Shown here piece by piece: positions 1 to 64,000 of a stretch of 64,000 nt of DNA. This DNA comes from a virus, in IMG/VR virus record IMGVR_UViG_3300043397_000067, positions 16,015 to 80,014 of that record. The stretch is one strand, 5' to 3'. Numbering within the stretch: the stretch's first letter is position 1; every line of letters begins with the position of its first letter. Both the position numbers and the translations under genes were made by a program. The notes beneath the pieces are model-generated. The model was not told where the DNA came from. It searched no databases and saw nothing but the letters and a program-made list of their open reading frames with translations.

Positions 1-648
1 AAGCACCAAGCGCTATACGAGAAAATGGTGGACGAGCAGTTACTGCTGCTACCAGATGGCACCAAGATTGACCTGACTGTAAGTTCAAGGTTAAGACACG
101 CTCTGCAGCAAGTCGTAGTTAATTACGATTATTACTCTGGGGACCCTACGGTAAGGGCAGCTATATTTGATATAGTTGATCAAACTATAGAAGAAGCCGG
201 TATAGAAAAGCCCGGTAACTCCAAATTGATTATTTGGACATACTACAAGCGCACATCAGCAAAAATGTTGGAGTACTTGAAGTCAATAGGCATATATGCT
301 GTAGGTGCGTACTCAGAAGTAGACTCTAACAAGTCTTTTCAAATCTTTGATAGTGACGAGAAGTGCCGGATACTTGTGGCCCAGCCGTCAAGTGCTGGTG
401 CCGGGCTTAATCCACAAGCTTATTGCTGGGAAGCGCTATTTGCGGAGATGTTTACAACACCTATGCTTATGACACAATCTGTAGGTCGCCTAGACCGAGT
501 TGGGCAGCTACACGTACCACGTATGCGGCTTGCCGTAGCACGGAATACTGTGCAAGTACGGTTGCACCAGATGCTGCTAACTAACGACGATACAGTATCC
601 AAGGTGGAAAATAAAAAGGCGTTGCGGGAGTACCTGATGGGGCGCTAA
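1..648 (+). CDS. SNF2/SF2-family helicase, C-terminal part (5' truncated by window)
   Basis: Frame open from base 1. Helicase motif V/VI-like ILVAQPSSAGAGLN and QSVGRLDRVGQ. Confidence 0.8.
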   Translation, partial: KHQALYEKMVDEQLLLLPDGTKIDLTVSSRLRHALQQVVVNYDYYSGDPTVRAAIFDIVDQTIEEAGIEKPGNSKLIIWTYYKRTSAKMLEYLKSIGIYAVGAYSEVDSNKSFQIFDSDEKCRILVAQPSSAGAGLNPQAYCWEALFAEMFTTPMLMTQSVGRLDRVGQLHVPRMRLAVARNTVQVRLHQMLLTNDDTVSKVENKKALREYLMGR

Positions 649-692
649 ATCCCAAATCTGAGCTAGAATCCGCCCCTTCATTCGAGGTTTTA

Positions 693-1181
693 ATGCAGAA
701 ATTTAACGGCCCACCTCCCCTAGTCCTTGAGTATTCGTTCGCAAACGAAAATGCCAAGCGACTAAACCACCCTTCTTACCTACGCTGGAAAGACTGCAAA
801 TCCAGCCATCGGTTCATGGTATGGGCCAACAAGCAGTTGGTCCACTACACCGTAAAGAATGGAGTACCAGTAGACATTACCAAGTTCAAGGTTGTAAGCT
901 TCTCAGCGGACAACGAGCAAGGTATGAGGACTAACTGGCTGTCTAGTAACGGGGACAAGTTCACAACTACTACTATGCCACTTGAGGTCATAGAAGGGTG
1001 CTTCCTTTACTCACCAAAGGTAAATGAAGTACGATACGTAGAAGTGGACGGCATCGACGTTCAAGACATACAGTGGTCTATGTGCTACAAAGTACCACAT
1101 AACCCTAAGCTTAAAGTAGAAGGTGGCACCACCCTCTGCGAAGAAGCCCAATTCAAATTTATGTTTGGAGAACATGTGTGA
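693..1181 (+). CDS. hypothetical protein (162 aa)
   Basis: ORF with GAGG RBS; overlaps the next start (GTGA). Confidence 0.6.
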   Translation: MQKFNGPPPLVLEYSFANENAKRLNHPSYLRWKDCKSSHRFMVWANKQLVHYTVKNGVPVDITKFKVVSFSADNEQGMRTNWLSSNGDKFTTTTMPLEVIEGCFLYSPKVNEVRYVEVDGIDVQDIQWSMCYKVPHNPKLKVEGGTTLCEEAQFKFMFGEHV

Positions 1182-4045
1182 CTCAGATGTACCGCTACTT
1201 TCAGCGTACAGGTGGGGAAGAAGCGTGGGAGCCAATACAGGCAAACCAGCCACTTGACCACATAAAGCCAACATTCATCACAGTTTTAACACTGGATACA
1301 CTCTTAGAGAAAGACGCAAAATCAGAAGTTACTGAGCTGGTAAAGTATCAAGGTCCACTATACTTCGACCTTGATAGCGACGATGTTACATATTCCATAG
1401 CAGGCGCTATTGAGCTACTTGAGAAGCTTAAAGAGCACGGCATAGAAGAAACAGACGTTGAGGTTTACCTGTCAGGCAAGAAAGGCTTGCACATTCTTGT
1501 ACCGCAAGAGTGCTTCATGGACAAGGTTATTCCGCTTGTCAAACTGCCTGCAGTGTACAAGGAAATAGCGTTTAAGATGGCTGTGGATACGATGGACTTT
1601 GCGGTATATACCGCAAAGAAAGGTCGTATGCTGCGTACCTGCTTTAACATTCGTGAGAATGGTAACTACCGGGTTCCTGTAACAGCGGCAGAGCTTCTGT
1701 CTCTTACACCAGAGACATACACAGAGTTCTGTAAAGAACAGCGGTACGTCACTCCACGTACCCCCCAGTACAGGCCGAGGTTTGCACTTGTATTTGATGC
1801 TGCCAAGCAGAAGATTGCACAGACAAAGAAGAAAAAGAGTAAGCCTGTAGACGCTGCCACCCTGAAACAGCACGAGCCAACGGTAAAGCGACTGATGGAC
1901 GGCGAGACAAACGGCGAGGTAAGCTTCAATAAGGCAGCTATCCAGCTTGCCTTATACGCCAGAGAAGCCCACCTCAATGAAGATCAGCTTGTCGCCGCCT
2001 GCCAAGGCCTGATTAACACCCACCAGTCTGACGGTACACGCTACAATACGCCAAATAAGCGGGAGCGTGAGCTTCGGCGTATGGTGGCCTACGTAGAAGA
2101 TAATGGCGGCTATGACTACAGCATCGGACCCATCAGGTCTATGTTAGCCAAAGAAGCCGTTCCTGAGGGTTTCACAGAGTCTGATGAAGGAGCATTCTCC
2201 TCTACCGGTGTAGCTATCGAAGGAGGAAGATACCTAGTCCTAGGCGGAGATTCTGGAGATAAGCGTATCCTTGACGCTACGTTCCAAGATATTGAAGTGC
2301 TTAGGTCAGTCTCTGACGAGAGTATTCTGTGCCTAACTGCAAGGCTCGTAAGAGCCGGAGCAGACACCGGGAACAGAGTTTCTATGGAGAGAGCAGACTT
2401 TACAAGCAGTGCCAGCCTGCACAGACTTGTATCAGGGCAGGGTTTATCTTTTACAGGCTCGGACATTCATGCCAGAGGGATTTATGAAATTATGCTCAGA
2501 TACATAAGCAAGAAGTCTTACGCAGTAGAGAGCGAAGGCGTAAACATTATCAAGGTGCGAAATGCAGAAGAGGAAGAACTCCGCGAAGGCGTAGTAGCTT
2601 GGGTAGATTCTTCCGGTGTACGGATGCCAGATCATGTAAAGGATTATGGTTATAACTTTACATTTCAAGGCTACCCCTCACCGGAGGGCGTACTTAAGAC
2701 TGACCTCTCTTATGCACCAAACCTTGTAACGTACCTTAAAGAACCTGAGAACTACGAGGCTTTCAAGACAATGATTGTCAGCCTTATACATTCTCAATCT
2801 CCTAGTGCAGTAGCCAAGCTACTTGGCTGGTGCATTGCTTGCTTTTGGCGTCCTATGTTCCACGAGGTACATGGCAAGTTTCCGTTGCTGCACATCAACG
2901 GAAGCGCGGGAGCAGGTAAGACTGAGTTTACGTCTGCTATGGCAAGGCTCTTCTATCACAAAAATGCACCATTCGTTACATCACCATCCAGTACCACCTT
3001 CAGTACGCTATGCGCTATCGCAGGAAGCTCTTCGATACCAGTTATCATTGACGAGTACAAGCCTACCGAAATGGGGTCCCAGAAGCACGGAATCTATAAG
3101 GGTATGTTCCGTGACGCCTACAACATGCGTGACACAGCACGGGGCGGCGGCAACCGTACCAAGGACGCATTCAACGCCCTTAACGTATGTACTATGTCGG
3201 CCCCAATTATCTTCCTTGCGGAAGCAATGGAGACAGAAACAGCGTTACTTGAACGGGTAGTACTGTTGACTTTGACAAGGCCAAGTTCTCTTACGTCATA
3301 CAAGACATACGGGTCCTTTGCCAAGTTCAAGGAGTCCGGTGAACCACTATCCGCACTAGGCTTGTACTTTGCAAACATTGTATCGCGTAGGTACAATAAG
3401 GAGCAGTTCCGCGCAGAGTTCAATGAGATATACAACCAGAACAGGGAACGTCACCTGATTATTCCGGGCTTGGATATGGATGCTATGTCGGAGGATGACT
3501 TCAAGGTCAGGGCCTCTAACCGTGAGCGTAGCGTCTATAACTACTCTGTAGCCTTGTTCGGTATCAGGAAACTTGAGCAAGTCCTTCGGAACGTATTCAA
3601 GGACGAGTTTGACGCTGTTTGTGGAAAGTGGTTCGCCATTAGCACTGACGCTGTATTTGCGCGTATGGGTGACATTAACGCTACTACAGTACCTGAGTAC
3701 ATCAAGGTTCTGCAGATAATGTCTGATATAACCCGTATCGTACTAGACGGTCCTGCTCACATGCGAGACGGCTTTGAGTACGCCTTGTATGACACTGGCG
3801 GATTCAAGACTATACACCTCGCTGTACGCCCTATATACTCAAAGTATAGGTCCTATTGTAGGACAGTAGGGGTCAATCCTCTGTTCTATGATGACGGCGC
3901 TTTTGCACATGCGTTAAGGGATTCGCCTTACTTTATACGCAGGGATATACGGACAAGAGCCTTGCAGACGGATACCGTGGTCCTTGACTATGAATCACTT
4001 TTACGGGCCGGGGTGGAAACTTTCCAAGGAAGATTCTACACTTAG
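1178..4045 (+). CDS. AEP-family primase-polymerase fused to P-loop helicase
   Basis: AEP motifs YFDLD and SGKKGLH at the N-terminus; Walker A GSAGAGKT and Walker B VIIDE in the C-terminal half. Confidence 0.8.
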   Translation: MTQMYRYFQRTGGEEAWEPIQANQPLDHIKPTFITVLTLDTLLEKDAKSEVTELVKYQGPLYFDLDSDDVTYSIAGAIELLEKLKEHGIEETDVEVYLSGKKGLHILVPQECFMDKVIPLVKLPAVYKEIAFKMAVDTMDFAVYTAKKGRMLRTCFNIRENGNYRVPVTAAELLSLTPETYTEFCKEQRYVTPRTPQYRPRFALVFDAAKQKIAQTKKKKSKPVDAATLKQHEPTVKRLMDGETNGEVSFNKAAIQLALYAREAHLNEDQLVAACQGLINTHQSDGTRYNTPNKRERELRRMVAYVEDNGGYDYSIGPIRSMLAKEAVPEGFTESDEGAFSSTGVAIEGGRYLVLGGDSGDKRILDATFQDIEVLRSVSDESILCLTARLVRAGADTGNRVSMERADFTSSASLHRLVSGQGLSFTGSDIHARGIYEIMLRYISKKSYAVESEGVNIIKVRNAEEEELREGVVAWVDSSGVRMPDHVKDYGYNFTFQGYPSPEGVLKTDLSYAPNLVTYLKEPENYEAFKTMIVSLIHSQSPSAVAKLLGWCIACFWRPMFHEVHGKFPLLHINGSAGAGKTEFTSAMARLFYHKNAPFVTSPSSTTFSTLCAIAGSSSIPVIIDEYKPTEMGSQKHGIYKGMFRDAYNMRDTARGGGNRTKDAFNALNVCTMSAPIIFLAEAMETETALLERVVLLTLTRPSSLTSYKTYGSFAKFKESGEPLSALGLYFANIVSRRYNKEQFRAEFNEIYNQNRERHLIIPGLDMDAMSEDDFKVRASNRERSVYNYSVALFGIRKLEQVLRNVFKDEFDAVCGKWFAISTDAVFARMGDINATTVPEYIKVLQIMSDITRIVLDGPAHMRDGFEYALYDTGGFKTIHLAVRPIYSKYRSYCRTVGVNPLFYDDGAFAHALRDSPYFIRRDIRTRALQTDTVVLDYESLLRAGVETFQGRFYT

Positions 4046-4137
4046 TCACCCAATTTTGGAAATGTGTAATATAATTTCCAACATGACAGCACGGAATAGA
4101 CGGCACAAACTTCAACTACACTGAAAGCGATAGCAAA

Positions 4138-4875
4138 ATGGGTCTTCTTAACCAAACTCCCGCCTTTGAGGCAGAAAATGATGGCAGCACCAGCACCAGC
4201 CCCGATACCAGCGCAGCACCCGCTGCCGCCACTGACACGAAAAAAGAAGCCGCAGCCAGCGCCCCCGCTGCTACACCTCCAGCCGTAAGGCCGTCAGGCG
4301 CTCTCTCCACCGCAGGCGCTAAGGGCAACATGAACGCCCTCGTGGAGATGAAAGACGCTCTCAAGGTGGACTACAACACACTTGCACAGGTAACCACTAC
4401 TAACGGCAACTTTGTGGAACGCGAAGGCAAGATCGTTATGGGTGACACCGTGGTGTTTGAACTGCTGTCCTTCCAAGATAGCTTCGTGGTATCACCGGAA
4501 GATGACAAGGCACCGAAAGAACTCGTCAAGTACTCCGACGACGGCATCACTACCAAAGACGGAATCCCCGTCCAAGAAGCCCTTGACGAGTTGTTCAAGA
4601 CTGGCTGGGTCAAAGCCCGGCTGCGTCGCCGCACAGTGCTTGTCGGTGCCATTGAGTCTGCTGCAAAGACTGACAAGTTCAATAACGAACTGATGCAGTT
4701 CGACTTGTCTCCCGCTTCCCGTACACAGTGGGAGCGCTACATGGCCAATGCAGCGTACCAGCTCAAGGTTGGCCGCTTGACGGAAGACCGCGCTAAGCGG
4801 GTGAAAGCTACGGCTGAACTCGCACAGAACGGCAGCAACACCTACACGCTGGCCAAGTTTGTGGCTGCTGCCTAA
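4138..4875 (+). CDS. replication-module protein, possibly ssDNA-binding
   Basis: Position in the replication module; low-complexity A/T/P N-terminus; TATAAT at ~4070 upstream. No diagnostic motif recognised. Confidence 0.35.
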   Translation: MGLLNQTPAFEAENDGSTSTSPDTSAAPAAATDTKKEAAASAPAATPPAVRPSGALSTAGAKGNMNALVEMKDALKVDYNTLAQVTTTNGNFVEREGKIVMGDTVVFELLSFQDSFVVSPEDDKAPKELVKYSDDGITTKDGIPVQEALDELFKTGWVKARLRRRTVLVGAIESAAKTDKFNNELMQFDLSPASRTQWERYMANAAYQLKVGRLTEDRAKRVKATAELAQNGSNTYTLAKFVAAA

Positions 4876-4884
4876 AGGCTACGT

Positions 4885-4960
4885 GGGACGGTAGCATAAC
4901 GGTTAGTGCCGTGACCTCATAAGTCATAAGGTGTAGGTTCAACTCCTATCCGTCCCACCA
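4885..4960 (+). tRNA. tRNA with CAU anticodon (elongator Met or Ile2)
   Basis: Full cloverleaf: acceptor GGGACGG/CCGTCCC, D stem GCAT/GTGC, anticodon arm GTGAC-CTCATAA-GTCAT, T arm GTAGG-TTCAACT-CCTAT, encoded CCA; 76 nt. Confidence 0.92.
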
Positions 4961-4966
4961 ACTAAC

Positions 4967-5620
4967 ATGCAAGAGTATTACATTCTTGATACGGAAACTG
5001 CAGGCCTTAAAGGGCCTGTAGTTGAGTTGGCGTTTCTGGTTGTAGATAAAGACCTGAACGTAAAGCGTGAGTTCTGTGAGCGCTTTAACCCCGGAGTGCC
5101 CATTGAGCCGGGAGCATCTGCAATACATGGCATCTACGATGCGGACGTTGCAGACTGCAGGAGCATTCAAGACGCTATTGCAGAGATGGAGTTAGAGCCT
5201 ATATCGGTAGTATGTCATAATGCCCCATTTGATGTACGGATGATACAGGATGACCTGCCTGTAGTGCGTAGCTTGTGTACACTGGCACTGTCAAGGCAGT
5301 ATGTTAAAGGTACGACTAACCACAAGCTTGAGACTCTAAAGAAAGAGCTTAGCTTCTCAGAGCAGACCTCGCACTCTGCACTTGGTGACGTTTACACCGT
5401 GCTGGACCTTCTCAAGTACATCTTGCCTATGACAAGTTTGGACCTTGAGACGCTGTTTGAGCGTGGTAGCAAACCCCGTATGCTCTCTCATATGTACTTT
5501 GGGGAGCATAAGGGTAAGCCGATGCTCAAAGTACCAAAGCAGTATAGAGATTGGCTGCTTAGCCGTGCAGAGCTTGATAAGGACCTTCGTTACACACTTG
5601 AAAGACTGAAAGACCTATGA
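4967..5620 (+). CDS. DEDDh 3'-5' exonuclease (ExoX/Pol III epsilon-like)
   Basis: LDTET, HNAPFD, HSALGD motifs; C-terminal FGEHKGKP module typical of ExoX-like proteins. Confidence 0.88.
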   Translation: MQEYYILDTETAGLKGPVVELAFLVVDKDLNVKREFCERFNPGVPIEPGASAIHGIYDADVADCRSIQDAIAEMELEPISVVCHNAPFDVRMIQDDLPVVRSLCTLALSRQYVKGTTNHKLETLKKELSFSEQTSHSALGDVYTVLDLLKYILPMTSLDLETLFERGSKPRMLSHMYFGEHKGKPMLKVPKQYRDWLLSRAELDKDLRYTLERLKDL

Positions 5621-6060
5621 GCTTTTCTGAACAAATCCAGCAGTTCAATACCATGTATCGACTGCCGTGCCCTAGCAAGCCTACGCTAGAAGCTGTGGGC
5701 AACCCGATTGACCGGCTTATCAAGTTCCGCAAGACCCTGCAAGACGAGCTTGACGAGAACCTTGAGATTATCGGCCTGATTCAGGAGTACCAGAAGAACC
5801 CTACCGGCGAGAACTACCTTGCTGCACTGGTAGCAGTAGCTGACTGGCTCGGGGACATTCAGGTGTATGCAGCGAGTGAGATGGCTAAGTTTGGCCTGCC
5901 AAACGATCAAGTGCTTAACCTGATTATGAAAAGCAACTTCTCCAAGCAAAACCCCGATGGTAGTACAACGTATGACGAATATGGCAAGGTCCAGAAAGGC
6001 CCGGCGTACTGGAAGCCAGAACCTTCTATTGCGGAAGAACTACGCAGCCGCATGGTCTGA
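5617..6060 (+). CDS. MazG-like / PRA-PH-like NTP pyrophosphohydrolase
   Basis: ELDE...DWLGD acidic helices, SNFSK and GKVQKGPAYWKP motifs. Confidence 0.8.
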   Translation: MSFSEQIQQFNTMYRLPCPSKPTLEAVGNPIDRLIKFRKTLQDELDENLEIIGLIQEYQKNPTGENYLAALVAVADWLGDIQVYAASEMAKFGLPNDQVLNLIMKSNFSKQNPDGSTTYDEYGKVQKGPAYWKPEPSIAEELRSRMV

Positions 6061-6078
6061 GTAGTAGTAACTAAACAT

Positions 6079-6100
6079 AAGCCCTCTACGGAGGGCTTTT
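6079..6100 (+). terminator. Rho-independent terminator
   Basis: AAGCCCTC-TACG-GAGGGCTT followed by TT. Confidence 0.6.
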
Positions 6101-6116
6101 CTCGTGGAGATTTAAG

Positions 6117-6593
6117 ATGGCAGAAAAAGACCCAAGCGGATTAGATGCACATGCACCCGGCGCTAAACTCGACGCTGGAAAGACAAGACCTTGGCTAATG
6201 GAGTCCGGCTTCGCAAGGGCACTTGAGGAAGTTGCCAAGGTAACTACAGTGGGCGCTATCAAGTACACACCGAACGGTTGGGCGCAGGTAGAAGACGGTC
6301 CATCCCGGTACATGGAAGCCTTTGGCCGTCACAAAACCGCACTTGGCAAGGGTGAAATACTGGATGACGGACCTAGCGGTACAGGCTGCTACCATAAGGC
6401 TCAAATGATCTGGAACCTGCTTGCAAGCTTCGAGCTTGAGCTACGGGCGCGGGATGCGGTTAAGACGCAGCTAACTACCCCTGGCGGTGCCGGTGGCATA
6501 ACCATGATACCAAACCCACCGGGTCTAACTATTCAAGAGCAGCATAAGCGTTTATGTGCTGGGGACTTCTCCCTCGGCTATCCAAAGGATTAA
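6117..6593 (+). CDS. dATP/dGTP diphosphohydrolase domain protein (DUF5664-like)
   Basis: GAKLDAGK..W.L, VAKVTTVGAIKY...W, FGRH, H.AQMIWN motifs. Confidence 0.75.
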   Translation: MAEKDPSGLDAHAPGAKLDAGKTRPWLMESGFARALEEVAKVTTVGAIKYTPNGWAQVEDGPSRYMEAFGRHKTALGKGEILDDGPSGTGCYHKAQMIWNLLASFELELRARDAVKTQLTTPGGAGGITMIPNPPGLTIQEQHKRLCAGDFSLGYPKD

Positions 6594-6594
6594 T

Positions 6595-9500
6595 ATGAAA
6601 ATAGCAGTAGACCTTTCCTCAGTCATCTGGAACTGCATGAATGCAGGTACAGACCCACAGCAATACAAGGTAGAGTACGAAGGCAAGAGCTTCACTGTAC
6701 GCACTGCTGCACACGGTTACGAGTATGCCGTGAACTCTATCAAGTCTGTGCTAGACAAATACAACGCCTCTCCCCGTGACCTTATCATCGTGATCGAGGG
6801 TGCCAACAGCAAGGCTCCACGCTTGATGATCGACAAGGATTACAAGTCCCAGCGCGGCAAGCGGTGCCCAGAGCAGTATCAAGAGTTTGGCCTGCTGCGT
6901 GACCGACTCGTGACCTTGTTTCGTAACCTTGGAGCCTTGGCCATCCAGCAAGACAACGTAGAAGGTGATGACGTTATTGCATGGCTAGCCAAAACCTACC
7001 CCGGCAAGCTAGTCATTAAGACTACTGATAACGACATGGCTGCGCTTAATAGCGACCGCGTTATCGTAGACATTGCAGGGGATGCTGCCGTCAATAAGTA
7101 CGGAGACTTTCCTTTTGAGTACGTCACGCTTTACAAAGCGATGGTGGGGGATTCTAGCGATAACATTAAGGGTATCAAGGGCTTTGGTCCAGCAGCTTGG
7201 ATTGACTTTGACCGTCAGTTCGGTGCCGCTGGCATGAAGGAGCTTACCCGACTTGCTGAGAAGGGTTCACTGGAAGAGCTGGCACTGGAAGCTACTCAAA
7301 ATGATATGGTAGCGCGTATCTATGAAGGCGCAGAAGACTTTCTGCGTAGCTACCAGTGTGCCAAGATGCACCCGGAGTGGGTCAATACCTTGAGCAACCC
7401 CATAACATACCTTCCGGGACTTGTTCAGCCTACCTGTGATGACGAGCGACTGGCTAAGTACAAGGCACAGATGCGTCTTATCACTGCGGATAACTACGAC
7501 GCTGCAGTCGCGTTCTTTAAGTCCAAGATTACAGAGACTGCATACTTCCCGATTGACCTTGAAACTTCTACACCGGAAGAAAGTGACGACTGGCTTGCAG
7601 CCGCTGGCTCAGACAGAGTAGACGTTATCGCATCTAAGATCACTGGAGGCTCTGTTAGCTTTGGAGCCAACGGGCAATACGCTTACTATATATCGGTGGA
7701 CCACAAGGACACAAATAACGTCACCATGAAGCAGTTTGGTGACCTACTACGCTTGATACCTACAGATAAACTGTCAGTAGCGCACAACGCTCAAGGCTTT
7801 GAGCTGCCAGTGCTGTTCATGGAGTTTGGTCAGGAGTGGGCTGATAATGGCTGGCGTGGGTTCTTTCCTAACCTAGTTGACTCTCGCATCGCCGCATCAC
7901 ACTGGGACGAGAACCAGTTCAGCTTTGGCTTGAAGACGCTGACCAAGAAGCTGTTTGGCTACGATCAGACTAGCTACGCCGAGGTTACTGGTGGCCTCAA
8001 GATGAATCAGATACCGGCCACACAGGTACTTGCTTACGGCTGCGATGACGTATATACGTCGGGCGCTTTGTGGGACTTCTTCTCTTTCATCATGACTATC
8101 GAAGGTACACTCGATGCGTTCATAGAGATTGAGCAAAAGCCCATGTACCTGCAGGCGCTGTCTTACTGCCAAGGCATCAAACTTGACATGCCGAAGCTGC
8201 AACAGCTATCAGCAGCAGACCAAGAGCTTGAGAAAGTGCAGCAAGTCGTTCTTGACAAGAGCCTTATCAAGCTGGGCTGGGAAGGCACTGTATGCCCTAC
8301 TTATGTAGAGCTTACACCTGCAAATGTAAAGGAAGCCGTACAGATCATCTCTGGCATTGAGCTTAAGACTGCAGTACGCACCATCAGCAAGTTATCTCAA
8401 ATGGTTCGTGAGACTGGCAACGAGCAGTGTATTCTGCTAGCTAACCTCATTGACAGCAATGACGTTGTTGGCATTAATGCACTGGTAGCTACGCACTTCT
8501 CTGGCCACCCAGAGATGAACGTAGGTAGTCCAAAGCAGCTTAAGGAGTTACTGTACGACAAGCTTGGTATGCCGGTGCGCCTGCGTAACAAGCCTACGCA
8601 GGCTATGCGAGACAAAGGCATTCGAGAAGGTACACCCCGTACCGATGAAGACGCTGTTAAGATGGCCATCAAGATGGGAGATGTTCCAGAGGAGCATGTA
8701 GACGCCTTGAAGGCTCTCATGGAACTCAAGTTCATCAATACGCGCCGCTCGCTGTATTGGGATGCCTACCCTAAGCTGCTGCACTGGAAGACTGGCAGGC
8801 TACACCCAGAGCTGCGCCAAAGTGCTACAAACACACGGCGCTATGCTGGGTCTGCCCCCAACATCCAGCAGCAAGACTCTACTCCGGGCGGTGTACGCTC
8901 TACCTGCATACCACACAAGCGCAACGCTATTGTGGTATCACTAGATGAGTCTGCACAAGAGGTTAGGCAACTTGCTGACTACTGCCAAGACGCTAACTTG
9001 CTTACGTGTTACCTTGGCACCAAGGAGCAGCTACGTGACGTTCACTCTATCGTAGCGTGTAAGATCGCAGGCTGCACATACGAGGAGTTCCGTGCCCGGC
9101 TCAAGTCCGGTGATGAGCTATCTGCCAAACAGCGTCAAGCTGCTAAGATTACCTTGTTCGCTACGATCTACGGCGCTGCTGCACCTAAGATTGCAGAAGG
9201 CTTGGGTATCACGGAAGCAGAGGCTCAGGAGTACATCGACGCCATTTATGCACAGTTCCCTGATGTTAAGGCGTGGAAAGAGGCATCGGAAGACCAAGCT
9301 CGTAGGCTTGGCTTCGTCGAGATTCACGGCGGCACTATTCGCCACCTTGCTTCGCTTGTCCTGTCAGATGACAAGTACACAGCAGCCAAGGCTATGCGCC
9401 AAGCAGGTAACGCCCGGATTCAAGGCGCTGGCGGCAACCAGATCAAGCGTATCATGTCACGCATCTGGGATAGCCGCTTGATTGAGGACTACGATTACCG

Positions 9501-9723
9501 CTGGTACTTCTCAGTACATGACGAGACTGTTCACAGCGTAGCCCGTGAACACGCAGTGCCTGTTATCAAGATACTGCACGGCTTTATGACAGAGCAGTTC
9601 TTGAAGACCGTGCCAAGTGCGTCATCCATTGGTGTAGGCCGCAGCTTCGGTGAGCTGAATGAGCTTGGCGAAGTATTTGATGAAGAAGCTATAGCTAAGG
9701 CTGTAGAAGCCATCTTTCAATAA
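6595..9723 (+). CDS. polA: family A DNA polymerase with 5'-3' nuclease and 3'-5' exonuclease domains
   Basis: 5' nuclease EGDD, TDND, GDSSDNIKG; exonuclease DLET, AHNA..F, YGCDD; polymerase motif A DESAQEVR, B RQAAKITLFATIYG, C VHDE. ATG at 6595 after an AAGGA RBS. Confidence 0.93.
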   Translation: MKIAVDLSSVIWNCMNAGTDPQQYKVEYEGKSFTVRTAAHGYEYAVNSIKSVLDKYNASPRDLIIVIEGANSKAPRLMIDKDYKSQRGKRCPEQYQEFGLLRDRLVTLFRNLGALAIQQDNVEGDDVIAWLAKTYPGKLVIKTTDNDMAALNSDRVIVDIAGDAAVNKYGDFPFEYVTLYKAMVGDSSDNIKGIKGFGPAAWIDFDRQFGAAGMKELTRLAEKGSLEELALEATQNDMVARIYEGAEDFLRSYQCAKMHPEWVNTLSNPITYLPGLVQPTCDDERLAKYKAQMRLITADNYDAAVAFFKSKITETAYFPIDLETSTPEESDDWLAAAGSDRVDVIASKITGGSVSFGANGQYAYYISVDHKDTNNVTMKQFGDLLRLIPTDKLSVAHNAQGFELPVLFMEFGQEWADNGWRGFFPNLVDSRIAASHWDENQFSFGLKTLTKKLFGYDQTSYAEVTGGLKMNQIPATQVLAYGCDDVYTSGALWDFFSFIMTIEGTLDAFIEIEQKPMYLQALSYCQGIKLDMPKLQQLSAADQELEKVQQVVLDKSLIKLGWEGTVCPTYVELTPANVKEAVQIISGIELKTAVRTISKLSQMVRETGNEQCILLANLIDSNDVVGINALVATHFSGHPEMNVGSPKQLKELLYDKLGMPVRLRNKPTQAMRDKGIREGTPRTDEDAVKMAIKMGDVPEEHVDALKALMELKFINTRRSLYWDAYPKLLHWKTGRLHPELRQSATNTRRYAGSAPNIQQQDSTPGGVRSTCIPHKRNAIVVSLDESAQEVRQLADYCQDANLLTCYLGTKEQLRDVHSIVACKIAGCTYEEFRARLKSGDELSAKQRQAAKITLFATIYGAAAPKIAEGLGITEAEAQEYIDAIYAQFPDVKAWKEASEDQARRLGFVEIHGGTIRHLASLVLSDDKYTAAKAMRQAGNARIQGAGGNQIKRIMSRIWDSRLIEDYDYRWYFSVHDETVHSVAREHAVPVIKILHGFMTEQFLKTVPSASSIGVGRSFGELNELGEVFDEEAIAKAVEAIFQ

Positions 9724-9731
9724 GGACCATA

Positions 9732-10577
9732 ATGCAAAACTACCACGAACTACTACAGACCGTACTTGATACGGGCGTCACGCAAGTCAACCGCACTGGC
9801 GTATCGGCCCGGTTCATTCCGGGCGCTATGCTGCGCTACGACTTGCAGAAGGGCTTCCCGGCCATAACCACCAAGCGGCTGGCTTTCGGGGCCGTCAAGG
9901 GCGAACTGATTGGCTTCCTGCACGGTTGCCAGTCAGCCGCCGACTTCCGGGCGCTGAACTGCAATATCTGGACGCAGAACGCCAATGAGAACCAAGCGTG
10001 GCTAAACAACCCTAACCGCAAGGGCACAGACGACTTGGGGCGCATCTATGGGGCTATTTGGAGAGACTTCAACGGCATCGACCAACTCAAGGAGGTAGTG
10101 AGTAAGATCATCAATACCCCCACAGATCGACGCATCATCATGTCAGCGTGGAAGCCTGACGAGTTTGACAAGATGGCGCTACCACCTTGCCATGTACTGT
10201 ATCAGTTCCTTGTTGATACCGTACATAAGAGGCTACACTTATGCATGTATCAGAGGTCATGTGACTTATTCCTAGGCGTTCCCTTTAATATCGCCAGTTG
10301 TGCATTGCTGCTTTCACTCGTTGCAGAAGCAACAGGCTATACGGCGGGCTCCTTTACACATTTTCTCGCAGACGTTCATATTTACGAGAACCACGTTGAG
10401 CAAGTCAAGCTACAACTTTCAAGGCAACACCTTGAGCCACCAAAGCTGCGGCTTGCCATGACTAAAGGTGATGGACTTAAGGGCGCTATGGACGCTATTC
10501 TTGGTATGTCACCAGAGGACATTGTTCTGGTAGACTATAACTCACACGCTGCCATACCGGCACCAATGGCTGTATGA
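9732..10577 (+). CDS. thyA: thymidylate synthase
   Basis: MALPPCH, YQRSCDLFLGVPFN, DVHIYENH motifs; the Asn in PFN indicates dUMP specificity. Confidence 0.96.
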   Translation: MQNYHELLQTVLDTGVTQVNRTGVSARFIPGAMLRYDLQKGFPAITTKRLAFGAVKGELIGFLHGCQSAADFRALNCNIWTQNANENQAWLNNPNRKGTDDLGRIYGAIWRDFNGIDQLKEVVSKIINTPTDRRIIMSAWKPDEFDKMALPPCHVLYQFLVDTVHKRLHLCMYQRSCDLFLGVPFNIASCALLLSLVAEATGYTAGSFTHFLADVHIYENHVEQVKLQLSRQHLEPPKLRLAMTKGDGLKGAMDAILGMSPEDIVLVDYNSHAAIPAPMAV

Positions 10578-11038
10578 GCCACGCCAATAGAGGTAAAGAA
10601 GCGGAAAAACAGTTCCGCCTAGCCTGTGAAACCCTTGCCGTACAGCAGGGGTTTACCTATTGGCGAGTCCCTGATGCAAGGACTGCTATGGGCAACTCTG
10701 GCGGGGAAGGTCCGGGGGACTTTCTCGCTTGGAGCCGTATTACTACTCCAGCAGGCCTAGCAGACAGGTCCTACTCTATTGAAGTTAAAGAAGTCGAACA
10801 TGAGTACAGGCTTCCAAAAGCAAATTTTAAGAATGACCAAAGAGCGCGTATGCGTATGCTTGAGCTGGCGGGGGTGGTATGCTACGTCGCAGTGCTGTTC
10901 AAACCGCTTAAGAAGTGGAGAGTAACTAGGCTCTCCTACTTTGACTCTGGTACAACTGGGTCATGGGACATGACAAATCTTGAATTAGTAGAAATCACAG
11001 ACTGGATTAAAGTACTACATGCTAACTATTCTAAATGA
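10574..11038 (+). CDS. PD-(D/E)XK nuclease, probable Holliday junction resolvase
   Basis: NRGKEAE, GDF, IEVK motifs in RecU/Hjc-like spacing. Confidence 0.7.
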   Translation: MSHANRGKEAEKQFRLACETLAVQQGFTYWRVPDARTAMGNSGGEGPGDFLAWSRITTPAGLADRSYSIEVKEVEHEYRLPKANFKNDQRARMRMLELAGVVCYVAVLFKPLKKWRVTRLSYFDSGTTGSWDMTNLELVEITDWIKVLHANYSK

Positions 11039-12041
11039 CGTACATGCTGGCGCTATACGCAGCGCCGGTACTACACCGTTCTCGCAGTTCGCGCTAAGAA
11101 CGCACATCCTAAATAAGTTTGAGGAACTACTACCTGAGTCTGGCGACTTAATGATTCTTGGCGACCTATTTGACACCAATAACGTACCGCTATGGGACGT
11201 TAGCAAGGTGCTGTTTATGTTGTCAAAGTGGGTGACAAATAGGCCCGGTAGCACGCTGTACCTAGTCAGAGGCAATCACGATATCAGCAAGACTTCAAAC
11301 GTAATGTCTAGCTTTGACTTTCTAGGCACCATGCTTAAGGTTCACGATAACGTAATGGTTATTACAGAGCCAACAGCTATCAAGTACGGCTACGTTATCC
11401 CCCACCTGATAAATCAGGACCTATTCGATCAGGCACTTGCCTCAGTGCCCAAGTGCGATAATCTATTCTTGCACTGCAACTACGATAACAACTTTGCTGC
11501 TCAAAGCGACCAGTCCCTAAACCTTAGCGCGGAGCAAGCCAAAGTCTGCCTAGCAAGCAGAATCGTCATTGCACACGAACACCATGCAAGGTCACTGGGC
11601 AAGGTGGTTATTCCCGGAAACCAGATAGCAAGTTCAGTGTCTGACTGGTTATCTCCGGGTGACAAGCAGTACGCTACTATAAACGCCAGCAACGAGCTTG
11701 CACTTGTCAAGTGTGCGGATAGAAGTACAGAGTATGCTGAACTTGACTATACATCGGACTTTACCTCGTGTGATGCTAAGTTTATTCGCATAACTGGTAC
11801 TGTAGCAGCAGATACGGCAAGCAAGCTAATTACTGCAGTATCCAAGTTTAGGCAAAGAAGTAGCGCGCTGGTCATTACATCAGCAGTAAAGACGTTATCG
11901 GAAGATGGCAGCGAAACATTTGAAGCTGCCTTGGAAGAGGCTAAGAACTTCTCTGTCATGGAAGCCCTTAAAGACTTCCTCACTCAAGACGAATACACAA
12001 AACTGGAGAAGCTTCATGCTAAACGAGCTAACACTAACTAA
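11019..12041 (+). CDS. SbcD/Mre11-like metallophosphoesterase nuclease
   Basis: DVH, GDLFD, GNHD, AHEH motifs; adjacent to an SMC-like ATPase. Confidence 0.88.
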   Translation: MLTILNDVHAGAIRSAGTTPFSQFALRTHILNKFEELLPESGDLMILGDLFDTNNVPLWDVSKVLFMLSKWVTNRPGSTLYLVRGNHDISKTSNVMSSFDFLGTMLKVHDNVMVITEPTAIKYGYVIPHLINQDLFDQALASVPKCDNLFLHCNYDNNFAAQSDQSLNLSAEQAKVCLASRIVIAHEHHARSLGKVVIPGNQIASSVSDWLSPGDKQYATINASNELALVKCADRSTEYAELDYTSDFTSCDAKFIRITGTVAADTASKLITAVSKFRQRSSALVITSAVKTLSEDGSETFEAALEEAKNFSVMEALKDFLTQDEYTKLEKLHAKRANTN

Positions 12042-14067
12042 ATTTAGGCAGCATGAGTCTAAGGTAGTAAACTTTACATCGGGCCTTAACGTCATCCGTG
12101 GCGCTAACGAAGCAGGCAAGAGTACTATCTTTGAGGCTATCATGTACGCCTTCTACGGGGCACGGGGTCTGCGTGAGTCGTTGGATGATGCCGTGACATG
12201 GGGTAACCCGGCGTCGCAACTCAGGGTTAAGTTAGTGTTCACTCACTTAGGCGTCAAGTTCACCATCACCCGGTCAAAGTCGGGCGCAGAGCTTGTCGGA
12301 CCCGGAGTGACGGCCTCGGGCCAGTCTGAGGTCACCAACTTCGTCACGGCCTTGTTTGGTGCCCCGCTTGACGTTGCCAAGGCCATCCTCATGGCGAAAC
12401 AAGGCGGCTTGCAGGAATCCCTCGACGGCTCTAGTGTACGGATGATTGAGCAACTTGCTAATGTCCAACTGATAGACAAGCTCATTGAGTGGGTGCAGCT
12501 TGACTTGTCTACTGGAAACACTAGCTCGCTGGTCAAGCAACTACAAGACTACCGCGATATGGTAGCCCCAGTGTTAGATACCGCAGAAGCTGACGCTAAA
12601 GTATCTACACTAACTTCCCGAGTTGAGGCAGTTAAAGCAAACCTTGAGTTGGTAGAAGCTAAAATCGCTAACCTGCAGTGGGCACCACCTGTGATAGCAG
12701 CTAGGGCGGACTATAACGCTAAGCGGGAAGCTTTGGATAGTACGCTTACGCGCCTGCAAACTACACTGCCGTCAGTACCAGAGCCGGTAGAAGATAACTC
12801 CAAGGAGTTAGAAGCAGCGGCTGCTGAACAGACTCGCAACAAGGAGCTTCAAGGCAACTACATGAAGTATGCAGCTTTCGTACAGCCTAAAGTCGATAGT
12901 AAATACACATCAAGAAGTGAGGCAGACGCTCACCGTGAGAAACTTCAAGAAGAAATTCGCGCTATTACGAAAGGGTTATCAGATACTAGCACTAAGATAG
13001 CGGTAGAACTATCAAAGAAAATTACAGAAACAGCCTGCGGACTATGCGGTAAAGACTTATCACAGGTGCCAGAAGTTGTAGAGAAGAATAAGGTAATAGA
13101 TAGCACCATCGCGGCCCTTAAGGTTAGTAAAGCTAGCTTAGAGGCAAATCTTAGCGCCTATAACCTGCAACTGAGCGGTTTGATAGAGTTGCTTAAAGCA
13201 GACTCTGCTGCTAGAAATACAGCAGCAGGTATCCCCCACCTTGAGGAATATCCCACCTTTCCTGCCACCTACGGATGGGCTGGCGGTATTCCAGTAGTAA
13301 CTTACGTTGACTATGCAAAACAGTTAAAGGAGCTTACTACAAAGCTTGCACAAAGAGAAGCTGCTTTGCATCAGTATAACAAGGTTCAGACGGCTATAGA
13401 GGTTACTAGGGTCAACATATCAAGGTTGTACAACCCTGTGCAATCAGAAGTTGACATGGCTAATGAAGCATTTGCTGAGTTGACGTTAGCAGCTACACGT
13501 AAGAATGAATCTATTGACGAGCGTAGGCGGCTGGAATCTCAGCTTTCTGAGGCTAGGCACACCCTAGCGATTTTGGAGACGCGCCATACGGAGCAGATGA
13601 AGGCTTTTACACAGGCTCAATCTCAGGCCTCGGTAGTAGAGTCTAGTATCAGGGAGATGACAGATAACAATCTCTTGATTAAGAAGCTGAGGGAAGCAAG
13701 GCCGTCAGTAACTAACCGCTTATGGAATACTGTACTTGGTACAGTAACCAGTTACTTCTCACAACTTCGTGGTGTTCATACAGTAGTAGGGCGTAAAGAT
13801 GACTGCTTCACGCTTGACGGCAAGAAGCATACATCCTATAGTGGTTCTACCCAAGACTGCCTTGGCCTTGCCATTCGTGCTACCCTGCAAAAGACCTTCA
13901 TGGCCGGCTGTGACTTCACCACGTATGACGAGCCTGCAAGTGGGTGTGACTTAGCGCGGGAAAGCGATATGCTAGCGATGCTATCGACTTGTGGGTTTGA
14001 GCAGGTACTGCTCGTCACCCACAGCGACTTAGCAGACGCTTACGCTACTAACTTCATCCAGATATAG
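12016..14067 (+). CDS. SbcC/Rad50-like ABC ATPase
   Basis: Walker A GANEAGKST, coiled coil with CGLC zinc hook, signature YSGS, Walker B/D-loop YDEP, H-loop VTH. Confidence 0.9.
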   Translation: MLNELTLTKFRQHESKVVNFTSGLNVIRGANEAGKSTIFEAIMYAFYGARGLRESLDDAVTWGNPASQLRVKLVFTHLGVKFTITRSKSGAELVGPGVTASGQSEVTNFVTALFGAPLDVAKAILMAKQGGLQESLDGSSVRMIEQLANVQLIDKLIEWVQLDLSTGNTSSLVKQLQDYRDMVAPVLDTAEADAKVSTLTSRVEAVKANLELVEAKIANLQWAPPVIAARADYNAKREALDSTLTRLQTTLPSVPEPVEDNSKELEAAAAEQTRNKELQGNYMKYAAFVQPKVDSKYTSRSEADAHREKLQEEIRAITKGLSDTSTKIAVELSKKITETACGLCGKDLSQVPEVVEKNKVIDSTIAALKVSKASLEANLSAYNLQLSGLIELLKADSAARNTAAGIPHLEEYPTFPATYGWAGGIPVVTYVDYAKQLKELTTKLAQREAALHQYNKVQTAIEVTRVNISRLYNPVQSEVDMANEAFAELTLAATRKNESIDERRRLESQLSEARHTLAILETRHTEQMKAFTQAQSQASVVESSIREMTDNNLLIKKLREARPSVTNRLWNTVLGTVTSYFSQLRGVHTVVGRKDDCFTLDGKKHTSYSGSTQDCLGLAIRATLQKTFMAGCDFTTYDEPASGCDLARESDMLAMLSTCGFEQVLLVTHSDLADAYATNFIQI

Positions 14068-14094
14068 TAAAGGGAGCCTAGGCTCCCTTTACTA
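14065..14094. terminator. bidirectional terminator (30-bp perfect palindrome)
   Basis: TAGTAAAGGGAGCCT|AGGCTCCCTTTACTA between convergent operons. Confidence 0.8.
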
Positions 14095-14682
14095 CTTAGG
14101 TTCAGCGGACTTTGGAGGTCGGGTCCCGAACCAGAAAAGGGATACTGTAGTCCAAACATATAAAATAGTAGAGACTATTTGTACAACAATACCGGTTATC
14201 TGTTCAGGTGTAAATGAAATACCATGAACGTCCATCAGATTACGTGCCCACACAAACATGTAGGTCACAAGTACGCAAAGATACGCTGTCATCCCGGGGC
14301 GGATAAAGCCGCGCAGGAAGTCAACGAAACCCATCATCAAGGTCACAGCGCCACCCACAAAGCCGGGGCGGCTCTGGGCACCTTTATCAAGGTAGGTAGC
14401 CTTGTCATTCTCAAGTGCAGCAATCAAGGACTTGGAGGCGGCTTCATCGCCTCGCGCCTCTGCATCAACCTCTGCCATACTGACTTCGGCAGCGTTACGA
14501 GAATCCGCTCTAGCAGACTCAAGCTTTGACAGCTCAAGCGTGTTCTGGTGGTTCAGCTTGATGATTTCAATATCTTGCTTCTTATGCTGCAAGTCAAAGT
14601 AGCGTTGCAGCAATACTCCGATAAGGCCAGTAGCCCCGCCAGAAAGAACACTTGTAAACAGTCCACCAATAATTTCTAGCAT
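14092..14682 (-). CDS. lysis-associated membrane protein (holin-like, 3 TM)
   Basis: N-terminal hydrophobic helix, coiled coil, IRP..T motif plus two TM helices and FWFG; next to the endolysin. Confidence 0.55.
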   Translation of the reverse strand: MLEIIGGLFTSVLSGGATGLIGVLLQRYFDLQHKKQDIEIIKLNHQNTLELSKLESARADSRNAAEVSMAEVDAEARGDEAASKSLIAALENDKATYLDKGAQSRPGFVGGAVTLMMGFVDFLRGFIRPGMTAYLCVLVTYMFVWARNLMDVHGISFTPEQITGIVVQIVSTILYVWTTVSLFWFGTRPPKSAEPK

Positions 14683-15233
14683 AGTATTAACGCCTTTGTG
14701 TATAGAGCTTGCCTATGTGCAATGCCGTTTGTGCCGCCGTTTATACGTTTAGTCAGTGTAACAAAATCTCCACTATCTGCAAACGTATTGAGTTTCTTTA
14801 AGTTCCAAAATATAGCTGCCGATAATGCTGCATACTGCACAAGCGCTAGCTTCTCTGGTTCTGCGTGAAAGTCTGGGCAGTCTGGTACTAACTTTCTCAT
14901 TTCCCTTGTGGTAATGATATAGTTAGATTCTCCCGTAGTTTGTATCCAGCCACGGCCCATATATCTTTTACCTGAGCCGGGTGCTATATTGCCAAGCTGC
15001 TTAGCAAGCTTACTTGGTGGCTCATACTTTAGCTGCTGCTGCGTAGGACCCCAAATCTCCTTAGTATATACTAGCATCCCGCTCTCATGCCCCACCTGTG
15101 CAAGAAAGCAGGCTTTACGCTGTTGCGTAGTACACTTCGCAAGTAGCAAAGCCGCCTCCATAAATGGGGCGGCTTCCTTAGCTTTAGATAACCTCAGGTT
15201 ATATAGCTGGACCAGGGTTTGTGTGAGGTTCAT
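14676..15233 (-). CDS. endolysin, glycoside hydrolase family 19
   Basis: FLAQVGHESG, YMGRGWIQTTGESNY, TKRINGG motifs. Confidence 0.9.
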   Translation of the reverse strand: MNLTQTLVQLYNLRLSKAKEAAPFMEAALLLAKCTTQQRKACFLAQVGHESGMLVYTKEIWGPTQQQLKYEPPSKLAKQLGNIAPGSGKRYMGRGWIQTTGESNYIITTREMRKLVPDCPDFHAEPEKLALVQYAALSAAIFWNLKKLNTFADSGDFVTLTKRINGGTNGIAHRQALYTKALILC

Positions 15234-15537
15234 TGGCTTGGTAGTCTTTTAACATAGTCTCAAGCTCATCTATCTTCTTGTTTGCCTTACGCAACTCACC
15301 CATAAGACCTACGTTCTGTTCGTGGAGTTCAGCTACCTGCTTTGACAAGCTCTGAACAAGCTCAGACTGGGCCTTGAGCTGTGCTGATAAAGTAGCGCCA
15401 ATAGAGGTTACGTCGGCTATGTCTACCTTACGTGAGTGGAGGTAGAGCGCAAATACTGCAAATACGAACCCAACGGTAAGGGTGAACGCTGCGGGTTGAC
15501 CCTTTAGGGCCTGAATCAGTAGCGTTATAGCTTCCAT
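15199..15537 (-). CDS. single-TM coiled-coil lysis-region protein
   Basis: One hydrophobic helix followed by a heptad coiled coil; lysis cassette context. Confidence 0.5.
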   Translation of the reverse strand: MEAITLLIQALKGQPAAFTLTVGFVFAVFALYLHSRKVDIADVTSIGATLSAQLKAQSELVQSLSKQVAELHEQNVGLMGELRKANKKIDELETMLKDYQANEPHTNPGPAI

Positions 15538-15899
15538 GTAAACCTCAACATGCTTACGTTTACGACAAAGGCGTACAAGTTAGTAAGCCCTAGAGTTAGT
15601 AAACCTATAGCTACATGGTCCGTAGAGAGACTACTAATGCCGACCCACACCCAAAAGCTACCGTTTACCCAGCACATTATAGTGCGAAGTAGCTCTTGTT
15701 TCGGGTACGCCAGTAGGCCAATTAACTGCAAAATCAGCAGAGAGGTAATGGCCCACTCCCAATATACGCAGGGTTTAGATGACTCCATCAGAATAGGGGA
15801 ACCAGACACCAATATAGTAATCAAAAGTAAGGCTAGAGCCATACAACTTGCAAGCTCTGCTACTCTGGTATCTTGTGGAAATAGGTTAAAAGATTTCAC
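15525..15899 (-). CDS. 4-TM membrane protein, putative holin
   Basis: Four hydrophobic segments; GGAGG RBS; upstream of the endolysin. Confidence 0.5.
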   Translation of the reverse strand: MKSFNLFPQDTRVAELASCMALALLLITILVSGSPILMESSKPCVYWEWAITSLLILQLIGLLAYPKQELLRTIMCWVNGSFWVWVGISSLSTDHVAIGLLTLGLTNLYAFVVNVSMLRFTWKL

Positions 15900-15944
15900 G
15901 ATGCCTCCAAGCCTTCACTATATATCGCCAACATTAACGCTGAC

Positions 15945-16232
15945 TTAAGTGCCAACTGACTTGTCGCAGTGGTCTTTATCGAATACGTCTAGCAGTTTGC
16001 ATAGCACGCATCCCCACTTTTTATTTTCTCTCTTAGCTCTACCTGCCCTTGAGGATACTGTTTCGTCCTCACTACCGTTGCTAGCTGCATTAAATAGCTG
16101 GTCGAAACTAATTGCTATCTTCCAACTCTTGTCTGGCGCTACCAGTACTGTGTACAGATAGCGAACAAAAGCTATTACTGCTGCAAGGGCGAGCAGTGGA
16201 AGAAAACAAATCAGTATCAACCTAGCTTTCAT
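15945..16232 (-). CDS. phage membrane protein (DQ..N...G..DET.SSR family)
   Basis: Recurrent phage motif DQLFNAASNGSEDETVSSR...LC.LLD...DHC. Confidence 0.55.
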   Translation of the reverse strand: MKARLILICFLPLLALAAVIAFVRYLYTVLVAPDKSWKIAISFDQLFNAASNGSEDETVSSRAGRAKRENKKWGCVLCKLLDVFDKDHCDKSVGT

Positions 16233-16537
16233 GCAGCGTCCCTAGCAAGGGCCTCACTTATATACAGGCTGTAGAGTACAGCATAAACTTGCTCATGCGT
16301 CATAACAGTACCAGTAGGTTCCCCAGTAGTCGGGTCAATCAACTGAAATACGCCATCAGCTCTAAAGCTGGCGTTTATTGCTCCAACGGGTCGTGCAATT
16401 GAATCTGCTCCAAGCTCAATAAACCGCTCCTCAAGAAAGGCCATTGATGGCACACCACCCTTGGGGTTGTTAATGACTACCTGATTACATCTGGTATAAG
16501 CTGTACCAGAAATAGAACTTTCATTGTAGTTTGGCAC
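16229..16537 (-). CDS. hypothetical protein (fibre-associated)
   Basis: AAGGAG RBS; operon continuity. Confidence 0.55.
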   Translation of the reverse strand: MPNYNESSISGTAYTRCNQVVINNPKGGVPSMAFLEERFIELGADSIARPVGAINASFRADGVFQLIDPTTGEPTGTVMTHEQVYAVLYSLYISEALARDAA

Positions 16538-16546
16538 AGTAGCTCC

Positions 16547-16744
16547 TTAAGCGGACTTGAGTGTAGGCGAATAACCCTGAGCAGAGGCTGACTGCAAGGC
16601 TTCCTCAAGGGACTTGACCTGTTGTTGTAGAACAACAATAGTCCCGGCGTCCATGACGTTTTGGGCTTGAGCAATATCGCGCTGTCGGGTAAGACAGGCG
16701 AAACGGGCATTGAGTTCGATTTCAGAAACGATGTTTTCGGGCAT
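16547..16744 (-). CDS. small coiled-coil protein, possible fibre chaperone
   Basis: AAGGA RBS; directly after the fibre gene. Confidence 0.5.
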   Translation of the reverse strand: MPENIVSEIELNARFACLTRQRDIAQAQNVMDAGTIVVLQQQVKSLEEALQSASAQGYSPTLKSA

Positions 16745-16753
16745 TTTATTTCC

Positions 16754-19700
16754 TTACCAGTAGGGGATGTATCGGGTGGTTCCCGCCACGGCAATGGCAA
16801 GCCACCCTTGGACTGTGGTGTTAGCGCCAGTCGGGCCAACGCTGCCAAGTGTAGTCGCAACTGCACCATTTGCAACGTTTGAGTTCACAAAATTTACGCG
16901 ACCGTTAGTGGTGCCAGTGCCAGTAGTGAGGTTAATGTCACCACCTACGCCAGAGCTACCATTAGATGCTGTTATAGATACGTTAGCACCAGCACCAGTA
17001 GAGCCTCTAGCCCCGGCTGTTATAGTAACAGCACCTCCTGCCCCGGTGGCCCCACCAGTACCCCCAGCGATATTTACAGCACCACCAGCAGCAGCAAGCC
17101 CACCTGCACCGGCTGTTATGTTTATAGCACCACCGATACCACCAGTAGTCGTAGTAGAACCCTGACCAGCTAGTATGTCTACTTTTCCGCCCACAATGCC
17201 AGTAACTGTGGCACTAGAATTACCAGCAGTAATAACAACATTACCTGCTCTTACATTACTATTGGTTAAGTTACCCGCAGTAATAGTAACATCACCGCCT
17301 TGGTTACCGCCATTACCAGCTGTTACGCTAATAGAGCCTCCGTTAGACCCCGCAGTAGTACCGCCTGTAATAACTACACTACCTCCACTACCTAGTGAGT
17401 TAGTAACTGCACCACCGGTTATAGCTACATTACCCCCAGTACCAGAGCCAGAAGACGTACCACCATTTATAGTAACAAGGCCCCCAGGAGATGTATTAGA
17501 TATACCGTCACCCCCGGATACAGTAGTACTGCCAGATACACCGCCTGAACTACCTCCGGCTTTAATAGATACTGCTCCACCATTCTGGCCAAGGCCACCA
17601 GCTCCAGCAGTTATAGTAACTGCACCGCCAATACCCCCACTGGTAGTTGTAGACCCAGCACCTGCTGTAATTACTACAGGGCCACCAGCCACAGAGGCAA
17701 CTGCACCGGCAGCACCTCCGTTAATTACTACTCCACCGGAGTTACCGGACTGTGCAGCACCCGATGTACCGCCCTGCAGAGTAAGTATCCCAGCAGTAGA
17801 TGCAGAACCACTACCTATTGTAATTGTTATATTACCAGATGTATTTGCATTACCTGTAGTAATACTAATTGCACCGCTAGAGGTTGAGGATGCGGCGGTA
17901 TTTATTGAACACGCCCCTGAGCTACCGGTAGACGAAGAGCCGCTAGCTATAGTTACATTACCGCCAGTAGCTGCAAGTCCACCAGTACCAGCGGTAATAG
18001 AAATAGCGCCTCCAATGCCGCCAGTAGTAGTAGTGGAGCCTGCTCCAGCGGTGAGCACTATTGGGCCACCTGCCACAGAAGCTACTGCACCAGTAGAACC
18101 ACCGTTAATAACTACTCCACCAGAGTTACCGGATTGCGCTGTATTAGATGTTCCACCTTGCAGGGTTAAAATGCCAGCAAATCCGGTAGCTCCACCCGTT
18201 CCAGAGGATATAGTTATATTACCGCCGGAGTTTGAAAGACCTCCAGTACCACCAGTAATTGTAATAGGCCCACCAAAACCCCCTGTAGTTGTGGTAGAAC
18301 CAACACCACCAGTTAACACGACTGGACCACCAGATATACCTATTACTGCACCAGCAGCACCACCAGTTATGACAACACCGCCTGAGTTGCCAGACTGCGT
18401 TGTGTTGGATATACCACCAGTTATATTTAAAATACCCGCTCGCCCTGTAGCACCCCCACTAGCTACAGATAAATTAAGGTTACCGCTTGCAGCAGCAAGT
18501 CCACCAGTACCGGAAGTGATAGTAACTGCACCACCAACGCCACCAGTCGTTGTAGTAGAGCCTGCACCAGCAGTAAGCACAACAGGGCCACCTGCAATAG
18601 AGGCTACAGAGCCAGCGTTGCCTCCCAGCAGAACCACCCCACCGGAGTTACCCGACTGTGCAGACCTTGCTGAACCACCCTGCAAAGTAAGAATACCGGG
18701 GGTGCCTGACGTTGGGTTTCCAACAGAGATAGTTACGTTACCGCTACTACCAGAAGTAGTAGTACCAGAGCTAATGGAGATAGGGCCGCTAGCACCGCTA
18801 GTGCTTCCACCTACTCCGGTAGCTAAAGTAATTGAGCCACTACTACCAGTAGTACTACCGCTACCAGTAGTGAGTTGAAATACTCCACCACCGGATGCTG
18901 ATGGCGTGGTATTAAATACAACATCACCAGTACTAGTAACAAGCAGTATATTAGTAGCCCTTGCATTAACAGACAAGGCGTTTGCAGTGGAGCCAGCAAG
19001 TGTGCTTATGGAGACAAGGTTTTGACTTCCTACGCCGCCAGTAGCTGCGGAAGTTTCACCGATAGCGAATGCCGTCTGAGCGGCTGTAGTCTGCGACCAG
19101 TTCCAAGTCTGTGGATTGTTGCCGTTGGCAAGCGTGTTTGAGCCTGTTGCAGCCGTCAGACCACTCAAGGCCGAGGTCACACTCAACTGGCTTGCTGGGA
19201 CCTTGCCAGTGCCATCCAATGATGCGTAGCCGTTAGCATTACCCTTCTCACTCAAATCCTGCTTGAGATTGAATGCTGTTTGCTGAGCAGTAGAGACTGG
19301 CTTGTTTACGTCAGAAGTGTTATCTACGTTGGATAACCCGATATCGGCTTTAGCAAGTGTTACTACCCCGGCGTATCCATTTACAGAGTCTACTGCACCA
19401 CTGGTTATATAAATATAGGCACTACCAGACCACCTATAAGTCTTGTTTGTATCAAGTGCTACATAAATCTTACCGGTTTCACCGGTTCCTGGAAAGGCTG
19501 CAAGATTGGCGTACTCAAGAACATCGTCAACAAAAGATGGCAGTTGACCCGAGGGAACTTTACCACCAGAGTCCAAGGAAGCATAGCCATTAGCTACGCC
19601 TTTTGCAGATACATCCTGCTTTAAGTTCAAAGCAGTTGTAGTAGCTGTAGAGACAGGCTTATTTACGTCAGATGTATTATCGACGTTGCTAAGTCCAACA

Positions 19701-19930
19701 TCAGCCTTAGTAGGTGCAGACCACGAAAAGTCATAATCTGTAGTACTATTTTTTCTAAGGTAGAAACCTGTAGCACCTCCTGTAGGAGTACCTACACCGG
19801 AGGGGCCTTGGCCCACTGACAAAGCAAGTGCTATAGTGGGGGGCGCACCAATGGCAAGTTGTATCGGGTCTTGCCCGGCCTCCACTACCTCAAGATTTAG
19901 AGGGGCAGGTGTATTAACAGTAATACTCAT
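16754..19930 (-). CDS. Gly/Ser/Thr-rich repeat fibre / receptor-binding protein
   Basis: N-terminal KADVGLSNVDNTSD fibre repeats x2; long GG-x-V-x-I-T-x-G beta-solenoid repeats; C-terminal YIPYW. Confidence 0.7.
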   Translation of the reverse strand: MSITVNTPAPLNLEVVEAGQDPIQLAIGAPPTIALALSVGQGPSGVGTPTGGATGFYLRKNSTTDYDFSWSAPTKADVGLSNVDNTSDVNKPVSTATTTALNLKQDVSAKGVANGYASLDSGGKVPSGQLPSFVDDVLEYANLAAFPGTGETGKIYVALDTNKTYRWSGSAYIYITSGAVDSVNGYAGVVTLAKADIGLSNVDNTSDVNKPVSTAQQTAFNLKQDLSEKGNANGYASLDGTGKVPASQLSVTSALSGLTAATGSNTLANGNNPQTWNWSQTTAAQTAFAIGETSAATGGVGSQNLVSISTLAGSTANALSVNARATNILLVTSTGDVVFNTTPSASGGGVFQLTTGSGSTTGSSGSITLATGVGGSTSGASGPISISSGTTTSGSSGNVTISVGNPTSGTPGILTLQGGSARSAQSGNSGGVVLLGGNAGSVASIAGGPVVLTAGAGSTTTTGGVGGAVTITSGTGGLAAASGNLNLSVASGGATGRAGILNITGGISNTTQSGNSGGVVITGGAAGAVIGISGGPVVLTGGVGSTTTTGGFGGPITITGGTGGLSNSGGNITISSGTGGATGFAGILTLQGGTSNTAQSGNSGGVVINGGSTGAVASVAGGPIVLTAGAGSTTTTGGIGGAISITAGTGGLAATGGNVTIASGSSSTGSSGACSINTAASSTSSGAISITTGNANTSGNITITIGSGSASTAGILTLQGGTSGAAQSGNSGGVVINGGAAGAVASVAGGPVVITAGAGSTTTSGGIGGAVTITAGAGGLGQNGGAVSIKAGGSSGGVSGSTTVSGGDGISNTSPGGLVTINGGTSSGSGTGGNVAITGGAVTNSLGSGGSVVITGGTTAGSNGGSISVTAGNGGNQGGDVTITAGNLTNSNVRAGNVVITAGNSSATVTGIVGGKVDILAGQGSTTTTGGIGGAINITAGAGGLAAAGGAVNIAGGTGGATGAGGAVTITAGARGSTGAGANVSITASNGSSGVGGDINLTTGTGTTNGRVNFVNSNVANGAVATTLGSVGPTGANTTVQGWLAIAVAGTTRYIPYW

Positions 19931-20310
19931 GTCTTGGTAACCTCACGGAATACGGATACAGCACCATACATCAATGGTGTAACAACCCCAGCAATTTCCA
20001 TCTCCATATCCCAGTAGTACTGAGAGTCTGCATCAGTTTCTGTCAATCCCGCAGAAAGTGAGGCAGTGTCAGTAGCAGTTATAGAGTAAGAAAACTGTCC
20101 AGCAGCCGAGTTAGTTATCGTGCATGTAAACGGAGCCGCTACAGTAGCTGAGTTAGGCAACCGTCTTACCTGCCCACGGATTGTAGCACCGGCAAGGCTT
20201 ACTGGGGATGTGTCCGGATTAGTCAGTGTGCAGGCCATAGGGCCGAATGTGGCACCCTGACGCACCAGTAGGTTAAGCTCTGCACCCTTGAAACCAATAG
20301 TTACTGCCAT
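19927..20310 (-). CDS. fibre-attachment / baseplate adaptor (BppU-N-like)
   Basis: RQGATF...L.GATIRGQVR...YYWDMEM pattern; lies between the two fibres. Confidence 0.55.
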   Translation of the reverse strand: MAVTIGFKGAELNLLVRQGATFGPMACTLTNPDTSPVSLAGATIRGQVRRLPNSATVAAPFTCTITNSAAGQFSYSITATDTASLSAGLTETDADSQYYWDMEMEIAGVVTPLMYGAVSVFREVTKT

Positions 20311-20311
20311 T

Positions 20312-22084
20312 TTATTTAGCTCCTTCAAGCGCCTCAAGGCGGGCTGTAAGTTCTTGTATAGCTTTTACAAGTACTGGTATGAGGCTACTCTCGTTGTACA
20401 AAAGTTTGTCTGGATTTTCATTATCTATAATAACTGCGTCATCCCCCTCAAGTGCAAGTACTTCCTGAGCCTTAAAGCCGTAGCGCTTGCCGCCTTGTGT
20501 ATCCGTAGTGTCCCTAGATACTCTAAATCTGTAGCTTACAGGGCTAAGAGCTTTAACAAATTCAAGTCCATGCAGCACGGGTTGAAAGTCCGTTTTATCC
20601 CTTTCATCAGAAACTACGGTCCAAGCTACCTGAATATACGCATTAGTTGCCGCAGTGCTACCAAGCACTATACGGTTAGACTCCGTAGTTACGTTAAACA
20701 CCGAGGTGCCCACACCCGAGGAAATCTCAATATTATTAGTACCACTTGTTGCGTTAATGAGGGCTTGGCTACCTATAGCCGTATGAATACCAGATACTAC
20801 GGAGTACAGGGCTTGGTAGCCGACTGCAGTGCAACTATTGGACGAACTAAGGTTTTGACCAGCTTGATAACCTACAGCAGTATTAAAACTGCTGTTAGTA
20901 GCATTAACAAGTGCCCCATAACCTATAGCCGTGTTGCTAGCGCCAACTGTGTTTGTCTGCAGTGCAGAATACCCCAGCGCAGTATTACCGGAACCTGTAG
21001 TAAGTGCAGCCCCCGCCGATTTACCTACTAAAGTACAGGTACTCCCAGAAGTTAGTGCAAGTCCCGAGTTATGGCCGACAAGTGTGTTGTCAGAGCCTGT
21101 GTTTGTCGCTGAACTACCAGCATACGAACCTATAGCAGTATTTCTGGCGCCTGTGGCGTTATATAGAGAACTTACACCAACTGCTACAATGCTACCGTTG
21201 CTATTAGCTACATTTAAAGCATTATAGCCTACAGCGACATTGTAGCCGCTAGCTAAAGAACCGCCGCTTTGGTAACCAACAGCGGTGTTTCCAAGTGCGC
21301 CAGACGTAGTGTACAGGCTACGATAACCTATAGCTACGTTAGCCTGACCAGAAGAGTTGCTAGCTAGGGTAGAGTTACCAACTGCTACGTTCTCTGTACC
21401 AGAAGTGCTAGACTGCATAGCCGAGCTTCCAACTGCTACGTTGTTAGAAGCTGTAGTACTGGCGCTAAGAGCGAAAGAGCCAACAGATACATTGTTGCTA
21501 CCAGTGGTATTGGCAGAGCCGGAGTTACTGCCAGCAAATACGTTACTTCCGCCGGAGCTTATAGAACTACCCGCACTCAGGCCTATAGACGTATTATTAG
21601 TGTTACTATTGTTACCAGAGCCTACAGTAATAGTACCCTTAACCTTGATATCACTATCACACACCATAGTGATACTAGTCGGAGAGATAGTCCAACTATT
21701 AAATGTACCTGACCCACCAGTAAATGTTACGTTTACAATAAGTGTAGTAGATGAGTAAGAAGTTACAACACCTTTCATGTAGTTATTTGCATCAGCAGCA
21801 ATAACTACAGCCATACCAACAGCCCACAACTTGCCTGACTGCGTTGTAAAAGTCTTGGAGCCTGTACCGATGGCAGTGCTAGTAGTGCTGGAGCCGCTGT
21901 ATCCGGGCAAGGCCAGCGCAGCAGCCGCACTGGCGGCAACGTCTGCATTAGTCTGCATGGCAATGGCAGTAGCATTCACCTCGGTCGTAAAGGTGCCAAG
22001 CGCAGCTACCCAAGCGTTAGCCTGCGTGGCAAAGTTTATTGGGTCGTCCCGTGTAGGTGCGGTTGGGAGTGCTGTAATCGTCAT
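20312..22084 (-). CDS. tail fibre with C-terminal peptidase S74 autochaperone
   Basis: NTAVGY beta-helix repeats; SDERDK, GFKAQEV, LVKAIQEL intramolecular chaperone motifs. Confidence 0.85.
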   Translation of the reverse strand: MTITALPTAPTRDDPINFATQANAWVAALGTFTTEVNATAIAMQTNADVAASAAAALALPGYSGSSTTSTAIGTGSKTFTTQSGKLWAVGMAVVIAADANNYMKGVVTSYSSTTLIVNVTFTGGSGTFNSWTISPTSITMVCDSDIKVKGTITVGSGNNSNTNNTSIGLSAGSSISSGGSNVFAGSNSGSANTTGSNNVSVGSFALSASTTASNNVAVGSSAMQSSTSGTENVAVGNSTLASNSSGQANVAIGYRSLYTTSGALGNTAVGYQSGGSLASGYNVAVGYNALNVANSNGSIVAVGVSSLYNATGARNTAIGSYAGSSATNTGSDNTLVGHNSGLALTSGSTCTLVGKSAGAALTTGSGNTALGYSALQTNTVGASNTAIGYGALVNATNSSFNTAVGYQAGQNLSSSNSCTAVGYQALYSVVSGIHTAIGSQALINATSGTNNIEISSGVGTSVFNVTTESNRIVLGSTAATNAYIQVAWTVVSDERDKTDFQPVLHGLEFVKALSPVSYRFRVSRDTTDTQGGKRYGFKAQEVLALEGDDAVIIDNENPDKLLYNESSLIPVLVKAIQELTARLEALEGAK

Positions 22085-22971
22085 GTCAATCCTTCTATCT
22101 CAAGTGTACACATACTAGCAGAGAAATACTGTATGTCCATTGTGAAATCTCTGTAAAATCCAAATACGTTTAGTGACTGGTAGTTACTGTCATCAGTACC
22201 CACCCACATGCAGGGTGTGGCTCTTAAGTCCGCAAGTACGCCGTAGACTCTATCGAAGTCTGTATTAAGCACCCACAGCTTAGTGTTTACTCTACTGCTA
22301 AAGCTACGCTTTACGAACGTAGTAACCCCGAACTCGTCAGTATTCTTTCTTGAGTAGTCGGTTATGCCAAGCGTTGTGCCATACTGAGCGCCGCCAATAC
22401 TGGCTGCATTACCAAAGCTTACATTACCGATGGCCACCACTGCAAGCGGCGCAGCACTTACTTTAATGTCCATACTAGCATTAACATACGAAGGCAAACC
22501 ACCCAGTACAAGTGTATTAACTTGCGTAAAGGGTTCAAAGAAATATAGATACCAGTCTGTAATAACAGCCCGGTCAAGTGTAATGTCACCACTATCGTAA
22601 ACAGTAGGTCCAGCTATTCCGTCTTTAATTACTACCCTTGCCTTAGTACCTGTAAGATTAACCAAAGCAAGTGAATCACAGTTTCCAGTAGCTACCTTAA
22701 ACTCTATGTCACCCAGGTCTTCAGAAGCAGTGCTGACCTGTGGGTCAAATGCTGCCCACTTGTTAGATGGACCAAATACTGACCACTGCGCTGGGCTTAT
22801 ATCGGGCTGATTACCCGTAGTAGATGTTGTAGCAGTATATATGTAGTTACCATACACTACCTTAGTCCCAGTAGTATAGGCAGTCACAGCCGAGTATGTA
22901 GCGTACAGTTCCGTGGTGGAACTGTACTGAATCATACCTGCAACCATTGTTGTGGGTTTTATGACCTTCAT
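22081..22971 (-). CDS. minor tail (distal/tip) protein
   Basis: Immediately downstream of the tape measure; N-terminal CBM-like YTTGTKVVY..W motif. Confidence 0.6.
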   Translation of the reverse strand: MKVIKPTTMVAGMIQYSSTTELYATYSAVTAYTTGTKVVYGNYIYTATTSTTGNQPDISPAQWSVFGPSNKWAAFDPQVSTASEDLGDIEFKVATGNCDSLALVNLTGTKARVVIKDGIAGPTVYDSGDITLDRAVITDWYLYFFEPFTQVNTLVLGGLPSYVNASMDIKVSAAPLAVVAIGNVSFGNAASIGGAQYGTTLGITDYSRKNTDEFGVTTFVKRSFSSRVNTKLWVLNTDFDRVYGVLADLRATPCMWVGTDDSNYQSLNVFGFYRDFTMDIQYFSASMCTLEIEGLT

Positions 22972-25900
22972 ACTGCGTGTGTAGTTATGGGTGTATCTGC
23001 ATCATTACGTATCAGCAGACCGCGACCATCCCAGTCATTTTGGAGCTTCGCCATTTTAGCCGTGTGCGTAGCCGTTGCGCGGGTTTCATACCGCAGCAAG
23101 TCAATTTGGGCTATCAATTCCTTGATAAGTCCTGACACATTGCCGTCATCGGAGCCGCCAAGCATTGACTTGGTTTGCGACGCATTGTAGTACATTGCTG
23201 GCCCGGTAGCCTCAATCTCTGGCCCATCTTCACCAACAAGTCTATAACCACCTCTATGATAGCCCCCAGACGCAAAGGCTGGTATAGTCAAGGTGGGGTC
23301 TACAGCTTTAGCTGCAAACATAGCTTTATTAGCCAGCACGGAAACAGAAGCTAACCACTGTTCACGGGTAGCACTATTTTCTTTCAGTGCGGTGCTTATA
23401 TCTGGCAGAGCGTCTGCAAGCTTTGTCAGGTATTCAGCTTGTGTAGTTCCAGACGTAGACAAAGCAAGTGTATAGTTCTTATCGAACTGCCCTATTTGCT
23501 GCTGCAGCGTCAGCGCTGGAGAAGCGTCCTTCATGACTTTTTCAGCAGCCTGCATCAAGCTATCTGCACTAGATACTGCAGCACTGGTCATGTCGATGAA
23601 AGCAGAGCTAAGCTTGAGCAAACCACCATATACTGCTTGACCACTTTCAGTGGTAAGGTCCTGAGCCTCTACAAGCTGGCGGAATGCTTGCCGAGTCATT
23701 GGAACTGTACTGATACCCAACTTAGACAGCTCGGACGTAAATACGCTAAGCTTAGAGCTAGACTTATCAGTGTTGCTGTAGAATGCGTCAAAGTAGCCTC
23801 GTACTGCAGACTCAAACTCAGATTGAGAGCCTACTGCGTTGATTATGTTTTGAGCATACTGCGCACTCTGCATAGATGCAGAGTACGTAGCCTTACCAAG
23901 CAGTAGCATAGCTGAGTTAACGCTATTCAGGCCGCCAGACAGCCGCGACAAAGTAGCAGAAGCAGTTTCACCTATCTGTGAGTACTCAGTAGTCCCAAGT
24001 ATAAGCTGGGCCATAGCTTCTCCAGCACCCTCAAACGCAGACTTAATCTGAGCGTTTATCTGGTCACCATTAAGGCCGTCTGTTGCAAAAGCAAAGCTAT
24101 GTGTGAAATTAACCAAGGCTTCTGCTGATGCACCAAGTGTAGTAGCCTGCAAAGCCGCCTGAGTCTTAACCAGTTGGAACTGGTTAGACAGCTGCTTTAC
24201 TATACGTGGGTCAAGAGCGGAAGTGTCTCTCCCGCCTGAGCTAAACCAGCCACCCTCATAGTCTGTATAGCTATAGCCTGAGAAACCGTCACCAGCGCCA
24301 AAGGTTCCGGCGATACCACTACCGTCGTATTTTTTGCCAAATGCACGGTTAAATAGGCCAGAAGCAATACCACCGATAGGCCCGAACCACAGGGATACAG
24401 CAGTCCCAATAGCATCAGCAAAGTTACTGACCTTAAAGCCGCCGCTTATTGCATTTTTAAGTGATACACCTGCAGCAGCGCCGCCTACAGCACCGAGTAC
24501 TTGACCAAGCTGGGCACCTACCCCGGTTAGTTGGTAAGCGTTACCATCATAGTAGCTTACTCCAAGCTTTTCGCCCATGGAGTTACCGGCAAGCTTAGTG
24601 AAACCATTAGCAATACTTGTAGACACGCCACTATTAAGAGCATCAAACACGCTCTTACCTGCGGACAGGGCGCTAAACGCGCTGCCCTTGCCAGTGCCCG
24701 CTCCTTGGGCCGCAGCAGCCGCGCCAGTGGGGTTCAGGGCCGTCGCAATGGTAGCGGCAAGGTCATTGATGATCGGGTCAAGGAAAAGGCGCAGCGGGGC
24801 CATCAGCGCCCGTTGAATCTGGTCACGCAGTTTCTTACCGGACTTGTCTCCTACACCGATGATAGCGTCGAACAGTGAGTCAGCTATGTCTTTAGAGGTA
24901 GTCTTCCAAGACGTAGCAAGTTTCTGACGCTCAGCCTCAAGCTGGTCAGAGTCAAACTTAGCACCGGCAGTGCTGCCTGCCTTAGAGATATATGTAGCTT
25001 CATCCTTTGATAGCTTAGCAATTTCAGCTCTAAGCCTCTCAATCTCAAGGCCCTTACGTCTGTACATCTCAATGTACTCTGGGTTTCCACCACTAGAAGT
25101 GGCCAACTCATCGTACTTTGCCTGCTCAGCTGTAAGTTCAGTGATCTTAGTAGTAGTAGAAGCAATTCTATCAGAGAAATCCTCTTGTACTTTCATCTGA
25201 GCTTCAACTATAGCTACTGCTCTAGGTCCTTGCTTCTCCGCAGCAGCCCTTGCAGCCTCCACAGCCGAAGCTTTATTGACGCGCTTACTGTAACTCTGCA
25301 TCCACTCCTCATTAGCCTTAACCATACGGTTAATCTCACCAGTGGCTTCGTAGGTTTCATTAGCAAGCCTCTTCGTCTCGTCAGACTGACGGGCAATGCT
25401 ATCATCAATAATCTTACTAGCAGAGCTGTCGTATGCTTCCCCAAGCGCTGTCAAGCGTTCATTTAGATTGCTTTTCTTCTTTGGGTCTTTCTCTTTATCG
25501 TACTGGTCCCCAATAGCTTTATAAACGCTAGTGTACTCCTTATACAACTTATTAAGGCTGTCAGTCTCTATTTTGTCAGCTTCGTCATTAAAACGCTTGA
25601 TAGTAGCCGTTCTCTTAACATAAAACTCAACGTCGCTGAGTTCTTTAGCTTTATGAGCATAGCCGAGCATATCAAGCTCGTCTTGCATGAGCTTTCTTTG
25701 TAGGCCAAGGTCTCTACTATAGGCAGCGTTTATCTTACCAGAGTTATCATAAATCCGACCCATGTCTTCATCAGTAGAAAGCATACCAGTACCAGCTTCA
25801 CGCTTGTTCCTAGCCTTTCTGGAAGCTTCAGACTGTATTTCATCCAACTTAGAAAGAGACTTTATACGCCCCGCATCGGCCAGCAGGGCGTTTACTTGAC

Positions 25901-28900
25901 TCTCAGTTTCAGCCTTATACTTATCCAGTTCGTCCTTAGCCGTCTTAGCTAAACCCTCATTTACTCTATTATAGGCAGGACTTTGATTGTTTTTTGCAAG
26001 CTTAGCTTTAAACTCTGCGTCTTTCCTAAGCTCATCTTCTACAGGCTGGCGCTTAGAGCGAAGTTCCTCAGCAGCCATGCGAACCTGTGCATTAGTTGCT
26101 TTATCAATCTCGCTAGCATAAAGGCTCCAAGCGTTAGTCTTGGCTTCTAGTCTCTCTATCTCTTTCTTAAAAGACTCGCTGGTATTCTTAAAGAACTCAT
26201 CAGAGTTTTCTCTAGCCTTATCTAGTCCACTCTTTGCTTTATCTCCGAATAAAGTATAAGCAGTACCAGCTATTGTGAGTAGTACCCCAAGTGGGCCAAG
26301 TACTCCGAGTACCCGTGACAAAGCCGTCATGCCAAATGTGGCAGTAGCAGCGCTGGCTCCAAGTGTCTTAAGGCCTCCAGACAGGCCTTCGGCTACTACA
26401 GTTGTAGCCGCCATAGTGATACCCTTAGCTTTAATAGCATTAGCAAGCAGTGTAACCTGCGTAACCAAAGCCATTAACCCACCAGTAGCTACTAGCCCTA
26501 GCATCACCATCTTATAAGCAAGATAAGCCTTACCCAAACCTACAATAAGCTCGATATGGTCAGCAAGGACCTGACCAGCTCTGGTAACAACGTCTATAAG
26601 CTCGGTAACAGCACCCACAAAACGATCAGAAGACAGTATATCTCCAAGGGTACGCATAAGCTTAGTAGCAGCGCCTTCTGATGCACTAAAAGCTTTTACC
26701 AAGGAACGCTCTATATCCGCAGCCGTATCCTTAAATACGTAACCAAAAGCCTGCCGCTTTCCTATATCAGCAAGTACAGTAAACCCAGCTGCGTTATTAA
26801 TTGCATCAGCAATCTTAGCAAACTCAGTTTGTACATCTTTGCCAGCAGCTGCAGCATTTTGAGCAAAAGCTATAAGATCAGCACTCATAGACTTAAGGCC
26901 ACGCTCATTGCCAAGTCGCTGCAGCAACTCAATTTGCTGGTCAAACCTAAGACCAGATAGCTTAGTCGTAAGCTGTCCAAGAATATCTGGCAAACCCTTC
27001 ATCTTATTATTCTGTAGGTCCCATACCTGAATACCAAACTCTTGAAGTGTTTTCTTACCCTTGGCAGTAGCTCCTGTCAATTCGACGTACATCTGCCGCA
27101 CAGCAGTACCGGCAGCACTTCCGGTAATACCAATATTAGCAAGTAGTGCCAGAGATGTAGCAACATCCCTAATATCTACACCGTAGGTCTGGGCAATTAC
27201 TGACGAGGCCTTGAATGCCTCCGTCATGTTCTCAATACTAGCCATAGAGCTAGCAGCAGCAGCGCCAATAACGTCGGCTACAACACCAAACTCTTTAGCC
27301 TTATATCCGAATGCACTACCAATAGCGACTAATGATTCTGCACTCTTTTCTATGTTTACGTTACCAACATTAGAGAATGCACGAACTGTACTGAGAGCAT
27401 CAAGCTGCTCCTTAGCATCCAAGCCTGCCAAAGCAAGTGAGCGCATACCCTTGGCCATCTCAAGTGGTCCAGCGGCACCATTAGCAGAGTCTACAGCAGC
27501 CGCTTTTAGCTTGGTCATGTCCTCCGCAGCAGTCCCTGCTACGTACTGTATGTCAGCGAATACAAGGCTCAGCTCCTTGCCTGCTTGGTAGGACTTGGCA
27601 ATGCCGAAAGACAGGGCAGAACCAGCCAGCAGGGGGGCCATCTGACCCCAAGTGAGCCACAGCAAGCCAAAGCCCGACGCAAGGCCACGGGCCGCGCTAT
27701 GGGCTGTATTCATGTCGCCACCGAGTGACTTGAGGGCGTTGCTCAGGCTGAATAGTTTAGGTGTAACATCACCTGTGTTCTTTCCAAGAGTAGCCATAGC
27801 GCCAGCGAGTCGCTCTGTAGCCCCTGACTTAACGGCTTCCACCATGTCAGACCCAAACTTACCTACTGCTGCAGACTCTCCACCACGAACTCCAAGCATA
27901 CCCTGAGCAGATACCATCTTGCTAAGCAAAGCCTTAGCACCAGTAGTTTCGCCAGCTTTGATAGCTTGGTCTACAAGCGCTTGTTGATGTCTGTAGTTAG
28001 CATTAAGCTCTCCCTGACGGTAAGACTCGTTTGCTGCCTTTTGTGCATTTCTGTACTGAGCTTTAGCTAGGGCTGCTGCATCATCCAGCCTTTTTTCGTG
28101 CTCCAAAATTTCTTTAGCAGCGGAAGCATCTAAAGCAATATTATCTGCCTTAGTTTTATCCCTACGAGCTTTATCCCTAGCGTCTAGGTCAGCAAGTCCG
28201 CTAGACGCCCTTGCTTTTGTAGCTGCCTCTAATCTTGCAAGCTCCTCCATACCAGCAGAACCCGGCTTAGAAACTTTAACGTAGTTAGAAGCCTGTTGTA
28301 GCTCTCTACCGCGAGCTGCTATGTTGTCAGAAATACCAGACGCAAGTGTTTTAGACTCTTGGTTAGCCTCCCTAAGTGCATCTCTATATTCTCTGGCAGC
28401 TTTTACTGTAGCCTCTGCTATGAGTTTACGATTAACAGTATTCTGGTCCACAGCGTTTACTGAACCAGAGAGTTTTTCTACAGCCCCAGCTTTAACTGCT
28501 TCGACCATATCAGAGCCAAACTTCTTAGCAGCCGTTGACTCCCCTCCAGCTACGCCTAGCATACCCTGAGCGGATACCATTCTACCAAGCAGCGTTCTAG
28601 CGCCCGTGGTCTTACCCGCCTCTATAGCCTGATTTACTAGCGCCTGTTGGTGGGCAAAACTAGCATTAAGTTCCCCTTGGCGGTATAGTTCATTAGCTAC
28701 TTTTTGTGAATTTCTAAACTTAGACTTAGCTATAGCTAATGAGTCATCTAAAGCTCTCTCCTGCCCTTGTATCTGCATAGCAGCAGAAGCATCTAGTGCT
28801 TTACTTACTCTCTTATCTTCCTCCCTGCGAGCCTTTTCTTTATTACTCTGCCACGAGTTGAGGTTGTTAGTAGCATACTTAACACTCTCTGCATACTTAG

Positions 28901-29663
28901 CCTCCTCTGCAGCAGCAGCCGCATAAGTACTAGCTATCTCTGCCCGCTTTTGCTTATTTCTTTGCTTATCAATAAGGTCCCAAGCAGCCTCACGAGAGGC
29001 AGCAGCTTTATTAAGCTCTGCTTGTTCAGCAAGTAGAGCTTTAGAGGCTACTCCAGCCTCTTTCAAAGCGTCTCTGTAATCTCTAGCAGCCTTCACAGTA
29101 GCCTCTGCAATCAGCTTACGATCTACACCAAGCTCAGTACTGGCCCCAGCCACTGTCTCAGAAAGGTTTCCTTTCTTATCTCGTGGAAAACTTACGCGGC
29201 TAAATACGCCACCAGACAGCAGCGACTCGCCGTAGGAAGCAAGTGCTTGTGATCTTATACTTTTGTAAGAAGCTTCTTTTGCTCTGTCGTACTCATACTG
29301 TAGAGTTAGCTTAGCAGTACCCAAAGATTCTCTAAGAGTAGCAGTTATTTTCGCTATAGAGTTAGTAAGAGCGCCATTGGCCGAGCTACCTACATTCTCA
29401 ATAAGCTTTGGATAACTACTTAATGCCTTAGCTACCTCCTGCATTGCAGAAGTACTATCCTTAGCTAAGCCCTGCAGCATAGTCTTAGCATCCCCAGTTC
29501 TCTTCTGGGAGGCCTCTATAAAAGCATCTAATTGGGCTTTTGCGGTATTTAGTTTTGCCCTGTTAAGCGCGCCTAAGCTAGCCGTCAACTCGTCTAAAGC
29601 TTTTGTAGCCTTATTCGTCTCGTTGATAGTCTGCGTAAAGCTTAACTGTAGATCGTCGCTCAT
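22968..29663 (-). CDS. tail tape measure protein
   Basis: 2231 aa, Ala-rich helical; TP901-type core (LALLANIGITGSAAGT); C-terminal FASGG...VGEDGPE; follows the chaperone frameshift pair. Confidence 0.92.
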   Translation of the reverse strand: MSDDLQLSFTQTINETNKATKALDELTASLGALNRAKLNTAKAQLDAFIEASQKRTGDAKTMLQGLAKDSTSAMQEVAKALSSYPKLIENVGSSANGALTNSIAKITATLRESLGTAKLTLQYEYDRAKEASYKSIRSQALASYGESLLSGGVFSRVSFPRDKKGNLSETVAGASTELGVDRKLIAEATVKAARDYRDALKEAGVASKALLAEQAELNKAAASREAAWDLIDKQRNKQKRAEIASTYAAAAAEEAKYAESVKYATNNLNSWQSNKEKARREEDKRVSKALDASAAMQIQGQERALDDSLAIAKSKFRNSQKVANELYRQGELNASFAHQQALVNQAIEAGKTTGARTLLGRMVSAQGMLGVAGGESTAAKKFGSDMVEAVKAGAVEKLSGSVNAVDQNTVNRKLIAEATVKAAREYRDALREANQESKTLASGISDNIAARGRELQQASNYVKVSKPGSAGMEELARLEAATKARASSGLADLDARDKARRDKTKADNIALDASAAKEILEHEKRLDDAAALAKAQYRNAQKAANESYRQGELNANYRHQQALVDQAIKAGETTGAKALLSKMVSAQGMLGVRGGESAAVGKFGSDMVEAVKSGATERLAGAMATLGKNTGDVTPKLFSLSNALKSLGGDMNTAHSAARGLASGFGLLWLTWGQMAPLLAGSALSFGIAKSYQAGKELSLVFADIQYVAGTAAEDMTKLKAAAVDSANGAAGPLEMAKGMRSLALAGLDAKEQLDALSTVRAFSNVGNVNIEKSAESLVAIGSAFGYKAKEFGVVADVIGAAAASSMASIENMTEAFKASSVIAQTYGVDIRDVATSLALLANIGITGSAAGTAVRQMYVELTGATAKGKKTLQEFGIQVWDLQNNKMKGLPDILGQLTTKLSGLRFDQQIELLQRLGNERGLKSMSADLIAFAQNAAAAGKDVQTEFAKIADAINNAAGFTVLADIGKRQAFGYVFKDTAADIERSLVKAFSASEGAATKLMRTLGDILSSDRFVGAVTELIDVVTRAGQVLADHIELIVGLGKAYLAYKMVMLGLVATGGLMALVTQVTLLANAIKAKGITMAATTVVAEGLSGGLKTLGASAATATFGMTALSRVLGVLGPLGVLLTIAGTAYTLFGDKAKSGLDKARENSDEFFKNTSESFKKEIERLEAKTNAWSLYASEIDKATNAQVRMAAEELRSKRQPVEDELRKDAEFKAKLAKNNQSPAYNRVNEGLAKTAKDELDKYKAETESQVNALLADAGRIKSLSKLDEIQSEASRKARNKREAGTGMLSTDEDMGRIYDNSGKINAAYSRDLGLQRKLMQDELDMLGYAHKAKELSDVEFYVKRTATIKRFNDEADKIETDSLNKLYKEYTSVYKAIGDQYDKEKDPKKKSNLNERLTALGEAYDSSASKIIDDSIARQSDETKRLANETYEATGEINRMVKANEEWMQSYSKRVNKASAVEAARAAAEKQGPRAVAIVEAQMKVQEDFSDRIASTTTKITELTAEQAKYDELATSSGGNPEYIEMYRRKGLEIERLRAEIAKLSKDEATYISKAGSTAGAKFDSDQLEAERQKLATSWKTTSKDIADSLFDAIIGVGDKSGKKLRDQIQRALMAPLRLFLDPIINDLAATIATALNPTGAAAAAQGAGTGKGSAFSALSAGKSVFDALNSGVSTSIANGFTKLAGNSMGEKLGVSYYDGNAYQLTGVGAQLGQVLGAVGGAAAGVSLKNAISGGFKVSNFADAIGTAVSLWFGPIGGIASGLFNRAFGKKYDGSGIAGTFGAGDGFSGYSYTDYEGGWFSSGGRDTSALDPRIVKQLSNQFQLVKTQAALQATTLGASAEALVNFTHSFAFATDGLNGDQINAQIKSAFEGAGEAMAQLILGTTEYSQIGETASATLSRLSGGLNSVNSAMLLLGKATYSASMQSAQYAQNIINAVGSQSEFESAVRGYFDAFYSNTDKSSSKLSVFTSELSKLGISTVPMTRQAFRQLVEAQDLTTESGQAVYGGLLKLSSAFIDMTSAAVSSADSLMQAAEKVMKDASPALTLQQQIGQFDKNYTLALSTSGTTQAEYLTKLADALPDISTALKENSATREQWLASVSVLANKAMFAAKAVDPTLTIPAFASGGYHRGGYRLVGEDGPEIEATGPAMYYNASQTKSMLGGSDDGNVSGLIKELIAQIDLLRYETRATATHTAKMAKLQNDWDGRGLLIRNDADTPITTHAV

Positions 29664-29718
29664 GGGTACTCCGGTAAAATCGCGTAGCGATTTTATCCCG
29701 GCCCATAAGAAAAAGACC

Positions 29719-30084
29719 TCACGCGGAGGTCTTTTTCTTGCTGTCTTCTTGGAGTTTCCTATTCTTGGAGTACTCAGATAGCCATATCATGTCTATTCTG
29801 TGTAACTCTTCCCATAAGTCTCCAATGTCTTCTTTAGTGAAGCCTTGCGCTATACACCAAAGAAATATCTCACTAAATGGTATCTCAGCAGGACCACCCA
29901 TTGTGTAGTTTCTGCTGCCACTAAGCTCCTGCCAGATTTTATGGTAATACCGTAGATACTTTGGTATCTCCGGTATATTCCTTAAGCCATCTGGCGTATG
30001 TCCAAGTTGCTCTTGTATCTCAAGCAGGTCATTAAGTCTTTCTCCATACTTAAATTGCCACTCGAAATACAAACTTAGTTTTTT
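29719..30084 (-). CDS. tail assembly chaperone, -1 frameshift extension (gpT-like)
   Basis: -1 frame relative to the upstream chaperone, entered at A AAA AAC; W.ELSGSR...IPFSEI motif. Confidence 0.75.
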   Translation of the reverse strand, partial: KKLSLYFEWQFKYGERLNDLLEIQEQLGHTPDGLRNIPEIPKYLRYYHKIWQELSGSRNYTMGGPAEIPFSEIFLWCIAQGFTKEDIGDLWEELHRIDMIWLSEYSKNRKLQEDSKKKTSA

Positions 30085-30479
30085 TCGTCTTCTTCGTCTT
30101 TAACAGCTTTGAAGGTGTTCATGTCATCTGCAACGGATGACACAGCAGCGCGGAACTCCTCGTGAGCAAGTAGTTCCTTAACAAGGTCCTCGCTGTAGGT
30201 GAACTGCTTACCCTTGTAGGTAATCTCGCCTTCAAAGCCCAGCAAAATAGTCTTTGCCATAACATTGATGACAATCTCCTTTGCCTTGGCGTCCGCAGCA
30301 TCGCCCTTGCTGTCCAGCACGGCGCGGTTTTGCTTTGCCAGCTTGTTCATCAGCTTAGCGTAGTTCTTGTTGCCTGCACGAGCGATCAGCCACTTCGTAT
30401 CGCCTGCGCCGGGAATCTGCGTCAGCGTACCTTTTTCTTGAGCTTCGGTATCGACTGCAAAAGCGTTAAACAAGTCCAT
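30075..30479 (-). CDS. tail assembly chaperone (gpG-like)
   Basis: Between tail tube and tape measure; ends E-K-N-stop on a slippery heptamer. Confidence 0.8.
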   Translation of the reverse strand: MDLFNAFAVDTEAQEKGTLTQIPGAGDTKWLIARAGNKNYAKLMNKLAKQNRAVLDSKGDAADAKAKEIVINVMAKTILLGFEGEITYKGKQFTYSEDLVKELLAHEEFRAAVSSVADDMNTFKAVKDEEDEKN

Positions 30480-30524
30480 TTGGTGTTCCTTAAAGTTGGT
30501 TGGTTGGAGGTCGTAATATAAACG

Positions 30525-30554
30525 AAAAAAGCCCGGTGGAGCTAACCACCGGGC
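30525..30554 (-). terminator. Rho-independent terminator after major tail gene
   Basis: Minus strand GCCCGGTGG-TTAGCT-CCACCGGGC-TTTTTT. Confidence 0.75.
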
Positions 30555-30609
30555 AAATTTCACTTTCCCCAACCAACTGGTTGAGTAGTAGGGCTATACC
30601 ATACTACTA

Positions 30610-31824
30610 TTAAACAACTGCTACACCGATACGATCAATGAAGATCAGCTTACGGAGAGCTGATACTGCATTGCCGGTATCAGACAATGCAGTAATTTCA
30701 ACATCGACCATCTGGTCTTTATCCTTAGCGTCGCTGTTGGACTTGTACGTAGCAAGGTTTCCAACAGGCACCGTGAAGATGTAGCCGTTACCAGCAGCAT
30801 CTGTGGAGCTAAAGATAACGCTGGTGTTGGCGTTAGTGCGGAACTTGGTAAACAAGCTCTTGTCAGCGAAGTACAGGCTCATGTTGAGCTTGCAGTCGAT
30901 GGTGCCAGAACCAATACCAACGCTACCCAGAGTACCGATGCCGTCTTGGTTACGAAGACCGTTATCAAAGGACAGGTCCACAGACTTGACAAACGTGCCG
31001 GTCAAAGGAACGCCATCGAGCCAGATAGCATTGGTAGCACCACCGACACCAGAGTGAATGTCATAGGTAGGTGCAGCAATGGGACTGCCCGGCATCACAG
31101 TGGTGTTGGACTCAATACCAGCTTTGCCCATGAAGTCAAAGGTGACTTCCGTGAGAGAGCCGGAAGCAACTTTCAGGCCCATCTTGCTAGGGGTTTGGCC
31201 GGTGTAGGCCACAAACACACCAATGTCTGGGTTCTCACGCTCAATGGTCCAGCTAGTCTGGGTCGTGCCATGCGTCAGTCGTGCAGTCTGCACCTGAATG
31301 GATTCACCAGCCGACACCACAGCAGGAGTATTGGTGTCAAGGGTGATAACCGTAGTCGTAGGAGCCGTGACGGTGCTGACACGCAGAATCTTGCCGTTGT
31401 TAGCGCCAGCACTGGTAATACGGAACCACTGACCTTTTTGCAGGTTAGTGAATATGCTGCTACCAGAAGTGGCAGACGTAGCCGTAATAGCAGTAGTAGA
31501 GATGCTGGTAGTAGGAGTAGCTACACCAACGCCATCAGTACCAAACTCGGTAAAGGTAGATTGCAGGGTAGACTCCAAGAAAGGCTCTACACCCGCGTAG
31601 TGCATTTCTTGAGTAACGCCACCGTTAGCAGTAGCACCAACAGGTACCTTGCTAGAAATAGTACGGGTGCCGTTAATTTCCTTGGATGCTTCCTTGGAGA
31701 TGGCGTAATCAAGGCTTTCACCCGTGATACGCAGGGCGCTGGAGTTACCTGCTACTGGGGTAACGCCAAACGTGGATTCTTTGATTGCGCGTACAACGGC
31801 AAGGCTGGATGATGCAAAAGGCAT
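30610..31824 (-). CDS. major tail tube protein
   Basis: KESTFGVTP...LRITGESL, FDNGL...G.LG motifs; internal Thr-rich inserted domain; synteny. Confidence 0.85.
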   Translation of the reverse strand: MPFASSSLAVVRAIKESTFGVTPVAGNSSALRITGESLDYAISKEASKEINGTRTISSKVPVGATANGGVTQEMHYAGVEPFLESTLQSTFTEFGTDGVGVATPTTSISTTAITATSATSGSSIFTNLQKGQWFRITSAGANNGKILRVSTVTAPTTTVITLDTNTPAVVSAGESIQVQTARLTHGTTQTSWTIERENPDIGVFVAYTGQTPSKMGLKVASGSLTEVTFDFMGKAGIESNTTVMPGSPIAAPTYDIHSGVGGATNAIWLDGVPLTGTFVKSVDLSFDNGLRNQDGIGTLGSVGIGSGTIDCKLNMSLYFADKSLFTKFRTNANTSVIFSSTDAAGNGYIFTVPVGNLATYKSNSDAKDKDQMVDVEITALSDTGNAVSALRKLIFIDRIGVAVV

Positions 31825-31918
31825 AAGTTGCTCCGGTTAGATTGACTTTGCTGGAGTCTATAGGCGTAGGTACCGAATAGACCTTACACTACTATTTTCT
31901 GGATAACAAACCTTACCA

Positions 31919-32332
31919 TTAGTAGGTCTTGTCGCACCAGAAGGGCACTATCACTTGGTACTCAACCCTATTCTTGTCAGGATGGGCACCTCCCATCATG
32001 GCCATATAGGTTCTAACAGAGCCAAGTGTTTTTCTCTGTAAGCGTTCATAGAAGTGACTCAGTAGGGCATTAGCCTTGGCAGAGCCCTCTCCCTCTCGGA
32101 CAGAAGCCCCAAGCAGTATCTGCCCCATAATTCGGTGTACCGGATTATCGGATATATCAGCTTGGTAACCATCAATAAGGTTTACTTTGACGCATAAGAA
32201 TGGGTCAGTAAGTTCATACCTAGACTCAAGTACTCGGTTGTCATACTCAATGCTAAGCGCCCAAGCTGTAAAACTTGGGGCAGCAGCTACTACAGCAGTA
32301 GTAATGTCTTGTCTGATTGAATCAAGGCTCAT
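31919..32332 (-). CDS. tail terminator protein
   Basis: Size, position upstream of the tube gene, and C-terminal V.VPF motif. Confidence 0.6.
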   Translation of the reverse strand: MSLDSIRQDITTAVVAAAPSFTAWALSIEYDNRVLESRYELTDPFLCVKVNLIDGYQADISDNPVHRIMGQILLGASVREGEGSAKANALLSHFYERLQRKTLGSVRTYMAMMGGAHPDKNRVEYQVIVPFWCDKTY

Positions 32333-32832
32333 TTTGCATACCCGAATTTAGTTTTAATAGCAGCCGCTACTGCAGGTATCCCACCAGCCCTTATATTAGC
32401 TTCTCTTATCTTAACAAGGCCAGCTTCCATTGCTTCTGCTATGGGCTTAGTATTAACAAGCAGTACCTTACTGTTCCACTTTATATTAGCAATGATTTCT
32501 TTATTATAGTCCACCCGCGGCTTAAATATTGGGTCTCCGGCTACTTTAGGTTTAACCTGTTCACCAACGTAACCGTATGAGCCAGTCTTACCAAAGCTAG
32601 CATCATGTCTTGCTCTATCAGGTATCTTAGAGTAAGCTGGATTTTTATACCCAGTTATCTCTACATACCAGTTAGCAGCAAGATCGCCTGTATACTGAGG
32701 AGTAACCCTCCAAGCGTACTCAAGTACTTTAAGCGTATGCATTTGAACATACTTAGTCGCAGACCTCGTTATTTTATTTTTAGCAGCCTGCGTCTTATCT
32801 TTCCACCTGTTTACATTACCAGTTACTATCAT
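32329..32832 (-). CDS. tail completion / neck protein (HK97 gp10-like)
   Basis: TPQYTGDLAANW motif; synteny. Confidence 0.65.
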   Translation of the reverse strand: MIVTGNVNRWKDKTQAAKNKITRSATKYVQMHTLKVLEYAWRVTPQYTGDLAANWYVEITGYKNPAYSKIPDRARHDASFGKTGSYGYVGEQVKPKVAGDPIFKPRVDYNKEIIANIKWNSKVLLVNTKPIAEAMEAGLVKIREANIRAGGIPAVAAAIKTKFGYAK

Positions 32833-33668
32833 AGGCGTGTAAGATTATGTGCCCAAGCATCAAGGTCTTGGTTTACTGAACTCACTCTATAAATCTTGCC
32901 ACTAACTGTAATAGTTCTTCCTGTTGGTACTTCCACGGGCAGAATTAGCGTAATATCTGCAGCATTAACTTTTGGTTCAGCTTGGTTGTTATAGTTATAC
33001 AACTTGTACGCATCAAGCTTTATACCGTTATAGTTACCTGACGTAGTGGTATAAGTATCTGTTACTGGGTTATAAGTTTTCACAGTATCTACTGAAACTG
33101 CTACTATGCTCTCATTAGGGCTATCATCAAGTTCATCACAGCCTGCAAGCATCAAGCCTTCAAGTTCCAGGTGTAAGCCTCTTACTCTAGTCAACTTATT
33201 CTCAAAGCTTATGAAGTAGCCCCGACTTACTACTTCGTTACCAGAATAGAAAATATTCCAGAACGGGTCGTACTGTGAGTTAGTGATACCATTTACGGTA
33301 TCCTTAAGGTACTGCTTGTGTGTATGTACTGTAGTGCCAGAGTCCCCATTACATACCTGCAGCGGTGTCCTGAACTGCGCTACATCAGTTACCTTCTTAA
33401 TCCAGTAGTTCTTGCGAATAGGCTCACCAAAGATAGAGTCTGTGAGGCCATCGCCTACAAGCCAGTTCTCACCTTCAATCCTAATAGACCTGCGCGCGGG
33501 TATAGAAAAGCTTGGGTCTAGCGACAGAATACGACGCTTAGATGTAGTTCCGTCTGGTGAACCCTCGTCGTAAGTACTATACTGCCCATTAAACAAAAAG
33601 GCGTTAGTGTACCCATTGTATATGGGTACATCATCAAACCACCTTGCTGCTTGAAATAGATCAGCCAT
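32829..33668 (-). CDS. head-tail joining / closure protein
   Basis: Synteny in the neck module. Confidence 0.45.
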   Translation of the reverse strand: MADLFQAARWFDDVPIYNGYTNAFLFNGQYSTYDEGSPDGTTSKRRILSLDPSFSIPARRSIRIEGENWLVGDGLTDSIFGEPIRKNYWIKKVTDVAQFRTPLQVCNGDSGTTVHTHKQYLKDTVNGITNSQYDPFWNIFYSGNEVVSRGYFISFENKLTRVRGLHLELEGLMLAGCDELDDSPNESIVAVSVDTVKTYNPVTDTYTTTSGNYNGIKLDAYKLYNYNNQAEPKVNAADITLILPVEVPTGRTITVSGKIYRVSSVNQDLDAWAHNLTRL

Positions 33669-34149
33669 TTGTAACAGGGTCCGTTCCAAGGGTGGCTGCA
33701 AGGGCTGTGACCAGCGTGACGCGGGTTACCCCTGCTGCAGCGGGTTCTGCGCTTGCGTAAGCCGCCAAGAGCCTGTAGCGCAGCGACGTAAGAGCAGCAT
33801 CCACGCCATCCCTTACGTCTGCAAAAATATCCGTTTGTCGCTGAAATTCTGCCCTGCCGTCAGTGATACGCTGTACGGAAAACATGGGCAAAGAAGTGAG
33901 AAGCTCTTTGGCTATTGCATATGCAGCATACAGCTTAGTCACTTTTAAGAACCTAGTTTGCACATCTGTAGGAGACGGCAAAGCAGTGATCTCAGCGAAC
34001 TTAGCTGGTATGTTAACGTCTACATCCTCAAGCTTTAGATCAACCAGTATGTCATACATGGGTTGAGTAAGCGCTGCGTCTGAAAGCTCCTTAGAGGATA
34101 CCCCAAGTATAGCCCTCAGTTCGTCATGTGTGGTGTAGGTCGTAAGCAT
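33661..34149 (-). CDS. head-tail adaptor
   Basis: YTT.DELRAILG N-terminus, helical; synteny. Confidence 0.55.
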   Translation of the reverse strand: MLTTYTTHDELRAILGVSSKELSDAALTQPMYDILVDLKLEDVDVNIPAKFAEITALPSPTDVQTRFLKVTKLYAAYAIAKELLTSLPMFSVQRITDGRAEFQRQTDIFADVRDGVDAALTSLRYRLLAAYASAEPAAAGVTRVTLVTALAATLGTDPVTNG

Positions 34150-34190
34150 CCAGCGATGATAGACCTATCGGGTTTTACCCGATATAGAAC

Positions 34191-34382
34191 TTACTTCTTT
34201 TTGGAGTCTTTGGTAGGCTCAGTAGGCGCTTCGGCCTTGATGGTGGGCTGTCCTTCAATCCATGCGTTCGATTTAACCTTCACAGGCTCTCCCGGATTGA
34301 ATACGTGACCGCTGATAGGGTCAGCAAACGCAAAGTTGCCGGTATTGGTGTGAACAATGCCGTCTTCATCAATGATTTTCAT
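34191..34382 (-). CDS. small hypothetical virion protein
   Basis: GAGGA RBS and TAAAAT upstream; first minus-strand gene after the capsid/endonuclease. Confidence 0.5.
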   Translation of the reverse strand: MKIIDEDGIVHTNTGNFAFADPISGHVFNPGEPVKVKSNAWIEGQPTIKAEAPTEPTKDSKKK

Positions 34383-34487
34383 AGATTCCTCAGTTTGTGG
34401 AGCCCCGGATTTTACCCAAGGAAGGATGCAATTTTCGTGTACACTATGCGCCAGTTTATAAATTCTTACCAATGAATAGGTGACCTA

Positions 34488-36131
34488 GTGAACAAGTTTG
34501 AGGAATTCGTAGCAAAGGCTGGCCCAGTCCATGAGGGTAAGTACACATACTTATCTATAGGTACTGGAAAACGTAGAAAGATAGTTTATCAGTGTTCTAC
34601 TCACGGAGTCAAGGAGCAGGACGCTACAGCACACCTAAGAGGTGCTGGATGTGTGGACTGTTCCTATGAGCTTAGAGCCGCTAATAAAAAACTAACGCTA
34701 GAGCAGGCTATTAAAAGGATAGGGTCAAAACATAATAATAAGTACAGTTACTTAAGAATTGGCACTAACTCAGCCAATAAGTCCACTGTAGTGTATGTAT
34801 GTAATAAACATGGAGAGCAAGAGCAGTCCCTAAATGACCACGCTAACGGACACTCATGCTGTGGCTACGATACTTTAAAAGTAAGTAACTCTGATAGGTA
34901 TGAGGACTACTTAGCTAAAGCTATTAAAATCCATGGCAATAAATACACGTATAAACCGTCTGATATAGAAGGTTACTTTTTAATCACATGCCCTACACAT
35001 GGAGAGTTTCATAAGAGATTTACAAGCCATGTACACTCCGAAGAAGGGTGTAAGAATTGTGCTTATGAAGCCTTCGGTAAGTCCATAAGGTACGACTTTG
35101 AAGACTACTGCAGTAGAGCATCTACAGCTCATAATAATAGATATACATATACTGAACTTATATACGGTAAAGGTCGTACACTTATAAGAGCTGTATGTAG
35201 AGAACACGGAGAATTCATACAGAATGCTAAAGACCACTTATCTAAGCTGACTAACTGCCCTAAGTGCAGTAATAGCGGTGTGTCTGCACCTTCTATAGAG
35301 TTATCTGAATACTTAAGCCAGTTCGGTTTAGTAGAGAGTGAATATAGAGTAGAGGGTTGCAGGTTAAGATGGGATATAAAATATAGTAATACTTTAATAG
35401 AGTACGACGGCCTATACTGGCATTCGTCACAGCATAAGAGTAACGCGTACCATAGCGAAAAAAGACGCTTAGCAGAGTCGTCAGGATTTAGTCAAATAAA
35501 TATATTTAGTGATGAGTGGACTAATAAGAAAGCTTTAGTAAAGCGGCTGTTGCTTAATAGGCTTGGATTATCAACAGAGTCTACAGTCTATGCTAGAAAT
35601 ACTGTAGTATGTATTGTAGATTCAAAAAAAGCTAGTGAGTTCCTAGACTTATACCATATACAGGGCTATAAAAAATCTAGTCACTATGTTGGATTAGTAT
35701 ATAGTGGAGAAGTAATAGCTATAATAGGCTATGAAATGCGTGAGTCTGGCAGAGGTAAAACAACGTCTAGCAGCCACATGGAAATTACCCGGTACACAAC
35801 AAGCTGTTCTGTACCGGGTGGGTTCAGTAAATTACTTAGCTTCCTTATAAAGAATAGCCCCGACTTAGTTGAGGTATATACATTCTCAGATAAAAGGCTA
35901 TTTTCTGGTACGTTATACGAACGCTGTGGGTTCAAAAAAGTAGCCACTGTAAGACCTAGCTACTTCTACACTGATGGGGTTAGTAGGTATGACAAGTCTT
36001 CATACCAAAAAAGTAAGTTAGCTACTATGACCAACAAAGTTGGCACTGAGGAAGAAATGGCTGCTTCTCTTGGGCTATACAGGGTTTATGACTGCGGTAA
36101 AGTGAAGTGGTCTAAGCGAATCAGCAAATAA
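34488..36131 (+). mobile_element. free-standing homing endonuclease (DUF723-like zinc-ribbon repeats + PD-(D/E)XK domain, Hef-like)
   Basis: Four H..KY.Y...C..HG...H..G.GC..C repeats; WDI...IEYDGLYWHS; C-terminal YART...HIQG...YDCG; antisense insertion; AT-rich. Confidence 0.75.
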
Positions 36132-36158
36132 ATAAGGGACCCTAGGGTCCCTTATTTA
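36129..36158. terminator. bidirectional terminator (30-bp perfect palindrome)
   Basis: TAAATAAGGGACCCT|AGGGTCCCTTATTTA between the capsid gene and the convergent endonuclease. Confidence 0.8.
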
Positions 36159-36175
36159 CTCAATGAACATTATGT

Positions 36176-37393
36176 TCAGGAGATGGTAAGCGCGTCAAAC
36201 GGCTTCAAGTCGGTATCGCCCATCGTGCGGTAGACTTCCTCAGACCACTGCATCGTCATAGCTTCGCTGCGACGCAGAACGAAGGCTTCCGAAGCCGTGT
36301 AGTTAGCAGACACGTTCTGCACACGGGTGATAGCGTAACGGCTATCAACAGCGTACACAGTGTTTGCAGGCACTGGACCACCGTCGGTAGCTGCATCCGT
36401 GATGAACCACACCACATCGTTACCAAAGCCGACATTTGCAGCACGGGCTTGTGGGTCAATACGAGCCAAGGTTGGGTCGTAGTTGGTAGTACCGGGGCGA
36501 CCGGTACGGCTTTCAACCTTCAGGTACGTGTCAATGTCGCCCATTACGTGAGTAACGGTACGGAACTTGCGGTTACGGGCAAGGAACTTGACCCAAGCTT
36601 TGTGGGTGAGCACACCGCCAGTAGCAGCAGCATCCAAGCTGGTAGAAGTCACAGCAGACACAGCACCCACGATCAGGTCACTGTTACCAGTGAATAGATC
36701 AGCAATGTACTGGTACACGCGACCATCTTTTTCCACTTCCAGATAGCGGCCCATCGTCAGGGCAACCATGTCCAGAGTAGAGGCGCGCAGAGCCTGCTGA
36801 GAGAACTCAAGCTGGATACCGTAGGTAGGCAGCTTGCGGATACGGTCGGAGGTGCCGAAGCGCATGATGGTCGGGGCTTCTGCAAACTGAGCGATACGCT
36901 GAGCGCGGGCTTGCTCAGGACCGTTCAGGGTGCCGTAGCTGATAACGGGCTGCTCGAAGTTTTCGTTAGCAATGGACAGCTCTTGGCCAACCATGCCGTT
37001 GAAAACGTTGCCGTCCGTAGTACGGTCTTTCATCATCTTGTCTTCGACAAGTTGAATCAGAGCAGCAGGGAACAGGGTACGAGAAGCGCTACCGAAAGGC
37101 GTACCGGAATCACGAGCGTTACCGGCAGCTTCAAAGCCGCTAGAACCGTCCAAGATTTCAGCCACCGTCTTGTCACGCAGACCAAAAGCGTTGTCACCGG
37201 CGACCGACAGGCCTTCCGAAGCAAACAACTGCTGCGCGGCAGTACCGAGCTTAGCGTCAAAGTCGCTGAACTCACGGTTGATATAGGCTGCAACGCTCAG
37301 ATTGGCGCGTTGAGCGTTCTGGTACATCTCAGCGCCAAGGCGCTCAGGTGCTACGTGCTGGATAACGCCAGCGGTGTCTTGGTAGAATGCCAT
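36176..37393 (-). CDS. major capsid protein
   Basis: 405 aa; strong AAGGAG RBS; biased codon use; follows protease and decoration genes and precedes a terminator. Confidence 0.8.
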   Translation of the reverse strand: MAFYQDTAGVIQHVAPERLGAEMYQNAQRANLSVAAYINREFSDFDAKLGTAAQQLFASEGLSVAGDNAFGLRDKTVAEILDGSSGFEAAGNARDSGTPFGSASRTLFPAALIQLVEDKMMKDRTTDGNVFNGMVGQELSIANENFEQPVISYGTLNGPEQARAQRIAQFAEAPTIMRFGTSDRIRKLPTYGIQLEFSQQALRASTLDMVALTMGRYLEVEKDGRVYQYIADLFTGNSDLIVGAVSAVTSTSLDAAATGGVLTHKAWVKFLARNRKFRTVTHVMGDIDTYLKVESRTGRPGTTNYDPTLARIDPQARAANVGFGNDVVWFITDAATDGGPVPANTVYAVDSRYAITRVQNVSANYTASEAFVLRRSEAMTMQWSEEVYRTMGDTDLKPFDALTIS

Positions 37394-37423
37394 TTTGTGA
37401 ACTCCTTATTTGTGTGTAGTGGA

Positions 37424-37897
37424 TTAGCAGACTTCCATGATAACACCGGAAGTACCAACGGCACCAGTACCGGCAGTACCAAGCGAAACCACGCGCCACT
37501 TGTAGACGATGCCCGTAGCTGCAGCCGTAGCTTTGCAAACCTTGGGATACACAGTCATTGCCGTATTACGAGCAACTGGAGTACCAGTAACCACATAATC
37601 ACCCACAGCGATGGTGCCAGTGCCGGGCGTAGCTTGCAGACCATCAAAGGTCACATCAAGGATGCCTTCACAGATAACGCCACCGATGGAGAAGCCGTTT
37701 TGCGTAGCCGGTTCCACGGAAGTGATAACGGCTTCGATTTCATTGCCTACTGCACAGAGGTCATACTGACTCTCAGCGGCCAGCTTGACAAACTTGCCAG
37801 CATCATTTTCGCTGTAGTTGACACCTTGAGCGCCAAGACGAACGGTGATAGCCGTGTCCTGTACACCCTGAGGGCGGATATAGTGTTGACGTGCCAT
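37424..37897 (-). CDS. capsid decoration/cement protein
   Basis: Beta-rich 157 aa between scaffold and capsid; AAGGAG RBS. Confidence 0.6.
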   Translation of the reverse strand: MARQHYIRPQGVQDTAITVRLGAQGVNYSENDAGKFVKLAAESQYDLCAVGNEIEAVITSVEPATQNGFSIGGVICEGILDVTFDGLQATPGTGTIAVGDYVVTGTPVARNTAMTVYPKVCKATAAATGIVYKWRVVSLGTAGTGAVGTSGVIMEVC

Positions 37898-37923
37898 GTT
37901 AGTGACTCCTTAGAAATGGCGGG

Positions 37924-39369
37924 TTATTTAGAGACAAGTGCTGCAAACATGGGACTCACCCGAGCCGTAGGCTTAGGTGCGTCCTCACTAGCGGCGGTTG
38001 CAGCGACCCCGCCCACTTTCATTTTCTTACGGTACTCAACAGACAGCCGTGCATGCTCTGCAAGCACTTCCGATGCAGACATAGTAGCCGTGTCAACAGT
38101 CTGGTTGAGTGGAACACTCATGTTCTTCACAGACACTCGAACAATATCAAGGGCAGCATTAAGTTGCACCTTGTTAGCGTCCAGCTCTGCCTTAGCAGCT
38201 ATGGCTTCTGCAGTAGCAGCGGCAGCAGCCACATTAGCATCCGACACCATCTTCTGCAGAACAGTCAGTGTATCAGCGCCGCTTTCAGCAGCCGCAGGTA
38301 CGACAGTAGCAGTAGTTTCGGTAGTACTGGCAGTAGCTTCCGTAGCTTCTTTATCTTCTGCATCAAGGTCAACACCAGCAGCAAGTGCTTCAAGGTGTTC
38401 CTGTGAGAGTGGTTTTGGCATTGGTGTTCCTTGCGAATTGGGCGAATTATCTGCCAAAACATCAGTACCGGGAAGCGTAGATGCTTGAACTGTGCCACTA
38501 TTGGAAGATTCAGCTTTGAAATTAGACGCTTGCGCCCTCGCTTTAGCCTTGTCTGCCAAGGAAGCAGCCTTGGCAAAGGCATCTTCAAAGGTGCCCACCT
38601 TGTCCACAAGGCCCACATCTACGGCTTGCTGCCCAATAAACTCCCGGCCTTGACCAAACTTACCATCTGCTACAGACTTAGTAACTCCACGAGCATCAGC
38701 CATATAGCCCAAGAAAATGCTGCTAAGCGTATCGGCTTGAGCCTGCAACTGGTCCTTGGCTTTCTGGCTAAGTGGCTCAACTGCTGTTGCAAGTGCCTTG
38801 CTGTCGCCGGAGCGAATAACTGTAGGCGTAATGCCGTCAGCAGCAAGCTGCTTAGAGCGTTCTACATGAGTAATCATCGTACCAATGCTACCAACCAATG
38901 AGGTTTCACCGACTACAGAGTAGCGTGCAGATGCACCAATCCACAACGCAGCACTAGCCATGCGCGAACCCGAATAGGTGACAACAGGCTTTACCTTGTC
39001 AACGCGACGAATAAGAGCGGCAGTTTCTGACACACCATCGACTTGGCCACCACCGGACTTTACGTTAAGGAGAATGGAGCCAACTGAGGGGTCAGTAACG
39101 GCCATTGCAAGCGCGTCACGAATGTCACCATACCCAGTAACGCCAAAGTATAGTCCGTAGCCGACATTACCGTCAACTAAAGAGCCACTAACCGTGATGA
39201 TAGCAACCCCATTTTGCTTTTCATACATCATCTTTGCAAGGTCAGGGTTATCTGACAAAGCAGCAACGATCTGGTTTTTCTCCATACCAAGGATTTCACC
39301 CTTGTTAAGGGCTATAACGGAAGCGTCATAGGAATCCTGAGAACCTAACCAAAGAATTGACTTATACAT
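37924..39369 (-). CDS. prohead protease (peptidase S49) with C-terminal scaffold
   Basis: SGGGQVDG, MASAALWI, VGSIG, GLVD motifs; Ala/Glu-rich helical C-terminus. Confidence 0.9.
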   Translation of the reverse strand: MYKSILWLGSQDSYDASVIALNKGEILGMEKNQIVAALSDNPDLAKMMYEKQNGVAIITVSGSLVDGNVGYGLYFGVTGYGDIRDALAMAVTDPSVGSILLNVKSGGGQVDGVSETAALIRRVDKVKPVVTYSGSRMASAALWIGASARYSVVGETSLVGSIGTMITHVERSKQLAADGITPTVIRSGDSKALATAVEPLSQKAKDQLQAQADTLSSIFLGYMADARGVTKSVADGKFGQGREFIGQQAVDVGLVDKVGTFEDAFAKAASLADKAKARAQASNFKAESSNSGTVQASTLPGTDVLADNSPNSQGTPMPKPLSQEHLEALAAGVDLDAEDKEATEATASTTETTATVVPAAAESGADTLTVLQKMVSDANVAAAAATAEAIAAKAELDANKVQLNAALDIVRVSVKNMSVPLNQTVDTATMSASEVLAEHARLSVEYRKKMKVGGVAATAASEDAPKPTARVSPMFAALVSK

Positions 39370-39779
39370 TACAAAAGCTCCATGAGTATAATGGCAAGTT
39401 CTTCATCGGAGATTCCGACCTTACCCTCTGCCACCATTGTACCAATGCTTGACTTGGAAGATACACGCAAAACAGCCAGTCTAGCGCCTGATTTAACTGT
39501 GACATTTCCGATTTTGGTAGTGGTATCTACCGTTACTAGTTCCAGAGCTACACCAACTTTAGCCTCTAGCTTATTTATAGTAGCTTGAGTAAGTACACCT
39601 TCTAGGCGTACATGCTTGGCTACTCTGTTGTATTTTTTGGCTTGGTATGGATTAGCATAAGCACCACCGAATGTCTGGTTTGGTGCTTCTGGTAACTCTA
39701 TAGCTATGTAAGTAAAGCCCTGCAATGCAAGTGCCATTACTCCGTAACCTATGCCTTGCAGTGCTATATTAAGGCTCAT
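39369..39779 (-). CDS. hypothetical protein
   Basis: Operon continuity; C-terminal DEELAIIL motif. Confidence 0.5.
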   Translation of the reverse strand: MSLNIALQGIGYGVMALALQGFTYIAIELPEAPNQTFGGAYANPYQAKKYNRVAKHVRLEGVLTQATINKLEAKVGVALELVTVDTTTKIGNVTVKSGARLAVLRVSSKSSIGTMVAEGKVGISDEELAIILMELL

Positions 39780-41416
39780 ACTCTGGTTACCGTAGTTACA
39801 TTACCAACTGTATTTATAGTCTGTGTAATAGAGCCCGCTGATCTTGTGTTATTGCTTACTGTAAGATCAGCACCTATACCATGCAGCATAGCAAGTTCGC
39901 TGAGCATTACGGATACGTTAGCATCCGTAAAGCTTGGCTCCTCAAGTGTACTTACAGTAACTATATCTGTCCCTGTAACAGCTTGTACCAGCGAGCCTGC
40001 CTGCCTTCCAGTAGGGCTTACTACTAATGGGTCGCTGCTAAGGCCGTGAAGCTTGTATATCTTAAATAACTTAAGTATATCTTCTGTACTAATCAAGTAC
40101 AGTATCGAGCCGCTACCGGCTACTGGCGTTACCGTGATTGGCCGTAGTGAAGACAAAGCGCCTGCGCCAGCACTCGCCAAACCCTGAGCAGGCGTAAAGC
40201 TGACCTGTGGGCAGGTAGCTACTCCAGTAGCATTTACTGTAGCATAACCGTTAGGCGTAGCTATATTTATGCTTGAGCAAGCTGTAGTAGCAGTAGCGTC
40301 TACTCTTGCTATAGCATTTGGTGCAGCAAGCTGCACAGCTTGATTACTAGCGGATACAGTAGCACTTCCGCTAGCACTAGCTGTTGGTGCTTGTAAATTC
40401 ACCAGGGCTACTGCACCAGAACCCGTAGCTTCATTAGTAAAGTAACCACTTCCCTGTACTGGGGTTGTAGTTACTACAGGCGTTGACCCGCTAGCTACTG
40501 CACTACCAGAACTGTTAGCTACTGGAGCGGCTATAACTACTACAGAGTTAGTGGTACTAGCTACTGCACTGCCTGAGCCAGTAACAGTAGTAGCAACTAC
40601 AGATACCGATGCTAAGCTTGCGCTAGCTGCTGCGCTACCGTTAGCTGATACTGTTTCTGCCGTAACAGATACTGGGGCTACAGTTACAGAACCAAGTCCA
40701 GAGCCGTTGGCACTTGCTGTGGGTGCGGCAAGTATTGCCGTTGGCAAAGACGCACTAATAAGTCCCGAGCCGTTTGCGCTAGCTGCTGGAGCAGTAACAA
40801 CCGCTGCTGCGGGTGCAGTGCTTGCTGATGCAGTACCGGTAGCTGAACCAGCCACAGGTGTAAGGTTTATTACAGTGCTTGCAGCAGACGCAGTAACAGA
40901 TACGTTGCCAGTAGCGGCAGGAGCTACTATAGATACGCTAGCAAGTGCAGCACTCGCTGTATTGGAAACTGTAGCAGCACCGGATACCGATGAAATAGAT
41001 ACAGCAGATATGGAACCACTACCAGTAGCGTTAGAATTAGCTACTCCAGTACCATTTGGCGCTACTACTGTTACAACACTATTAGCAGCAGAACCTACCG
41101 CAGAACCACTACCAGTACCGGTAGTAGGGGTAGCCGATAATGGATTAATGGTAGCAGAAGCAACCCCTGAACCATTTGCAGTAGCAGCAGGAACTACTAC
41201 AGTCGCAGGTGAAACTACAGAGCTACCAACTGCTGTGCCAGAAGCAGTACCAGCAAGTGCTACAACAGATAAACCGCTGACTACACTGCTAGCAGACGCA
41301 CTGCCACTACCGCTGCCAGTAGCAAATACTAAGCTGATAGCGGAAAGTGAGCCACTACCCGTGGCATCTACTCCACCGCCACCGCCTACGGCTGTAAGGG
41401 CTAGTAGCAGTGACAT
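39776..41416 (-). CDS. Ala/Ser/Thr/Val-rich repetitive virion filament protein
   Basis: Roughly 23-aa A(N/T)GS(G/A)..S...V...AP repeats; GGAG RBS. Confidence 0.55.
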   Translation of the reverse strand: MSLLLALTAVGGGGGVDATGSGSLSAISLVFATGSGSGSASASSVVSGLSVVALAGTASGTAVGSSVVSPATVVVPAATANGSGVASATINPLSATPTTGTGSGSAVGSAANSVVTVVAPNGTGVANSNATGSGSISAVSISSVSGAATVSNTASAALASVSIVAPAATGNVSVTASAASTVINLTPVAGSATGTASASTAPAAAVVTAPAASANGSGLISASLPTAILAAPTASANGSGLGSVTVAPVSVTAETVSANGSAAASASLASVSVVATTVTGSGSAVASTTNSVVVIAAPVANSSGSAVASGSTPVVTTTPVQGSGYFTNEATGSGAVALVNLQAPTASASGSATVSASNQAVQLAAPNAIARVDATATTACSSINIATPNGYATVNATGVATCPQVSFTPAQGLASAGAGALSSLRPITVTPVAGSGSILYLISTEDILKLFKIYKLHGLSSDPLVVSPTGRQAGSLVQAVTGTDIVTVSTLEEPSFTDANVSVMLSELAMLHGIGADLTVSNNTRSAGSITQTINTVGNVTTVTRV

Positions 41417-41429
41417 TTACTCTCCGTGT

Positions 41430-41711
41430 TTAGCTTACTGTTCCGGGTTCAATTAGGCCATTTTGCACAAGGTAGGCATAAACAGAGTATGATAAATCAT
41501 CCCTGCGACTTAACCCATGGATGGGTTGTGAATCCAGTATAGCAGAAACTCCAGCCTCGTCTATCTGGAATGCCTGCTCACTAATAGCGTTAAATACTTC
41601 GTCCTCGCCAACATACCCAAATCTAACAGATACACTAGCCCTTCCATCAGGGTATAGCGTAAGAGGAAGCAGCTTTAACTGCTTTTTGTACACCCCGTAG
41701 GAAACAGGCAT
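41430..41711 (-). CDS. hypothetical protein
   Basis: Operon continuity. Confidence 0.5.
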   Translation of the reverse strand: MPVSYGVYKKQLKLLPLTLYPDGRASVSVRFGYVGEDEVFNAISEQAFQIDEAGVSAILDSQPIHGLSRRDDLSYSVYAYLVQNGLIEPGTVS

Positions 41712-41714
41712 AGC

Positions 41715-43199
41715 TTACTCCCATCCGTATATAAACGTAATGTTATGTGCCACAGTACCAGCCGTTGGTGCTGCACCAACCTTCTTCTTGACGCACTGTA
41801 CAAACTCACCGGGGTTGACGAACACTGGTGCATCGTCCAGATCAAGCCAGATATCCTGCAGCATTATAAGTGCAGCAGCACCCGATGCTACCGACTGCAC
41901 ACCCATAGGGATACGCCTAGGGGCTTTAGTAGCAGTACCCTCGGCAGTAGCAAGTGATACTGCAGTGTGGCCGAAAGCAAGTGACCATACAGCGTTATAA
42001 CCGCCGCCAGTAAGTGCGGTCTGTATGAAGCTTTGAATCTTCACACCGCGTACTACAAGTCTTGCGCCACGGGCGTTAACAGTGGCAGCTGGCACTTGGA
42101 AAGACTGAATGATACCATCAGTAGTTACTGCCAGCGTATCGGTTTCCCAGAACTGACCACCAAGTCCAGAACCTAAGGCTGCAGTCGTGTTAGTTGGTAC
42201 TGCTGCAGTCGGGTTAGCACTATTGGCAAAGCTAGCCAAGCTTCCTTGAGTAGCACCATCAAGTGCTTGGTAGCTGCCGTAAATACGGTTGCCCATAGTA
42301 GACATTACCGTAGCAATGTTACTGCCGCCGAGTCGCACGCTGTAGCCGCTTTCTGACGCTTGCAATGCGCCACCAGAAGCTCCACCAGTAACCCGGTGTT
42401 GGAAGAACTTACGCAAGGACTGCGACATGCACATCCGGCCTTGACCTGCTGGCAGCGGAATGATACCCATCAGCACAGCACCAGTACCATCATTCATCCA
42501 GAATGCTGCGTACACTCCGCCAATGTAGAGGATATACTGGTATCGCTTATTCAGCGTATACTGCCAAGGAGAAGCATTAGAGGAGGAAATCGGGAAGATA
42601 CCAGTAGAGGTTTCCGCTCCGTTGTAGCTGGCAATACCCTGCAAGCCCGAGCTATTAAGCCGGAAAAACACACCATCAGTAGGTGCTGCCGCTGTAATGG
42701 TGGCGGTCTGGCCCCCAAACTCTACAAAGTTGTTCGTAGGGCAGTTAGCAGAAAAAGCTACTTCTTGGTCAAAAGACAGGGTATGCGTTCCAATAGCAGG
42801 AAACGATGCATAGGTCTGAATGCCTGAAAAAGAACCAGCAGCAGAGCCTGATACATTAGCACTATTACTGGTAAAGTTACCAGCAACAAAGCCGTTAGCA
42901 AATGTGGTAGCAAGTGAGGTATGCTTACCTGTATACTGAGCAGCCGCAGAGTAGGAGTACTCGTCAAGTTGAATATCTTGGCTAACCCGGCCACGATAAT
43001 CAATATCAACTTCCATAGAAGCAAGCCGTGCTACACCTGTAATGACACCTTGGTCATTTTCAGAGAATGTCCTAGTAGCACCAACATTAGCAGCATTAGC
43101 CCACGCATCCGTTTCGGTAACTACTTCAAGTGACCTGTAGGAGTTAACGTCTGCGCCAGTCCCAGATACTGCACCTACGATTGTGTTGTCCATTGACAT
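41715..43199 (-). CDS. putative virion appendage/lectin-like protein
   Basis: 494 aa, beta-rich G/A/T/S composition; AAGGAA RBS. Confidence 0.5.
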   Translation of the reverse strand: MSMDNTIVGAVSGTGADVNSYRSLEVVTETDAWANAANVGATRTFSENDQGVITGVARLASMEVDIDYRGRVSQDIQLDEYSYSAAAQYTGKHTSLATTFANGFVAGNFTSNSANVSGSAAGSFSGIQTYASFPAIGTHTLSFDQEVAFSANCPTNNFVEFGGQTATITAAAPTDGVFFRLNSSGLQGIASYNGAETSTGIFPISSSNASPWQYTLNKRYQYILYIGGVYAAFWMNDGTGAVLMGIIPLPAGQGRMCMSQSLRKFFQHRVTGGASGGALQASESGYSVRLGGSNIATVMSTMGNRIYGSYQALDGATQGSLASFANSANPTAAVPTNTTAALGSGLGGQFWETDTLAVTTDGIIQSFQVPAATVNARGARLVVRGVKIQSFIQTALTGGGYNAVWSLAFGHTAVSLATAEGTATKAPRRIPMGVQSVASGAAALIMLQDIWLDLDDAPVFVNPGEFVQCVKKKVGAAPTAGTVAHNITFIYGWE

Positions 43200-43211
43200 A
43201 GTAGTTCCTTA

Positions 43212-43505
43212 TTAGTCTGCCCAAACCCAGCGCACCTTGTAGGTGCCTTGCAGTTTCTGTTGTGATGTTGCGTATATGGTAAAACCGGTAGCTGCTGTCG
43301 GTGTACCACAAGTCAAGCCGCAGAACACGTCAAAGTACCTGTGGTCCCTTGCAGTATGGTCAGCCGTGCTGTCATCACCCATTACCCAAGCCTCTGCCTT
43401 ACTCGTAGCGCTTATAGTGCCCTGACCAGAAACGACGACCGTTGCTTCGTTAGAGCCGGGAAAGGCTCCGAAGTTAATAGTCGCTGTTCCGGTTCCAGTA
43501 GCCAT
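43212..43505 (-). CDS. small virion protein
   Basis: Beta-rich; C-terminal G.Y.VRW motif; translationally coupled. Confidence 0.5.
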   Translation of the reverse strand: MATGTGTATINFGAFPGSNEATVVVSGQGTISATSKAEAWVMGDDSTADHTARDHRYFDVFCGLTCGTPTAATGFTIYATSQQKLQGTYKVRWVWAD

Positions 43506-43936
43506 TATGCGTTAATGTAGAGAGGTGTGGTGTACGTGATGCCGTAGTTACCGTTCGTGCTGGTAATGGTGCCGCCAAAGTCGACAAAGCTAATAAGCTT
43601 GTCGGTAGCTGCTGTACCGGTTGAAAGATAAATGATAGCGCCGACTGCCGAAATGCTAGCAGCAGTCCAGCCAGCCACAATATTCGATGGGGTCACTGGA
43701 ACTCTATTATTAGTGGTATCTACTGCACCCACCGTCATCGTCTGTGCAATACCACCAGTAGCGTAACCACCACCAGCGGCAACTTCGTTCGTCACATCAG
43801 AGCGGTTAACCCATGCGTCGATGTTACCAGCGCTTGGAACAGATGTTACGAGTAGTACCTTAAAAGTACCCGAAGCAAAGTTAACTCCAGCCCTAGCAAG
43901 GTGGTCTGCCAAGTTGGTAAAGTTCGATGATGCCAT
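43505..43936 (-). CDS. virion structural protein (FK..L...NEV..GY.TGG family)
   Basis: Recurrent phage motif; paralogous to 43949-44341. Confidence 0.55.
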   Translation of the reverse strand: MASSNFTNLADHLARAGVNFASGTFKVLLVTSVPSAGNIDAWVNRSDVTNEVAAGGGYATGGIAQTMTVGAVDTTNNRVPVTPSNIVAGWTAASISAVGAIIYLSTGTAATDKLISFVDFGGTITSTNGNYGITYTTPLYINA

Positions 43937-43948
43937 GCTAAAGCTCCG

Positions 43949-44341
43949 TTATGCTTGTGGGAATTCCCACGTAATGAGTGCGGCATTATCGCCTACACCC
44001 GCTGAAAACGTATCATTCACGGACTTTACTACTTCTCCAAAATCCTGAACGTACAACACAATGCCTGATTCTACGTGGTAAACAACAGCGCTACGCGCCG
44101 CTATGTTTGAATTTTTCCACTGCGCGTTAATGTTTCCACCAAGGTCTATAGCGCCCTCTCTTTGCACTACTTCCATAGCGCCTACGGATTTACCGCCAGT
44201 AGCGTAACCAGTTGTAGCACCAGCGGCTACTTCTCCACTGGAGCTATAAACTTCTCCAGTGAACATATCAGAATACAGAGCAATCTTTAGCTCTGTATTT
44301 TGGTAATCTCCACTAATATACCCAGCAAGCAGCTTAATCAT
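43949..44341 (-). CDS. virion structural protein, paralog of 43505-43936
   Basis: LKIALY...EVAAG..GYATGG...W...I.A..A..Y...DFG shared with its neighbour. Confidence 0.55.
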   Translation of the reverse strand: MIKLLAGYISGDYQNTELKIALYSDMFTGEVYSSSGEVAAGATTGYATGGKSVGAMEVVQREGAIDLGGNINAQWKNSNIAARSAVVYHVESGIVLYVQDFGEVVKSVNDTFSAGVGDNAALITWEFPQA

Positions 44342-46080
44342 TGCACAGCCTCTGCCGTAGTGGTTCCATCAGCGTTCTTTGTAAGAACCACTTTTCTGTT
44401 CACCGGCTGCTTACCCTGCTCAAGCACAAGGTTAAGCTCTATCGGCTGCATATCCACAGTAACTTGTACTGGCTTATTTGCAGAGCTTTGCATAGCAAAA
44501 GCCATATCCTGCACCGCTCTCATAGCACCCTCTGTTGCTTCTACCGCCCTGTCCGCGCTGGCGTGGGCACTGGACAGCATCTGCGCGGCAAGCTGCACAT
44601 CGGATTCAGCCTTCACGGGGCCTTTGGGAGCCGCTGGAGCCTTTGGCTTCAGGGTCTGGCCCATTGCACTGGTGTTGGAGTCTGGATTGCCTCCAGCCTG
44701 CCCAGCCGCGCCTTGACCTCGGAACATGGTGCCCGACTTTGGCGTGTAGCCGTCTGGTGGCAGGTTACCAGTCAGCGCTATACAAGCTTCTTCATCAGTC
44801 AAGAACCCAAGGCTTAGTAGGTCAAGGATGCGTGACTGCTCCATCGACTTATAAGCTTCAAGTTCTCGTGTCGGGCGTAGGTCAATCGGCTCATACTCAA
44901 ATTCTACATACGCATCTTGCCCCATGATGCGTACAGCAATAGTCATTGCACGGGAGTATATCTCATTGAGCTTAACCCGCAGCATATTCGCTTGCTTAAC
45001 ATACAGCATAGCTTCCGTAGAGCTAGCGTTCGATGTAGAGGCTTGGCCAAGGATAACCGGCAAGGTCTTTGCACCGCTACTCAGTTTCCCGTTCAGCACC
45101 TTCTGTATGCGCTCAATAATAGCGCTTGGGTCTTGCCCACCGTCGATGTATTTATAGTCTACTTGGTCGTAGCTAACAAACGCATCTTCTGGTGCAGCAC
45201 CGTTCACTACTGCTTGCACTTCCTGAATCAGTGCATTCTTGTACGCAGCGTACTTTTCAGGGTCGCCAAGGATATCAGGTGGCGTAAACTTCTTCACCGC
45301 TTCGCTATCAATAATAGCAGTCAAGCGCGGCAGCACAGCACGCTTCAAGGCTCTGCGTGTATCGTTGTTGAAGTCAATGTCTGCAAGGATAGGCTGTATA
45401 GCCGACTCCACGTATGAAGACGGGTACACCTCCGTTTGTAGCTGATCTACCGTAACATAAATAATGGTAGGCAAGTCCAGATCAATGTCTTCGCCACCGA
45501 TGCGCTGCTTAAGCTTGAAGCTGTTATCTTCTTCAAACATCACAAGTGTAGTAACACTGATTGGGTTAAGGCTAGCAGGAATCCTTGCCTTATCCAGCGC
45601 TACTTCCAAACAGCTAGCACCATCAAGAATCAACTCAAGGCCAAGCGCTTCGCTCAAGCTTTGCAAGCCCATCTGTGCGCCAAACGTACCATCTACGTTT
45701 CCAAGGTAGGTCATGCGGCGTAGCAACTCGTGTGCAAGCTTCGTAGCGTCTACGCTAATCTTGCCATCCATATCCCTTGCAGTCAGCTTAAACTTCTCGG
45801 GAATACCGGTACGCATCAAGAATGATACTGCGCTACTAAGGTCTGGGCTACTCTTGCTCAGCTCTCGCAGCACCTTCTGCGTATTAGACTGTGACCTTGC
45901 CGATACCAGTCTATCAGTATTAGCAAGGTTTCTATCAGTCTTTGGTGACGCACTTGTACGTACCGCAGTTTGTGTTCTATAGCCTGGCAGACCTTGAGGA
46001 CCCTTAGGAGCCTTAGGTATAGGCATTGGAGGCAGCAATGCCGCCTCAAACTTATTCATCAGGGTGTCTAGGAGTTTCAT
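44338..46080 (-). CDS. portal protein
   Basis: 580 aa directly after terL; helical; C-terminal LSLGFLTDEEA motif typical of portals. Confidence 0.75.
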   Translation of the reverse strand: MKLLDTLMNKFEAALLPPMPIPKAPKGPQGLPGYRTQTAVRTSASPKTDRNLANTDRLVSARSQSNTQKVLRELSKSSPDLSSAVSFLMRTGIPEKFKLTARDMDGKISVDATKLAHELLRRMTYLGNVDGTFGAQMGLQSLSEALGLELILDGASCLEVALDKARIPASLNPISVTTLVMFEEDNSFKLKQRIGGEDIDLDLPTIIYVTVDQLQTEVYPSSYVESAIQPILADIDFNNDTRRALKRAVLPRLTAIIDSEAVKKFTPPDILGDPEKYAAYKNALIQEVQAVVNGAAPEDAFVSYDQVDYKYIDGGQDPSAIIERIQKVLNGKLSSGAKTLPVILGQASTSNASSTEAMLYVKQANMLRVKLNEIYSRAMTIAVRIMGQDAYVEFEYEPIDLRPTRELEAYKSMEQSRILDLLSLGFLTDEEACIALTGNLPPDGYTPKSGTMFRGQGAAGQAGGNPDSNTSAMGQTLKPKAPAAPKGPVKAESDVQLAAQMLSSAHASADRAVEATEGAMRAVQDMAFAMQSSANKPVQVTVDMQPIELNLVLEQGKQPVNRKVVLTKNADGTTTAEAVQ

Positions 46081-46119
46081 GTGGTTATCATCCGGTCGGT
46101 TGACCGGATGATAACTTCC

Positions 46120-47808
46120 TTACGAGTATTCCTTGGGCCTAAACGCTACCAAAAGTGGAGTTCTCCCCGGTTCCGTCCACCCACTTACAGTGCCTAGCAG
46201 GGTAGTAGCAAGGAACATGTACATCAGTGAGAAGAAGTAGTGATCTTGCCCATCAGTCTTCTGCCAACTGAAAACAAGTTCATCATTTTGGAATATCTTA
46301 GTGCGCTTCAAGCTCAAGTAGTGCTCTTGCAGCACACCATCATCTGCTCCCTTTGAGATAAATATCTTATTTTCCTTGAATATCTCAAGCAGCTTATCAA
46401 ATGCAGCAGTACGGTTAATCTTTAGCAAGCGCAAGTTGAGCTTACCCTCTTCTGCATCCTCGTCTTTATCAGCCACAGTGTACATCTGCGGATTCTTGGA
46501 TGTTGTAAACACTGCACCATAAGCATTAGTATCTACTTCGCAGACTGACATAATCTCAGAAACATAAGGTTGTACGTCATGAACTGAGATAACTACCCGG
46601 TATTGGCGTATAAGCTCAAGGCGTCTTTCCCTGAACTTTGATAGTGGCACCATCTCTCTATGCACTACAAGCAACAAGCCTTCGTTAGACAGCCTGCCGA
46701 TAGTCACAGCGCACAGTAAGCCCATGTCAAAGCCCATGAAATGTATAGCACTGCTAGACAAATCCGCTTGTACAAGTGCCTTGCTTATATCCGCTGCCGT
46801 CAACTGCTCATTAGTATCTTCGCTTGTCTCACCTAATACCTGATTTTGCCACTCTGCTCTTGTATTGAACTCCGTACTTGTTCGTACCAAATACGCTGGC
46901 ACAAGCAAGCGGCAAGCAGTGACCGGTGTAACGTAGTGCGTATGTGCTTCATAGTTATCATCTGGGTTTTCTACTACCCACTCAAGTTTTGTAGGGTCAA
47001 GTTGTGGGTCGCGCCTGCAAGCAGGGCACATCCAGTGGGCTTTTTGCCACTGATAGTCCTTGATGTTGTATTTCGTTAACCCTTTAAGGTCATCATAGTA
47101 GCCCGGAATCACAATATCTGTATGGTAACTTGGCAACCACTTATGGCCACAGCAGTTGCATATACCCATGTGGCGTATGCGCTTTGAAGTCTCTGCTTCC
47201 TTAGAAATTCCCACACCTTCTTGTGTAGGAGTACTAAACTGCCTGATAATCTGGTGCTTAGAGGCTTGCAAGCGGCTTCTGAACTGCTTCAAGGTGTCCG
47301 GGTCACATCGGTCTATCTCGTCGGCTACAAGGCAGTCTGCGCTGATAGACAAGGCTGCAGTTTCTGATCTAGTTCCGCGAATAAACAAGAAATTGCCGTT
47401 GATTTCCTTTAACTCTGTAGAGTCTACATTGACGTTTAGCAAGCGCTTAAGGTCAGGACTACCGTAAAGTATGGGATTTACTTTGGTAATTGTCAGTTTT
47501 GTTGCATCATTGGTCGATGGCAAGGCATAAATAACGTTAAACTGTTTTTGTGTAGCAAGGGCAGATAGAAAGTAGCAGATTGTGCTGACAGTCAAGCCGA
47601 TTTGTGCTGGTTTGACTGTGTTCGTTACGCGTGAATCGTCATTAAGAATGGCTCGCTGGAACTCATAACCACCCGTAAAAGACAGCTTTTTGCTCTCTAA
47701 AATGATGTGTTTTTCTGCATAACTTGCTAAATTGTGCAGGTGAAATACGTTATTTAGGCCGTCTTCTATGCGTTTATAGTGGTCATTTAGCACTTCCTGC
47801 CCTTTCAA
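46120..47808 (-). CDS. terL: terminase large subunit (lambda gpA-like ATPase)
   Basis: KPAQIGLT, VADEIDR, FSTPT motifs; CxxC zinc motifs; nuclease GFDMG and DH. Start position uncertain. Confidence 0.9.
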   Translation of the reverse strand: MKGQEVLNDHYKRIEDGLNNVFHLHNLASYAEKHIILESKKLSFTGGYEFQRAILNDDSRVTNTVKPAQIGLTVSTICYFLSALATQKQFNVIYALPSTNDATKLTITKVNPILYGSPDLKRLLNVNVDSTELKEINGNFLFIRGTRSETAALSISADCLVADEIDRCDPDTLKQFRSRLQASKHQIIRQFSTPTQEGVGISKEAETSKRIRHMGICNCCGHKWLPSYHTDIVIPGYYDDLKGLTKYNIKDYQWQKAHWMCPACRRDPQLDPTKLEWVVENPDDNYEAHTHYVTPVTACRLLVPAYLVRTSTEFNTRAEWQNQVLGETSEDTNEQLTAADISKALVQADLSSSAIHFMGFDMGLLCAVTIGRLSNEGLLLVVHREMVPLSKFRERRLELIRQYRVVISVHDVQPYVSEIMSVCEVDTNAYGAVFTTSKNPQMYTVADKDEDAEEGKLNLRLLKINRTAAFDKLLEIFKENKIFISKGADDGVLQEHYLSLKRTKIFQNDELVFSWQKTDGQDHYFFSLMYMFLATTLLGTVSGWTEPGRTPLLVAFRPKEYS

Positions 47809-48154
47809 GTGCTGCTTTATATGCTAACAAGAACTCTTCATGTATAGCTGCATGTGGCTTCAAGGTTTCTAGCAGTACATCTTCAATGATTCTCAAGCGC
47901 CCAGCGTTGTATATATCCGTTTGCTGTTTAGTGATGCTAGCAAGGATAGAAGTAATGGTGTTTAGGGTCTGCGCTTTTTGGTTTAGCGGTGTTTCTGGAT
48001 CGTGCATAACCTCGGATATCAAGGTTTCTGCTCTGTTGTATTGCTTTAGTAGCTCAGTTTCAAGGTTTAGCTCGTTAAAGCTGGTAACCAAGTGTACTTT
48101 TGGTATAACCCTTGGAGTTTCTGGTACGTCGCCTTCAAAATCAATTAGACTCAT
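47783..48154 (-). CDS. probable terminase small subunit
   Basis: Helical 123 aa overlapping the terL start. Confidence 0.55.
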   Translation of the reverse strand: MSLIDFEGDVPETPRVIPKVHLVTSFNELNLETELLKQYNRAETLISEVMHDPETPLNQKAQTLNTITSILASITKQQTDIYNAGRLRIIEDVLLETLKPHAAIHEEFLLAYKAALERAGSAK

Positions 48155-48497
48155 TATCTATCTCCCTTACTTTGTTTACTGCGCGCATCATGGTGTTGTA
48201 GCTTACAAAGGCTATTTTTGCAGCTTGTGATATGCTGTACTTTCCCTTTATTACTTCCCGACCAAGCTCTAATTTCAAGGCTTTACGCGCTTCAATTAAG
48301 GGCTTTTTATTGAATATGGGTTGCTTGCCGGGAAAGACTGAGGATACGTATTTCTCATGCACTCCAAGCTGCTTGGCAAGTTCCCTAGTCGTTATTCTGC
48401 GCTCCCAGAGGTCTTGTCTTTGCTGTTCCGTCGTGCGCGAGGCTACGGTGTCAGGTCGCTTTGGGTTGGCTTTGGGCCATGTCACAGGATATGTCAT
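48141..48497 (-). CDS. basic tandem-HTH DNA-binding protein
   Basis: TTRELAKQLGVHEKYVS and SISQAAKIAFVSYNTM helix-turn-helix patterns. Confidence 0.65.
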   Translation of the reverse strand: MTYPVTWPKANPKRPDTVASRTTEQQRQDLWERRITTRELAKQLGVHEKYVSSVFPGKQPIFNKKPLIEARKALKLELGREVIKGKYSISQAAKIAFVSYNTMMRAVNKVREIDNESN

Positions 48498-48607
48498 TTT
48501 CGGATTGTGCCATAGAATTTTTGGTTTGTGTCGTGTAGGTGTGCATATGTATGTGTTTATAAAAGTTTTAAAATATATTTTGCATTTTTTTGAGGGCTGG
48601 TATGCCG

Positions 48608-48664
48608 CTGTCCACAACTTATCCACAATGTGTATACGTCCAGCTGTGGATAACTTGTGGATAT
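48608..48664. promoter_or_regulatory. cluster of five DnaA boxes
   Basis: CTGTCCACA 48608, TTATCCACA 48619 (perfect), TGTGTATAC 48629, TGTGGATAA 48645 (perfect, reverse), TGTGGATAT 48656. Confidence 0.75.
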
Positions 48665-48842
48665 CATATTAGGGTAAACCCCTATTCCCTAAACGCCGAT
48701 TCTATGTTAGTCGCGCGCCTAGGTGTTAACCCCTAGCACACAATCTGCACCTTGTATATAGGGGTTTGCCCTATGGTGTCCGGACTGTAGTCGTGAGAAT
48801 ATATGGGTGTCGGTTGATCGTAACCGGTGGCCCTAGGGCCGT

Positions 48843-48854
48843 GATCATTAACAA
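48843..48854 (+). promoter_or_regulatory. boxA-like antitermination element
   Basis: GATCATTAACAA directly after the GGCCCTAGGGCC hairpin; a second copy lies at 49549. Confidence 0.4.
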
Positions 48855-48951
48855 ATCAGACGGTTAAGCACTCCCCGCGCGGCCCCCGCGCTGGGTGTGG
48901 GGAGTGCTCAAAATTCACCCAGCGCGGGAAACCTTTATAGGAAACCCCACC

Positions 48952-49485
48952 ATGCAAACCACAAAATCTATCGCCCTATCTTTTCTCTCTGCAAAACAGC
49001 TGCAAGCGGCCGCAAACTTGGCGGAAATGTCCAGCACTGAACTGACCCTCACGGCCACGGCGGGCCGTGGCGCGGCCCGTAAAGTAGCGGCCCAAATTGT
49101 CGCCGACAATTCATTAGGCGAAGTGCTCGCCCAGTATGAAGCATCCAAATGTTCACGCCCCGAACCGCTGGCCCGGTATGTCCGGGCCTACGTGGGTCAG
49201 TATGAAAGCACGGATAAGCTGCAGGTTTGCCCGTTCAACCGGGCTGGCTTTGAAGCTTACCCACATGCGCTGCAAAGCTGGGCGCTGTCCAGCGAAAACG
49301 AAAAAACGCAGTCGGCCCGGTTGAAAGTGGCCGCGCATGTTGAAAGCGTCGTAAAGCTTGCCGCGCAAGCCTATGACAACATGAAAGCGCAGGAAGCTGC
49401 AGCGCAGGAAGCTGCAGCGCAGGAAGCTGCAGCGCAGGAAGCTGCAGCGCAGGAAGCTGCAGCGCAGGAAGCTGCAACAGCTTGA
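48952..49485 (+). CDS. first early gene, hypothetical with (AQEAA)6 tail
   Basis: AGGAAA RBS; Ala-rich ORF. Confidence 0.6.
   Translation: MQTTKSIALSFLSAKQLQAAANLAEMSSTELTLTATAGRGAARKVAAQIVADNSLGEVLAQYEASKCSRPEPLARYVRAYVGQYESTDKLQVCPFNRAGFEAYPHALQSWALSSENEKTQSARLKVAAHVESVVKLAAQAYDNMKAQEAAAQEAAAQEAAAQEAAAQEAAAQEAATA
49387..49476 (+). repeat. perfect tandem repeat 6 x 15 bp
   Basis: GCGCAGGAAGCTGCA x6. Confidence 0.97.
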
Positions 49486-49508
49486 AACCCGCCGGGCCGC
49501 TATCGGCC

Positions 49509-49549
49509 CGGTTTTCATAGCGGCCCACAGTGGGCCGCTATGAAAACCG
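49509..49549. repeat. 19-bp perfect inverted repeat
   Basis: CGGTTTTCATAGCGGCCCA-CAG-TGGGCCGCTATGAAAACCG. Confidence 0.9.
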
Positions 49550-49560
49550 ATCTTTAAAAA
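49549..49560 (+). promoter_or_regulatory. boxA-like antitermination element
   Basis: GATCTTTAAAAA directly after the long hairpin. Confidence 0.4.
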
Positions 49561-49657
49561 TTCAATGCAAGCTGAAAACCCGCCTTTAGTGGCAGGGATA
49601 AGCACGTCCGGGCCTTAGGTGGTCGCCGGGCGGAAAAGTACACTACGGGAAACCCTA

Positions 49658-49717
49658 CGGGCCGCACCTTAACCGGGCCGCTAGTGACTAACCGGGCCGC
49701 ACCTTAACCGGGCCGCT
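49658..49717 (+). repeat. direct repeats, 4 x CGGGCCGC (25-bp unit duplicated)
   Basis: CGGGCCGCACCTTAACCGGGCCGCT at 49658 and 49693. Confidence 0.9.
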
Positions 49718-50624
49718 CAAATTGTCACACGTAGGGCATACTGGTACAGAATACCGCATTGATGCACACACCGACAACAAACCCTTACGGGGTTGCGCTG
49801 CCGCATGCCTTAAGCGCATGCCTTGCGGCTGTTGTCACAATCCCTTATAGTTGAGTGAACCAAAAGACAATGACATAGAATTTTCTACATCTGAGAATGT
49901 AGGGTTAGCGGGCTAGATTAGCGGCGCGACACGGTGAAAATACGGACTTTCATTTTACAATGTCATATACTGTTGACGCATAGCTGTGAAGCTATACCCC
50001 ATAAATCAGAATAACGGATTAGGGCCTATTTGCGGCCCTAGGCGCGTTGCGTTATAGCCACGCCGTCGAAAAAGTTGTCTAGTAGCTCCTGAGAGTAGGT
50101 GCGTCTGGCTTTGCGTCATTGCGGGCTGGGCTTTCGGTATGTATAGACTCCCTCCCACGTTGTAGACCTTTGCGGAATGCCTCCGCTATAGGTGGGCGTG
50201 GTTACAGTTTATATTGCAGATAGGGTAGGGATGCGAAGCGGACTTAGCAAATACGGCATAGTGACAGTGTGCCTCATGTTGCGGGAACTCATTAAGTCAA
50301 AATCCCGTTCTAGTGGTCGGATAGAGTAGACCAACGCTTATCAGTCTTGCGGAATAGACTTAACCTTAACCCTTAACGCCTTTGCGGAGGGTCTCCGATA
50401 CACGGACGGCCCTCCAGCTCGGCGTTAACGCCCCACGTTGGCGCAAAATTACGATCAAGCGTGAAAAACGCTGCAACCTTCTAGGCCTTCAATGGCTTTG
50501 CGGTATGTCTGCCCTTTGCGGTAGAGCAAACCATCATGCCCACTCTTGTAGTGGGCATTTTAGTTTGTGGGTCTTGCCCTGATACTAAAGGGATTACGGC
50601 TATTTGCCGACTTACGGATTTATC

Positions 50625-50828
50625 ATGTCAGTATCAAGTATCGCTCATTCCATCGCAGCCGTCTGGAATGGGTCAGCACTCCAGACAGAGTGCTTTTATA
50701 CCGGTATTCGGGCAGATATTGCCCATTCCTTGCGGATTGCCCCTAACAGGGCGGACTTCAATGCAGCTTTCGATCTGCTTTCGTGGTATCAGTCCGGTGA
50801 CGGACTGCTTTACTGCACCCTAGATTAA
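50625..50828 (+). CDS. hypothetical protein (67 aa)
   Basis: ATG after a weak GGA; lies between hairpin elements. Confidence 0.4.
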   Translation: MSVSSIAHSIAAVWNGSALQTECFYTGIRADIAHSLRIAPNRADFNAAFDLLSWYQSGDGLLYCTLD

Positions 50829-50874
50829 CAGGGTCTTGCACGTTCCCTTTAATGTGCTATTGATAGGAGTTGCC

Positions 50875-51087
50875 ATGTTGCAACAAAGATTGGACCGGAT
50901 TAACACCCGGATTGTGGAAATCACTCCGGCCTTGTCTAAGGCTTGGGAAGACATGGTAGCCGCTAAGGCTGACCGTGACCCAACGCACCCGCTGTACAAG
51001 GCGTGGAAGGCTATCGACCTCAAGGACAGCCAGCTGCGTGAAACGCGCTCTGATCTTGAGTTCGAGCTTGAGTGCTTGGAAGACTGA
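50875..51087 (+). CDS. small helical early protein ending CLED
   Basis: AGGAG RBS. Confidence 0.65.
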   Translation: MLQQRLDRINTRIVEITPALSKAWEDMVAAKADRDPTHPLYKAWKAIDLKDSQLRETRSDLEFELECLED

Positions 51088-51395
51088 CAGGGCCAGTTAC
51101 ATAGCAGCGCGCTGCTATGTTGCGGGTATTGTTGCCCTAACTTGAAAGGAAGTGTTATGAAACACCAAGACATTATCAAGGCTGTCAAGGCACAGCACTT
51201 GCTTGAGTGTGCCAAGCTCAACATGCTCGACTATAACAAGTTGAGTCTTATCATTGCTATTGCTTGCAATATTGCGGCAGATGTGACGCAACTGCGTCAG
51301 CTTTCGTTGTTCTTGCAGTGCTTGGAAGACTGACAGGGCCAGTAATAGGGCATATGCCCTATTGCGGGGATTGTCCCTAACTTGAGAGGAATATC
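51071..51395 (+). repeat. duplicated intergenic cassette boundary
   Basis: 27-bp AGTGCTTGGAAGACTGACAGGGCCAGT at 51071 and 51317, each followed by a perfect palindrome and CCCTAACTTGARAGGAA. Confidence 0.9.
51157..51333 (+). CDS. small early protein ending CLED
   Basis: AAGGAAG RBS. Confidence 0.6.
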   Translation: MKHQDIIKAVKAQHLLECAKLNMLDYNKLSLIIAIACNIAADVTQLRQLSLFLQCLED

Positions 51396-51542
51396 ATGAG
51401 AATTCTTATGTCTGTTATCGGAGTCGTAGCCATTCCTATGGCTTCGCTTGGGTCTTTGTTCAGCGTTATGACGCTGGCTGAGTGCGGTCTGCTGCTGACC
51501 ATCGCAGTCTTTTGCTGCTGTTTCGGAACGATTGGAGACTGA
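51396..51542 (+). CDS. small membrane protein (48 aa; not in ORF track)
   Basis: GAGGA RBS; MRILMSVIGVVAIPM... two hydrophobic helices. Confidence 0.55.
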   Translation: MRILMSVIGVVAIPMASLGSLFSVMTLAECGLLLTIAVFCCCFGTIGD

Positions 51543-51545
51543 GCC

Positions 51546-51830
51546 ATGAAACCATTTGAAATACGTGCCAAGCTCAAGGAAATGGGCTTCAAGGAAGACC
51601 GCTACGGCAACATGCTTACCCCCAAAGGTAAGTACCGCATACACTTCAACTCTATCTCTTTGCGGGTAGAGAAGAAGCGCCAATGGGTAGACCATTTCAC
51701 GCAGAAAACCCAATCCGACTGGCAAAACCTGCGTACCGTCTACTACACCAACACTGTCATCCAAGACGGTGTGCTGCGTCTGGGCACTCTCGAACTCAAG
51801 GATTATGCTGCTACTGCTGTGGCTGCTTAG
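51546..51830 (+). CDS. hypothetical protein
   Basis: GGAG RBS; 94 aa, basic. Confidence 0.65.
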   Translation: MKPFEIRAKLKEMGFKEDRYGNMLTPKGKYRIHFNSISLRVEKKRQWVDHFTQKTQSDWQNLRTVYYTNTVIQDGVLRLGTLELKDYAATAVAA

Positions 51831-52226
51831 CCTAGACACAACGCATACATTGCGTCCTGTATGGAAGGTGCTTACTACACCCACCTTCCATAACATACAT
51901 CAGCACAGATTTTCGGTGTCTGTTAGCTGAGAGAATACAACCAGAGTACAGGGCTTGCCGGTTTACGCGACGGCAAGCCCGCTTTCGTTTGGGTCCTCAG
52001 GGTCTCAAACGAAAACTAACCAGTTCGTACATTTTGCCGCGCACGTAAGATCGTCAGCACACTGATTATCCAAATTTGCGGATTCTGCACGGCCTTAAGC
52101 AAGTTCCGTGCCAGCAAAGTTTCGCGCAAAAATTTCTAATTTGCAGATTTTTGCAAATCTAGCCCTTCCCGTGCATACTTTTGCATATTTGTTACAATTT
52201 TCCCTAACCATAATGGTGGTATTTTT

Positions 52227-52412
52227 ATGTCCTTCGATAACGAAGACCGTGCATTAGCAAGGTCTTTAGCTCAGGCTGCTGGTACTAACAAGTCAAGAGC
52301 CGCTAACGCTAAAAGACGCACAATCAAGAAAGCAGCCCAACGTATAGGCTTTCTGCCCAAGCAGCCCAATATGCGTACACTGCAACGCATCTTCTTTCAC
52401 TTTGCGGAGTAA
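52227..52412 (+). CDS. small basic protein
   Basis: Follows CATAAT/GGTGG; K/R-rich. Confidence 0.5.
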   Translation: MSFDNEDRALARSLAQAAGTNKSRAANAKRRTIKKAAQRIGFLPKQPNMRTLQRIFFHFAE

Positions 52413-52414
52413 CC

Positions 52415-52603
52415 ATGCGCCTCATTCGCACCCTCTCAAACGATAAAGCCGAAGTCAAAATCTACAAAGACGACGGCGAATTCGTATGCAAGTTGACTGG
52501 TAACCCTGCTGCCGGCTACTTCACTGATGACTGGCAAGATGCAGAGGGCACTGCCAAGCACATGCTGGCCGCACAGGAAATCAAGCTCTGTAAAGCGCAT
52601 TAA
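52415..52603 (+). CDS. hypothetical protein (YFTDD..DA..TA motif)
   Basis: GGAG RBS; recurrent small phage protein motif. Confidence 0.6.
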   Translation: MRLIRTLSNDKAEVKIYKDDGEFVCKLTGNPAAGYFTDDWQDAEGTAKHMLAAQEIKLCKAH

Positions 52604-52955
52604 ACTCTCTGGTATTTGCGGAAAGACTAGCGCCTACAAGTGCTAGCCAAAGGCACTCCCTCTACCTGTGCCTTACACAACCCACAAGCCAGAACAAACC
52701 GCCTACCAAGTGTTTTGCGGTCTTTCCCTCTTCCAGAAAAAGAACTAGAAGAGTAAATAATAAAAATAACAGAATAATTCTATATAATACCTTCTGAGAT
52801 TCTAGTTATTTTTACGGGCGGTCGTAGCAGCTTTTTTTTTGAGTCCAAAATTTTTTACATTTTGTACCCTCAAACCCGTCCCCGTAAATATATCCAGAAA
52901 TCCTGACTGTTCTATCCAGAGTTCAGAACTTTAATAGCTCCAAGTAGGAAATAAT

Positions 52956-53777
52956 ATGGAAAAAGCCCGCTTGTATAACCGACAAGTCGCTACGGTAGGT
53001 ACAATAGTTAAGAACTACCACATCCGGGAGAAGCTTCCACAGAAAGACATATCGGGGTGCAGAGTGCTGCGCCTTGAGTGTGAGTTCTGCAAGGCCCAGC
53101 TAAAATTGAGCTTGTACGAGCTTTTGCGGAGAAAGAGCATCTGCATATGCAGAAAGCAAGACGCCGAGCCAAAGGCAACCACGACCATAGTCCTTGCCCT
53201 GCCGCAAAGCCGCTTGCACTCTTTCAAGCTTGACTACAGGATAAGCCTTGAAAACCGCCTGCAACGTATGCTGCAAAAGACCACAACCCTGAAAGACATA
53301 GGCTACGAGAACATCACAGTCTATGAGATCGTGGGAGACTTGCTGAGAAAAATAGGCAACTTGAAGGACATACTTGAAGCGCCACCAATAAAAAAGCCGG
53401 GAAGGCCGAGAAAGAATCCCGTTCTTATATCCGAACCCGACACAGGCATCAAAGAACTTGAGGTTCAGCCACCACCGCTACCCCAAGAGCCAGAACCACC
53501 AAAAGAAGAACTATCTTGGCCGTCCTTCCTACTTGAAGACCCAGCGGACTATATCTGGTTCACGGCCCAAGCCCCACAAAACCGCTTCCCTCCAAAGTAC
53601 ATCACCGACTGGGTGGAAGAAGCAAACTACGACCCCAAGACCTCAAAGCTGTTTTCCGTAGCCACAGAAGAAGGCCTAAGGGTCCACTACAAGACCTTGC
53701 CAAGAGAAGAAGCGCCAGCAGTATCCTCAAGGATGCCCACTTGGAGCTTTGATGATGACGACGATACCCCATTTTAA
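52956..53777 (+). CDS. Zn-ribbon / AT-hook protein with SSB-like acidic tail
   Basis: CEFC...CIC, KKPGRPRK, C-terminus FDDDDDTPF. Confidence 0.6.
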   Translation: MEKARLYNRQVATVGTIVKNYHIREKLPQKDISGCRVLRLECEFCKAQLKLSLYELLRRKSICICRKQDAEPKATTTIVLALPQSRLHSFKLDYRISLENRLQRMLQKTTTLKDIGYENITVYEIVGDLLRKIGNLKDILEAPPIKKPGRPRKNPVLISEPDTGIKELEVQPPPLPQEPEPPKEELSWPSFLLEDPADYIWFTAQAPQNRFPPKYITDWVEEANYDPKTSKLFSVATEEGLRVHYKTLPREEAPAVSSRMPTWSFDDDDDTPF

Positions 53778-53786
53778 GGAGCAACT

Positions 53787-54059
53787 ATGAAACACCCACA
53801 CCTTGGCTGGTATGAAGAAACTTGCATACCAATCAAAGACAACAAAGTTTTGCAAGTGACCACATGTAAGCGAAGTGACAAGGCCCTGACCACAATCGCC
53901 AAGCTCATCACCCAAGAGGGCGCATTCAACGTCAGCGCCGCAGGCGCTCCAAAACGCTTGCTGGCACATGAGTATGTCCGAGTCACCGAACGCGCCACCA
54001 AGGCCCAGCACGAGGCCTGCCTGCCACTTGCCCAAGCCTTTGCACAGGAACTTAAATGA
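53787..54059 (+). CDS. hypothetical protein
   Basis: AAGGAG RBS. Confidence 0.6.
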   Translation: MKHPHLGWYEETCIPIKDNKVLQVTTCKRSDKALTTIAKLITQEGAFNVSAAGAPKRLLAHEYVRVTERATKAQHEACLPLAQAFAQELK

Positions 54060-54232
54060 AAATCGCCGCCACCGCCCTTCTCGTCTGGCTGTGCCTCTTG
54101 AGCATCTACTGGATGATCGAGTTCCTGACCGATAAAGACTATGCACAAGCCATACGCCTTGCAACTGGCTCCGCAGTCTTAATCTCGACGGCTATCCTTT
54201 CCCTCTACGGCATCACCCAACTCTGGAGATAA
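54056..54232 (+). CDS. small 2-TM membrane protein (58 aa; not in ORF track)
   Basis: ATGA overlap; MKIAATALLVWLCLLSIYW... Confidence 0.55.
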   Translation: MKIAATALLVWLCLLSIYWMIEFLTDKDYAQAIRLATGSAVLISTAILSLYGITQLWR

Positions 54233-54236
54233 CATC

Positions 54237-55649
54237 ATGCGACTTGCACCCAATCACCCACACTACAACGTGTGGAAAGAATACATCACGGCCTTGGCAC
54301 AAGACATAGACGTTACGCTGTATTGCTGCGGCACCAAATGCGAAAATCCGGCGTGGAACCCCGGAAAGGACTACACCCTGAAGTACCCTTGCAAGGGCTG
54401 GTTCATTGACTCTGACTTCCAAGTCACGCAGGGCGACGGGCCATTCAGTACCGAGCAGCAGGCCGTGGAACACTTGCTGGACAAAACAAGCCACCTTGGC
54501 AGGTGCCCACCCCAAGGCCCATACGACCTGTGGAAAAGCGCCATGCTCCGCGCAATGAGCGGCGAAAACGTGCACATCACGTACTACGGCAACAGCCTTG
54601 AGTGCCCCACCTGGGGAGGAGACGCTACGGCCTACAGGGTTGAAAAGCACGCCTTCTACATCAACGAGGTGGACTTTACGGTACAGTCACACAAGCATGA
54701 GGCAATGTCAAGGGCCTATGCCACTGCCGACGAGGCGCAGCACGCAGTAAACAGCGCCGTCTCGGTGCTTGGCCGGCCCCCAGAGGGAAGCTGCCACGTA
54801 GCAATCTGGAGGGAGGCCATGCAGCGCTACATCAGCGGAGAGAAAATCCGCTTGCATACAAGCATGACTTGGCTCAGCGGCCCACCGGACTGGACAGCAC
54901 AGAAGTACGTCATTTGCAGGTATAGCCCTGCAAAGAAATACTACTTCGATAACGCCTTTGGCATACGGTTGTGGGACAGCCTGTACCTGCACCCAGAAGC
55001 CAAGTTCAGTACACGCCAAGAAGCGGAAGCCTATAAGACGGAGAAGGCTGGTCACCTTGGCCATGACCCACACCTTGGCACGGTATGGCTGCAAGCCATG
55101 CATGCTGCTATCCATGAGGGCAGGGATGTGATGGTACAGAAGCTTGCCAGCGGGGTTTGGGAAGACTGCTGTATTCCGACATGGAACCTCACAGCATACT
55201 ACCGTATAGTGCCTGCACGGTGGTCTATCGACCGGGCCACATTTGAGCCGGTACGCAAAAGCGACGGCAAGTTCGACACTAAAAAGGACGCACAGGCTTG
55301 GCTGGATGACCAGACTCCAAAGCCTGATAACCGCCACCTAGGCCTGTGGAAAGAGTACATAACCCTGCTGATCGACGGCAAGGAACCAGTGCTCGAGTAC
55401 AAGCAGAGAGCAGGGCCTTGGGTAGAGCGCCTACGTAAAGATGTGATGCTTGAGGGCGTAGAGTACCGGCTCAAGCGCAGCATCGACCCCAAGAAACTCT
55501 ACTGGGTGGTGGGCATTTCTGACGTGTATCAAACACTGGGTCAGTACCTGATGCCCAAAGCCTTTGAACTTGGTTGTGTCTTCGACACCGAGGAAGAAGC
55601 ACAGAAACGTGTGCAGAGCCTGCAAAACTGGATGCGGAGTACAGCATGA
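54237..55649 (+). CDS. hypothetical protein with four internal domain repeats
   Basis: Repeated W.(E/A)...G..V...P.W....YR and F.T..EA motifs. Confidence 0.7.
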   Translation: MRLAPNHPHYNVWKEYITALAQDIDVTLYCCGTKCENPAWNPGKDYTLKYPCKGWFIDSDFQVTQGDGPFSTEQQAVEHLLDKTSHLGRCPPQGPYDLWKSAMLRAMSGENVHITYYGNSLECPTWGGDATAYRVEKHAFYINEVDFTVQSHKHEAMSRAYATADEAQHAVNSAVSVLGRPPEGSCHVAIWREAMQRYISGEKIRLHTSMTWLSGPPDWTAQKYVICRYSPAKKYYFDNAFGIRLWDSLYLHPEAKFSTRQEAEAYKTEKAGHLGHDPHLGTVWLQAMHAAIHEGRDVMVQKLASGVWEDCCIPTWNLTAYYRIVPARWSIDRATFEPVRKSDGKFDTKKDAQAWLDDQTPKPDNRHLGLWKEYITLLIDGKEPVLEYKQRAGPWVERLRKDVMLEGVEYRLKRSIDPKKLYWVVGISDVYQTLGQYLMPKAFELGCVFDTEEEAQKRVQSLQNWMRSTA

Positions 55650-55903
55650 ACACGCACGAACTGGTTGCTGCTCTTGCTAACGTGCAGAGAACCATCGCAC
55701 GGTGGGAGAGTCAAGAGATGCGTTACGCAAGCGACATGGGGTACTACACAGGCTGCCTGCTTGAAGAGCAGTTTTTGTTGGACGAGCTATCGACTGACAA
55801 GAGCTGGCTGCACGCTTTCTACCTGACAAAAGCGATAGGCTTGCCAGGTACTCGGCATGAGCGCCAGTACTGGCTTGACAAACTACATGGAAGAACCAAA
55901 TGA
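55646..55903 (+). CDS. hypothetical protein
   Basis: ATGA coupling at both ends. Confidence 0.6.
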   Translation: MNTHELVAALANVQRTIARWESQEMRYASDMGYYTGCLLEEQFLLDELSTDKSWLHAFYLTKAIGLPGTRHERQYWLDKLHGRTK

Positions 55904-56811
55904 AAAAAGATCACAAACACTACCAAGTATGGCGCGAGTGGCTGCAAGCCCAGCTTGATGGCCGGGACTTTGAAGTACACTACAACGTAGCAGGGGAAAA
56001 CCCACGGTACCTCATCGAGGAGCCATCCTGGATAGAAGAAAACGACTACAAGATCGTGTACAAAGACAAGTACACGTTCGACGAAGACTTAGGCCTAATC
56101 TTCGCCAAGGAAAGCAAGTTCCCACTCTTCAACACCAAGGAGGAAGCACTTGAATACCGGGCAGAGGCTCTCAAACACCTTGGGCACCCAGACCCAGATT
56201 CAAAGCACATGCCCGTTTGGAGGGAGGCTGCAAAGCGCCGGCTGTTGGGGCAGAAAGTCGCTATCGAGTACTTTAACCCGACCACCAGTACTAAGTTTCG
56301 CTGCTGTGGCGGAACACCTATGTGGTTGCAAGAGCTTGACTACCGCATTGCCGAAGAACGCTACAGCGTTACAGGTGGACGCATTGTGGCAGACGCTAAT
56401 GGAATCACCAAGGAGCGTATTGAGAAGCTGCTAATGGAAGCGGGTAGTAAGTACATGTGCTTGCCAGAGCCACACGCTACATATGCTATTGACCTGTACT
56501 GCAGCAGAACACCACACTTGGTGTACACAAGGCCTAATGGGGATTCATGCTGGAAGACATACTACAGGGAGTTTTACCCGGACAGTGGTAGCTACGAGTT
56601 CATTGTAGTCCCCAATCCCGGACCAGTACGGTCGTGGGATACCAAGAAAGACAGGGATTACTGGGTTGTGAAGCCCGGTCAAGGCATATGCAACATGCCC
56701 CACTCAAACCTGATGGCCAAGCAGTGCGGTATGGGGCTTGTATTTGACAACCGGGACGCTGCCCGTGTGAGGGAAGATAACATCAACTTTTTACTCAAAG
56801 GTGAAGCATGA
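55900..56811 (+). CDS. hypothetical protein, related to 54237-55649
   Basis: Same H..VWRE...G...P.W...Y(R/K)I and F.T.EEA repeats. Confidence 0.7.
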   Translation: MKKDHKHYQVWREWLQAQLDGRDFEVHYNVAGENPRYLIEEPSWIEENDYKIVYKDKYTFDEDLGLIFAKESKFPLFNTKEEALEYRAEALKHLGHPDPDSKHMPVWREAAKRRLLGQKVAIEYFNPTTSTKFRCCGGTPMWLQELDYRIAEERYSVTGGRIVADANGITKERIEKLLMEAGSKYMCLPEPHATYAIDLYCSRTPHLVYTRPNGDSCWKTYYREFYPDSGSYEFIVVPNPGPVRSWDTKKDRDYWVVKPGQGICNMPHSNLMAKQCGMGLVFDNRDAARVREDNINFLLKGEA

Positions 56812-56978
56812 AAACCCTTGCAGGCCTTGCCCTGACACTTGCGCTGTGCTACGGCTACATCGCCAACATCGTATCGCTAACCGAGGCATGGAACGGCCCA
56901 CTATCAGGCAAGACTGTCTTGCGGATAGTAGGTGTTCCCGCAGTTCCTATCGGCATCATTATGGGGTATGTACCATGA
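56808..56978 (+). CDS. small membrane protein (56 aa; not in ORF track)
   Basis: ATGA-coupled on both sides; GY.ANI...LR.VG....P.G..MG motif. Confidence 0.6.
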   Translation: MKTLAGLALTLALCYGYIANIVSLTEAWNGPLSGKTVLRIVGVPAVPIGIIMGYVP

Positions 56979-57499
56979 AACTTGAACGCACAGAAAGAAA
57001 GTACGCCGTCAAGTGGCCAAGCGAGTATGTAAGCGAGACTACCTACGTAGGGACCGACTTTGCCACGGTTGAGGCAGCCCTGTTCAACGGCTGGCTTGAG
57101 GAGCCGCGCACTATAACGCCGGTAGGCAAAACCTTCACAGAGGTTGTACAAAAGGTGGACTACCTTCTGCTCAAGAACGACAGTGAGGCTTTCCTGTTTG
57201 TACATGAGCAGGACTGCTGTGAGCATGTAGAAATTGCCGACGTTACCGGCGACATATCTGACCTTGTAGGCCATCCCCTACTTACTGCGGACCTGGAGGA
57301 AAGCGAGGCTACCGAGGTTGAAGAATCCGGTACGTGGAGCTTCTACAAATTCGCTACCATTAAGGGGTACGTCGATATTCGCTGGCTTGGAGAGTCGAAC
57401 GGTTATTACAGCGAAACGGTAGACATGGAGCACTTCGACCTCACAAACGAAGAGGAAGCAAAGGAATTTGAGAAGCAAATGCGCTACCTCAATGCTTAA
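56975..57499 (+). CDS. conserved phage hypothetical (QDCCE...SNGYYS family)
   Basis: HEQDCCEHV...TWSFYKFATIKGYVDIRWLGESNGYYSE motif. Confidence 0.7.
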   Translation: MKLERTERKYAVKWPSEYVSETTYVGTDFATVEAALFNGWLEEPRTITPVGKTFTEVVQKVDYLLLKNDSEAFLFVHEQDCCEHVEIADVTGDISDLVGHPLLTADLEESEATEVEESGTWSFYKFATIKGYVDIRWLGESNGYYSETVDMEHFDLTNEEEAKEFEKQMRYLNA

Positions 57500-57752
57500 G
57501 ACAGGCTGGCCACCGGGTCTGCTACAGGACGATAGCAGGCCCCTTAGCCGATGGTTCATGTCCCGCCTAGGCTGGAAGTATCAGCTAAGGGGATTATTTA
57601 AGGAGAAAGAAATGATAGTATGGGTTGTTTGTGTAGATGACAGGCCAGTATCTGTCCATATTACGGAAGATGGAGCAGAAGCTTTCTTGGAAGTAGAAGA
57701 AAAGACTGCTACAGGTAATGTGACGATTGAGCATTTCGAGGTGCAACCATGA
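57492..57752 (+). CDS. hypothetical protein (possibly two fused mini-genes)
   Basis: GWPPGLLQDD motif; internal AAGGAG-ATG at 57611. Confidence 0.5.
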   Translation: MLKTGWPPGLLQDDSRPLSRWFMSRLGWKYQLRGLFKEKEMIVWVVCVDDRPVSVHITEDGAEAFLEVEEKTATGNVTIEHFEVQP

Positions 57753-58096
57753 CACACCAAGAAATTTTCAACACCGTGCTGTTCGGCCTGCGTAAGCAAG
57801 GGGTAGCTTCCGTGGAGCCGGGCAAAGGGTGCCGCTACCGGGGACCTAATGGCACGAAGTGCGCCGTAGGTATGCTCATACCGGATGATAAATACCACTG
57901 GGAGATTGAAACACTTGGCACATCGGATGCCAAGGTACAAGCCTGCCTGCCCTTCGCTATGGACAGCACGGTTCACCACCTACTTAGCATGCTGCAGTCT
58001 GCCCATGACATTGACCTTCGCCAGTCAATGGAAGAGTGGGAAATTCGTATGGCAAATATTGCCCACTACTTTAATCTGGAGTACACGACATGTTAG
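57749..58096 (+). CDS. hypothetical protein (C.YRG..G.KCAVG...LQ.AHD family)
   Basis: Recurrent phage motif; ATGA coupling. Confidence 0.7.
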   Translation: MTHQEIFNTVLFGLRKQGVASVEPGKGCRYRGPNGTKCAVGMLIPDDKYHWEIETLGTSDAKVQACLPFAMDSTVHHLLSMLQSAHDIDLRQSMEEWEIRMANIAHYFNLEYTTC

Positions 58097-58437
58097 TCAA
58101 AGTTGCAGAAGCTGAGGGCGCCACGCTTGACTGGTTGGTGGCGAAGTGCGAGGGCTTTATCGGCGCAGACGGTAAGTACACCGACGAGTACTGTGATAGC
58201 CTGAGACACGACCAAGACGGTGGATTCTCAACCGAATGGGCACAAGGTGGCCCGATCATTGAGCTGGAACGCATCTGCCTGCGCGACACAGGCGATGAAG
58301 ACGATCTGATGTGGGAAGCGACCGACCAGCGCGAGAGCACGTATTTTCGCGGCCCCACACCCTTGATCGCAGCCATGCGCTGCTACGTGGCGTCCAAGCT
58401 TGGAGAGGAAGTGGAGGTTCCAGATGGCCTTAGTTAA
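58090..58437 (+). CDS. NinX-family (DUF2591) protein
   Basis: LDWLVA, STEWAQGGPIIE, GPTPLIAAMRCYVASKLG motifs. Confidence 0.8.
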   Translation: MLVKVAEAEGATLDWLVAKCEGFIGADGKYTDEYCDSLRHDQDGGFSTEWAQGGPIIELERICLRDTGDEDDLMWEATDQRESTYFRGPTPLIAAMRCYVASKLGEEVEVPDGLS

Positions 58438-58807
58438 AGCATCCCAACTAACCATCGGGCAAGTCGTAAGGGCTGACATGGGCCTAGGTGGCACCGAGAT
58501 GATGGAGAATTGCAAGATTACTTCCATTACCACTACAACAGGCCACTTTGGCGGCACTGTAGTGCGATTCAAAGTTAAAAGACCCTGCGGAGAAGTGGTG
58601 CATGTATTCGACCACGCACCAAACGCTCTGGTAGAGGTGCAAGAACCGTTAAGATTGGGCATTACCAGCCAACAACTTGCAGCAATGCAGCGCAAAGTAA
58701 ACAGCTTAGAAAGAGAAGCTGATGCCATTGAGCCAACACCAATAAGGCACGAGATTAGCAAGCGTATTGTAGAGATACGCAAGTTGCTTCGTGATGGGCA
58801 CCTGTAA
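58424..58807 (+). CDS. hypothetical protein
   Basis: GGAGG RBS. Confidence 0.6.
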   Translation: MALVKASQLTIGQVVRADMGLGGTEMMENCKITSITTTTGHFGGTVVRFKVKRPCGEVVHVFDHAPNALVEVQEPLRLGITSQQLAAMQRKVNSLEREADAIEPTPIRHEISKRIVEIRKLLRDGHL

Positions 58808-58820
58808 CGGAGAAACCTGT

Positions 58821-59102
58821 ATGACCCACCAAGAACTTTGCGCCGAAGTGCGCCGCTGCATGGACCTTGAAGGCAGGCCCCAGCCAGAAGACCTGTTCGA
58901 CGAGTGCCTGCGCTTGTTTATGCAGCTTAACATCTGCAGCAAGCCTCACAAGAACAAGGTGCAAGGCTTGCATTACACTGCCGCCAAGTGGACAGAAGAC
59001 GGCACCATAGGGTATGCCCCAAGCGACGGAGCTTCGCACATGGAAGCCATGATGCGATGCTACGTTGCATACGTAAGGAGAATCAAATGCGGTACTGTTT
59101 GA
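58821..59102 (+). CDS. NinX-like protein (divergent)
   Basis: GASHMEAMMRCYVA resembles the NinX C-terminus; GGAG RBS. Confidence 0.5.
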   Translation: MTHQELCAEVRRCMDLEGRPQPEDLFDECLRLFMQLNICSKPHKNKVQGLHYTAAKWTEDGTIGYAPSDGASHMEAMMRCYVAYVRRIKCGTV

Positions 59103-59284
59103 TACTGACCCTGCTACTTGCGGGGTGTAATGCGGCATATGTAAGTACAGCTACGTGGGATAAAGCACGGGAAATGTGCCAGTCCAATGGTGGTCTACAG
59201 GGCGCTAGTGTCATATTCCACAAAGGCAGCGAAACCGTAGTCGCTATTTGCAGCAATGGCGTAGAAGCGAGGGCTAAAAAATGA
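59087..59284 (+). CDS. small lipoprotein
   Basis: MRYCLILTLLLAG-C lipobox; AAGGAG RBS. Confidence 0.7.
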   Translation: MRYCLILTLLLAGCNAAYVSTATWDKAREMCQSNGGLQGASVIFHKGSETVVAICSNGVEARAKK

Positions 59285-60102
59285 GCGACAAAGAGTTGTT
59301 TAACAGGCTAAGAGACTGCGCTAAAAGAAGGGGTATAATCCTCCACCCTAACGGAGGCACTTATCCAACCCTTGTAGCTGCCCTTCGGGATACGTTGAAG
59401 GTGTGGCTGTCCAATGACCAGTATAACGCAGTACGAACCCTGTTCGACTACAGAGCTGTGATGCTTGGAAACAAAAACATTGATAGCTGGATTGCGTTCG
59501 ATGTAGCGTATTACAAGTCACAGCCAGCACCACTGAAAGATATAGCTGCCATAGTAGGCTACTACAAAGCATTCAGTGAACGTGAGGGTGGAAGAGTCAC
59601 AATAGACCACGCTATTGCAAAGATGCTGCTGGCACATGGTTACGAGCCAAATGAGTTGGCTCAAGAGCCGCTCGACTCTATCGAGCAAGATGAAGGAGAA
59701 AATGACATGAGTGAGAAGAACGCAGTTGCGCTTGTTCGCAACGACACGAAGACGGTTGAAGTCGAACATGACGGCTCCGAAAAAACATATACGTATGTCA
59801 CGACATTTGACCTACAGCCCGATGACATGATCGTCGTCAAGAACATCCGAGGACTTGCACTGGGCAAAGTCAAGGCTGTGCATGAGCGCCTTGAGATTCA
59901 GCCCAATGCAAGCATCACGTATGCCTACGTCGTCGCCAAGATCGACATGGGACCCTACAACCGGCTGCTGGAGGAAAACGCGCAGATCGAAAAAGTTCTT
60001 GCGGACGCTTACCGGCTCCGCGCCCAAGCCTCGTTCCGAGAGCAGATGCTGGCCACCCTGCCTGCCGAAGCCTTGGCCCTGCTGCCTAGCAGTGTGAAAT
60101 GA
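59281..60102 (+). CDS. hypothetical protein (possible internal start at ~59701-59707)
   Basis: ATGA coupling; internal AAGGAG followed by ATG. Confidence 0.6.
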   Translation: MSDKELFNRLRDCAKRRGIILHPNGGTYPTLVAALRDTLKVWLSNDQYNAVRTLFDYRAVMLGNKNIDSWIAFDVAYYKSQPAPLKDIAAIVGYYKAFSEREGGRVTIDHAIAKMLLAHGYEPNELAQEPLDSIEQDEGENDMSEKNAVALVRNDTKTVEVEHDGSEKTYTYVTTFDLQPDDMIVVKNIRGLALGKVKAVHERLEIQPNASITYAYVVAKIDMGPYNRLLEENAQIEKVLADAYRLRAQASFREQMLATLPAEALALLPSSVK

Positions 60103-60251
60103 ACCGGCACCCCACACCGAGGAAGAATCCGGCGCAATTACTGGCAGTATTTGGCCAACTTGTGCGGGCATACACCGATATGTGGGGTATGCCACCAGAT
60201 AAGGATGCTGTGCTAAATGCGTGGCATCAAGCAAAGAGCCTTGTAGGTTGA
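60099..60251 (+). CDS. small hypothetical protein (50 aa; not in ORF track)
   Basis: ATGA overlap; MNRHPTPRKN...SLVG*. Confidence 0.4.
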   Translation: MNRHPTPRKNPAQLLAVFGQLVRAYTDMWGMPPDKDAVLNAWHQAKSLVG

Positions 60252-60334
60252 GCTTTAATCAACCTTCGACACCGGGCCGCTATACAAGCCACGTACAGCG
60301 GCCTTTTCATCGTCCACAACTTAAAAGGACTATC

Positions 60335-60949
60335 ATGGCAATCATCAAAATCACCGTCGCCCAAGCCCAAGCACTCTTGGCTGCTCGTACCCTGTCTTCT
60401 TCGGGCCGTGCGACTGAGAAGAAGCGCATCTTCGCTCAGATTCGTGCAGCCCACGGCATTGCTCGGTCTACACGCTTTCGTGTGGCAGTGGAAAATCCTG
60501 ACAACCCACGCTATCTCGTGTTGCGGAACAAGCGCACGGACCAGCCGTTGACTAACAACTTGCCAGAGCCTACCATCACGGCGGCAGTGGCACCTCCTGC
60601 ACCGGCACCAGTGCCTGCACCAGTGCCTGCACCAGTGCCTGCACCAGCCCCAGCGGCACCTGCCAAGCCTGCTGCCAAGGTTGCTGCCAAGGTTGCTGCC
60701 AAGAAAGCGCCTGCCAAAAAGGCGGCAACTGTGGCCAAAAAGCCCGCAACTGCGGCGAAAAAGGCGGCAACTCCGGCTAAAAAGGTCGCCGCCAAGAAGG
60801 CACCTGCCAAGGTTGCTGCCAAGCCTGCAGCCAAGAAAGCTGTGCCTGCCAAGAAGGTAGCAGCGAAGGCTGCACCGGCCAAGGCTCCCGCCAAAGCGCC
60901 TGCCAAGAAAGCTGTGCCTGCCAAGAAGACAACGAAGGCTGCTAAGTAA
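60335..60949 (+). CDS. histone H1-like (AlgP/Hc2-type) basic DNA-binding protein
   Basis: AAAGGA RBS; (PAPV)n linker then ~95 aa of PAKK/AAKK repeats. Confidence 0.75.
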   Translation: MAIIKITVAQAQALLAARTLSSSGRATEKKRIFAQIRAAHGIARSTRFRVAVENPDNPRYLVLRNKRTDQPLTNNLPEPTITAAVAPPAPAPVPAPVPAPVPAPAPAAPAKPAAKVAAKVAAKKAPAKKAATVAKKPATAAKKAATPAKKVAAKKAPAKVAAKPAAKKAVPAKKVAAKAAPAKAPAKAPAKKAVPAKKTTKAAK

Positions 60950-61010
60950 GTAGCACCAAGCGGGAGGTAGTTACATCGACTACCTCCCAACTTAGTATAG
61001 GAGTAGTGAC

Positions 61011-62771
61011 ATGAAACTGAGCGACAAAATCACAAGCAGAGATCAGTGGGAAAGCCTGAACATGGCTCACCACTACCACCAGTACGCCATTCTTGAAGAA
61101 GACAGGTTCGCATGGTGGGCGCACCGTGAAAATGCCCGTATTCAGACAGGCCAATACAAAACAACAACCCAACTGAATCGGCTCAATACCCGCCTGCCAC
61201 ACTATATTCATGTATCTAGCCGTGACCCGGCTATGATTGCCTATACACCGGACGCACAGACCGGAGAGAAAGACATTCAAATTGTCTCTACGCTGGGCAA
61301 GTATCTCAGCAAGTATGCAGCTTCCTACACGGACGACGTTATCCGTGAATTTGTCGAAGCCCACCAGTCCGAAGCCTGTGCAAAGCTTGAGTACCTAGAC
61401 GGCACGGACATTACTGACATTGGGTACGGTAAAGACTCACCGCACTCTTGCATGAACGAGCAGTATCGCTACTTCTCTAACATGATGAGCAACACCGGCG
61501 GCATCCGTCCAACGAGGGTGTACGAAGTGCCCGGTATTCGTATGGCCATTGTACGTCGCAGGGACGGCACTATTCAGCAACGTACACTTGTGCGGGAAGA
61601 CACCAAGCAGTACATTCGCATGTATGGTAGCGGCCCACTTATCAACCTGCTTACGGAAGCTGGTTATTCTGTGGGCAACTTCATTGGTATGAAGCTCAGA
61701 GCTATAAAAGCCGAAGAAGGCAAGTACATCGTGCCTTACATCGACGGAGACGGAGAATCTGGCTCCAGTTACACAAGCTCAGTGGCCGTTATAGGTGAAG
61801 ACCTGTGCGTCCTGACAGGAGAGCAAAAAGATGCACTTGATAATGCAGGCTTTCGCTACCGCACTGCGACCGAGACAGCAGGAACACTGGACCTTGACCC
61901 CATTGCTATGGATGAATTTGTGTTTAAGGACGCAATCACCGGGGATATAGTAGATATCTTCGATACAGGTGACAGGGTGTGGCCTACTATTTCAGTCGTG
62001 GATGGTGAAGTAGTACAGGGAAAGACAACCCTGAGCGTAAATAGAGCACTGGTTGATTTTGGCGTATCAAAGGTCCAGTACCTTGGAAATTCGATCTATC
62101 TGGTAGGCAAAGCCGACTTGTTTGATCTATGCAAGCTCGATACGCCAGAGAATCGTGCGTACTACAACTACGTGAAGCTCGACCATACCTTCTACCCAGA
62201 CTCTACAGAGTGGGTATCTTGTGACGAAGCGGTTCGCACAGAAGACGGCACCTTTATTAAGGTGACAGATGCTGTGAAGTTGTACCGTAGCGCCGATTCT
62301 ACTACAGTCTTCGTACACAAAGACCACAACCTTGACGGGTTCGTTAAGATGACGAACGAGTACAACGGGTTTGCTTTGTACACCTACCCGGAAGACGTAC
62401 AGACATACGAGGGTGTTCTGTACTCACAAACTTATCAGCGACTTTTGCCACGTACAGACGGCTTGATGGGCTTTGAGTGTGATGGCTGGCATCTTTACAA
62501 CTTCCGGGGGCATAGCTGCTTATACAAGACGGGAGACAAGACAAGGGCTATTGAAATCGCCAAGATGGCCTACGTACGGAACCGTGCCGAGGGTTACGGT
62601 TCCGTGCTGAGTTACGTGAGAGAGTGGTTTAACGTAGATGATGACCTACAATTCATCGTTGATACGCTCAAGCCTTCCGAAGAACTATGGAAGCAGTCGC
62701 TAGACACCAACTATTTCGTCTTCAAGCTGGCAGAAGAAGAGCTTGAAAAATCCGCAGCAACCGCTGCATAA
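61011..62771 (+). CDS. large hypothetical protein (SCM...YIR.YG...PY.D family)
   Basis: AGGAG RBS; paralogous to the next ORF. Confidence 0.75.
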   Translation: MKLSDKITSRDQWESLNMAHHYHQYAILEEDRFAWWAHRENARIQTGQYKTTTQLNRLNTRLPHYIHVSSRDPAMIAYTPDAQTGEKDIQIVSTLGKYLSKYAASYTDDVIREFVEAHQSEACAKLEYLDGTDITDIGYGKDSPHSCMNEQYRYFSNMMSNTGGIRPTRVYEVPGIRMAIVRRRDGTIQQRTLVREDTKQYIRMYGSGPLINLLTEAGYSVGNFIGMKLRAIKAEEGKYIVPYIDGDGESGSSYTSSVAVIGEDLCVLTGEQKDALDNAGFRYRTATETAGTLDLDPIAMDEFVFKDAITGDIVDIFDTGDRVWPTISVVDGEVVQGKTTLSVNRALVDFGVSKVQYLGNSIYLVGKADLFDLCKLDTPENRAYYNYVKLDHTFYPDSTEWVSCDEAVRTEDGTFIKVTDAVKLYRSADSTTVFVHKDHNLDGFVKMTNEYNGFALYTYPEDVQTYEGVLYSQTYQRLLPRTDGLMGFECDGWHLYNFRGHSCLYKTGDKTRAIEIAKMAYVRNRAEGYGSVLSYVREWFNVDDDLQFIVDTLKPSEELWKQSLDTNYFVFKLAEEELEKSAATAA

Positions 62772-62789
62772 CTTGAAAGGATGTACATC

Positions 62790-64000
62790 ATGTACGAGAA
62801 ACTCGGTGACAAAATCACCTCAGTTGAGGCGCTTGCAGAAGCGCTTCACATACAAAAGCACCAGATACCAGACCTTGTTCTGATGCCCCCTAGAAACGGG
62901 GTGATAAGTAGCTCACCGAAGAAGTGGTGGGCTTACCGTGAGCAAGTACGGCTGAACATGAATGTTTACTACCAAACATCTGTGCTTGAGTCGCTGAATA
63001 AGCAACTGGGTATATACGCTCACGTTTCCAAGGAAGACCCGGAAATGGTGGCCTATACGCCGGATAACCAAGCAGGTGAGCAAGACCGCCAGCTGCGTAC
63101 CACACTTGGCAAGCTCATTACCAAGTACTACCCATCCATCAAGGACGAGGCGGTAAACGACTTCGTATCGACTCATAAGTCAGAGCTGTCAGATGAAATC
63201 TTCTGGCTTGACGGTGACGATATTGCCAACATCGGCTACGGTCCTGATAGCGTAGGGTCCTGCATGTCAACCAGCTACAACAACCGTGAGAGCATTATGA
63301 GAGCTACTGGTGGGCTGGCACCAGCGCTGGTCTATTCGATGCCCAACATTCGGATGGCTGTTCTGTACGACAAAGACGGCAAGATTAATGCTCGGTCATT
63401 GGTACGGGAAGACAAGAAGCAGTACATCCGTGTTTACGGTGACGCACTGCTTACCAAGCGACTCGCACGTAACGGCTACAGCCTTGGGGACTGGCAGGGT
63501 ATTGAGTTGAAGGCCATCCCAACAGGCAGTGACTACCTTATGTCCTACCTTGACGGCATGAACGCAGCAGGAAACAGGGAAAACGCAAGTGTTGCCATGC
63601 TCGATGACAAGTTGGTCGTTCTTACAAGGGAACAGGTAGCTGCATACTACACAAGGTTTCATAGCAACCCTTCCACTGGGATTACAACGGCTGGTAAAGT
63701 CAAGCCGTCGGTGGTCAACTCAATCGACTTTATTGTTACCGACGGCCTCACTGGTCAGACGTATAACCTGCTGGCGGAGACAGTACAGTTTAGGAACTAC
63801 ACTGTAGTTCGTAATGATGTGATAGATAATGTCAGCACTGCGTCAGACATGACCATCTACCCCCTGTGCATGGCTTACGGAAGAACCGTCTACTGTATGG
63901 ACGGTAATGAACTTGTGGACTATGCAGGAAACAAGTACTACAACACGGAGAAAAACCTTGTACAGTACAGCTTGGTACGTCTCGATGCAGAGTTGTACCC
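62790..64000 (+). CDS. paralog of 61011-62771 (3' truncated; not in ORF track)
   Basis: MYEKLGDKITS...HVSKEDPEMVAYTPD...TLGK...SCM...IRMA...LVREDKKQYIRVYG aligns by eye with the upstream gene. Confidence 0.8.
   Translation, partial: MYEKLGDKITSVEALAEALHIQKHQIPDLVLMPPRNGVISSSPKKWWAYREQVRLNMNVYYQTSVLESLNKQLGIYAHVSKEDPEMVAYTPDNQAGEQDRQLRTTLGKLITKYYPSIKDEAVNDFVSTHKSELSDEIFWLDGDDIANIGYGPDSVGSCMSTSYNNRESIMRATGGLAPALVYSMPNIRMAVLYDKDGKINARSLVREDKKQYIRVYGDALLTKRLARNGYSLGDWQGIELKAIPTGSDYLMSYLDGMNAAGNRENASVAMLDDKLVVLTREQVAAYYTRFHSNPSTGITTAGKVKPSVVNSIDFIVTDGLTGQTYNLLAETVQFRNYTVVRNDVIDNVSTASDMTIYPLCMAYGRTVYCMDGNELVDYAGNKYYNTEKNLVQYSLVRLDAELY

Follow-up and report, generated by a model that had tools for sequence, protein, structure and literature searches.

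The DNA between the packaging genes and the early genes of this phage is a mosaic of separately exchangeable modules, mostly ordinary and swappable, and the sole element of the region kept across lineages is an array of TTGCGG hexamers, a signal that is unexplained. In anatomical terms this is very probably the region of early control and early genes in an uncultured siphophage from fresh water (genome size ~79.5 kb), and we are confident that it lies between a leftward packaging and structural operon on one side and a rightward early and replication arm on the other. The modules are an AT-rich divergent promoter zone, optional DnaA boxes and three AACCCCTA sites, followed by a probable early promoter whose leader is specific to the strain, a first early gene that is hypervariable, terminators formed by palindromes, 1.14 kb of untranslated DNA and small-gene cassettes that can be swapped.

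Organisation of the region

The window, which is the whole stretch of DNA analysed (64,000 nucleotides), covers bases 16015-80014 of a record totalling 80,014 b, and the analysis was carried out on assembled contigs. The first and last 527 b of the record overlap with 91% identity; the overlap lies in an ORF that becomes intact (640 aa) on circularisation, and the record is therefore regarded as a circular assembly with arbitrary ends, which do not confirm the probable genome end placed here by the initial annotation. The features discussed below are as follows.

44338-46080, portal gene
46120-47808, TerL gene
48141..48497, minus strand, gene for a 118-aa double-HTH protein (weak match to Pfam HTH_23, and PHROG regulator families)
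48500..48600 (core 48540-48600), no strand, AT-rich tract between the divergent operons, ~80% AT
48609..48664, no strand, DnaA-box cluster, two box pairs in a 17-nt inverted repeat with a 17-nt spacer
48670..48773, no strand, three AACCCCTA sites (48677, 48728, 48759), two direct and one inverted, 3 of the 5 genomic copies
48780..48830, plus strand, segment ending in GAGAATATAT, conserved in the closest relatives (L001-L003)
48830..48950, plus strand, strain-specific 5' leader insert with a boxA-like 13-mer (48842-48854) and a hairpin (48885-48928)
48952..49485, plus strand, first early gene, 177 aa
49494..49717, plus strand, GGGCCGC-rich palindromes 3' of the first gene (hairpin, perfect palindrome, direct repeats)
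49486..50624, plus strand, 1.14-kb untranslated stretch with no credible ORF
49823..53129, plus strand (that of the early genes), array of 19 TTGCGG hexamers, densest at 50030-50521 and thinning into the small genes
50536..50567, plus strand, canonical intrinsic terminator (-19.6 kcal/mol, z -3.7, T run after)
50625..52603, plus strand, seven small early ORFs with AGGA/GGAG ribosome-binding sites (50625-50828, 50875-51087, 51157-51333, 51396-51542, 51546-51830, 52227-52412, 52415-52603)
51951..52015, plus strand, double hairpin after the 94-aa ORF (-38.6 kcal/mol, z -5.6)
52730..52955, plus strand, AT-rich stretch (GC 0.37-0.43), promoter-like in sequence and putatively so in function
52956-53777, 273-aa gene downstream of that stretch

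The left border is formed by the HTH gene, the first of the leftward packaging and structural operon; judging from its sequence it probably encodes the small terminase (TerS-like), and an HTH gene next to TerL is conserved in relatives. TerL itself belongs to the lambda GpA family and is unrelated to the TerL of T5-like phages.

The initial annotation had described a succession of distinct motif zones and suggested that they act as one integrated non-coding device. The zones are real, occur where they had been placed and are far from chance expectation; however, ~46% of the region consists of genes, with about 2.1 of 4.6 kb coding (the 177-aa gene, the seven small ORFs and the start of the 52956 gene). 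An integrated device is not supported by the closest relatives, which are ~92% identical in DNA (99% in TerL protein) and nevertheless have neither DnaA boxes nor the hairpin/boxA segment. Entirely different sequences stand in place of the first gene and of the cassettes, and the hexamer array alone is kept. Conservation of the zone order, a check that the annotation had proposed, is seen for the overall layout but not for the individual modules, which are replaced. In L008, L026 and partly L001 the packaging genes are likewise followed by an AT-rich tract, in some cases DnaA boxes or iterons, a first early gene, terminators with palindromes, ~1 kb without translation that carries a TTGCGG array, and small genes. 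The early proteins encoded from 48.5-57.7 kb have no homologue in the early regions of relatives, and early genes show complete turnover between relatives.

A mosaic of exchangeable modules

The AT-rich tract is almost invariant in the closest relatives, and is partly replaced in one metagenome strain, where 83 other letters stand instead of 48530-48594. Beside it lie the only two perfect TTATCCACA of the 80-kb genome, at 48619 (+) and 48645 (-); a further box, at 48656, has 1 mismatch, and others are weaker. Both the AT-rich tract and the DnaA-box cluster are borne out as described. The arms of the inverted repeat are 48611-48627 and 48645-48661, and the boxes within a pair are separated by a 2-bp gap. 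The cluster is absent from L001-L003. Next to the packaging genes of distant relatives such clusters are sporadic: comparable ones occupy the same slot in L065, L083 (five TTATGCACA), L088 and L091, others lie further upstream in L057/58/60, and L075 has true tandem iterons (21-bp tandem repeats). The boxes may be a facultative add-on that would bring the host's DnaA to the zone of the divergent promoter or origin.

The sites first noted as GGG-W-CCC palindromes are the three AACCCCTA copies; their zone, which also has an imperfect 41-nt inverted repeat, is largely conserved in L001-L003. The three copies are candidate sites for a protein, be it the regulator of an operator or, as in cosB, a terminase. 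The equivalent of 48780..48830 directly precedes the ribosome-binding site of the first gene in L001-L003, and this segment, which received no score in the sigma-70 scan, is probably the early promoter of the first gene. The leader insert that follows it here is absent from those relatives. Of the hairpin and boxA proposed for this leader, the hairpin is strong (-37.8 kcal/mol, z -2.8), but the boxA does not stand out, as the match at 48842 has 2 mismatches and the consensus occurs in the window at chance level (25 matches vs 23.7 expected).

The first early gene is a real gene, with 14 HMMER homologues (22-39% identity) and an AlphaFold model, predicted to be all-helical, of pLDDT 88.7. Its product ends in an AQEAA repeat (x6-7), encoded by a 15-bp tandem repeat at 49386-49476, and has no match in Pfam, PHROG or a fold search; unrelated Ala-rich genes are found in its place in relatives. 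The reported GGCC repeats are confirmed, with 11 of the 22 genomic GGGCCGC copies lying within 48879-50032. The module 3' of the gene includes a 41-nt perfect palindrome at 49509-49549 (-46 kcal/mol, z -6.7) and two 25-nt direct repeats at 49658-49717; L001 has an analogous palindrome built on GGCCGCC, and the sequence suggests a probable terminator or protein-binding module.

The 1.14-kb untranslated stretch is ~95% identical in a contig of metagenome run X3, where both flanks are swapped, and does not resemble the corresponding DNA in relatives that are more distant. Production of a large RNA had been suggested as one option. A large structured RNA is not upheld: the fold excess is the same on both strands (z -2.6 on the plus strand, -2.9 on the minus strand), there is no conservation of sequence or of strand-specific structure, and no Rfam family matches, an RsmW-like match reaching 31.5 bits against a threshold of 52 and lying outside the TTGCGG array. 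The intrinsic terminator near its end is directly 3' of the dense part of the array.

Among the small ORFs a single PHROG match was obtained (phrog_7884). The proposed mini-gene cassettes are present as small genes bounded by a repeat (copies at 51071-51106 and 51317-51352) with variable palindromes, the borders extending over 51071-51130 and 51317-51376. At these junctions the inner palindrome varies and the outer stem, TTGCGG included, is kept. In the run X3 contig the cassette at 50869-51085 is swapped for 510 other letters.

The TTGCGG array and its possible readers

The reported array is amply supported by counts: 19 of the 38 plus-strand copies of TTGCGG in the genome fall in 49823-53124, where 1.2 are expected (P about 1e-16); the opposite strand has one or two there, depending on the bounds chosen. 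The copies have no flanking consensus, are irregularly spaced and, inside ORFs, fall in different reading frames. L004/L008, L026, L028, L034 and L005 have this array too, again on the early-gene strand and in the equivalent slot, 1.5-4.6 kb upstream of TerL. The hexamer is the top strand-specific 6-mer in L008 (18:0), where the array occupies a unique place in the genome, and in L026 (19:2), and it is enriched in L028, L034 and L005. It has been kept in at least five lineages although the DNA of the slot cannot be aligned with the window. When L026 and L028 are compared, with totals of 11 and 12 copies, 6 occur in both, 5 in L026 alone and 6 in L028 alone; single copies turn over, but their number is maintained. 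Some lineages of equal relatedness, e.g. L029/L030 and L058-L060, have a weak array or none, and the type of HTH (TerS-like) protein does not track the presence of the array.

We infer from these observations that the array is a polar cis-acting DNA signal, whose reader is shared by the phages or their hosts and is not a fast-evolving early-region protein. Action on DNA over RNA is supported by three copies in a single gene, the opposite-strand Rha gene of L008, within which they hold their polarity. Our preferred reading, put forward tentatively, is a Chi-like signal for a host end-processing enzyme, the likeliest reader being a RecBCD- or AddAB-type helicase-nuclease. On this view the array would limit degradation and favour recombination at the genome end beside the packaging site, which is probably the first to enter the cell; because TerL is in the lambda GpA family, cos or pac would conventionally be expected next to the TerS gene. 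The array would thereby resemble in its action the Chi sites of LLS, MD8 and P1, which are co-oriented and clustered near the cos-proximal end. Several points weigh against a Chi-like signal. If the end is beside TerS, the word on the 3'-ending strand is CCGCAA, which is not G-rich as known Chi is, and to our knowledge neither TTGCGG nor CCGCAA is a published Chi sequence. The phage has an SbcCD-like nuclease and a resolvase of Holliday junctions, in contrast to the LLS class, which is Rec-less, and the lineages in which the array is absent or weak are equally related.

Moreover all copies of the array lie on the sense strand of the early transcript, which would be explained equally well by a reading at the RNA level. 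Such a reading, possible though doubtful, holds that UUGCGG repeats in the early leader and mRNAs bind an RNA-binding factor, which could titrate a host regulator (as CsrB and RsmZ do with CsrA), cause processive antitermination or affect how mRNA is stabilised or processed. Several copies stand 13-37 nt upstream of start codons, the hexamer is the 3' side of the conserved outer stem at the cassette junctions, and the dense block (50030-50521) is placed between promoter-like sites at 49823-49961 and the terminator at 50536-50567, which would define an untranslated transcript of ~0.6-0.7 kb with about 8 TTGCGG copies. The pairing probability of TTGCGG equals that of composition-matched hexamers, which therefore gives it no special RNA context, and no conserved structure or sequence surrounds it; the lack of an Rfam match, the equal fold excess on both strands and the polarity kept in the opposite-strand L008 gene likewise argue against an RNA. 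That TTGCGG might serve as a -35-like box, which would make the array a series of early promoters, is barely credible. Host RNA polymerase would be used, since no phage sigma factor was found in the genome, and the first three copies in the window are followed exactly 17 nt on by TATAGT, TATAGC and TATAGA; however, 93 copies in seven phages have no -10-like element at any fixed spacing (at N17 it occurs in 3 of the 93, all within the window) and the sigma-70 scan gave 6 promoters vs 4.8 expected, which is no excess.

Likeness to known systems

A packaging signal made of small-terminase sites, comparable to the hexamers in P1 pac or to the R sites in lambda cosB, is very unlikely. On the circular map the array lies upstream of the TerS-like gene, repeated hexamers are used in P1 pac, and contigs of many relatives end 2-4 kb upstream of TerL; these breaks, however, are explained by tandem repeats and 127-nt assembler overlaps. 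The array is 3.3 kb long, far more than any known pac or cos site, and starts at a distance of 1.3 kb from the TerS-like gene. Array-sharing phages differ widely in both HTH motifs of the TerS-like protein, and the AACCCCTA triplet adjoining the gene of this protein is the better candidate. An origin of replication is unlikely as well, in which the AT-rich tract and the DnaA boxes would form a host-DnaA-dependent origin and TTGCGG would provide iteron-like sites for a phage initiator, perhaps the primase/helicase or the Zn-ribbon/AT-hook protein encoded just downstream. As in bacterial oriC-type and plasmid-type origins, a consensus DnaA-box cluster (4-5 boxes) lies directly beside an 80%-AT tract, clusters or tandem iterons recur in this slot in L065, L083, L088 and L075, and the cumulative GC-skew minimum is nearby, at about 54.6 kb. 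This likeness is one of sequence, and the skew is confounded by the switch in gene direction. The boxes here form one short inverted repeat, unlike in those origins, and are missing from ~92% identical relatives, and therefore cannot be essential; the phage encodes its own primase, helicase and polymerase, which is consistent with a phage initiator and also sets it apart from such origins. The array is at least 1.2 kb from the boxes with a gene in between, and its irregularly spaced copies show no helical phasing and reach 3 kb into genes.

The closest match in composition that had been proposed is the injection stop signal (iss) of T5, in repeat region 3 of the first-step-transfer DNA (annotation in NC_005859, analysis in bioRxiv 10.1101/866236). 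There the DnaA boxes are paired within inverted repeats and palindromes are numerous; small early ORFs adjoin 1.2 kb of untranslated DNA, in which GTGCAAATCCGAC occurs about nine times on one strand, irregularly spaced and with unrelated flanks. All of this has its counterpart here, including the pairing of the boxes inside an inverted repeat and more than 1 kb of untranslated DNA, and the comparison is apt as far as composition goes. Support does not extend to mechanism: staged entry, in which the inverted repeat and the array would halt ejection at the membrane until early proteins are made, is quite improbable, as no homologue of T5 A1 or A2 was found in the genome at E<=1, terminase and virion genes are unrelated, a long terminal repeat is not evident, and the DnaA model is a mere proposal for T5 itself. 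In addition, the repeat is a bare hexamer here and a 13-mer in T5, a gene separates DnaA boxes and array, and the boxes, dispensable in close relatives, are kept among T5-like phages.

Returning to the Chi-like signal, the array differs from the Chi clusters of LLS, MD8 and P1 in that TTGCGG is a hexamer and not an octamer, and is no known Chi sequence; it is densest in untranslated DNA, and the phage has some recombination genes. Co-oriented Chi sites are found near the right, cos-proximal end in LLS (20 of 23) and MD8 (32 of 32) (PMC12315714). Like these clusters, the array consists of a short bare word with nearly all copies on one strand, concentrated in a few kilobases adjoining the packaging site on the circular map, and its copies lie both in and between genes; density and not position appears to be selected.

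The phage and the make-up of the region

The source record, IMGVR_UViG_3300043397_000067, is a single viral record of 80,014 bases, of which the window covers bases 16015-80014. Its first and last 527 bases overlap at 91% identity inside an ORF (window 62781-64000 together with genome bases 1-527), and on circularisation one intact ORF of 640 aa runs across the joined ends. The record is thus a circular metagenome assembly, with an overlap that arose from two merged strain variants, and its ends are uninformative on the physical termini. The true genome length is about 79.5 kb.

The phage is long-tailed: its genome encodes a tape measure protein of 2231 aa and a major head protein, together with a replication and repair set comprising primase, helicase, family-A polymerase, SbcCD-like nuclease, Holliday-junction resolvase, ligase and RtcB; a search of the phage genome for a sigma-70-type factor found none. 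The rightward arm of about 45 kb carries the early and replication genes, and the region studied here (48500-53130) lies between this arm and the leftward packaging and structural operon. One tRNA-Met is also encoded along with the RtcB-type RNA ligase and the ATP-dependent DNA ligase (genome 5049-6278 and 13928-14887, the locus L101; window 4885-4960), and the pairing of RtcB with a tRNA hints at the countering of host tRNA-cleaving defences.

TerL is at most 30% identical to that of its cultured relatives, Vibrio phage SHOU24, Caulobacter phage Seuss and Acinetobacter phage Mystique. The public runs that contain the sequence are freshwater metagenomes, and metagenomes are rich in TerL homologues at 56-66% identity, so that the phage belongs to a large uncultured freshwater clade. 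The comparison drew on 90 related loci, taken from contigs of viral and metagenome origin. The DNA of the region gave no match among 50,697 phage records, and a search for the host through 185,579 bacterial and archaeal genomes found no relative.

Features of the packaging genes and the early region (window coordinates)
44338-46080, minus strand: portal
46120-47808, minus strand: large terminase TerL, lambda GpA-type
48141-48497, first gene of the leftward operon: double-HTH protein of 118 aa, probably the small terminase
48498-48951: untranslated
48952-49485: first early gene, 177 aa, 14 HMMER homologues
49486-50624: untranslated
50625-52603: seven small ORFs with ribosome-binding sites
51831-52226: untranslated
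52604-52955: untranslated

The initial annotation had described this region as a zoned, non-coding control region. Every motif class that it listed is indeed present and non-random, however the term non-coding does not hold, as about 46% of the interval is coding (the 177-aa gene and the seven small ORFs). Of the five AACCCCTA sites in the genome, three fall within 90 nt, half of the 22 copies of GGGCCGC lie inside 1.15 kb, and a perfect palindrome of 41 nt is found downstream of the first early gene. The AlphaFold model of the 177-aa protein is confident and all-helical, with a terminal long helix bearing AQEAA repeats; it matched no family and no known fold, and the first genes of the relatives show no detectable homology to it. 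One of the seven small ORFs matches a PHROG family of unknown function. The first larger gene past the array of TTGCGG hexamers is an ORFan of 273 aa (52956-53777), previously read as a protein with a Zn-ribbon/AT-hook and an acidic tail like that of SSB, for which no Pfam match, PHROG match or related locus was found. For the most part, the region has the usual architecture of a phage early region.

Exchange of modules among relatives

The three closest loci, L001-L003, have TerL proteins 99% identical to that of the window, and their DNA is about 92% identical to it up to approximately position 48800, beyond which divergence is complete. All three retain the AT-rich tract, the AACCCCTA sites and a segment resembling a promoter. 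Missing from them are both the DnaA-box cluster, at which about 60 nt have been exchanged, and a leader insert of 130 nt that holds a hairpin and a boxA-like 13-mer. Their first gene encodes an unrelated, longer Ala-rich repeat protein and is followed by palindromes built of GGCCGCC in place of GGGCCGC. In a public freshwater metagenome run with contigs of another strain (run X3), 49524-50869 is retained at about 95% identity, the contig match to the window is lost between about 48512 and 49524, 510 other letters replace the cassette at 50869-51085, and further cassettes are swapped. In a freshwater sample other than that of the record, small-gene cassettes were seen to be replaced or deleted precisely at repeat or hairpin borders (50869-51085, 51672-51718, 52094-52406 and 52862-53493), and the untranslated array stretch is still about 95% identical there despite the exchange.

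Among more distant relatives, the proteins of 48.5-57.7 kb have no homologue in the early regions. Because modules are lost, swapped or without homologues among relatives, the zones are separately exchangeable rather than parts of one co-inherited device. The earlier proposal of a single integrated device at the genome end is therefore only partly supported: the general layout recurs, but the zones are exchanged separately. The repeat set and its order are not conserved among relatives: the hexamer array and the general layout alone persist, and the DnaA boxes and the leader hairpin are already absent at about 92% DNA identity. The layout that recurs at 57-61% TerL identity consists of a TerS-like gene, an AT- or GT-rich tract, a first early gene, hairpin terminators, about 1 kb of untranslated DNA and small genes. 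Long tandem arrays also occur in the early untranslated zone of relatives, their units being of 12 bp (for example CCTCTGGCCGTG or GTGGCTCTGCCC), about 50 bp or 7 bp, and contigs end inside them (L001:1-190, L036:1-200, L065:1-150, L022:1-60).

Regarding the genome end, many contigs of relatives stop 2-4 kb upstream of TerL, within tandem repeats. As candidate termini these were rejected, being breaks at tandem repeats or 127-nt assembler overlaps, and assembler overlaps of 127 nt also account for the "direct terminal repeats" of two complete records. Contig depth (9-17x between unitigs) was of no use for recognising a collapsed terminal repeat. For a GpA-type terminase, the conventional guess places a cos or pac site next to the gene for TerS, and Seuss, the nearest cultured relative by TerL, has a predicted terminal repeat of 1,748 bp with TerL 5.5 kb from the left end. 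On the strength of this convention and of the Seuss repeat, a genome end within or next to the region is plausible.

The only two perfect TTATCCACA copies of the genome lie 26 nt apart and form, with two weaker boxes, a 17-nt inverted repeat whose arms (48611-48627 and 48645-48661) hold two boxes each, 2 bp apart. The region does have a cluster of consensus DnaA boxes beside an AT-rich element, as a DnaA-dependent replication origin would; the cluster is not, however, conserved as an essential element would be, since the boxes are absent from L001-L003 and patchy across the clade. Gene orientation confounds the GC-skew signal. Consensus boxes (TTWTNCACA) nevertheless occur again, in pairs or clusters, upstream of TerL in several further lineages. 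L065 carries two perfect boxes and a near-perfect one; in L083 there are five TTATGCACA DnaA-type boxes, spaced by about 12-56 bp, 1370-1490 bp upstream of TerL and adjoining the TerS-like gene; L088 has two 90-nt repeats with one perfect box in each; and L091 and L057/58/60 carry pairs or clusters as well. Over 1 Mb of loci the total of DnaA boxes is below expectation, and about 0.2 close pairs are expected by chance. In L075 the corresponding position, 1300-1520 bp upstream of TerL and adjoining the TerS-like gene, is occupied by 21-bp tandem iterons of the TTGCAAAAAGTTGCAGAAAAA type. Thus the slot beside the packaging genes repeatedly acquires DnaA-binding or iteron-like modules. DnaA-box clusters are a recurrent optional element, and the slot would fit a facultative origin or a DnaA-regulated divergent promoter rather than an indispensable part.

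The TTGCGG array

The array comprises TTGCGG hexamers on the early-gene (plus) strand at 49823-53129, densest at 50030-50521. Within these 3.3 kb are found 19 of the 38 plus-strand copies of the genome, where 1.2 are expected, with one or two copies on the other strand. The same word is the most enriched strand-specific 6-mer in two related loci, L008 (18:0) and L026 (19:2), and the early strand upstream of TerL carries 13 copies in L028, 10 in L034 and 8 in L005. All five of these arrays lie 1.5-4.6 kb upstream of TerL and have the strand of the early genes, and the array of the window is unique within its own genome as well as within the complete 78-kb genome behind L008. The DNA of the relatives' array stretches does not align with that of the window. 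The array is a clear example of a short, oriented word selected for its density across phages in which the surrounding DNA and the early genes have been fully replaced.

The copies have no flanking consensus and no fixed spacing, and those inside ORFs occupy different reading frames. Between the array regions of L026 and L028 (66% identity), 6 copies are common and 5 and 6 are private, for totals of 11 and 12, and copy number rather than position seems to be under selection. In L008, a Rha-family regulator gene (L008:5137-6012, plus strand), which lies in opposite orientation within the early region, holds three hexamers of array polarity; that these keep their polarity inside an opposite-strand gene hints weakly at a signal read on DNA. 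The base-pairing of TTGCGG equals that of composition-matched hexamers, and an association with hairpins was discarded as the lower folding energy near the motif vanishes against such hexamers. No convincing substitute hexamer arrays were found in lineages devoid of TTGCGG, the candidates being mostly tandem coding or iteron repeats, and a literature search on TTGCGG in phages found nothing relevant.

Two further observations concern the word elsewhere. About 1.4 kb upstream of TerL, L006 has a perfect tandem (TTGCGG)x7 (L006:1156-1197) on the strand opposite the early genes; this may be a coding repeat of the first gene of that phage. Counting TTGCGG with its complement, the 34-kb structural arm of the window (14092-48500) has 4 copies, where about 16 are expected by base composition (a rough estimate), and the replication arm of about 41 kb has 31; the scarcity in the structural arm could be avoidance or simply CpG depletion.

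The array is a robust, conserved and unexplained element of the region. Such arrays point to a trans-acting reader in this large freshwater phage clade, and the array offers a simple handle for finding it.

Readings of the array and known systems

Our preferred reading, a tentative one, is that the array would act like the co-oriented Chi clusters that adjoin a packaging site; after it follow the RNA-level, origin, T5-like, packaging-signal and promoter readings. For a packaging signal, the TerS-like protein would be the natural candidate reader, however its recognition helices vary widely among phages that share the array, which makes it unlikely in this role, and no link was found between the type of TerS-like protein and the presence of an array. 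As a sigma-70 promoter element the hexamer was rejected, since a -10 element lies 16-18 nt downstream of a putative -35 TTGCGG in only 3 of 93 copies. The RNA-level reading stays alive because promoter-like sites (49823-49961) and a canonical terminator (50536-50567) could bracket an untranslated transcript with about 8 UUGCGG. A large structured non-coding RNA such as GOLLD or ROOL is not supported, for want of an Rfam family, of conservation and of strand-specific folding: an Rfam search at permissive E-values gave nothing credible in the region, and the untranslated 1.14 kb has no sequence conservation beyond very close strains and no similarity to the equivalent stretches of relatives. Its excess of folding energy is modest and equal on the two strands (z of -2.6 on plus and -2.9 on minus), a pattern given by many local DNA palindromes. 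The boxA candidate of the rrn/lambda nut type, TGATCATTAACAA, matches at 11 of 13 positions, boxA matches across the window are at chance level (25 against 23.7 expected), and its segment is absent from close relatives.

Like the injection-stop region of T5, the region here has palindromes, a large untranslated stretch with repeats, and DnaA boxes that are paired within inverted repeats; in T5 the untranslated DNA spans 1.2 kb, over which a 13-mer is repeated about nine times on one strand at uneven intervals. A T5-type system would be expected to keep its repeat set and order among relatives, whereas here the DnaA boxes and the leader hairpin are absent from close relatives. Second-step transfer in T5 requires the proteins A1 and A2, and a sequence-level search of the phage's own genome with the two (from NC_005859) gave nothing at E<=1. 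Membership in the T5-type two-step injection (FST/iss) class fails on the two counts of A1/A2 homologues and DnaA-box conservation. The patchy, recurrent clusters beside packaging genes are independent examples for the question of why T5-like phages carry DnaA boxes.

For the Chi-like reading, numerous Chi sites of phages LLS, MD8 and P1 share one orientation and crowd towards the right, cos-proximal end (PMC12315714). A near-uniform orientation is found in the array too (19 against one or two; 18:0 in L008 and 19:2 in L026). Such clusters would lie next to a physical genome end; here the array adjoins TerS and TerL on the circular map. Phages of that type would lack their own Rec module and a RecBCD inhibitor; this phage has an SbcC/SbcD-like nuclease and a Holliday-junction resolvase, and a non-exhaustive scan of about 45 proteins found no annealing protein or Gam. 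If the reader is a host end-processing nuclease, the array would give the Chi word of an uncultured host. We think it unlikely that a general, undescribed strategy is at work, in which lytic phages load the DNA at the packaging site, probably the first to enter, with dozens of copies of a short polar word read by a DNA-end or translocating enzyme of the host; if true, the word would disclose the Chi-like or orienting sequence that uncultured freshwater hosts use, and hosts could be assigned to viral contigs by it. For a bare, one-strand word selected for density beside a packaging site, the Chi clusters of LLS, MD8 and P1 are the best functional precedent.

Follow-up and report, generated by a model that had tools for sequence, protein, structure and literature searches.

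A proposed control region and long untranslated leader in the gene-free stretch ahead of the early genes of an uncultured freshwater phage

Genomic setting of the gene-free stretch

The DNA analyzed here is a window of 64,000 nt from an uncultured freshwater phage with a genome of approximately 80 kb. Between positions 49486 and 50620 of this window lies a stretch of 1.1 kb that contains no gene. Late genes are read leftward on one side of it, and small early ORFs are oriented rightward from position 48952 on. The genes that frame the stretch are the following.

46120-47808, leftward: TerL, the large terminase gene among the late genes, followed by two small genes and an HTH gene at 48141-48586, - strand, whose protein is conserved
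48952-49485, + strand: gene 1, the first rightward gene; low-complexity protein with six QEAAA repeats at its end
50625-50828, + strand: first early ORF, 67 aa, with one 91%-identical homologue cluster in public assemblies

The large terminase is of the lambda gpA type (PF05876). The phage's own genes include those for DNA polymerase, primase, and SbcCD. We saw no repressor/Cro module, and a PHROGs search of the genome detected no recombinase, annealing protein, or Gam-like gene. At 49386-49475, a tandem repeat of 15 nt underlies the QEAAA repeats of gene 1. In relatives, this position is taken by Ala/Lys/Glu-rich repeat proteins that are not homologous; the gene-1 proteins show no detectable homology between lineages and match no Pfam or PHROG family. 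A conserved block at 48787-48804 is unique.

The order of gene 1, a double hairpin, and a long ORF-free stretch is common to four further phage lineages, whose TerL proteins are approximately 100% (L003), 57% (L010/G001), 57% (L007), and 31% (L207) identical to that of the source phage. The ORF-free stretch measures 0.8-1.1 kb in L010/G001, L007, and L207 and runs into small ORFs, while the L003 contig stops approximately 460 nt after the gene-1 stop. G001 is collinear with the source phage, yet the two have almost no early genes in common. A nucleotide search of GenBank phages with 49000-51200 gave no match, and no relatives came up in IMG/VR when it was scanned with the first early ORF and with two early proteins. 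Scanning metagenome contigs for TerL contributed nothing but short contigs that lack the upstream region, and TerL scans of 185,579 species genomes, using a single sequence and then an alignment, found no prophage relative. Likewise, no host genes were found in G003, a genome labelled "provirus".

Folding, terminators, and conservation across the stretch

A preliminary description had proposed that the stretch is ORF-free, dense in hairpins, and the template of a single structured non-coding RNA of approximately 1.1 kb. The absence of ORFs is borne out: the longest ORF within 49486-50620 is 66 aa, and six-frame pieces have no similarity in any relative. Every pairing that had been listed is indeed present at its place in the sequence. 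The density of hairpins holds for both ends and the last third of the stretch, but not for the core, which folds like the average of the genome. Measured in windows of 200 nt, the fold z-score reaches -6.4/-4.9 in 49401-49700, where a perfect 20-bp palindrome lies 3' of the upstream gene, and -4.5 in 50501-50700, where a terminator-like hairpin is located. The mean z of the core (49600-50500) is -0.48, compared with -0.80 (sd 1.22) for random windows of the same genome, and its perfect 7-bp inverted repeats number 7, compared with 6.7 in shuffles. The segment 49860-50300 shows no excess folding (z = -0.26), and the segment 50300-50535 is modestly structured (z = -3.7 on the + strand versus -1.7 on the - strand). 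Two terminator-like elements and a repeat block could be delimited.

49494-49549, + strand: double hairpin directly after the gene-1 stop, z = -7.45
49494-49512, + strand: hairpin 1 of the double hairpin, 6-bp stem, running into a U-run
49509-49528 / 49530-49549, + strand: hairpin 2 of the double hairpin, perfect 20-nt arms
49658-49717, + strand: direct repeats, two perfect 25-nt copies 35 nt apart, with four CGGGCCGC words
50536-50567, + strand: terminator-like hairpin, 9-bp stem and 5-nt loop, then TTTAGTTTG

A GC-rich hairpin with a U-run, as predicted for an intrinsic terminator, is found at 49494-49512 and again at 50536-50567. We read 49494-49549 as the putative bipartite intrinsic terminator of gene 1. 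The same two-hairpin architecture, with a different sequence, is present in L003, L010, and L007 (z = -4.5 to -8.6) and is also read in L207, making it common to five phage lineages. The downstream hairpin, which we infer to terminate transcription, lies 58 nt ahead of the start codon of the first early ORF; L207 has an equivalent hairpin and T-run before its first ORF, and L010 has a weak one. Between the two elements, the CGGGCCGC words of the repeat block are spaced 16-19 nt apart and enclosed by CCCTACG/CGTAGGG. This word occurs eight times in the window compared with 0.98 expected, and five of the eight copies lie at 49493-49716. The block, which is not conserved in relatives, is probably an iteron- or operator-like protein-binding site.

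No DNA in the neighborhood is better conserved among near relatives than the non-coding core. Contigs that are 91-95% identical were seen in runs X3 and X9, and contigs of 85-97% identity in X2, X3, and X9; the core diverges by 2.5% (X9) and 4.6% (X3), compared with 12-15% in the flanking early genes. These comparisons bear on the idea that only decayed or tiny ORFs, functionless in themselves, make up the stretch. While it is possible to draw several ORFs 31-66 aa long, the six-frame pieces resemble nothing in the relatives, the stretch is more conserved than the genes that flank it, and elements within it are conserved across phages with 31% TerL identity. We regard this idea as extremely improbable.

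The proposal of one large RNA fared differently. Using Rfam 15 with gathering and E-value thresholds, we obtained no match to GOLLD, ROOL, HEARO, OLE, or any other family in the stretch or in its relatives; a sub-threshold match, to RsmW, scores 31.5 bits against a gathering score of 52 and falls on the gene-1 terminator. Neither tRNA nor tmRNA was found in the stretch, as had been noted at the outset. By folding z-score, the middle 700 nt, at 49600-50300, are no better than shuffles or the average genome. That the 5' end of the stretch appears to be the terminator of the upstream gene also counts against a single RNA of approximately 1.1 kb, and with three promoter-like sites inside the stretch (see below) no single transcript would span 49486-50620. 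With a flat core and a blank Rfam search, the proposal is not supported for the stretch as a whole, but a function at the RNA level is supported for the last ~330 nt, where two small hairpins conserved in very distant relatives are followed by the terminator-like hairpin. On our reading, the stretch is a composite, made up of a putative control region and a long untranslated leader of the early genes, and not one large folded RNA. What had been a "mystery 1 kb non-coding gap" is now split into testable parts.

Promoter-like sites and the polar TTGCGG array

The hexamer TTGCGG is the top-ranking 6-mer of the stretch, with nine copies compared with 0.34 expected. Its recurrence, noted in the preliminary description as UUGCGG at loop and stem junctions, is confirmed and is far beyond chance, but in the window the copies are not preferentially placed at hairpin junctions (permutation p = 0.63). 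The same permutation test in the relative L010 gave p = 0.02. The copies form an array, at the upstream end of which lie three promoter-like sites.

49823-53129, + strand: polar array of 19 TTGCGG copies and 7 TTACGG/TTTCGG variants, all on the + strand
49823-49851, + strand: P1, TTGCGG, 17 nt, TATAGT
50030-50058, + strand: P2, TTGCGG, 17 nt, TATAGC
50119-50147, + strand: P3, TTGCGG, 17 nt, TATAGA

P1, P2, and P3 each have -35-like and -10-like hexamers 17 bp apart, within the 16-18 bp of a sigma-70-type promoter, and are thus predicted sigma-70-type promoters, which we infer to fire. The word TATAG lies exactly 17 nt downstream of the three most upstream TTGCGG copies and of no other copy in the genome; this partner was noticed post hoc, and allowing roughly for every pentamer and offset that could have been picked leaves p ~0.015. 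In G001, one TTGCGG copy is followed by TATCGC at the same 17-nt spacing. A consensus promoter scan of the region showed no enrichment (6 matches compared with 4.7 in shuffles), and an IMG/VR scan for the architecture from P3 to the next box found nothing. Virulent phages such as T7, with its promoters A1-A3, have tandem early promoters at their leading end. The arrangement here resembles that of T7 A1-A3 in that several host-type promoters would point in the same direction within non-coding DNA at the head of the early region. It differs in that the -35 element is TTGCGG rather than TTGACA, the sites are predicted ones, and a long structured leader and a terminator-like hairpin follow.

Nine of the 19 TTGCGG copies lie in the non-coding stretch, at a density there of approximately 13 per kb. 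The others lie between and inside small early ORFs and carry the array 2.6 kb into coding DNA. The copies are irregularly spaced, at 12-416 nt, and have no flanking consensus. Outside the cluster, the word occurs 16 times on the + strand and 15 times on the - strand of the early/replication arm, and 3 versus 1 times in the late arm. Sense-strand copies are rare in the late genes (1 compared with 8.3 expected under a first-order model). G001 carries an 18-copy array at the same map position, though the surrounding genes are wholly turned over. The homologous leader of L207, in contrast, lacks the word, and L007 has only two copies, indicating that the conserved function of the leader does not need TTGCGG. 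The TTGCGG words are a second layer that is specific to one sub-lineage, and three of them are predicted to serve as -35 boxes.

Several other readings of the word were tried and rejected. The partner elements required for sigma-54 or sigma-32 recognition were absent on inspection, there is no conserved 20-nt block of the kind expected for T7-like phage-polymerase promoters, and there is no constant repeat unit such as a CRISPR-repeat mimic would have. A search for triplets of TTGCGG turned up nothing beyond repeats in coding sequence and iteron families that are unrelated and have a longer consensus. Depending on the host, the polar array could be an early-promoter or regulator box, a platform for RNA binding, or an example of end-clustered Chi sites.

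Under the last of these, the array would be a polar DNA signal just inside a free cos end, with words in one orientation that stop degradation by a host helicase-nuclease of the RecBCD/AddAB type and promote recombination. This would account for the array only and could coexist with a leader function for the stretch. G-rich Chi words are known from other bacteria. TTGCGG is a short word, strictly on one strand, irregularly spaced, and found in coding and non-coding DNA alike. The cluster begins approximately 1 kb from the divergent region that adjoins the lambda gpA-type terminase genes and thins out by 4.4 kb, the same word occupies the same map position in G001 despite complete gene turnover, and no recombinase, annealing protein, or Gam-like gene is detected by PHROGs. 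For cos phages that lack Rec modules, 20-32 identically oriented Chi sites have been reported, most of them toward the end opposite the terminase, and terminal clusters are published for the lambdoid phages LLS and MD8 (Genome Res 2025, PMC12315714). Like LLS and MD8, the source phage has a short word in one orientation near an inferred cos end opposite the terminase genes, a lambda-type TerL, and no recognizable recombination module. Unlike theirs, however, the word is not a known Chi, and half of its copies are non-coding. The array is also much denser, its density in non-coding DNA being far above the published cases, and there is no orientation bias outside the cluster, whereas the published cases are biased genome-wide. 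Moreover, with lambda-like packaging geometry the strand read would carry CCGCAA, unlike G-rich Chi words, and each of the three most upstream copies is paired with a -10-like element 17 nt away. The putative position of cos is based on gene order and the gpA-type TerL. We consider a Chi-like role unlikely; if it is correct, the Chi word used by the uncultured freshwater host could be read off from the array.

A second possibility, a smaller version of the multivalent sponge suggested in the preliminary description, is that the transcript from P1-P3 to the hairpin at 50560 is a stand-alone non-coding RNA of approximately 0.4-0.7 kb. Its six to eight UUGCGG words would serve to titrate an RNA-binding protein or to scaffold it. 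This ORF-free segment has promoter-like sites on one side and a terminator-like hairpin on the other and is better conserved than the neighboring genes in near relatives. The motif is specific to the sense strand, its sense-strand copies are rare in late genes, and it also occurs just upstream of several early start codons. In the sponge RNAs CsrB, RsmY, and RsmZ, a short word is similarly repeated many times on a single non-coding strand. Unlike in those RNAs, TTGCGG is not displayed in hairpin loops, being enriched neither there nor at hairpin junctions, and there is no Rfam match at gathering score. The lack of excess folding in 49860-50300, the location of three TTGCGG copies upstream of the predicted transcription starts, the L207 and L007 leaders described above, and the lack of a conserved candidate binding protein likewise argue against a stand-alone RNA, which we judge to be distinctly unlikely.

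Repeated short words in an ORF-free stretch that adjoins the terminase operon could also mark a replication origin or packaging site acting at the DNA level, with CGGGCCGC and TTGCGG as iterons for primase-helicase or HTH/small-terminase proteins. The P1 pac site has hexamer arrays and the P4 origin has octamer iterons, and HTH and TerS-like proteins and a 955-aa primase are among the few proteins common to the source phage and G001. On the other hand, TTGCGG is irregularly spaced, has a single orientation, and extends well into coding DNA, the CGGGCCGC block is not conserved, and the stretch has no AT-rich unwinding element, its GC content being 0.43-0.66 throughout. We consider this reading very unlikely, and the hairpin HP-A described below also weighs against it.

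Conserved leader hairpins and a possible antitermination switch

The last part of the stretch contains three further hairpins.

50307-50337, + strand: HP-A, conserved RNA hairpin; GUUCUAG followed by a 5-bp stem bearing the 10-nt loop GGAUAGAGUA and, last, CGC
50373-50428, + strand: longer imperfect hairpin (TTAACGCC...GGCGTTAA), enclosing one TTGCGG and found only in this phage
50458-50472, + strand: boxB-like hairpin, AGCGU-GAAAA-ACGCU, 5-bp stem, GAAAA pentaloop, U-A closing pair

HP-A, with its GGAUAGAGU loop, occurs in the source phage, in G001, and twice in L207, giving four sequences from three lineages. Their alignment is 100% paired, with changes on both sides in four of the five pairs. 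The covariation score is 0.93, compared with 0.375 in shuffles (0/500 reach 0.93) and at most 0.27 with the partners slid. These compensatory changes in the stem indicate a single-stranded fold and point away from a duplex binding site such as an origin or packaging site would be. A covariance model of HP-A recovered only the known copies in 277 kb. A second, variable hairpin follows HP-A after 0-1 nt and is not in register between lineages.

The boxB-like hairpin lies within a 17-nt identity with L007 and a 21-nt identity with L207, and no other nucleotide similarity survives there. The relatives that share it have TerL proteins only 31-57% identical, and hairpins of this boxB form number only three in the 80 kb genome. 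In both the source phage and L207, a hairpin and T-run lie 45-65 nt downstream of it, followed by an RBS and ATG. The two conserved hairpins do not always occur together: G001 has HP-A without the boxB-like hairpin, and L007 has the boxB-like hairpin without HP-A. Individually, both are thermodynamically unremarkable. Two small RNA elements have thus been kept across phages whose proteins have almost entirely diverged, and one of them resembles the lambda boxB, although the phage itself is not lambdoid.

The order of promoter-like sites, leader hairpins, and terminator-like hairpin suggests an antitermination switch. In our model, the bipartite terminator would close the separate transcription unit of gene 1, and the CGGGCCGC repeat block that comes next would be a protein-binding site. 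Three tandem sigma-70-type promoters with TTGCGG as the -35 element would then start early transcripts at approximately 49860, 50065, and 50155. Their untranslated leader of 390-700 nt would carry HP-A and the lambda boxB-like hairpin and would end in the intrinsic-terminator-like hairpin just before the first early ORF. The leader hairpins may recruit a factor or act directly on RNA polymerase and so mediate read-through of the terminator into the early genes, a mechanism of the processive antitermination type (nut/N or put). The model builds on what was observed: a stretch free of ORFs, hairpins together with their conservation and covariation, the statistics of the motifs, and a layout common to the relatives. 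We give about an even chance to the full reading, in which the rightward early operon has its cis-acting control region and long 5' leader here, with a promoter-leader-terminator antitermination switch.

A 5-bp stem with a GAAAA pentaloop and a U-A closing pair is the form of the lambda nutR boxB. Like a lambda nut site, the leader has a 15-nt hairpin of boxB form (5-bp stem, U-A closing pair, and a GAAAA pentaloop, of the GNRNA type that also includes GAAGA and GACAA) between promoter-like sites on one side and a terminator-like hairpin and early genes on the other. It differs from lambda nut in the sequence of the stem and in having one site rather than two, no conserved boxA, and no recognizable N-like protein. 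No boxA-like word (CGCUCUUUA-like) is conserved upstream of the boxB-like hairpin; the 20-25 nt there are wholly different in the window, L007, and L207, with a loose CGC....UUA in the window only. A scan of small ORFs yielded no credible N-like arginine-rich protein, this being a fast-evolving class and the contigs short, and no early protein is common to the phages that carry the hairpin. The put RNA of phage HK022 is approximately 70 nt. Like put and other cis-acting antiterminator leader RNAs, the leader has small adjacent stem-loops just ahead of a terminator-like hairpin and might need no dedicated phage protein in order to act; it differs in showing no sequence or Rfam similarity to put and in that HP-A and its neighbor, at approximately 45 nt, are shorter. 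If the elements do mediate antitermination, nut-like control would reach well beyond the lambdoid phages, and the leader would offer a compact regulatory cassette.

A broader reading, which we put forward as speculative and improbable, is that HP-A and the boxB-like hairpin form an undescribed leader-RNA module that controls early transcription in widespread uncultured freshwater phages of approximately 80 kb. In one sub-lineage the leader would be loaded with 9-13 UUGCGG words, and the terminated leader would also serve as a stand-alone RNA, titrating an RNA-binding protein of the host or of the phage. A scan with the 15-nt boxB-like core returned many unrelated contigs, the only related ones being L007's own contig and L207.

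Genome setting and folding of the ORF-free stretch

The 80,014-bp IMG/VR record comes from a freshwater metagenome, and the window covers its bases 16015-80014. Its late genes lie on the minus strand and encode a 2230-aa tape-measure-like protein, capsid proteins, portal and the terminase operon, with the following features on this side:

46120-47808, minus strand: large terminase (TerL) of the lambda gpA type, a late gene
47783-48154, minus strand: small gene, late side
48141-48586, minus strand: HTH gene, late side

Small early ORFs occupy the plus strand from 48952, and the series continues past the contig ends with genes for replication (primase, family-A DNA polymerase, SbcCD, ligase and thymidylate synthase). 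The early arm and the terminase operon therefore diverge from a point approximately 0.9 kb to the left of the stretch at 49486-50620. The phage also carries a tRNA-Met (4885-4960), and PHROGs matches in the window and contig bases 1-16014 (L147) include an RtcB-type RNA ligase, thymidylate synthase, an ATP-dependent DNA ligase, a MazG-like pyrophosphohydrolase, a Holliday-junction resolvase and a T7-lysozyme-like amidase.

The preliminary description proposed that this stretch is an ORF-free, hairpin-dense, single large novel ncRNA. Its longest ORF is indeed only 66 aa, and its six-frame pieces match nothing in related phages. The pairings that were named are all present in the sequence, and excess folding is found at both ends of the stretch but not across its core. 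In 200-nt windows, the fold score z (relative to shuffled sequence, more negative indicating more folding) is -6.4 and -4.9 at 49401-49700 and -4.5 at 50501-50700. Twelve windows over 49600-50500 average -0.48, compared to -0.80 (sd 1.22) for 67 random windows of the genome, and the core has 7 inverted repeats of 7 bp versus 6.7 in shuffles. The 491-nt segment at 50150-50640 scores -4.0 to -4.8, at the edge of its control distribution (mean -1.45, sd 1.65, minimum -4.2). An Rfam 15 scan of the stretch at gathering scores and permissive E-values returned no family. The preliminary description is confirmed in part, and its reading as a single large novel ncRNA is supported only in part: the region has a function and some RNA structure, as a composite control region and leader.

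Relatives gathered by a TerL-based search fall into three sets, to which a later motif scan added L207. The contigs L003, L004 and L005 share approximately 92% DNA identity with this phage up to window position 48804, past which they have a different gene 1 (the first rightward gene, here 48952-49485, plus strand) and different downstream DNA. TerL identity is 57% for L006, L007, L008 and L010 (the same contig as G001; 78.4 kb, collinear), 35% for L009 and only 31% for L207. Across approximately 25 kb of early genes, this phage and G001 have almost nothing in common. Closer relatives are visible as contigs in the sequencing runs X3 and X9. The non-coding core diverges by 4.6% (X3) and 2.5% (X9), versus 12-15% for gene 1 and the downstream early ORFs, which places the stretch under tighter constraint than the genes around it.

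The gene-1 stop is followed immediately by two abutting hairpins, the first leading into a U-run and the second with perfect 20-nt arms. The same design, in unrelated sequence, follows gene 1 in L003, L010 and L007 (z = -4.5 to -8.6), and likewise in L207, as read from its sequence. This accounts for the 5' pairings of the preliminary description as the terminator of the upstream gene.

Conserved hairpins ahead of the early operon

Among these phages we observed a conserved order: gene 1 and a terminator belonging to it, an extended ORF-free stretch, small conserved hairpins, a terminator, an RBS and an ATG. Here the hairpins are:

50307-50337, plus strand: HP-A, GUUCUAG followed by a 5-bp stem with loop GGAUAGAGUA and CGC, with covariation in its stem
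50458-50472, plus strand: boxB-like hairpin AGCGU-GAAAA-ACGCU, identical in L007 and L207
50536-50567, plus strand: terminator-like hairpin (9-bp stem, T-rich tail); the first early ATG, at 50625, lies 58 nt downstream

HP-A has one further copy in G001 and two in L207. The stems (UGGUC, UUGCG, CGGCC and CUGCC with their complements) are paired in all cells, with both-side changes in 4 of 5 pairs. Covariation is 0.93, versus 0.375 in shuffles (0 of 500 reach the observed value) and at most 0.27 with slid partners. A covariance model matched only the four known copies in 277 kb, and an exact-pattern scan of IMG/VR found matches only in these phages. The boxB-like hairpin, one of only three of its type in the whole genome, is shared with L007 over 17 identical nt and with L207 over 21, and nothing else aligns there. 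Two lineages do not have the full pair: L007 lacks HP-A in the covariance-model search, and G001 lacks the boxB-like hairpin. At the position of the terminator-like hairpin, L207 has a clear hairpin and T-run after its own boxB-like hairpin, and L010 has a weak hairpin.

The 5-bp stem, GAAAA pentaloop and U-A closing pair of the boxB-like hairpin are the form of lambda nutR boxB. Unlike in the lambda nut site, a conserved boxA was not found with it, and a scan of small ORFs gave no credible N-like protein. The conserved order together with the promoter-like sites looks like a promoter-leader-terminator switch. The last ~330-470 nt would form a structured 5' leader of the early operon, whose hairpins would mediate read-through of the terminator by processive antitermination of the nut/N or put kind; we consider the chances of this proposal to be evenly balanced. 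Its weak points are the missing boxA and N-like protein and the incomplete hairpin pairs of L007 and G001. Compared with known systems, the region fits best as a variant form of early-operon antitermination leader that also bears a polar hexamer array.

The polar TTGCGG array

The recurrence of UUGCGG noted previously is borne out and is strongly non-random: the word ranks first among the 6-mers of the stretch, where 9 copies stand against 0.34 expected. Between 49823 and 53129 there are 19 copies of TTGCGG, all on the plus strand; the variants TTACGG and TTTCGG show the same enrichment restricted to the plus strand. The positions flanking TTGCGG show no wider consensus. Copies within ORFs are, by inspection, mostly in frame as Leu-Arg. 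Some copies overlap arms of leader hairpins (HP-A in G001, the hairpin after HP-A in this phage). In the late genes (14090-48600, 34.5 kb), a single sense copy is present where first-order and fourth-order models predict 8.3 and 3.8, respectively. In G001, TTGCGG forms a single cluster, at the corresponding map position: one strand holds 18 copies within 1.5 kb, and 13 of these fall in a 450-nt non-coding part. The leader of L007 has two copies, and five more follow within 600 nt. The L207 leader contains none, and the word is therefore a lineage-specific layer outside the conserved function of the leader.

Three readings of the array remain. One is a box for a promoter or regulator, read in the direction in which the early genes are transcribed. 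Alone among the copies in the genome, the three most upstream ones (49823, 50030 and 50119) have TATAG exactly 17 nt downstream. The sequences in between are unrelated, the signature of -35/-10 promoters, and these three copies are putative -35 boxes. The pairing was spotted after the fact, and a rough correction for all pentamers and offsets gives p ~0.015. One G001 copy has TATCGC at 17 nt; the remaining copies have no -10 partner, and a generic consensus promoter scan showed no enrichment. Close by, at 49658-49717, two perfect 25-nt direct repeats yield four CGGGCCGC words (8 copies in the window versus 0.98 expected), with no conservation in relatives.

A second reading is an RNA word bound by a protein. 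The suggestion that UUGCGG sits at loop/stem junctions did not hold, since the word shows no association with local hairpins.

The third reading, a Chi-like polar DNA signal, has a recent precedent in lambdoid cos phages without recombination modules, in which 20-32 Chi sites of a single orientation cluster at the end opposite terminase (PMC12315714). PHROGs detected no recombinase or Gam-like gene in this phage, in keeping with that reading. However, under a lambda-like geometry the recognised strand would read CCGCAA, and TTGCGG has no orientation bias outside the cluster.

Several further repeats were observed. In L207, TTGCGG occurs 7 times on the plus strand versus 0 on the minus strand, always within leftward terminase/portal genes, and its early region (6980-9607) has an excess of CCGACAACG / CGTTGTCGG in either orientation (GACAACG, 5 + 5 copies). 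The 57%-TerL relative L008 has seven head-to-tail CCGCAA hexamers (reverse complement, 13027-13063), probably a coding repeat. An intergenic module (ORF end, palindromic hairpin, TTGCGGG, ATTGT, CCCTAAC, RBS, ATG) is duplicated at 51071-51151 and 51317-51391, before two consecutive small early ORFs, with a third, partial copy within the first ORF at 50730-50747.

Gene 1 and the divergent intergenic region

Gene 1 encodes a different low-complexity repeat protein in each lineage, with no detectable homology among them (48952-49485 in the window; L003 463-1437, minus; L010 7441-8199, minus; L007 1920-2507, minus; L207 6224-6979). The repeat is QEAAA x6 in the window and, across the other lineages, long Ala/Gln/Glu runs, Lys/Ala/Glu runs or PAAAT x7. 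Despite this, the position of the gene and its double-hairpin terminator are kept in every lineage. Assemblies break at a 15-nt tandem repeat at 49386-49475. At its contig end (1-150, reverse strand), L003 has a tandem array of ~12 copies of the 12-nt unit CTCTGGCCGTGC, and this array terminates contigs of the closest IMG/VR relatives ~300 nt past the gene-1 terminator.

Just upstream of the HTH gene start, 48611-48661 holds a 17-nt inverted repeat (94% complementary), each arm of which has a perfect DnaA-box word TTATCCACA; L003 and L004 lack it (a 27-nt alignment gap). Within the divergent intergenic region, 48674-48768 contains three copies of (T/A)AACCCCTA, two direct and one inverted, followed by a 19-nt block at 48787-48804. 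These copies and the block are candidate cosB-like sites, operators or a gene-1 promoter, and are kept in L003 and L004 up to the end of homology at 48804.

Follow-up and report, generated by a model that had tools for sequence, protein, structure and literature searches.

A strand-specific TTGCGG array at the head of a phage early operon, tentatively read as a Chi-like cassette

The window analysed here covers 64,000 nucleotides of a siphovirus-like phage genome (80,014 bp) known from freshwater metagenomes and carries 19 co-oriented copies of the hexamer TTGCGG on its + strand (49823..53129) and none on the opposite strand. This array is a real, selected and directional signal. The word is polar, enriched and free of context, shows no phasing, is under selection at the nucleotide level, and recurs in non-homologous sequence of other lineages while some close relatives do without it. 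Our best reading, which we hold tentatively, is that the array is a Chi-like cassette for a host enzyme of the RecBCD/AddAB type, as in phages LLS, MD8 and P1.

An earlier note on this DNA had listed 19 + strand positions, from 49823 to 53124, and each was reproduced exactly. Its statement that reverse-strand copies were absent also held, with zero − strand TTGCGG across 49010-53202, and its figure of about one chance copy agrees with the 0.82 expected at the rate of the rest of the 80-kb genome (∼0.8-1.2 overall). The 19 copies against 0.82 expected gave a Poisson P of 9e-20, the 19:0 strand split gave a binomial P of ∼4e-6, and TTGCGG was the top-ranking 6-mer of the 3.6-kb array region. The enrichment persisted under local Markov models, which predicted 1.15 copies at order 1 and 2.7 at order 2. 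At orders 3 and 4, the local expectation was 6-14 copies in 3.6 kb; these models are circular and provide no refutation, since their TTGC>G and TTGCG>G transition counts are dominated by the array's own 19 copies. In the genome minus the array, the word occurred at chance level and had no strand bias (19 + and 18 −). It was not the commonest hexamer genome-wide, having 38 + strand copies where other hexamers reach 93. Overall, the argument from polarity to a signal stands insofar as the array is non-random, polar and no accident of composition. Of the readers offered with it, the Chi-like one is the tentative best pick in view of a close published precedent (PMC12315714), and a KOPS-like role is unsupported since there was no genome-wide skew.

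One-mismatch variants of TTGCGG were not enriched, indicating that the word is a strict hexamer. In 66 aligned sites, only 6 positions were informative and no flanking consensus was found; the frequent preceding T that had been remarked upon occurs at 11 of the 19 sites in the window and does not carry over to relatives. Across the 66 sites, a −10 partner (TAnnnT) was not enriched at any fixed offset. Helical phasing of the sites was not detected, nor was a consistent linkage to hairpins, which precede only some sites. TTGCGG was also considered as a sigma-70 −35 box and rejected, as the −10 element that this requires 16-18 bp downstream was not enriched. A promoter scan of the region returned 5 promoters versus 5.0 expected, i.e., no excess. 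Selection on the DNA or RNA letters is indicated by two observations. The TTG-CGG codon pair, otherwise very rare, was found once among 12,627 long-gene codons but three times among ∼730 codons of the early ORFs and, in the relative G001, three + strand TTGCGG lie antisense within an inserted Ant/Rha-like gene, where ∼0.26 were expected.

The array occupies a defined place in the genome. The gene for the large terminase subunit, TerL (46120..47808, − strand), served as the anchor for locating syntenic loci and is accompanied by a putative small-subunit gene, terS (48141..48626, − strand), at the start of which (window 48604) lies a mosaic breakpoint with near-identical relatives. A small + strand gene (48895..49485) stands between terS and the array, with a 15-nt tandem repeat (AQEAA x6); a family search with it gave no match, and most relatives, array-bearing or array-less, have a syntenic gene or repeat. 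This gene is closed by a perfect 20-bp inverted repeat resembling a terminator hairpin (49509..49549). Two identical 25-nt direct repeats, CGGGCCGCACCTTAACCGGGCCGCT (49658..49717, + strand), stand immediately 5′ of the first TTGCGG and are possibly operator or promoter-region elements. The array itself starts 1.2 kb past terS with a dense core (49823..50521, + strand) of 9 sites in ∼700 nt, apparently a non-coding leader before the first early ORF. This leader of ∼0.7-0.8 kb contains no ORF preceded by a ribosome-binding site, and its TTGCGG copies are in mixed phases. Modelled as RNA, it is predicted to fold better than shuffled sequences (z = −2.6).

Site density drops from the leader through a block of eight small + strand early ORFs (50626..53777), whose starts and ribosome-binding sites were predicted from the sequence: 50626-50823, 50876-51087, 51158-51333, 51396-51542, 51546-51830, 52227-52412, 52415-52603 and 52956-53777. 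Homologues of these ORFs were absent from relatives. Consistent with the coding and non-coding spread described previously, our ORF map places 14 sites in non-coding sequence and five within small ORFs (50730, 51272, 51660, 52402 and 53124); the intergenic sites of the early ORF block are 51120, 51362, 52076, 52616 and 52715. Two of the spacers are paralogous + strand modules. Module 1 (51097..51150) comprises, in this order, a hairpin, TTGCGGG, ATTGT, CCCTAACTTGA and the ribosome-binding site of the next ORF, and module 2 (51341..51391) includes CTATTGCGG. A natural variant lacking 51127-51370 (joint 51127>51370, run X9) is consistent with recombination between the two modules.

The same co-oriented word was found in the same place in at least four other lineages whose TerL proteins are 57-61% identical and whose GC contents range from 0.44 to 0.57. 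An argument against the array from its absence at the syntenic position in relatives thus fails. Same-strand to opposite-strand counts were 13:0 in L019, 8:1 in L005, 7:0 in G006 and 13:4 in L260, while G001/G003 had 18 copies in 1.46 kb and none opposite, with 13 of the G001 sites within 440 bp. No homologous early ORFs were found between array-bearing lineages. That the array is kept in non-homologous early sequence suggests that its reader is not encoded locally, a conserved host factor being the simplest candidate. Close relatives can lack the array. L001-3 share 94% identical structural and terminase DNA with the window (TerL 99%, TerS 95% identical), diverge at the start of terS and, over the 1.6 kb that can be compared, have 0 sites against four in the window. 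Similarly, G007 is 86% identical to G006 at the nucleotide level in the structural, terS and terL genes and has no array anywhere in its complete genome; the complete genomes G005, G008 and G002 are also array-less. Together, these relatives with near-identical terminases and complete genomes indicate that the array belongs to a swappable early module rather than to packaging or replication.

In the Chi-like reading, a host RecBCD/AddAB-type helicase-nuclease, which processes DNA ends, would recognize TTGCGG or, depending on the exposed end, its complement as its short asymmetric word. At each copy, this one-way tracking enzyme would have a chance below 1 of giving up degradation for a recombination-promoting mode. 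With many copies facing the same way, dense in a dedicated non-coding stretch and running on into the early genes, degradation of the phage DNA would be halted and/or host-driven recombination would be fed. What reads the word, in which direction it is read and what the phage gains from it are the parts that we infer. The proposal draws on the strong statistics and 19:0 polarity, on the recurrence of word, strand and place across lineages, and on selection at the level of DNA or RNA letters. The sites also stand alone, as predicted for a tracking enzyme that meets them singly and unlike a cooperative binding array. AddAB enzymes recognize the Chi words AGCGG in B. subtilis and GAAGCGG in S. 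aureus, which TTGCGG resembles in being G/T-rich and ending in GCGG. No lambda-Gam, Mu-Gam, RecT, ERF or Sak4 was found in five genomes of the group (G000, G001, G005, G006 and G007), in which many early genes are unassigned. Their absence fits the proposal but does not discriminate, as array-less relatives likewise have no recognizable Gam/Rec genes. Finally, the array is optional in close relatives, matching the patchiness of Chi-rich phages, of which LLS, MD8 and P1 are the published precedent (PMC12315714).

The physical ends of the DNA bear on this proposal in both directions. In G001, an Illumina adapter was fused to the genome at position 37, which suggests that the left genome end lies ∼10 kb downstream of the array. 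If this end is true, the array is in the last ∼15% of the linear genome and the 3′ end of the TTGCGG strand faces the terminus, as in the active Chi geometry of LLS and MD8 (PMC12315714). The distance to this end also takes weight from an ejection ratchet, which the earlier note had entertained, and from any other leading-end role. However, the same end would leave ∼10 kb of early genes unprotected between it and the array. If the end instead lies between terS and the array, as in a lambda- or N4-like arrangement, the strand read would be CCGCAA, which is C-rich and, to our knowledge, unlike every known Chi.

Other observations also count against the Chi-like proposal. The sole related locus found in a bacterium was a weak TerL match (25% identity) in a planctomycete MAG, and this MAG, the one bacterial genome compared, had no TTGCGG excess. 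There is no enrichment or strand bias outside the 3.3-kb array, unlike in LLS, MD8 and P1, and the density reached in G001 is far above that of known Chi-rich phages. The phage also encodes SbcCD-like nuclease genes.

Less probable, yet a serious contender, is an early-operon signal linked to transcription or RNA, which a conserved host factor or core phage factor would read on the non-template strand or, as UUGCGG, on the nascent RNA. The copies could act as repeated pause, antitermination or anti-Rho elements, or as endoribonuclease cleavage sites that time the shut-off of early mRNAs, in the manner of T4 RegB, which acts at GGAG in early mRNAs. All lineages have the word in the sense orientation relative to their early genes. 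The array sets in directly behind the divergent terS/early control region, peaks in density in the untranslated leader and thins along the operon, and middle and late genes are without it. Two leaders were predicted to fold more stably than shuffled sequences (z = −2.6 and −4.7), and the region has canonical sigma-70-like promoters, so host RNA polymerase probably transcribes it. In addition, TGCG matches the downstream part of the consensus elemental pause. By contrast, the sites have no promoter-like partner at a fixed offset and no consistent hairpin link, Rfam returned no significant match, and we know of no factor that reads TTGCGG. Antitermination normally needs only one site per operon, and the three G001 sites in an opposite-strand gene with its own promoter would require antisense read-through. 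The display of the motif on an RNA-binding "sponge" is unsupported by folding: the motif is predicted to be paired more often than GC-matched controls (P(unpaired) 0.23 vs 0.33 for GC-matched hexamers), unlike displayed CsrB-type motifs.

Another possibility, which we consider unlikely, is an early-leader element of a new, non-Chi type. Such a dedicated cassette of non-coding DNA or RNA would capture or redirect a conserved host factor that tracks along nucleic acid but is not RecBCD/AddAB (a ribonuclease, a transcription-elongation factor or a defence sensor, for instance), and would constitute an optional, swappable module for counter-defence or take-over.

More doubtful still is an array of binding sites for a phage or host protein on double-stranded DNA, serving as an operator, a "stoperator"-like roadblock or a nucleoprotein platform for silencing or insulating the early operon. 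Their shared orientation, asymmetry, mainly intergenic placement at the operon head and alignment with transcription recall the stoperators of Cluster A mycobacteriophages. A NinX-like gene (PF10765; window 58090-58437) is the one gene that all three complete genomes with an array possess and that G005, G007 and G008 all lack. However, NinX also occurs in the array-less G002, its family has more than 8,000 members, and the co-occurrence is weak (4/35 by chance) and confounded by linkage. Six conserved base pairs are too little for specific recognition of a duplex, 37 further copies occur elsewhere in the genome at chance level, and the lack of helical phasing argues against a binding array. 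No DNA-binding gene is common to the non-homologous early modules, and neither an integrase nor a repressor was recognized among the proteins scanned.

Replication and packaging are much poorer accounts. It is very unlikely that the array is an origin, whether its copies are template words for a phage PrimPol-helicase or iterons for one-way loading. In favour of an origin, the 955-aa primase-helicase of the phage has a PrimPol-like N-terminus, short words or octamer iterons are what Prim-pols and the P4 alpha protein recognize, and the array has a compact non-coding core with co-oriented repeats. Nevertheless, the primase gene is ∼28 kb away, the sites reach 3 kb into coding DNA, and no AT-rich unwinding element lies beside the dense core. 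Moreover, the replication genes are core genes shared with array-less complete relatives, which show no replacement array. Slightly less credible again is a packaging signal, either a series of terminase recognition/cleavage (pac) sites or a brake for packaging termination. The array is polar, as a packaging direction requires, it begins 1.2 kb from terS, and some pac phages (Sf6, ES18) initiate over kilobase-wide zones. The SPP1 TerL cleaves at CTATTGCGG^C, and TTGCGG^CW is described as a pseudo-pac word (PMC5615212); one copy of CTATTGCGG is present in the window (51354-51362). Against this, the array is not co-inherited with the terminase, as L001-3 and G007 lack it despite near-identical terminase genes, TerL has no detectable similarity to SPP1 G2P, and the sole clue to a physical end, in G001, is not at a TTGCGG. 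An array without function, arising by accident of composition, from coding repeats or by recent local duplication, would suit the 2 of 19 sites in paralogous intergenic modules and the many triple-TTGCGG matches that an IMG/VR-wide scan found elsewhere in coding repeats, e.g. of collagen-like genes, but is effectively refuted by P ∼1e-19, the unrelated flanks, the mostly non-coding sites and conservation on the same strand of non-homologous sequence in at least four other lineages.

Should the Chi-like reading hold, these phages would reveal the recombination-hotspot word of an uncultured lineage of freshwater bacteria, and the strategy of the Chi-rich phage would extend from lambdoid coliphages and Pseudomonas phages to an unrelated group of 70-90-kb siphoviruses. 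The array would also be the first dedicated, non-coding and very dense Chi cassette swapped with an early module, and could offer linear DNA in that host compact protection. Should it fail, selection is nonetheless keeping a strictly polar hexamer at the head of early operons, and its reader would be a tractable entry to an undescribed step of early phage infection.

Comparison with known systems places the array near several of them. With the SPP1 pac region it shares the hexamer, its polarity and the position next to terS, the full 9-mer occurring at 1 of the 19 window sites; SPP1, however, has a single pac inside gene 1, whereas the 19 sites here are outside terS. Motif density in an untranslated, RNA-sized stretch (13 sites/440 nt) is comparable to that of the CsrB/RsmZ sponge RNAs, but the array has no GGA motif or Rfam match, its motif is predicted to be paired, and its sites run into coding genes. 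The stoperators of Cluster A mycobacteriophages (L5 gp71/Bxb1 gp69) are 13-bp asymmetric sites in both genome arms with a cognate repressor. Like them, the TTGCGG sites are asymmetric, mostly intergenic and co-oriented with transcription; stoperators affect elongating RNA polymerase according to their orientation, and TTGCGG might do likewise. Unlike them, the array has 6 conserved bp instead of a 13-bp consensus, is confined to one 3.3-kb stretch at the early-operon head with no matching array in the opposite-strand late genes, and has no cognate gene that we could find. The short left-end repeats of T7-like genomes, which in T7 abut the physical end, and the PeSL cassettes (promoter-early stem-loops) of T4-type phages, which are full promoters with a stem-loop, are likewise co-oriented short repeats at the start of the early region. 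As there, tiny early ORFs are flanked by intergenic modules that recur and would let cassettes be gained or lost, as in the 51127-51370 deletion; unlike in PeSL, TTGCGG is not paired with a promoter element and is preceded by a hairpin at some sites only.

The closest parallel is with the Chi-rich phages. In E. coli phage LLS, 20 of 23 Chi sites are co-oriented and clustered near one genome end (PMC12315714, Genome Res 2025). P. aeruginosa phage MD8 has 32 Pseudomonas Chi sites on one strand only, P1 has 50 Chi sites, and all three phages are without Rec modules and anti-RecBCD genes (PMC12315714). The array differs from these in that its enrichment is confined to 1.5-3.3 kb, with a non-coding core up to ∼10x denser, and in that TTGCGG is neither the commonest oligomer of its length nor biased genome-wide. 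As in these phages, the array is present in some members and absent from close relatives, and is built of a short asymmetric word that is nearly one-stranded, concentrated in one part of the genome and spread over coding and non-coding sequence.

An earlier note on this DNA had described a one-stranded cluster of 19 TTGCGG hexamers at 49823-53129. A word search gave an exact match: the 19 + strand sites start at 49823 to 53124, and the − strand is free of copies from 49010 to 53202. The note's estimate of about one copy by chance was likewise borne out, the remainder of the 80-kb genome predicting 0.82 per strand for the stretch (Poisson P = 9e-20). Across the whole 64-kb window, the frequency of TTGCGG is ordinary (39 copies with both strands counted, 30 ± 5.5 expected), so the anomaly is local; in 49600-53200 it is the top-ranking 6-mer by count. 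The enrichment also persisted under a local Markov model, a check that the note had named. Simulations gave expectations of 1.15 and 2.7 copies at orders 1 and 2. The expectations of 6 and 14 at orders 3 and 4 do not cancel the enrichment and are discounted as circular because these models were trained on just 3.6 kb, where the transition counts are set by the 19 copies themselves. Of the 18 variants that differ from TTGCGG by one mismatch, none showed clear enrichment. As proposed, the sites fall in both coding and non-coding DNA: nine in the leader, five in intergenic sequence and five in small early ORFs. A preceding T is frequent in the window (11 of 19 sites) but is not favoured in relatives, so that this part of the description holds for the window only.

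The array sits where leftward late and packaging genes diverge from rightward early genes. The window spans bases 16015-80014 of one virus record of 80,014 bp. The source run and the related runs are freshwater metagenomes, and the genome is siphovirus-like. Its − strand encodes a 2,231-aa tape-measure protein, a portal protein, TerL (46120-47808) and a putative TerS (48141-48626), and a long + strand block carries genes for a PrimPol-like primase-helicase, a PolA-type polymerase, an SbcC-like protein, RtcB and a DNA ligase, together with one tRNA-Met. The proteins scanned included no recognisable RNA polymerase, integrase or repressor. Beyond terS come a small + strand gene (48895-49485) that includes a 15-nt tandem repeat, then a hairpin with a perfect 20-bp stem (49509-49549), a pair of 25-nt direct repeats (49658-49717) and finally the array, whose first nine sites occupy ∼700 nt of the + strand without a convincing ORF (49823-50521). 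The early ORF starts are our own reading.

Several neighbouring features were recorded. The tandem repeat beside terS (49386-49475) has counterparts in nearly all relatives, 1.4-3.3 kb past the TerL start and in or after the small + strand gene, with periods of 6, 7, 12, 15, 18 or 24 nt, of which 7 is incompatible with coding (loci L014, L022, L027, L032, L039, L062, L070, L078, L080 and L081). Many metagenome contigs terminate inside it, which points to a hypervariable repeat that breaks assemblies. Perfect DnaA boxes form an inverted pair (TTATCCACA / TGTGGATAA, 48611-48661) overlapping the putative terS start; the pair occurs only in this genome and is absent at that place in the related genomes G001, G005, G006 and G007. 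The RtcB RNA ligase (5049-6278 of L083, a locus of the same genome; PHROG E = 1e-149), the tRNA-Met (4885-4960) and the DNA ligase, which is ATP-dependent, may together serve to repair RNA and so counter anticodon nucleases of the host. A second polar cluster, of CACCAG (20:0 in favour of the + strand, 16987-18925, overlapping clusters of CCAGTA and ACCAGT), lies inside a 1058-aa tail-fibre-like gene (16754-19930, − strand). This cluster is a repeat in the coding sequence of a tail protein and exemplifies how coding repeats can mimic polar word clusters.

TerL-anchored searches of IMG/VR and metagenome contigs yielded about 100 related loci. At the syntenic position, which the earlier note had also named as a check, the array is present in several lineages, on the same strand relative to terL and 1.7-3.1 kb past the TerL start. 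Locus L019 (TerL identity 61%, GC 0.44) has 13 sites on that strand and none on the opposite one. Loci L008 and L004 (genomes G001 and G003; TerL identity 57%, GC 0.56) have 18 sites in 1.46 kb and none opposite, with 13 of the 18 inside a 440-bp non-coding core. The corresponding counts are 7:0 in 1.1 kb for L025 (genome G006), 8:1 for L005 and 13:4 for L260, a looser member. Among the array-bearing loci no common sequence block was found besides TTGCGG, and the window's early ORFs have no homologues there, only TerS having one. As the flanking early DNA is non-homologous between loci, the word is maintained independently.

An IMG/VR-wide scan for three close TTGCGG copies returned >120 matches, mostly coding repeats (collagen-like or Gly/Pro-rich), and gave no evidence of a widespread array. 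It contained one further non-coding array, nine co-oriented TTGCGG(G) sites in ∼1 kb of a 5,065-nt IMG/VR contig (L147); no homology between this contig and the five complete genomes was detected, and it may be a piece of a different early module. Two other arrangements of the word were seen. Locus L006 (TerL 57%) contains seven tandem head-to-tail copies with a period of 6 (1156-1197, locus + strand), ∼1.4 kb from TerL; they lie on the terL strand, opposite in orientation to the arrays, and may be a coding low-complexity repeat or related to the array motif. Outside the array of G001, tandem TTTTGCGGG copies occur as a pair on the + strand and, ∼120 nt away, as an opposing pair on the − strand, forming a large inverted repeat of the same word (70140-70281; 8140-8290 in locus L011).

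Close relatives that share the core genes of these phages lack the array. Three loci, L001-L003, match the window with 94% nucleotide identity up to 48604, the terS start, and then diverge completely; the available 1.6 kb past this point holds no TTGCGG site. Similarly, G006 and G007, with 86% identity across terS/terL, also part at the terS start (G006 37921), and the complete G007 genome has no array, nor do the complete genomes G005 (TerL 62%), G008 and G002. These data indicate that the array belongs to a swappable early module. The mosaic breakpoint is sharp, falling exactly at the terS start in both cases with unrelated early modules beyond, and the phages that part there are 86-94% identical over structural and terminase genes. 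A de novo scan of the array-less G005 and G007 found no replacement one-strand word, and candidates for other one-strand words in relatives proved to be tandem or coding repeats.

In an alignment of 66 sites from five lineages, information was confined to the six letters of TTGCGG, with no extended consensus around them. The 11-mer ACGCATACAAC, shared upstream of three relatives' arrays, is absent at that place in the window. Site spacings are irregular and have no helical periodicity. A promoter reading, with TTGCGG as a −35 box, was rejected: there is no −10 partner, and TAnnnT occurs at no fixed offset. Some sites come after a hairpin, notably in two paralogous intergenic modules (51097-51150 and 51341-51391). 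A terminator or hairpin-linked element was nevertheless rejected, as the 32 nt upstream and 33 nt downstream of sites fold no better consistently than control positions.

The letters themselves appear to be favoured. TTG-CGG codon pairs account for three of the five in-ORF sites, a frequency of 3 in ∼730 early codons versus 1 in 12,627 codons of long genes. An Ant/Rha-like gene on the − strand of G001, which has its own promoter, contains three + strand sites where ∼0.26 are expected; all three are antisense to the gene, with none in the sense orientation. A natural variant in metagenome run X9 lacks 51127-51370, the interval between the two TTGCGGG-bearing modules, indicating that the modules recombine. 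Among strain variants from metagenome contigs, one of seven sites was changed in run X7 and none of six in X9, with about one expected, substitutions too few to gauge constraint on the sites. Overall, the TTGCGG array is real, conserved, selected and strictly polar, and it is the mark of an early module that is optional.

The reader of the array is most simply a conserved host factor because the hexamer is kept in unrelated early modules while core-sharing close relatives lack it. Few host machines are known to read lineage-specific polar words of 5-8 nt, mainly RecBCD/AddAB (Chi) and FtsK/SpoIIIE (KOPS/SRS). Our leading, if tentative, interpretation of these comparisons is that the array may be a Chi-like cassette read by the end-processing nuclease of the host. 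The strongest rival, which we place next and consider rather unlikely, is an early signal linked to transcription or RNA. TTGCGG occupies the sense strand where the early operon begins, and the leaders as wholes are structured, folding better than shuffles (z = −2.6 in the window and −4.7 in G001). However, such a signal has no known reader, and Rfam gave no significant match. The antisense sites are awkward for it, as is the predicted pairing: the motif is unpaired at 0.23 versus 0.33 for GC-matched hexamers (P = 0.001), that is, paired more often, the opposite of sponge RNAs, which display protein-binding motifs in loops.

Packaging drew attention to itself through one match: 51354-51362 is CTATTGCGG, identical to the 9-mer preceding the SPP1 pac cut (CTATTGCGG^C; PMC5615212). 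As TerL is unrelated to SPP1 G2P, this is probably a coincidence. Moreover, the array is not co-inherited with packaging or replication genes, which argues against pac and cosQ-like roles, and for the same reason a replication origin is disfavoured. A stoperator-like array bound as dsDNA is also disfavoured, given 6 bp of information, no phasing and no cognate gene.

With respect to the Chi-like cassette, TTGCGG is G/T-rich and ends in GCGG, like the AddAB Chi words AGCGG and GAAGCGG. The host was approached through TerL: the nearest cultured phages are Vibrio SHOU24-like, Caulobacter Seuss and Acinetobacter Mystique (only 26-29% identity), the last with a different layout. A search of bacterial genome contigs gave a single weak match (25%) in a planctomycete MAG, which has no TTGCGG excess.

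The Chi-like reading also depends on where the genome ends. Were the end to lie between terS and the array, the arrangement of lambda- or N4-like genomes, the nuclease would scan the strand reading CCGCAA, which resembles no known Chi. In G001, which IMG/VR classes as 'linear', an Illumina TruSeq adapter at the contig start is fused to the genome (TGACTCGCCATGCC...) at position 37 (L086, 1-90), and the adapter-joined sequence recurs ∼77 nt before the contig end (end of L011). The junction, which precedes a gene start by 11 nt and is located ∼10 kb downstream from the array, is probably a physical left end or pac cut, since fusion and recurrence are the mark left when many fragments begin at the same position. 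From such an end, TTGCGG would be met in the active orientation, as in phages LLS and MD8; the 10 kb between end and array would lie unprotected. 'DTR' flags on G002 and G008 proved to be 127-bp assembly overlaps, not terminal repeats.

Gene content was compared across the group. None of five genomes yielded a lambda-Gam, Mu-Gam, RecT, ERF or Sak4, and this absence fails to separate array-bearing from array-less members. A single gene is common to all three complete genomes with the array and missing from G005, G007 and G008; it encodes a NinX-like protein (PF10765), whose sole PDB relatives are uncharacterised. The association is weak and confounded: the gene is linked to the early module, the family has >8,000 members and the array-less G002 also carries it. 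As a reader, the NinX-like protein is thus a weak lead. A literature search for the bare TTGCGG motif returned primer sequences only, and a survey of Chi motifs does not mention it (PMC8022716).

Should the Chi-like reading fail, the array is potentially something new. Chi-rich phages provide the comparison. In phage LLS, 20 of 23 Chi sites are co-oriented and clustered at one end, in phage MD8 all 32 Pseudomonas Chi sites lie on a single strand, and P1 has 50 Chi sites; these phages have neither Rec modules nor anti-RecBCD genes, and the trait occurs patchily in their relatives (PMC12315714, 2025). Unlike these published cases, the present genome has no genome-wide excess or strand bias of TTGCGG, and the core of its array is far denser. 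The array nonetheless resembles the Chi clusters of LLS, MD8 and P1 in its polarity, its context-free sites, its mixture of coding and non-coding placement and its patchy occurrence.
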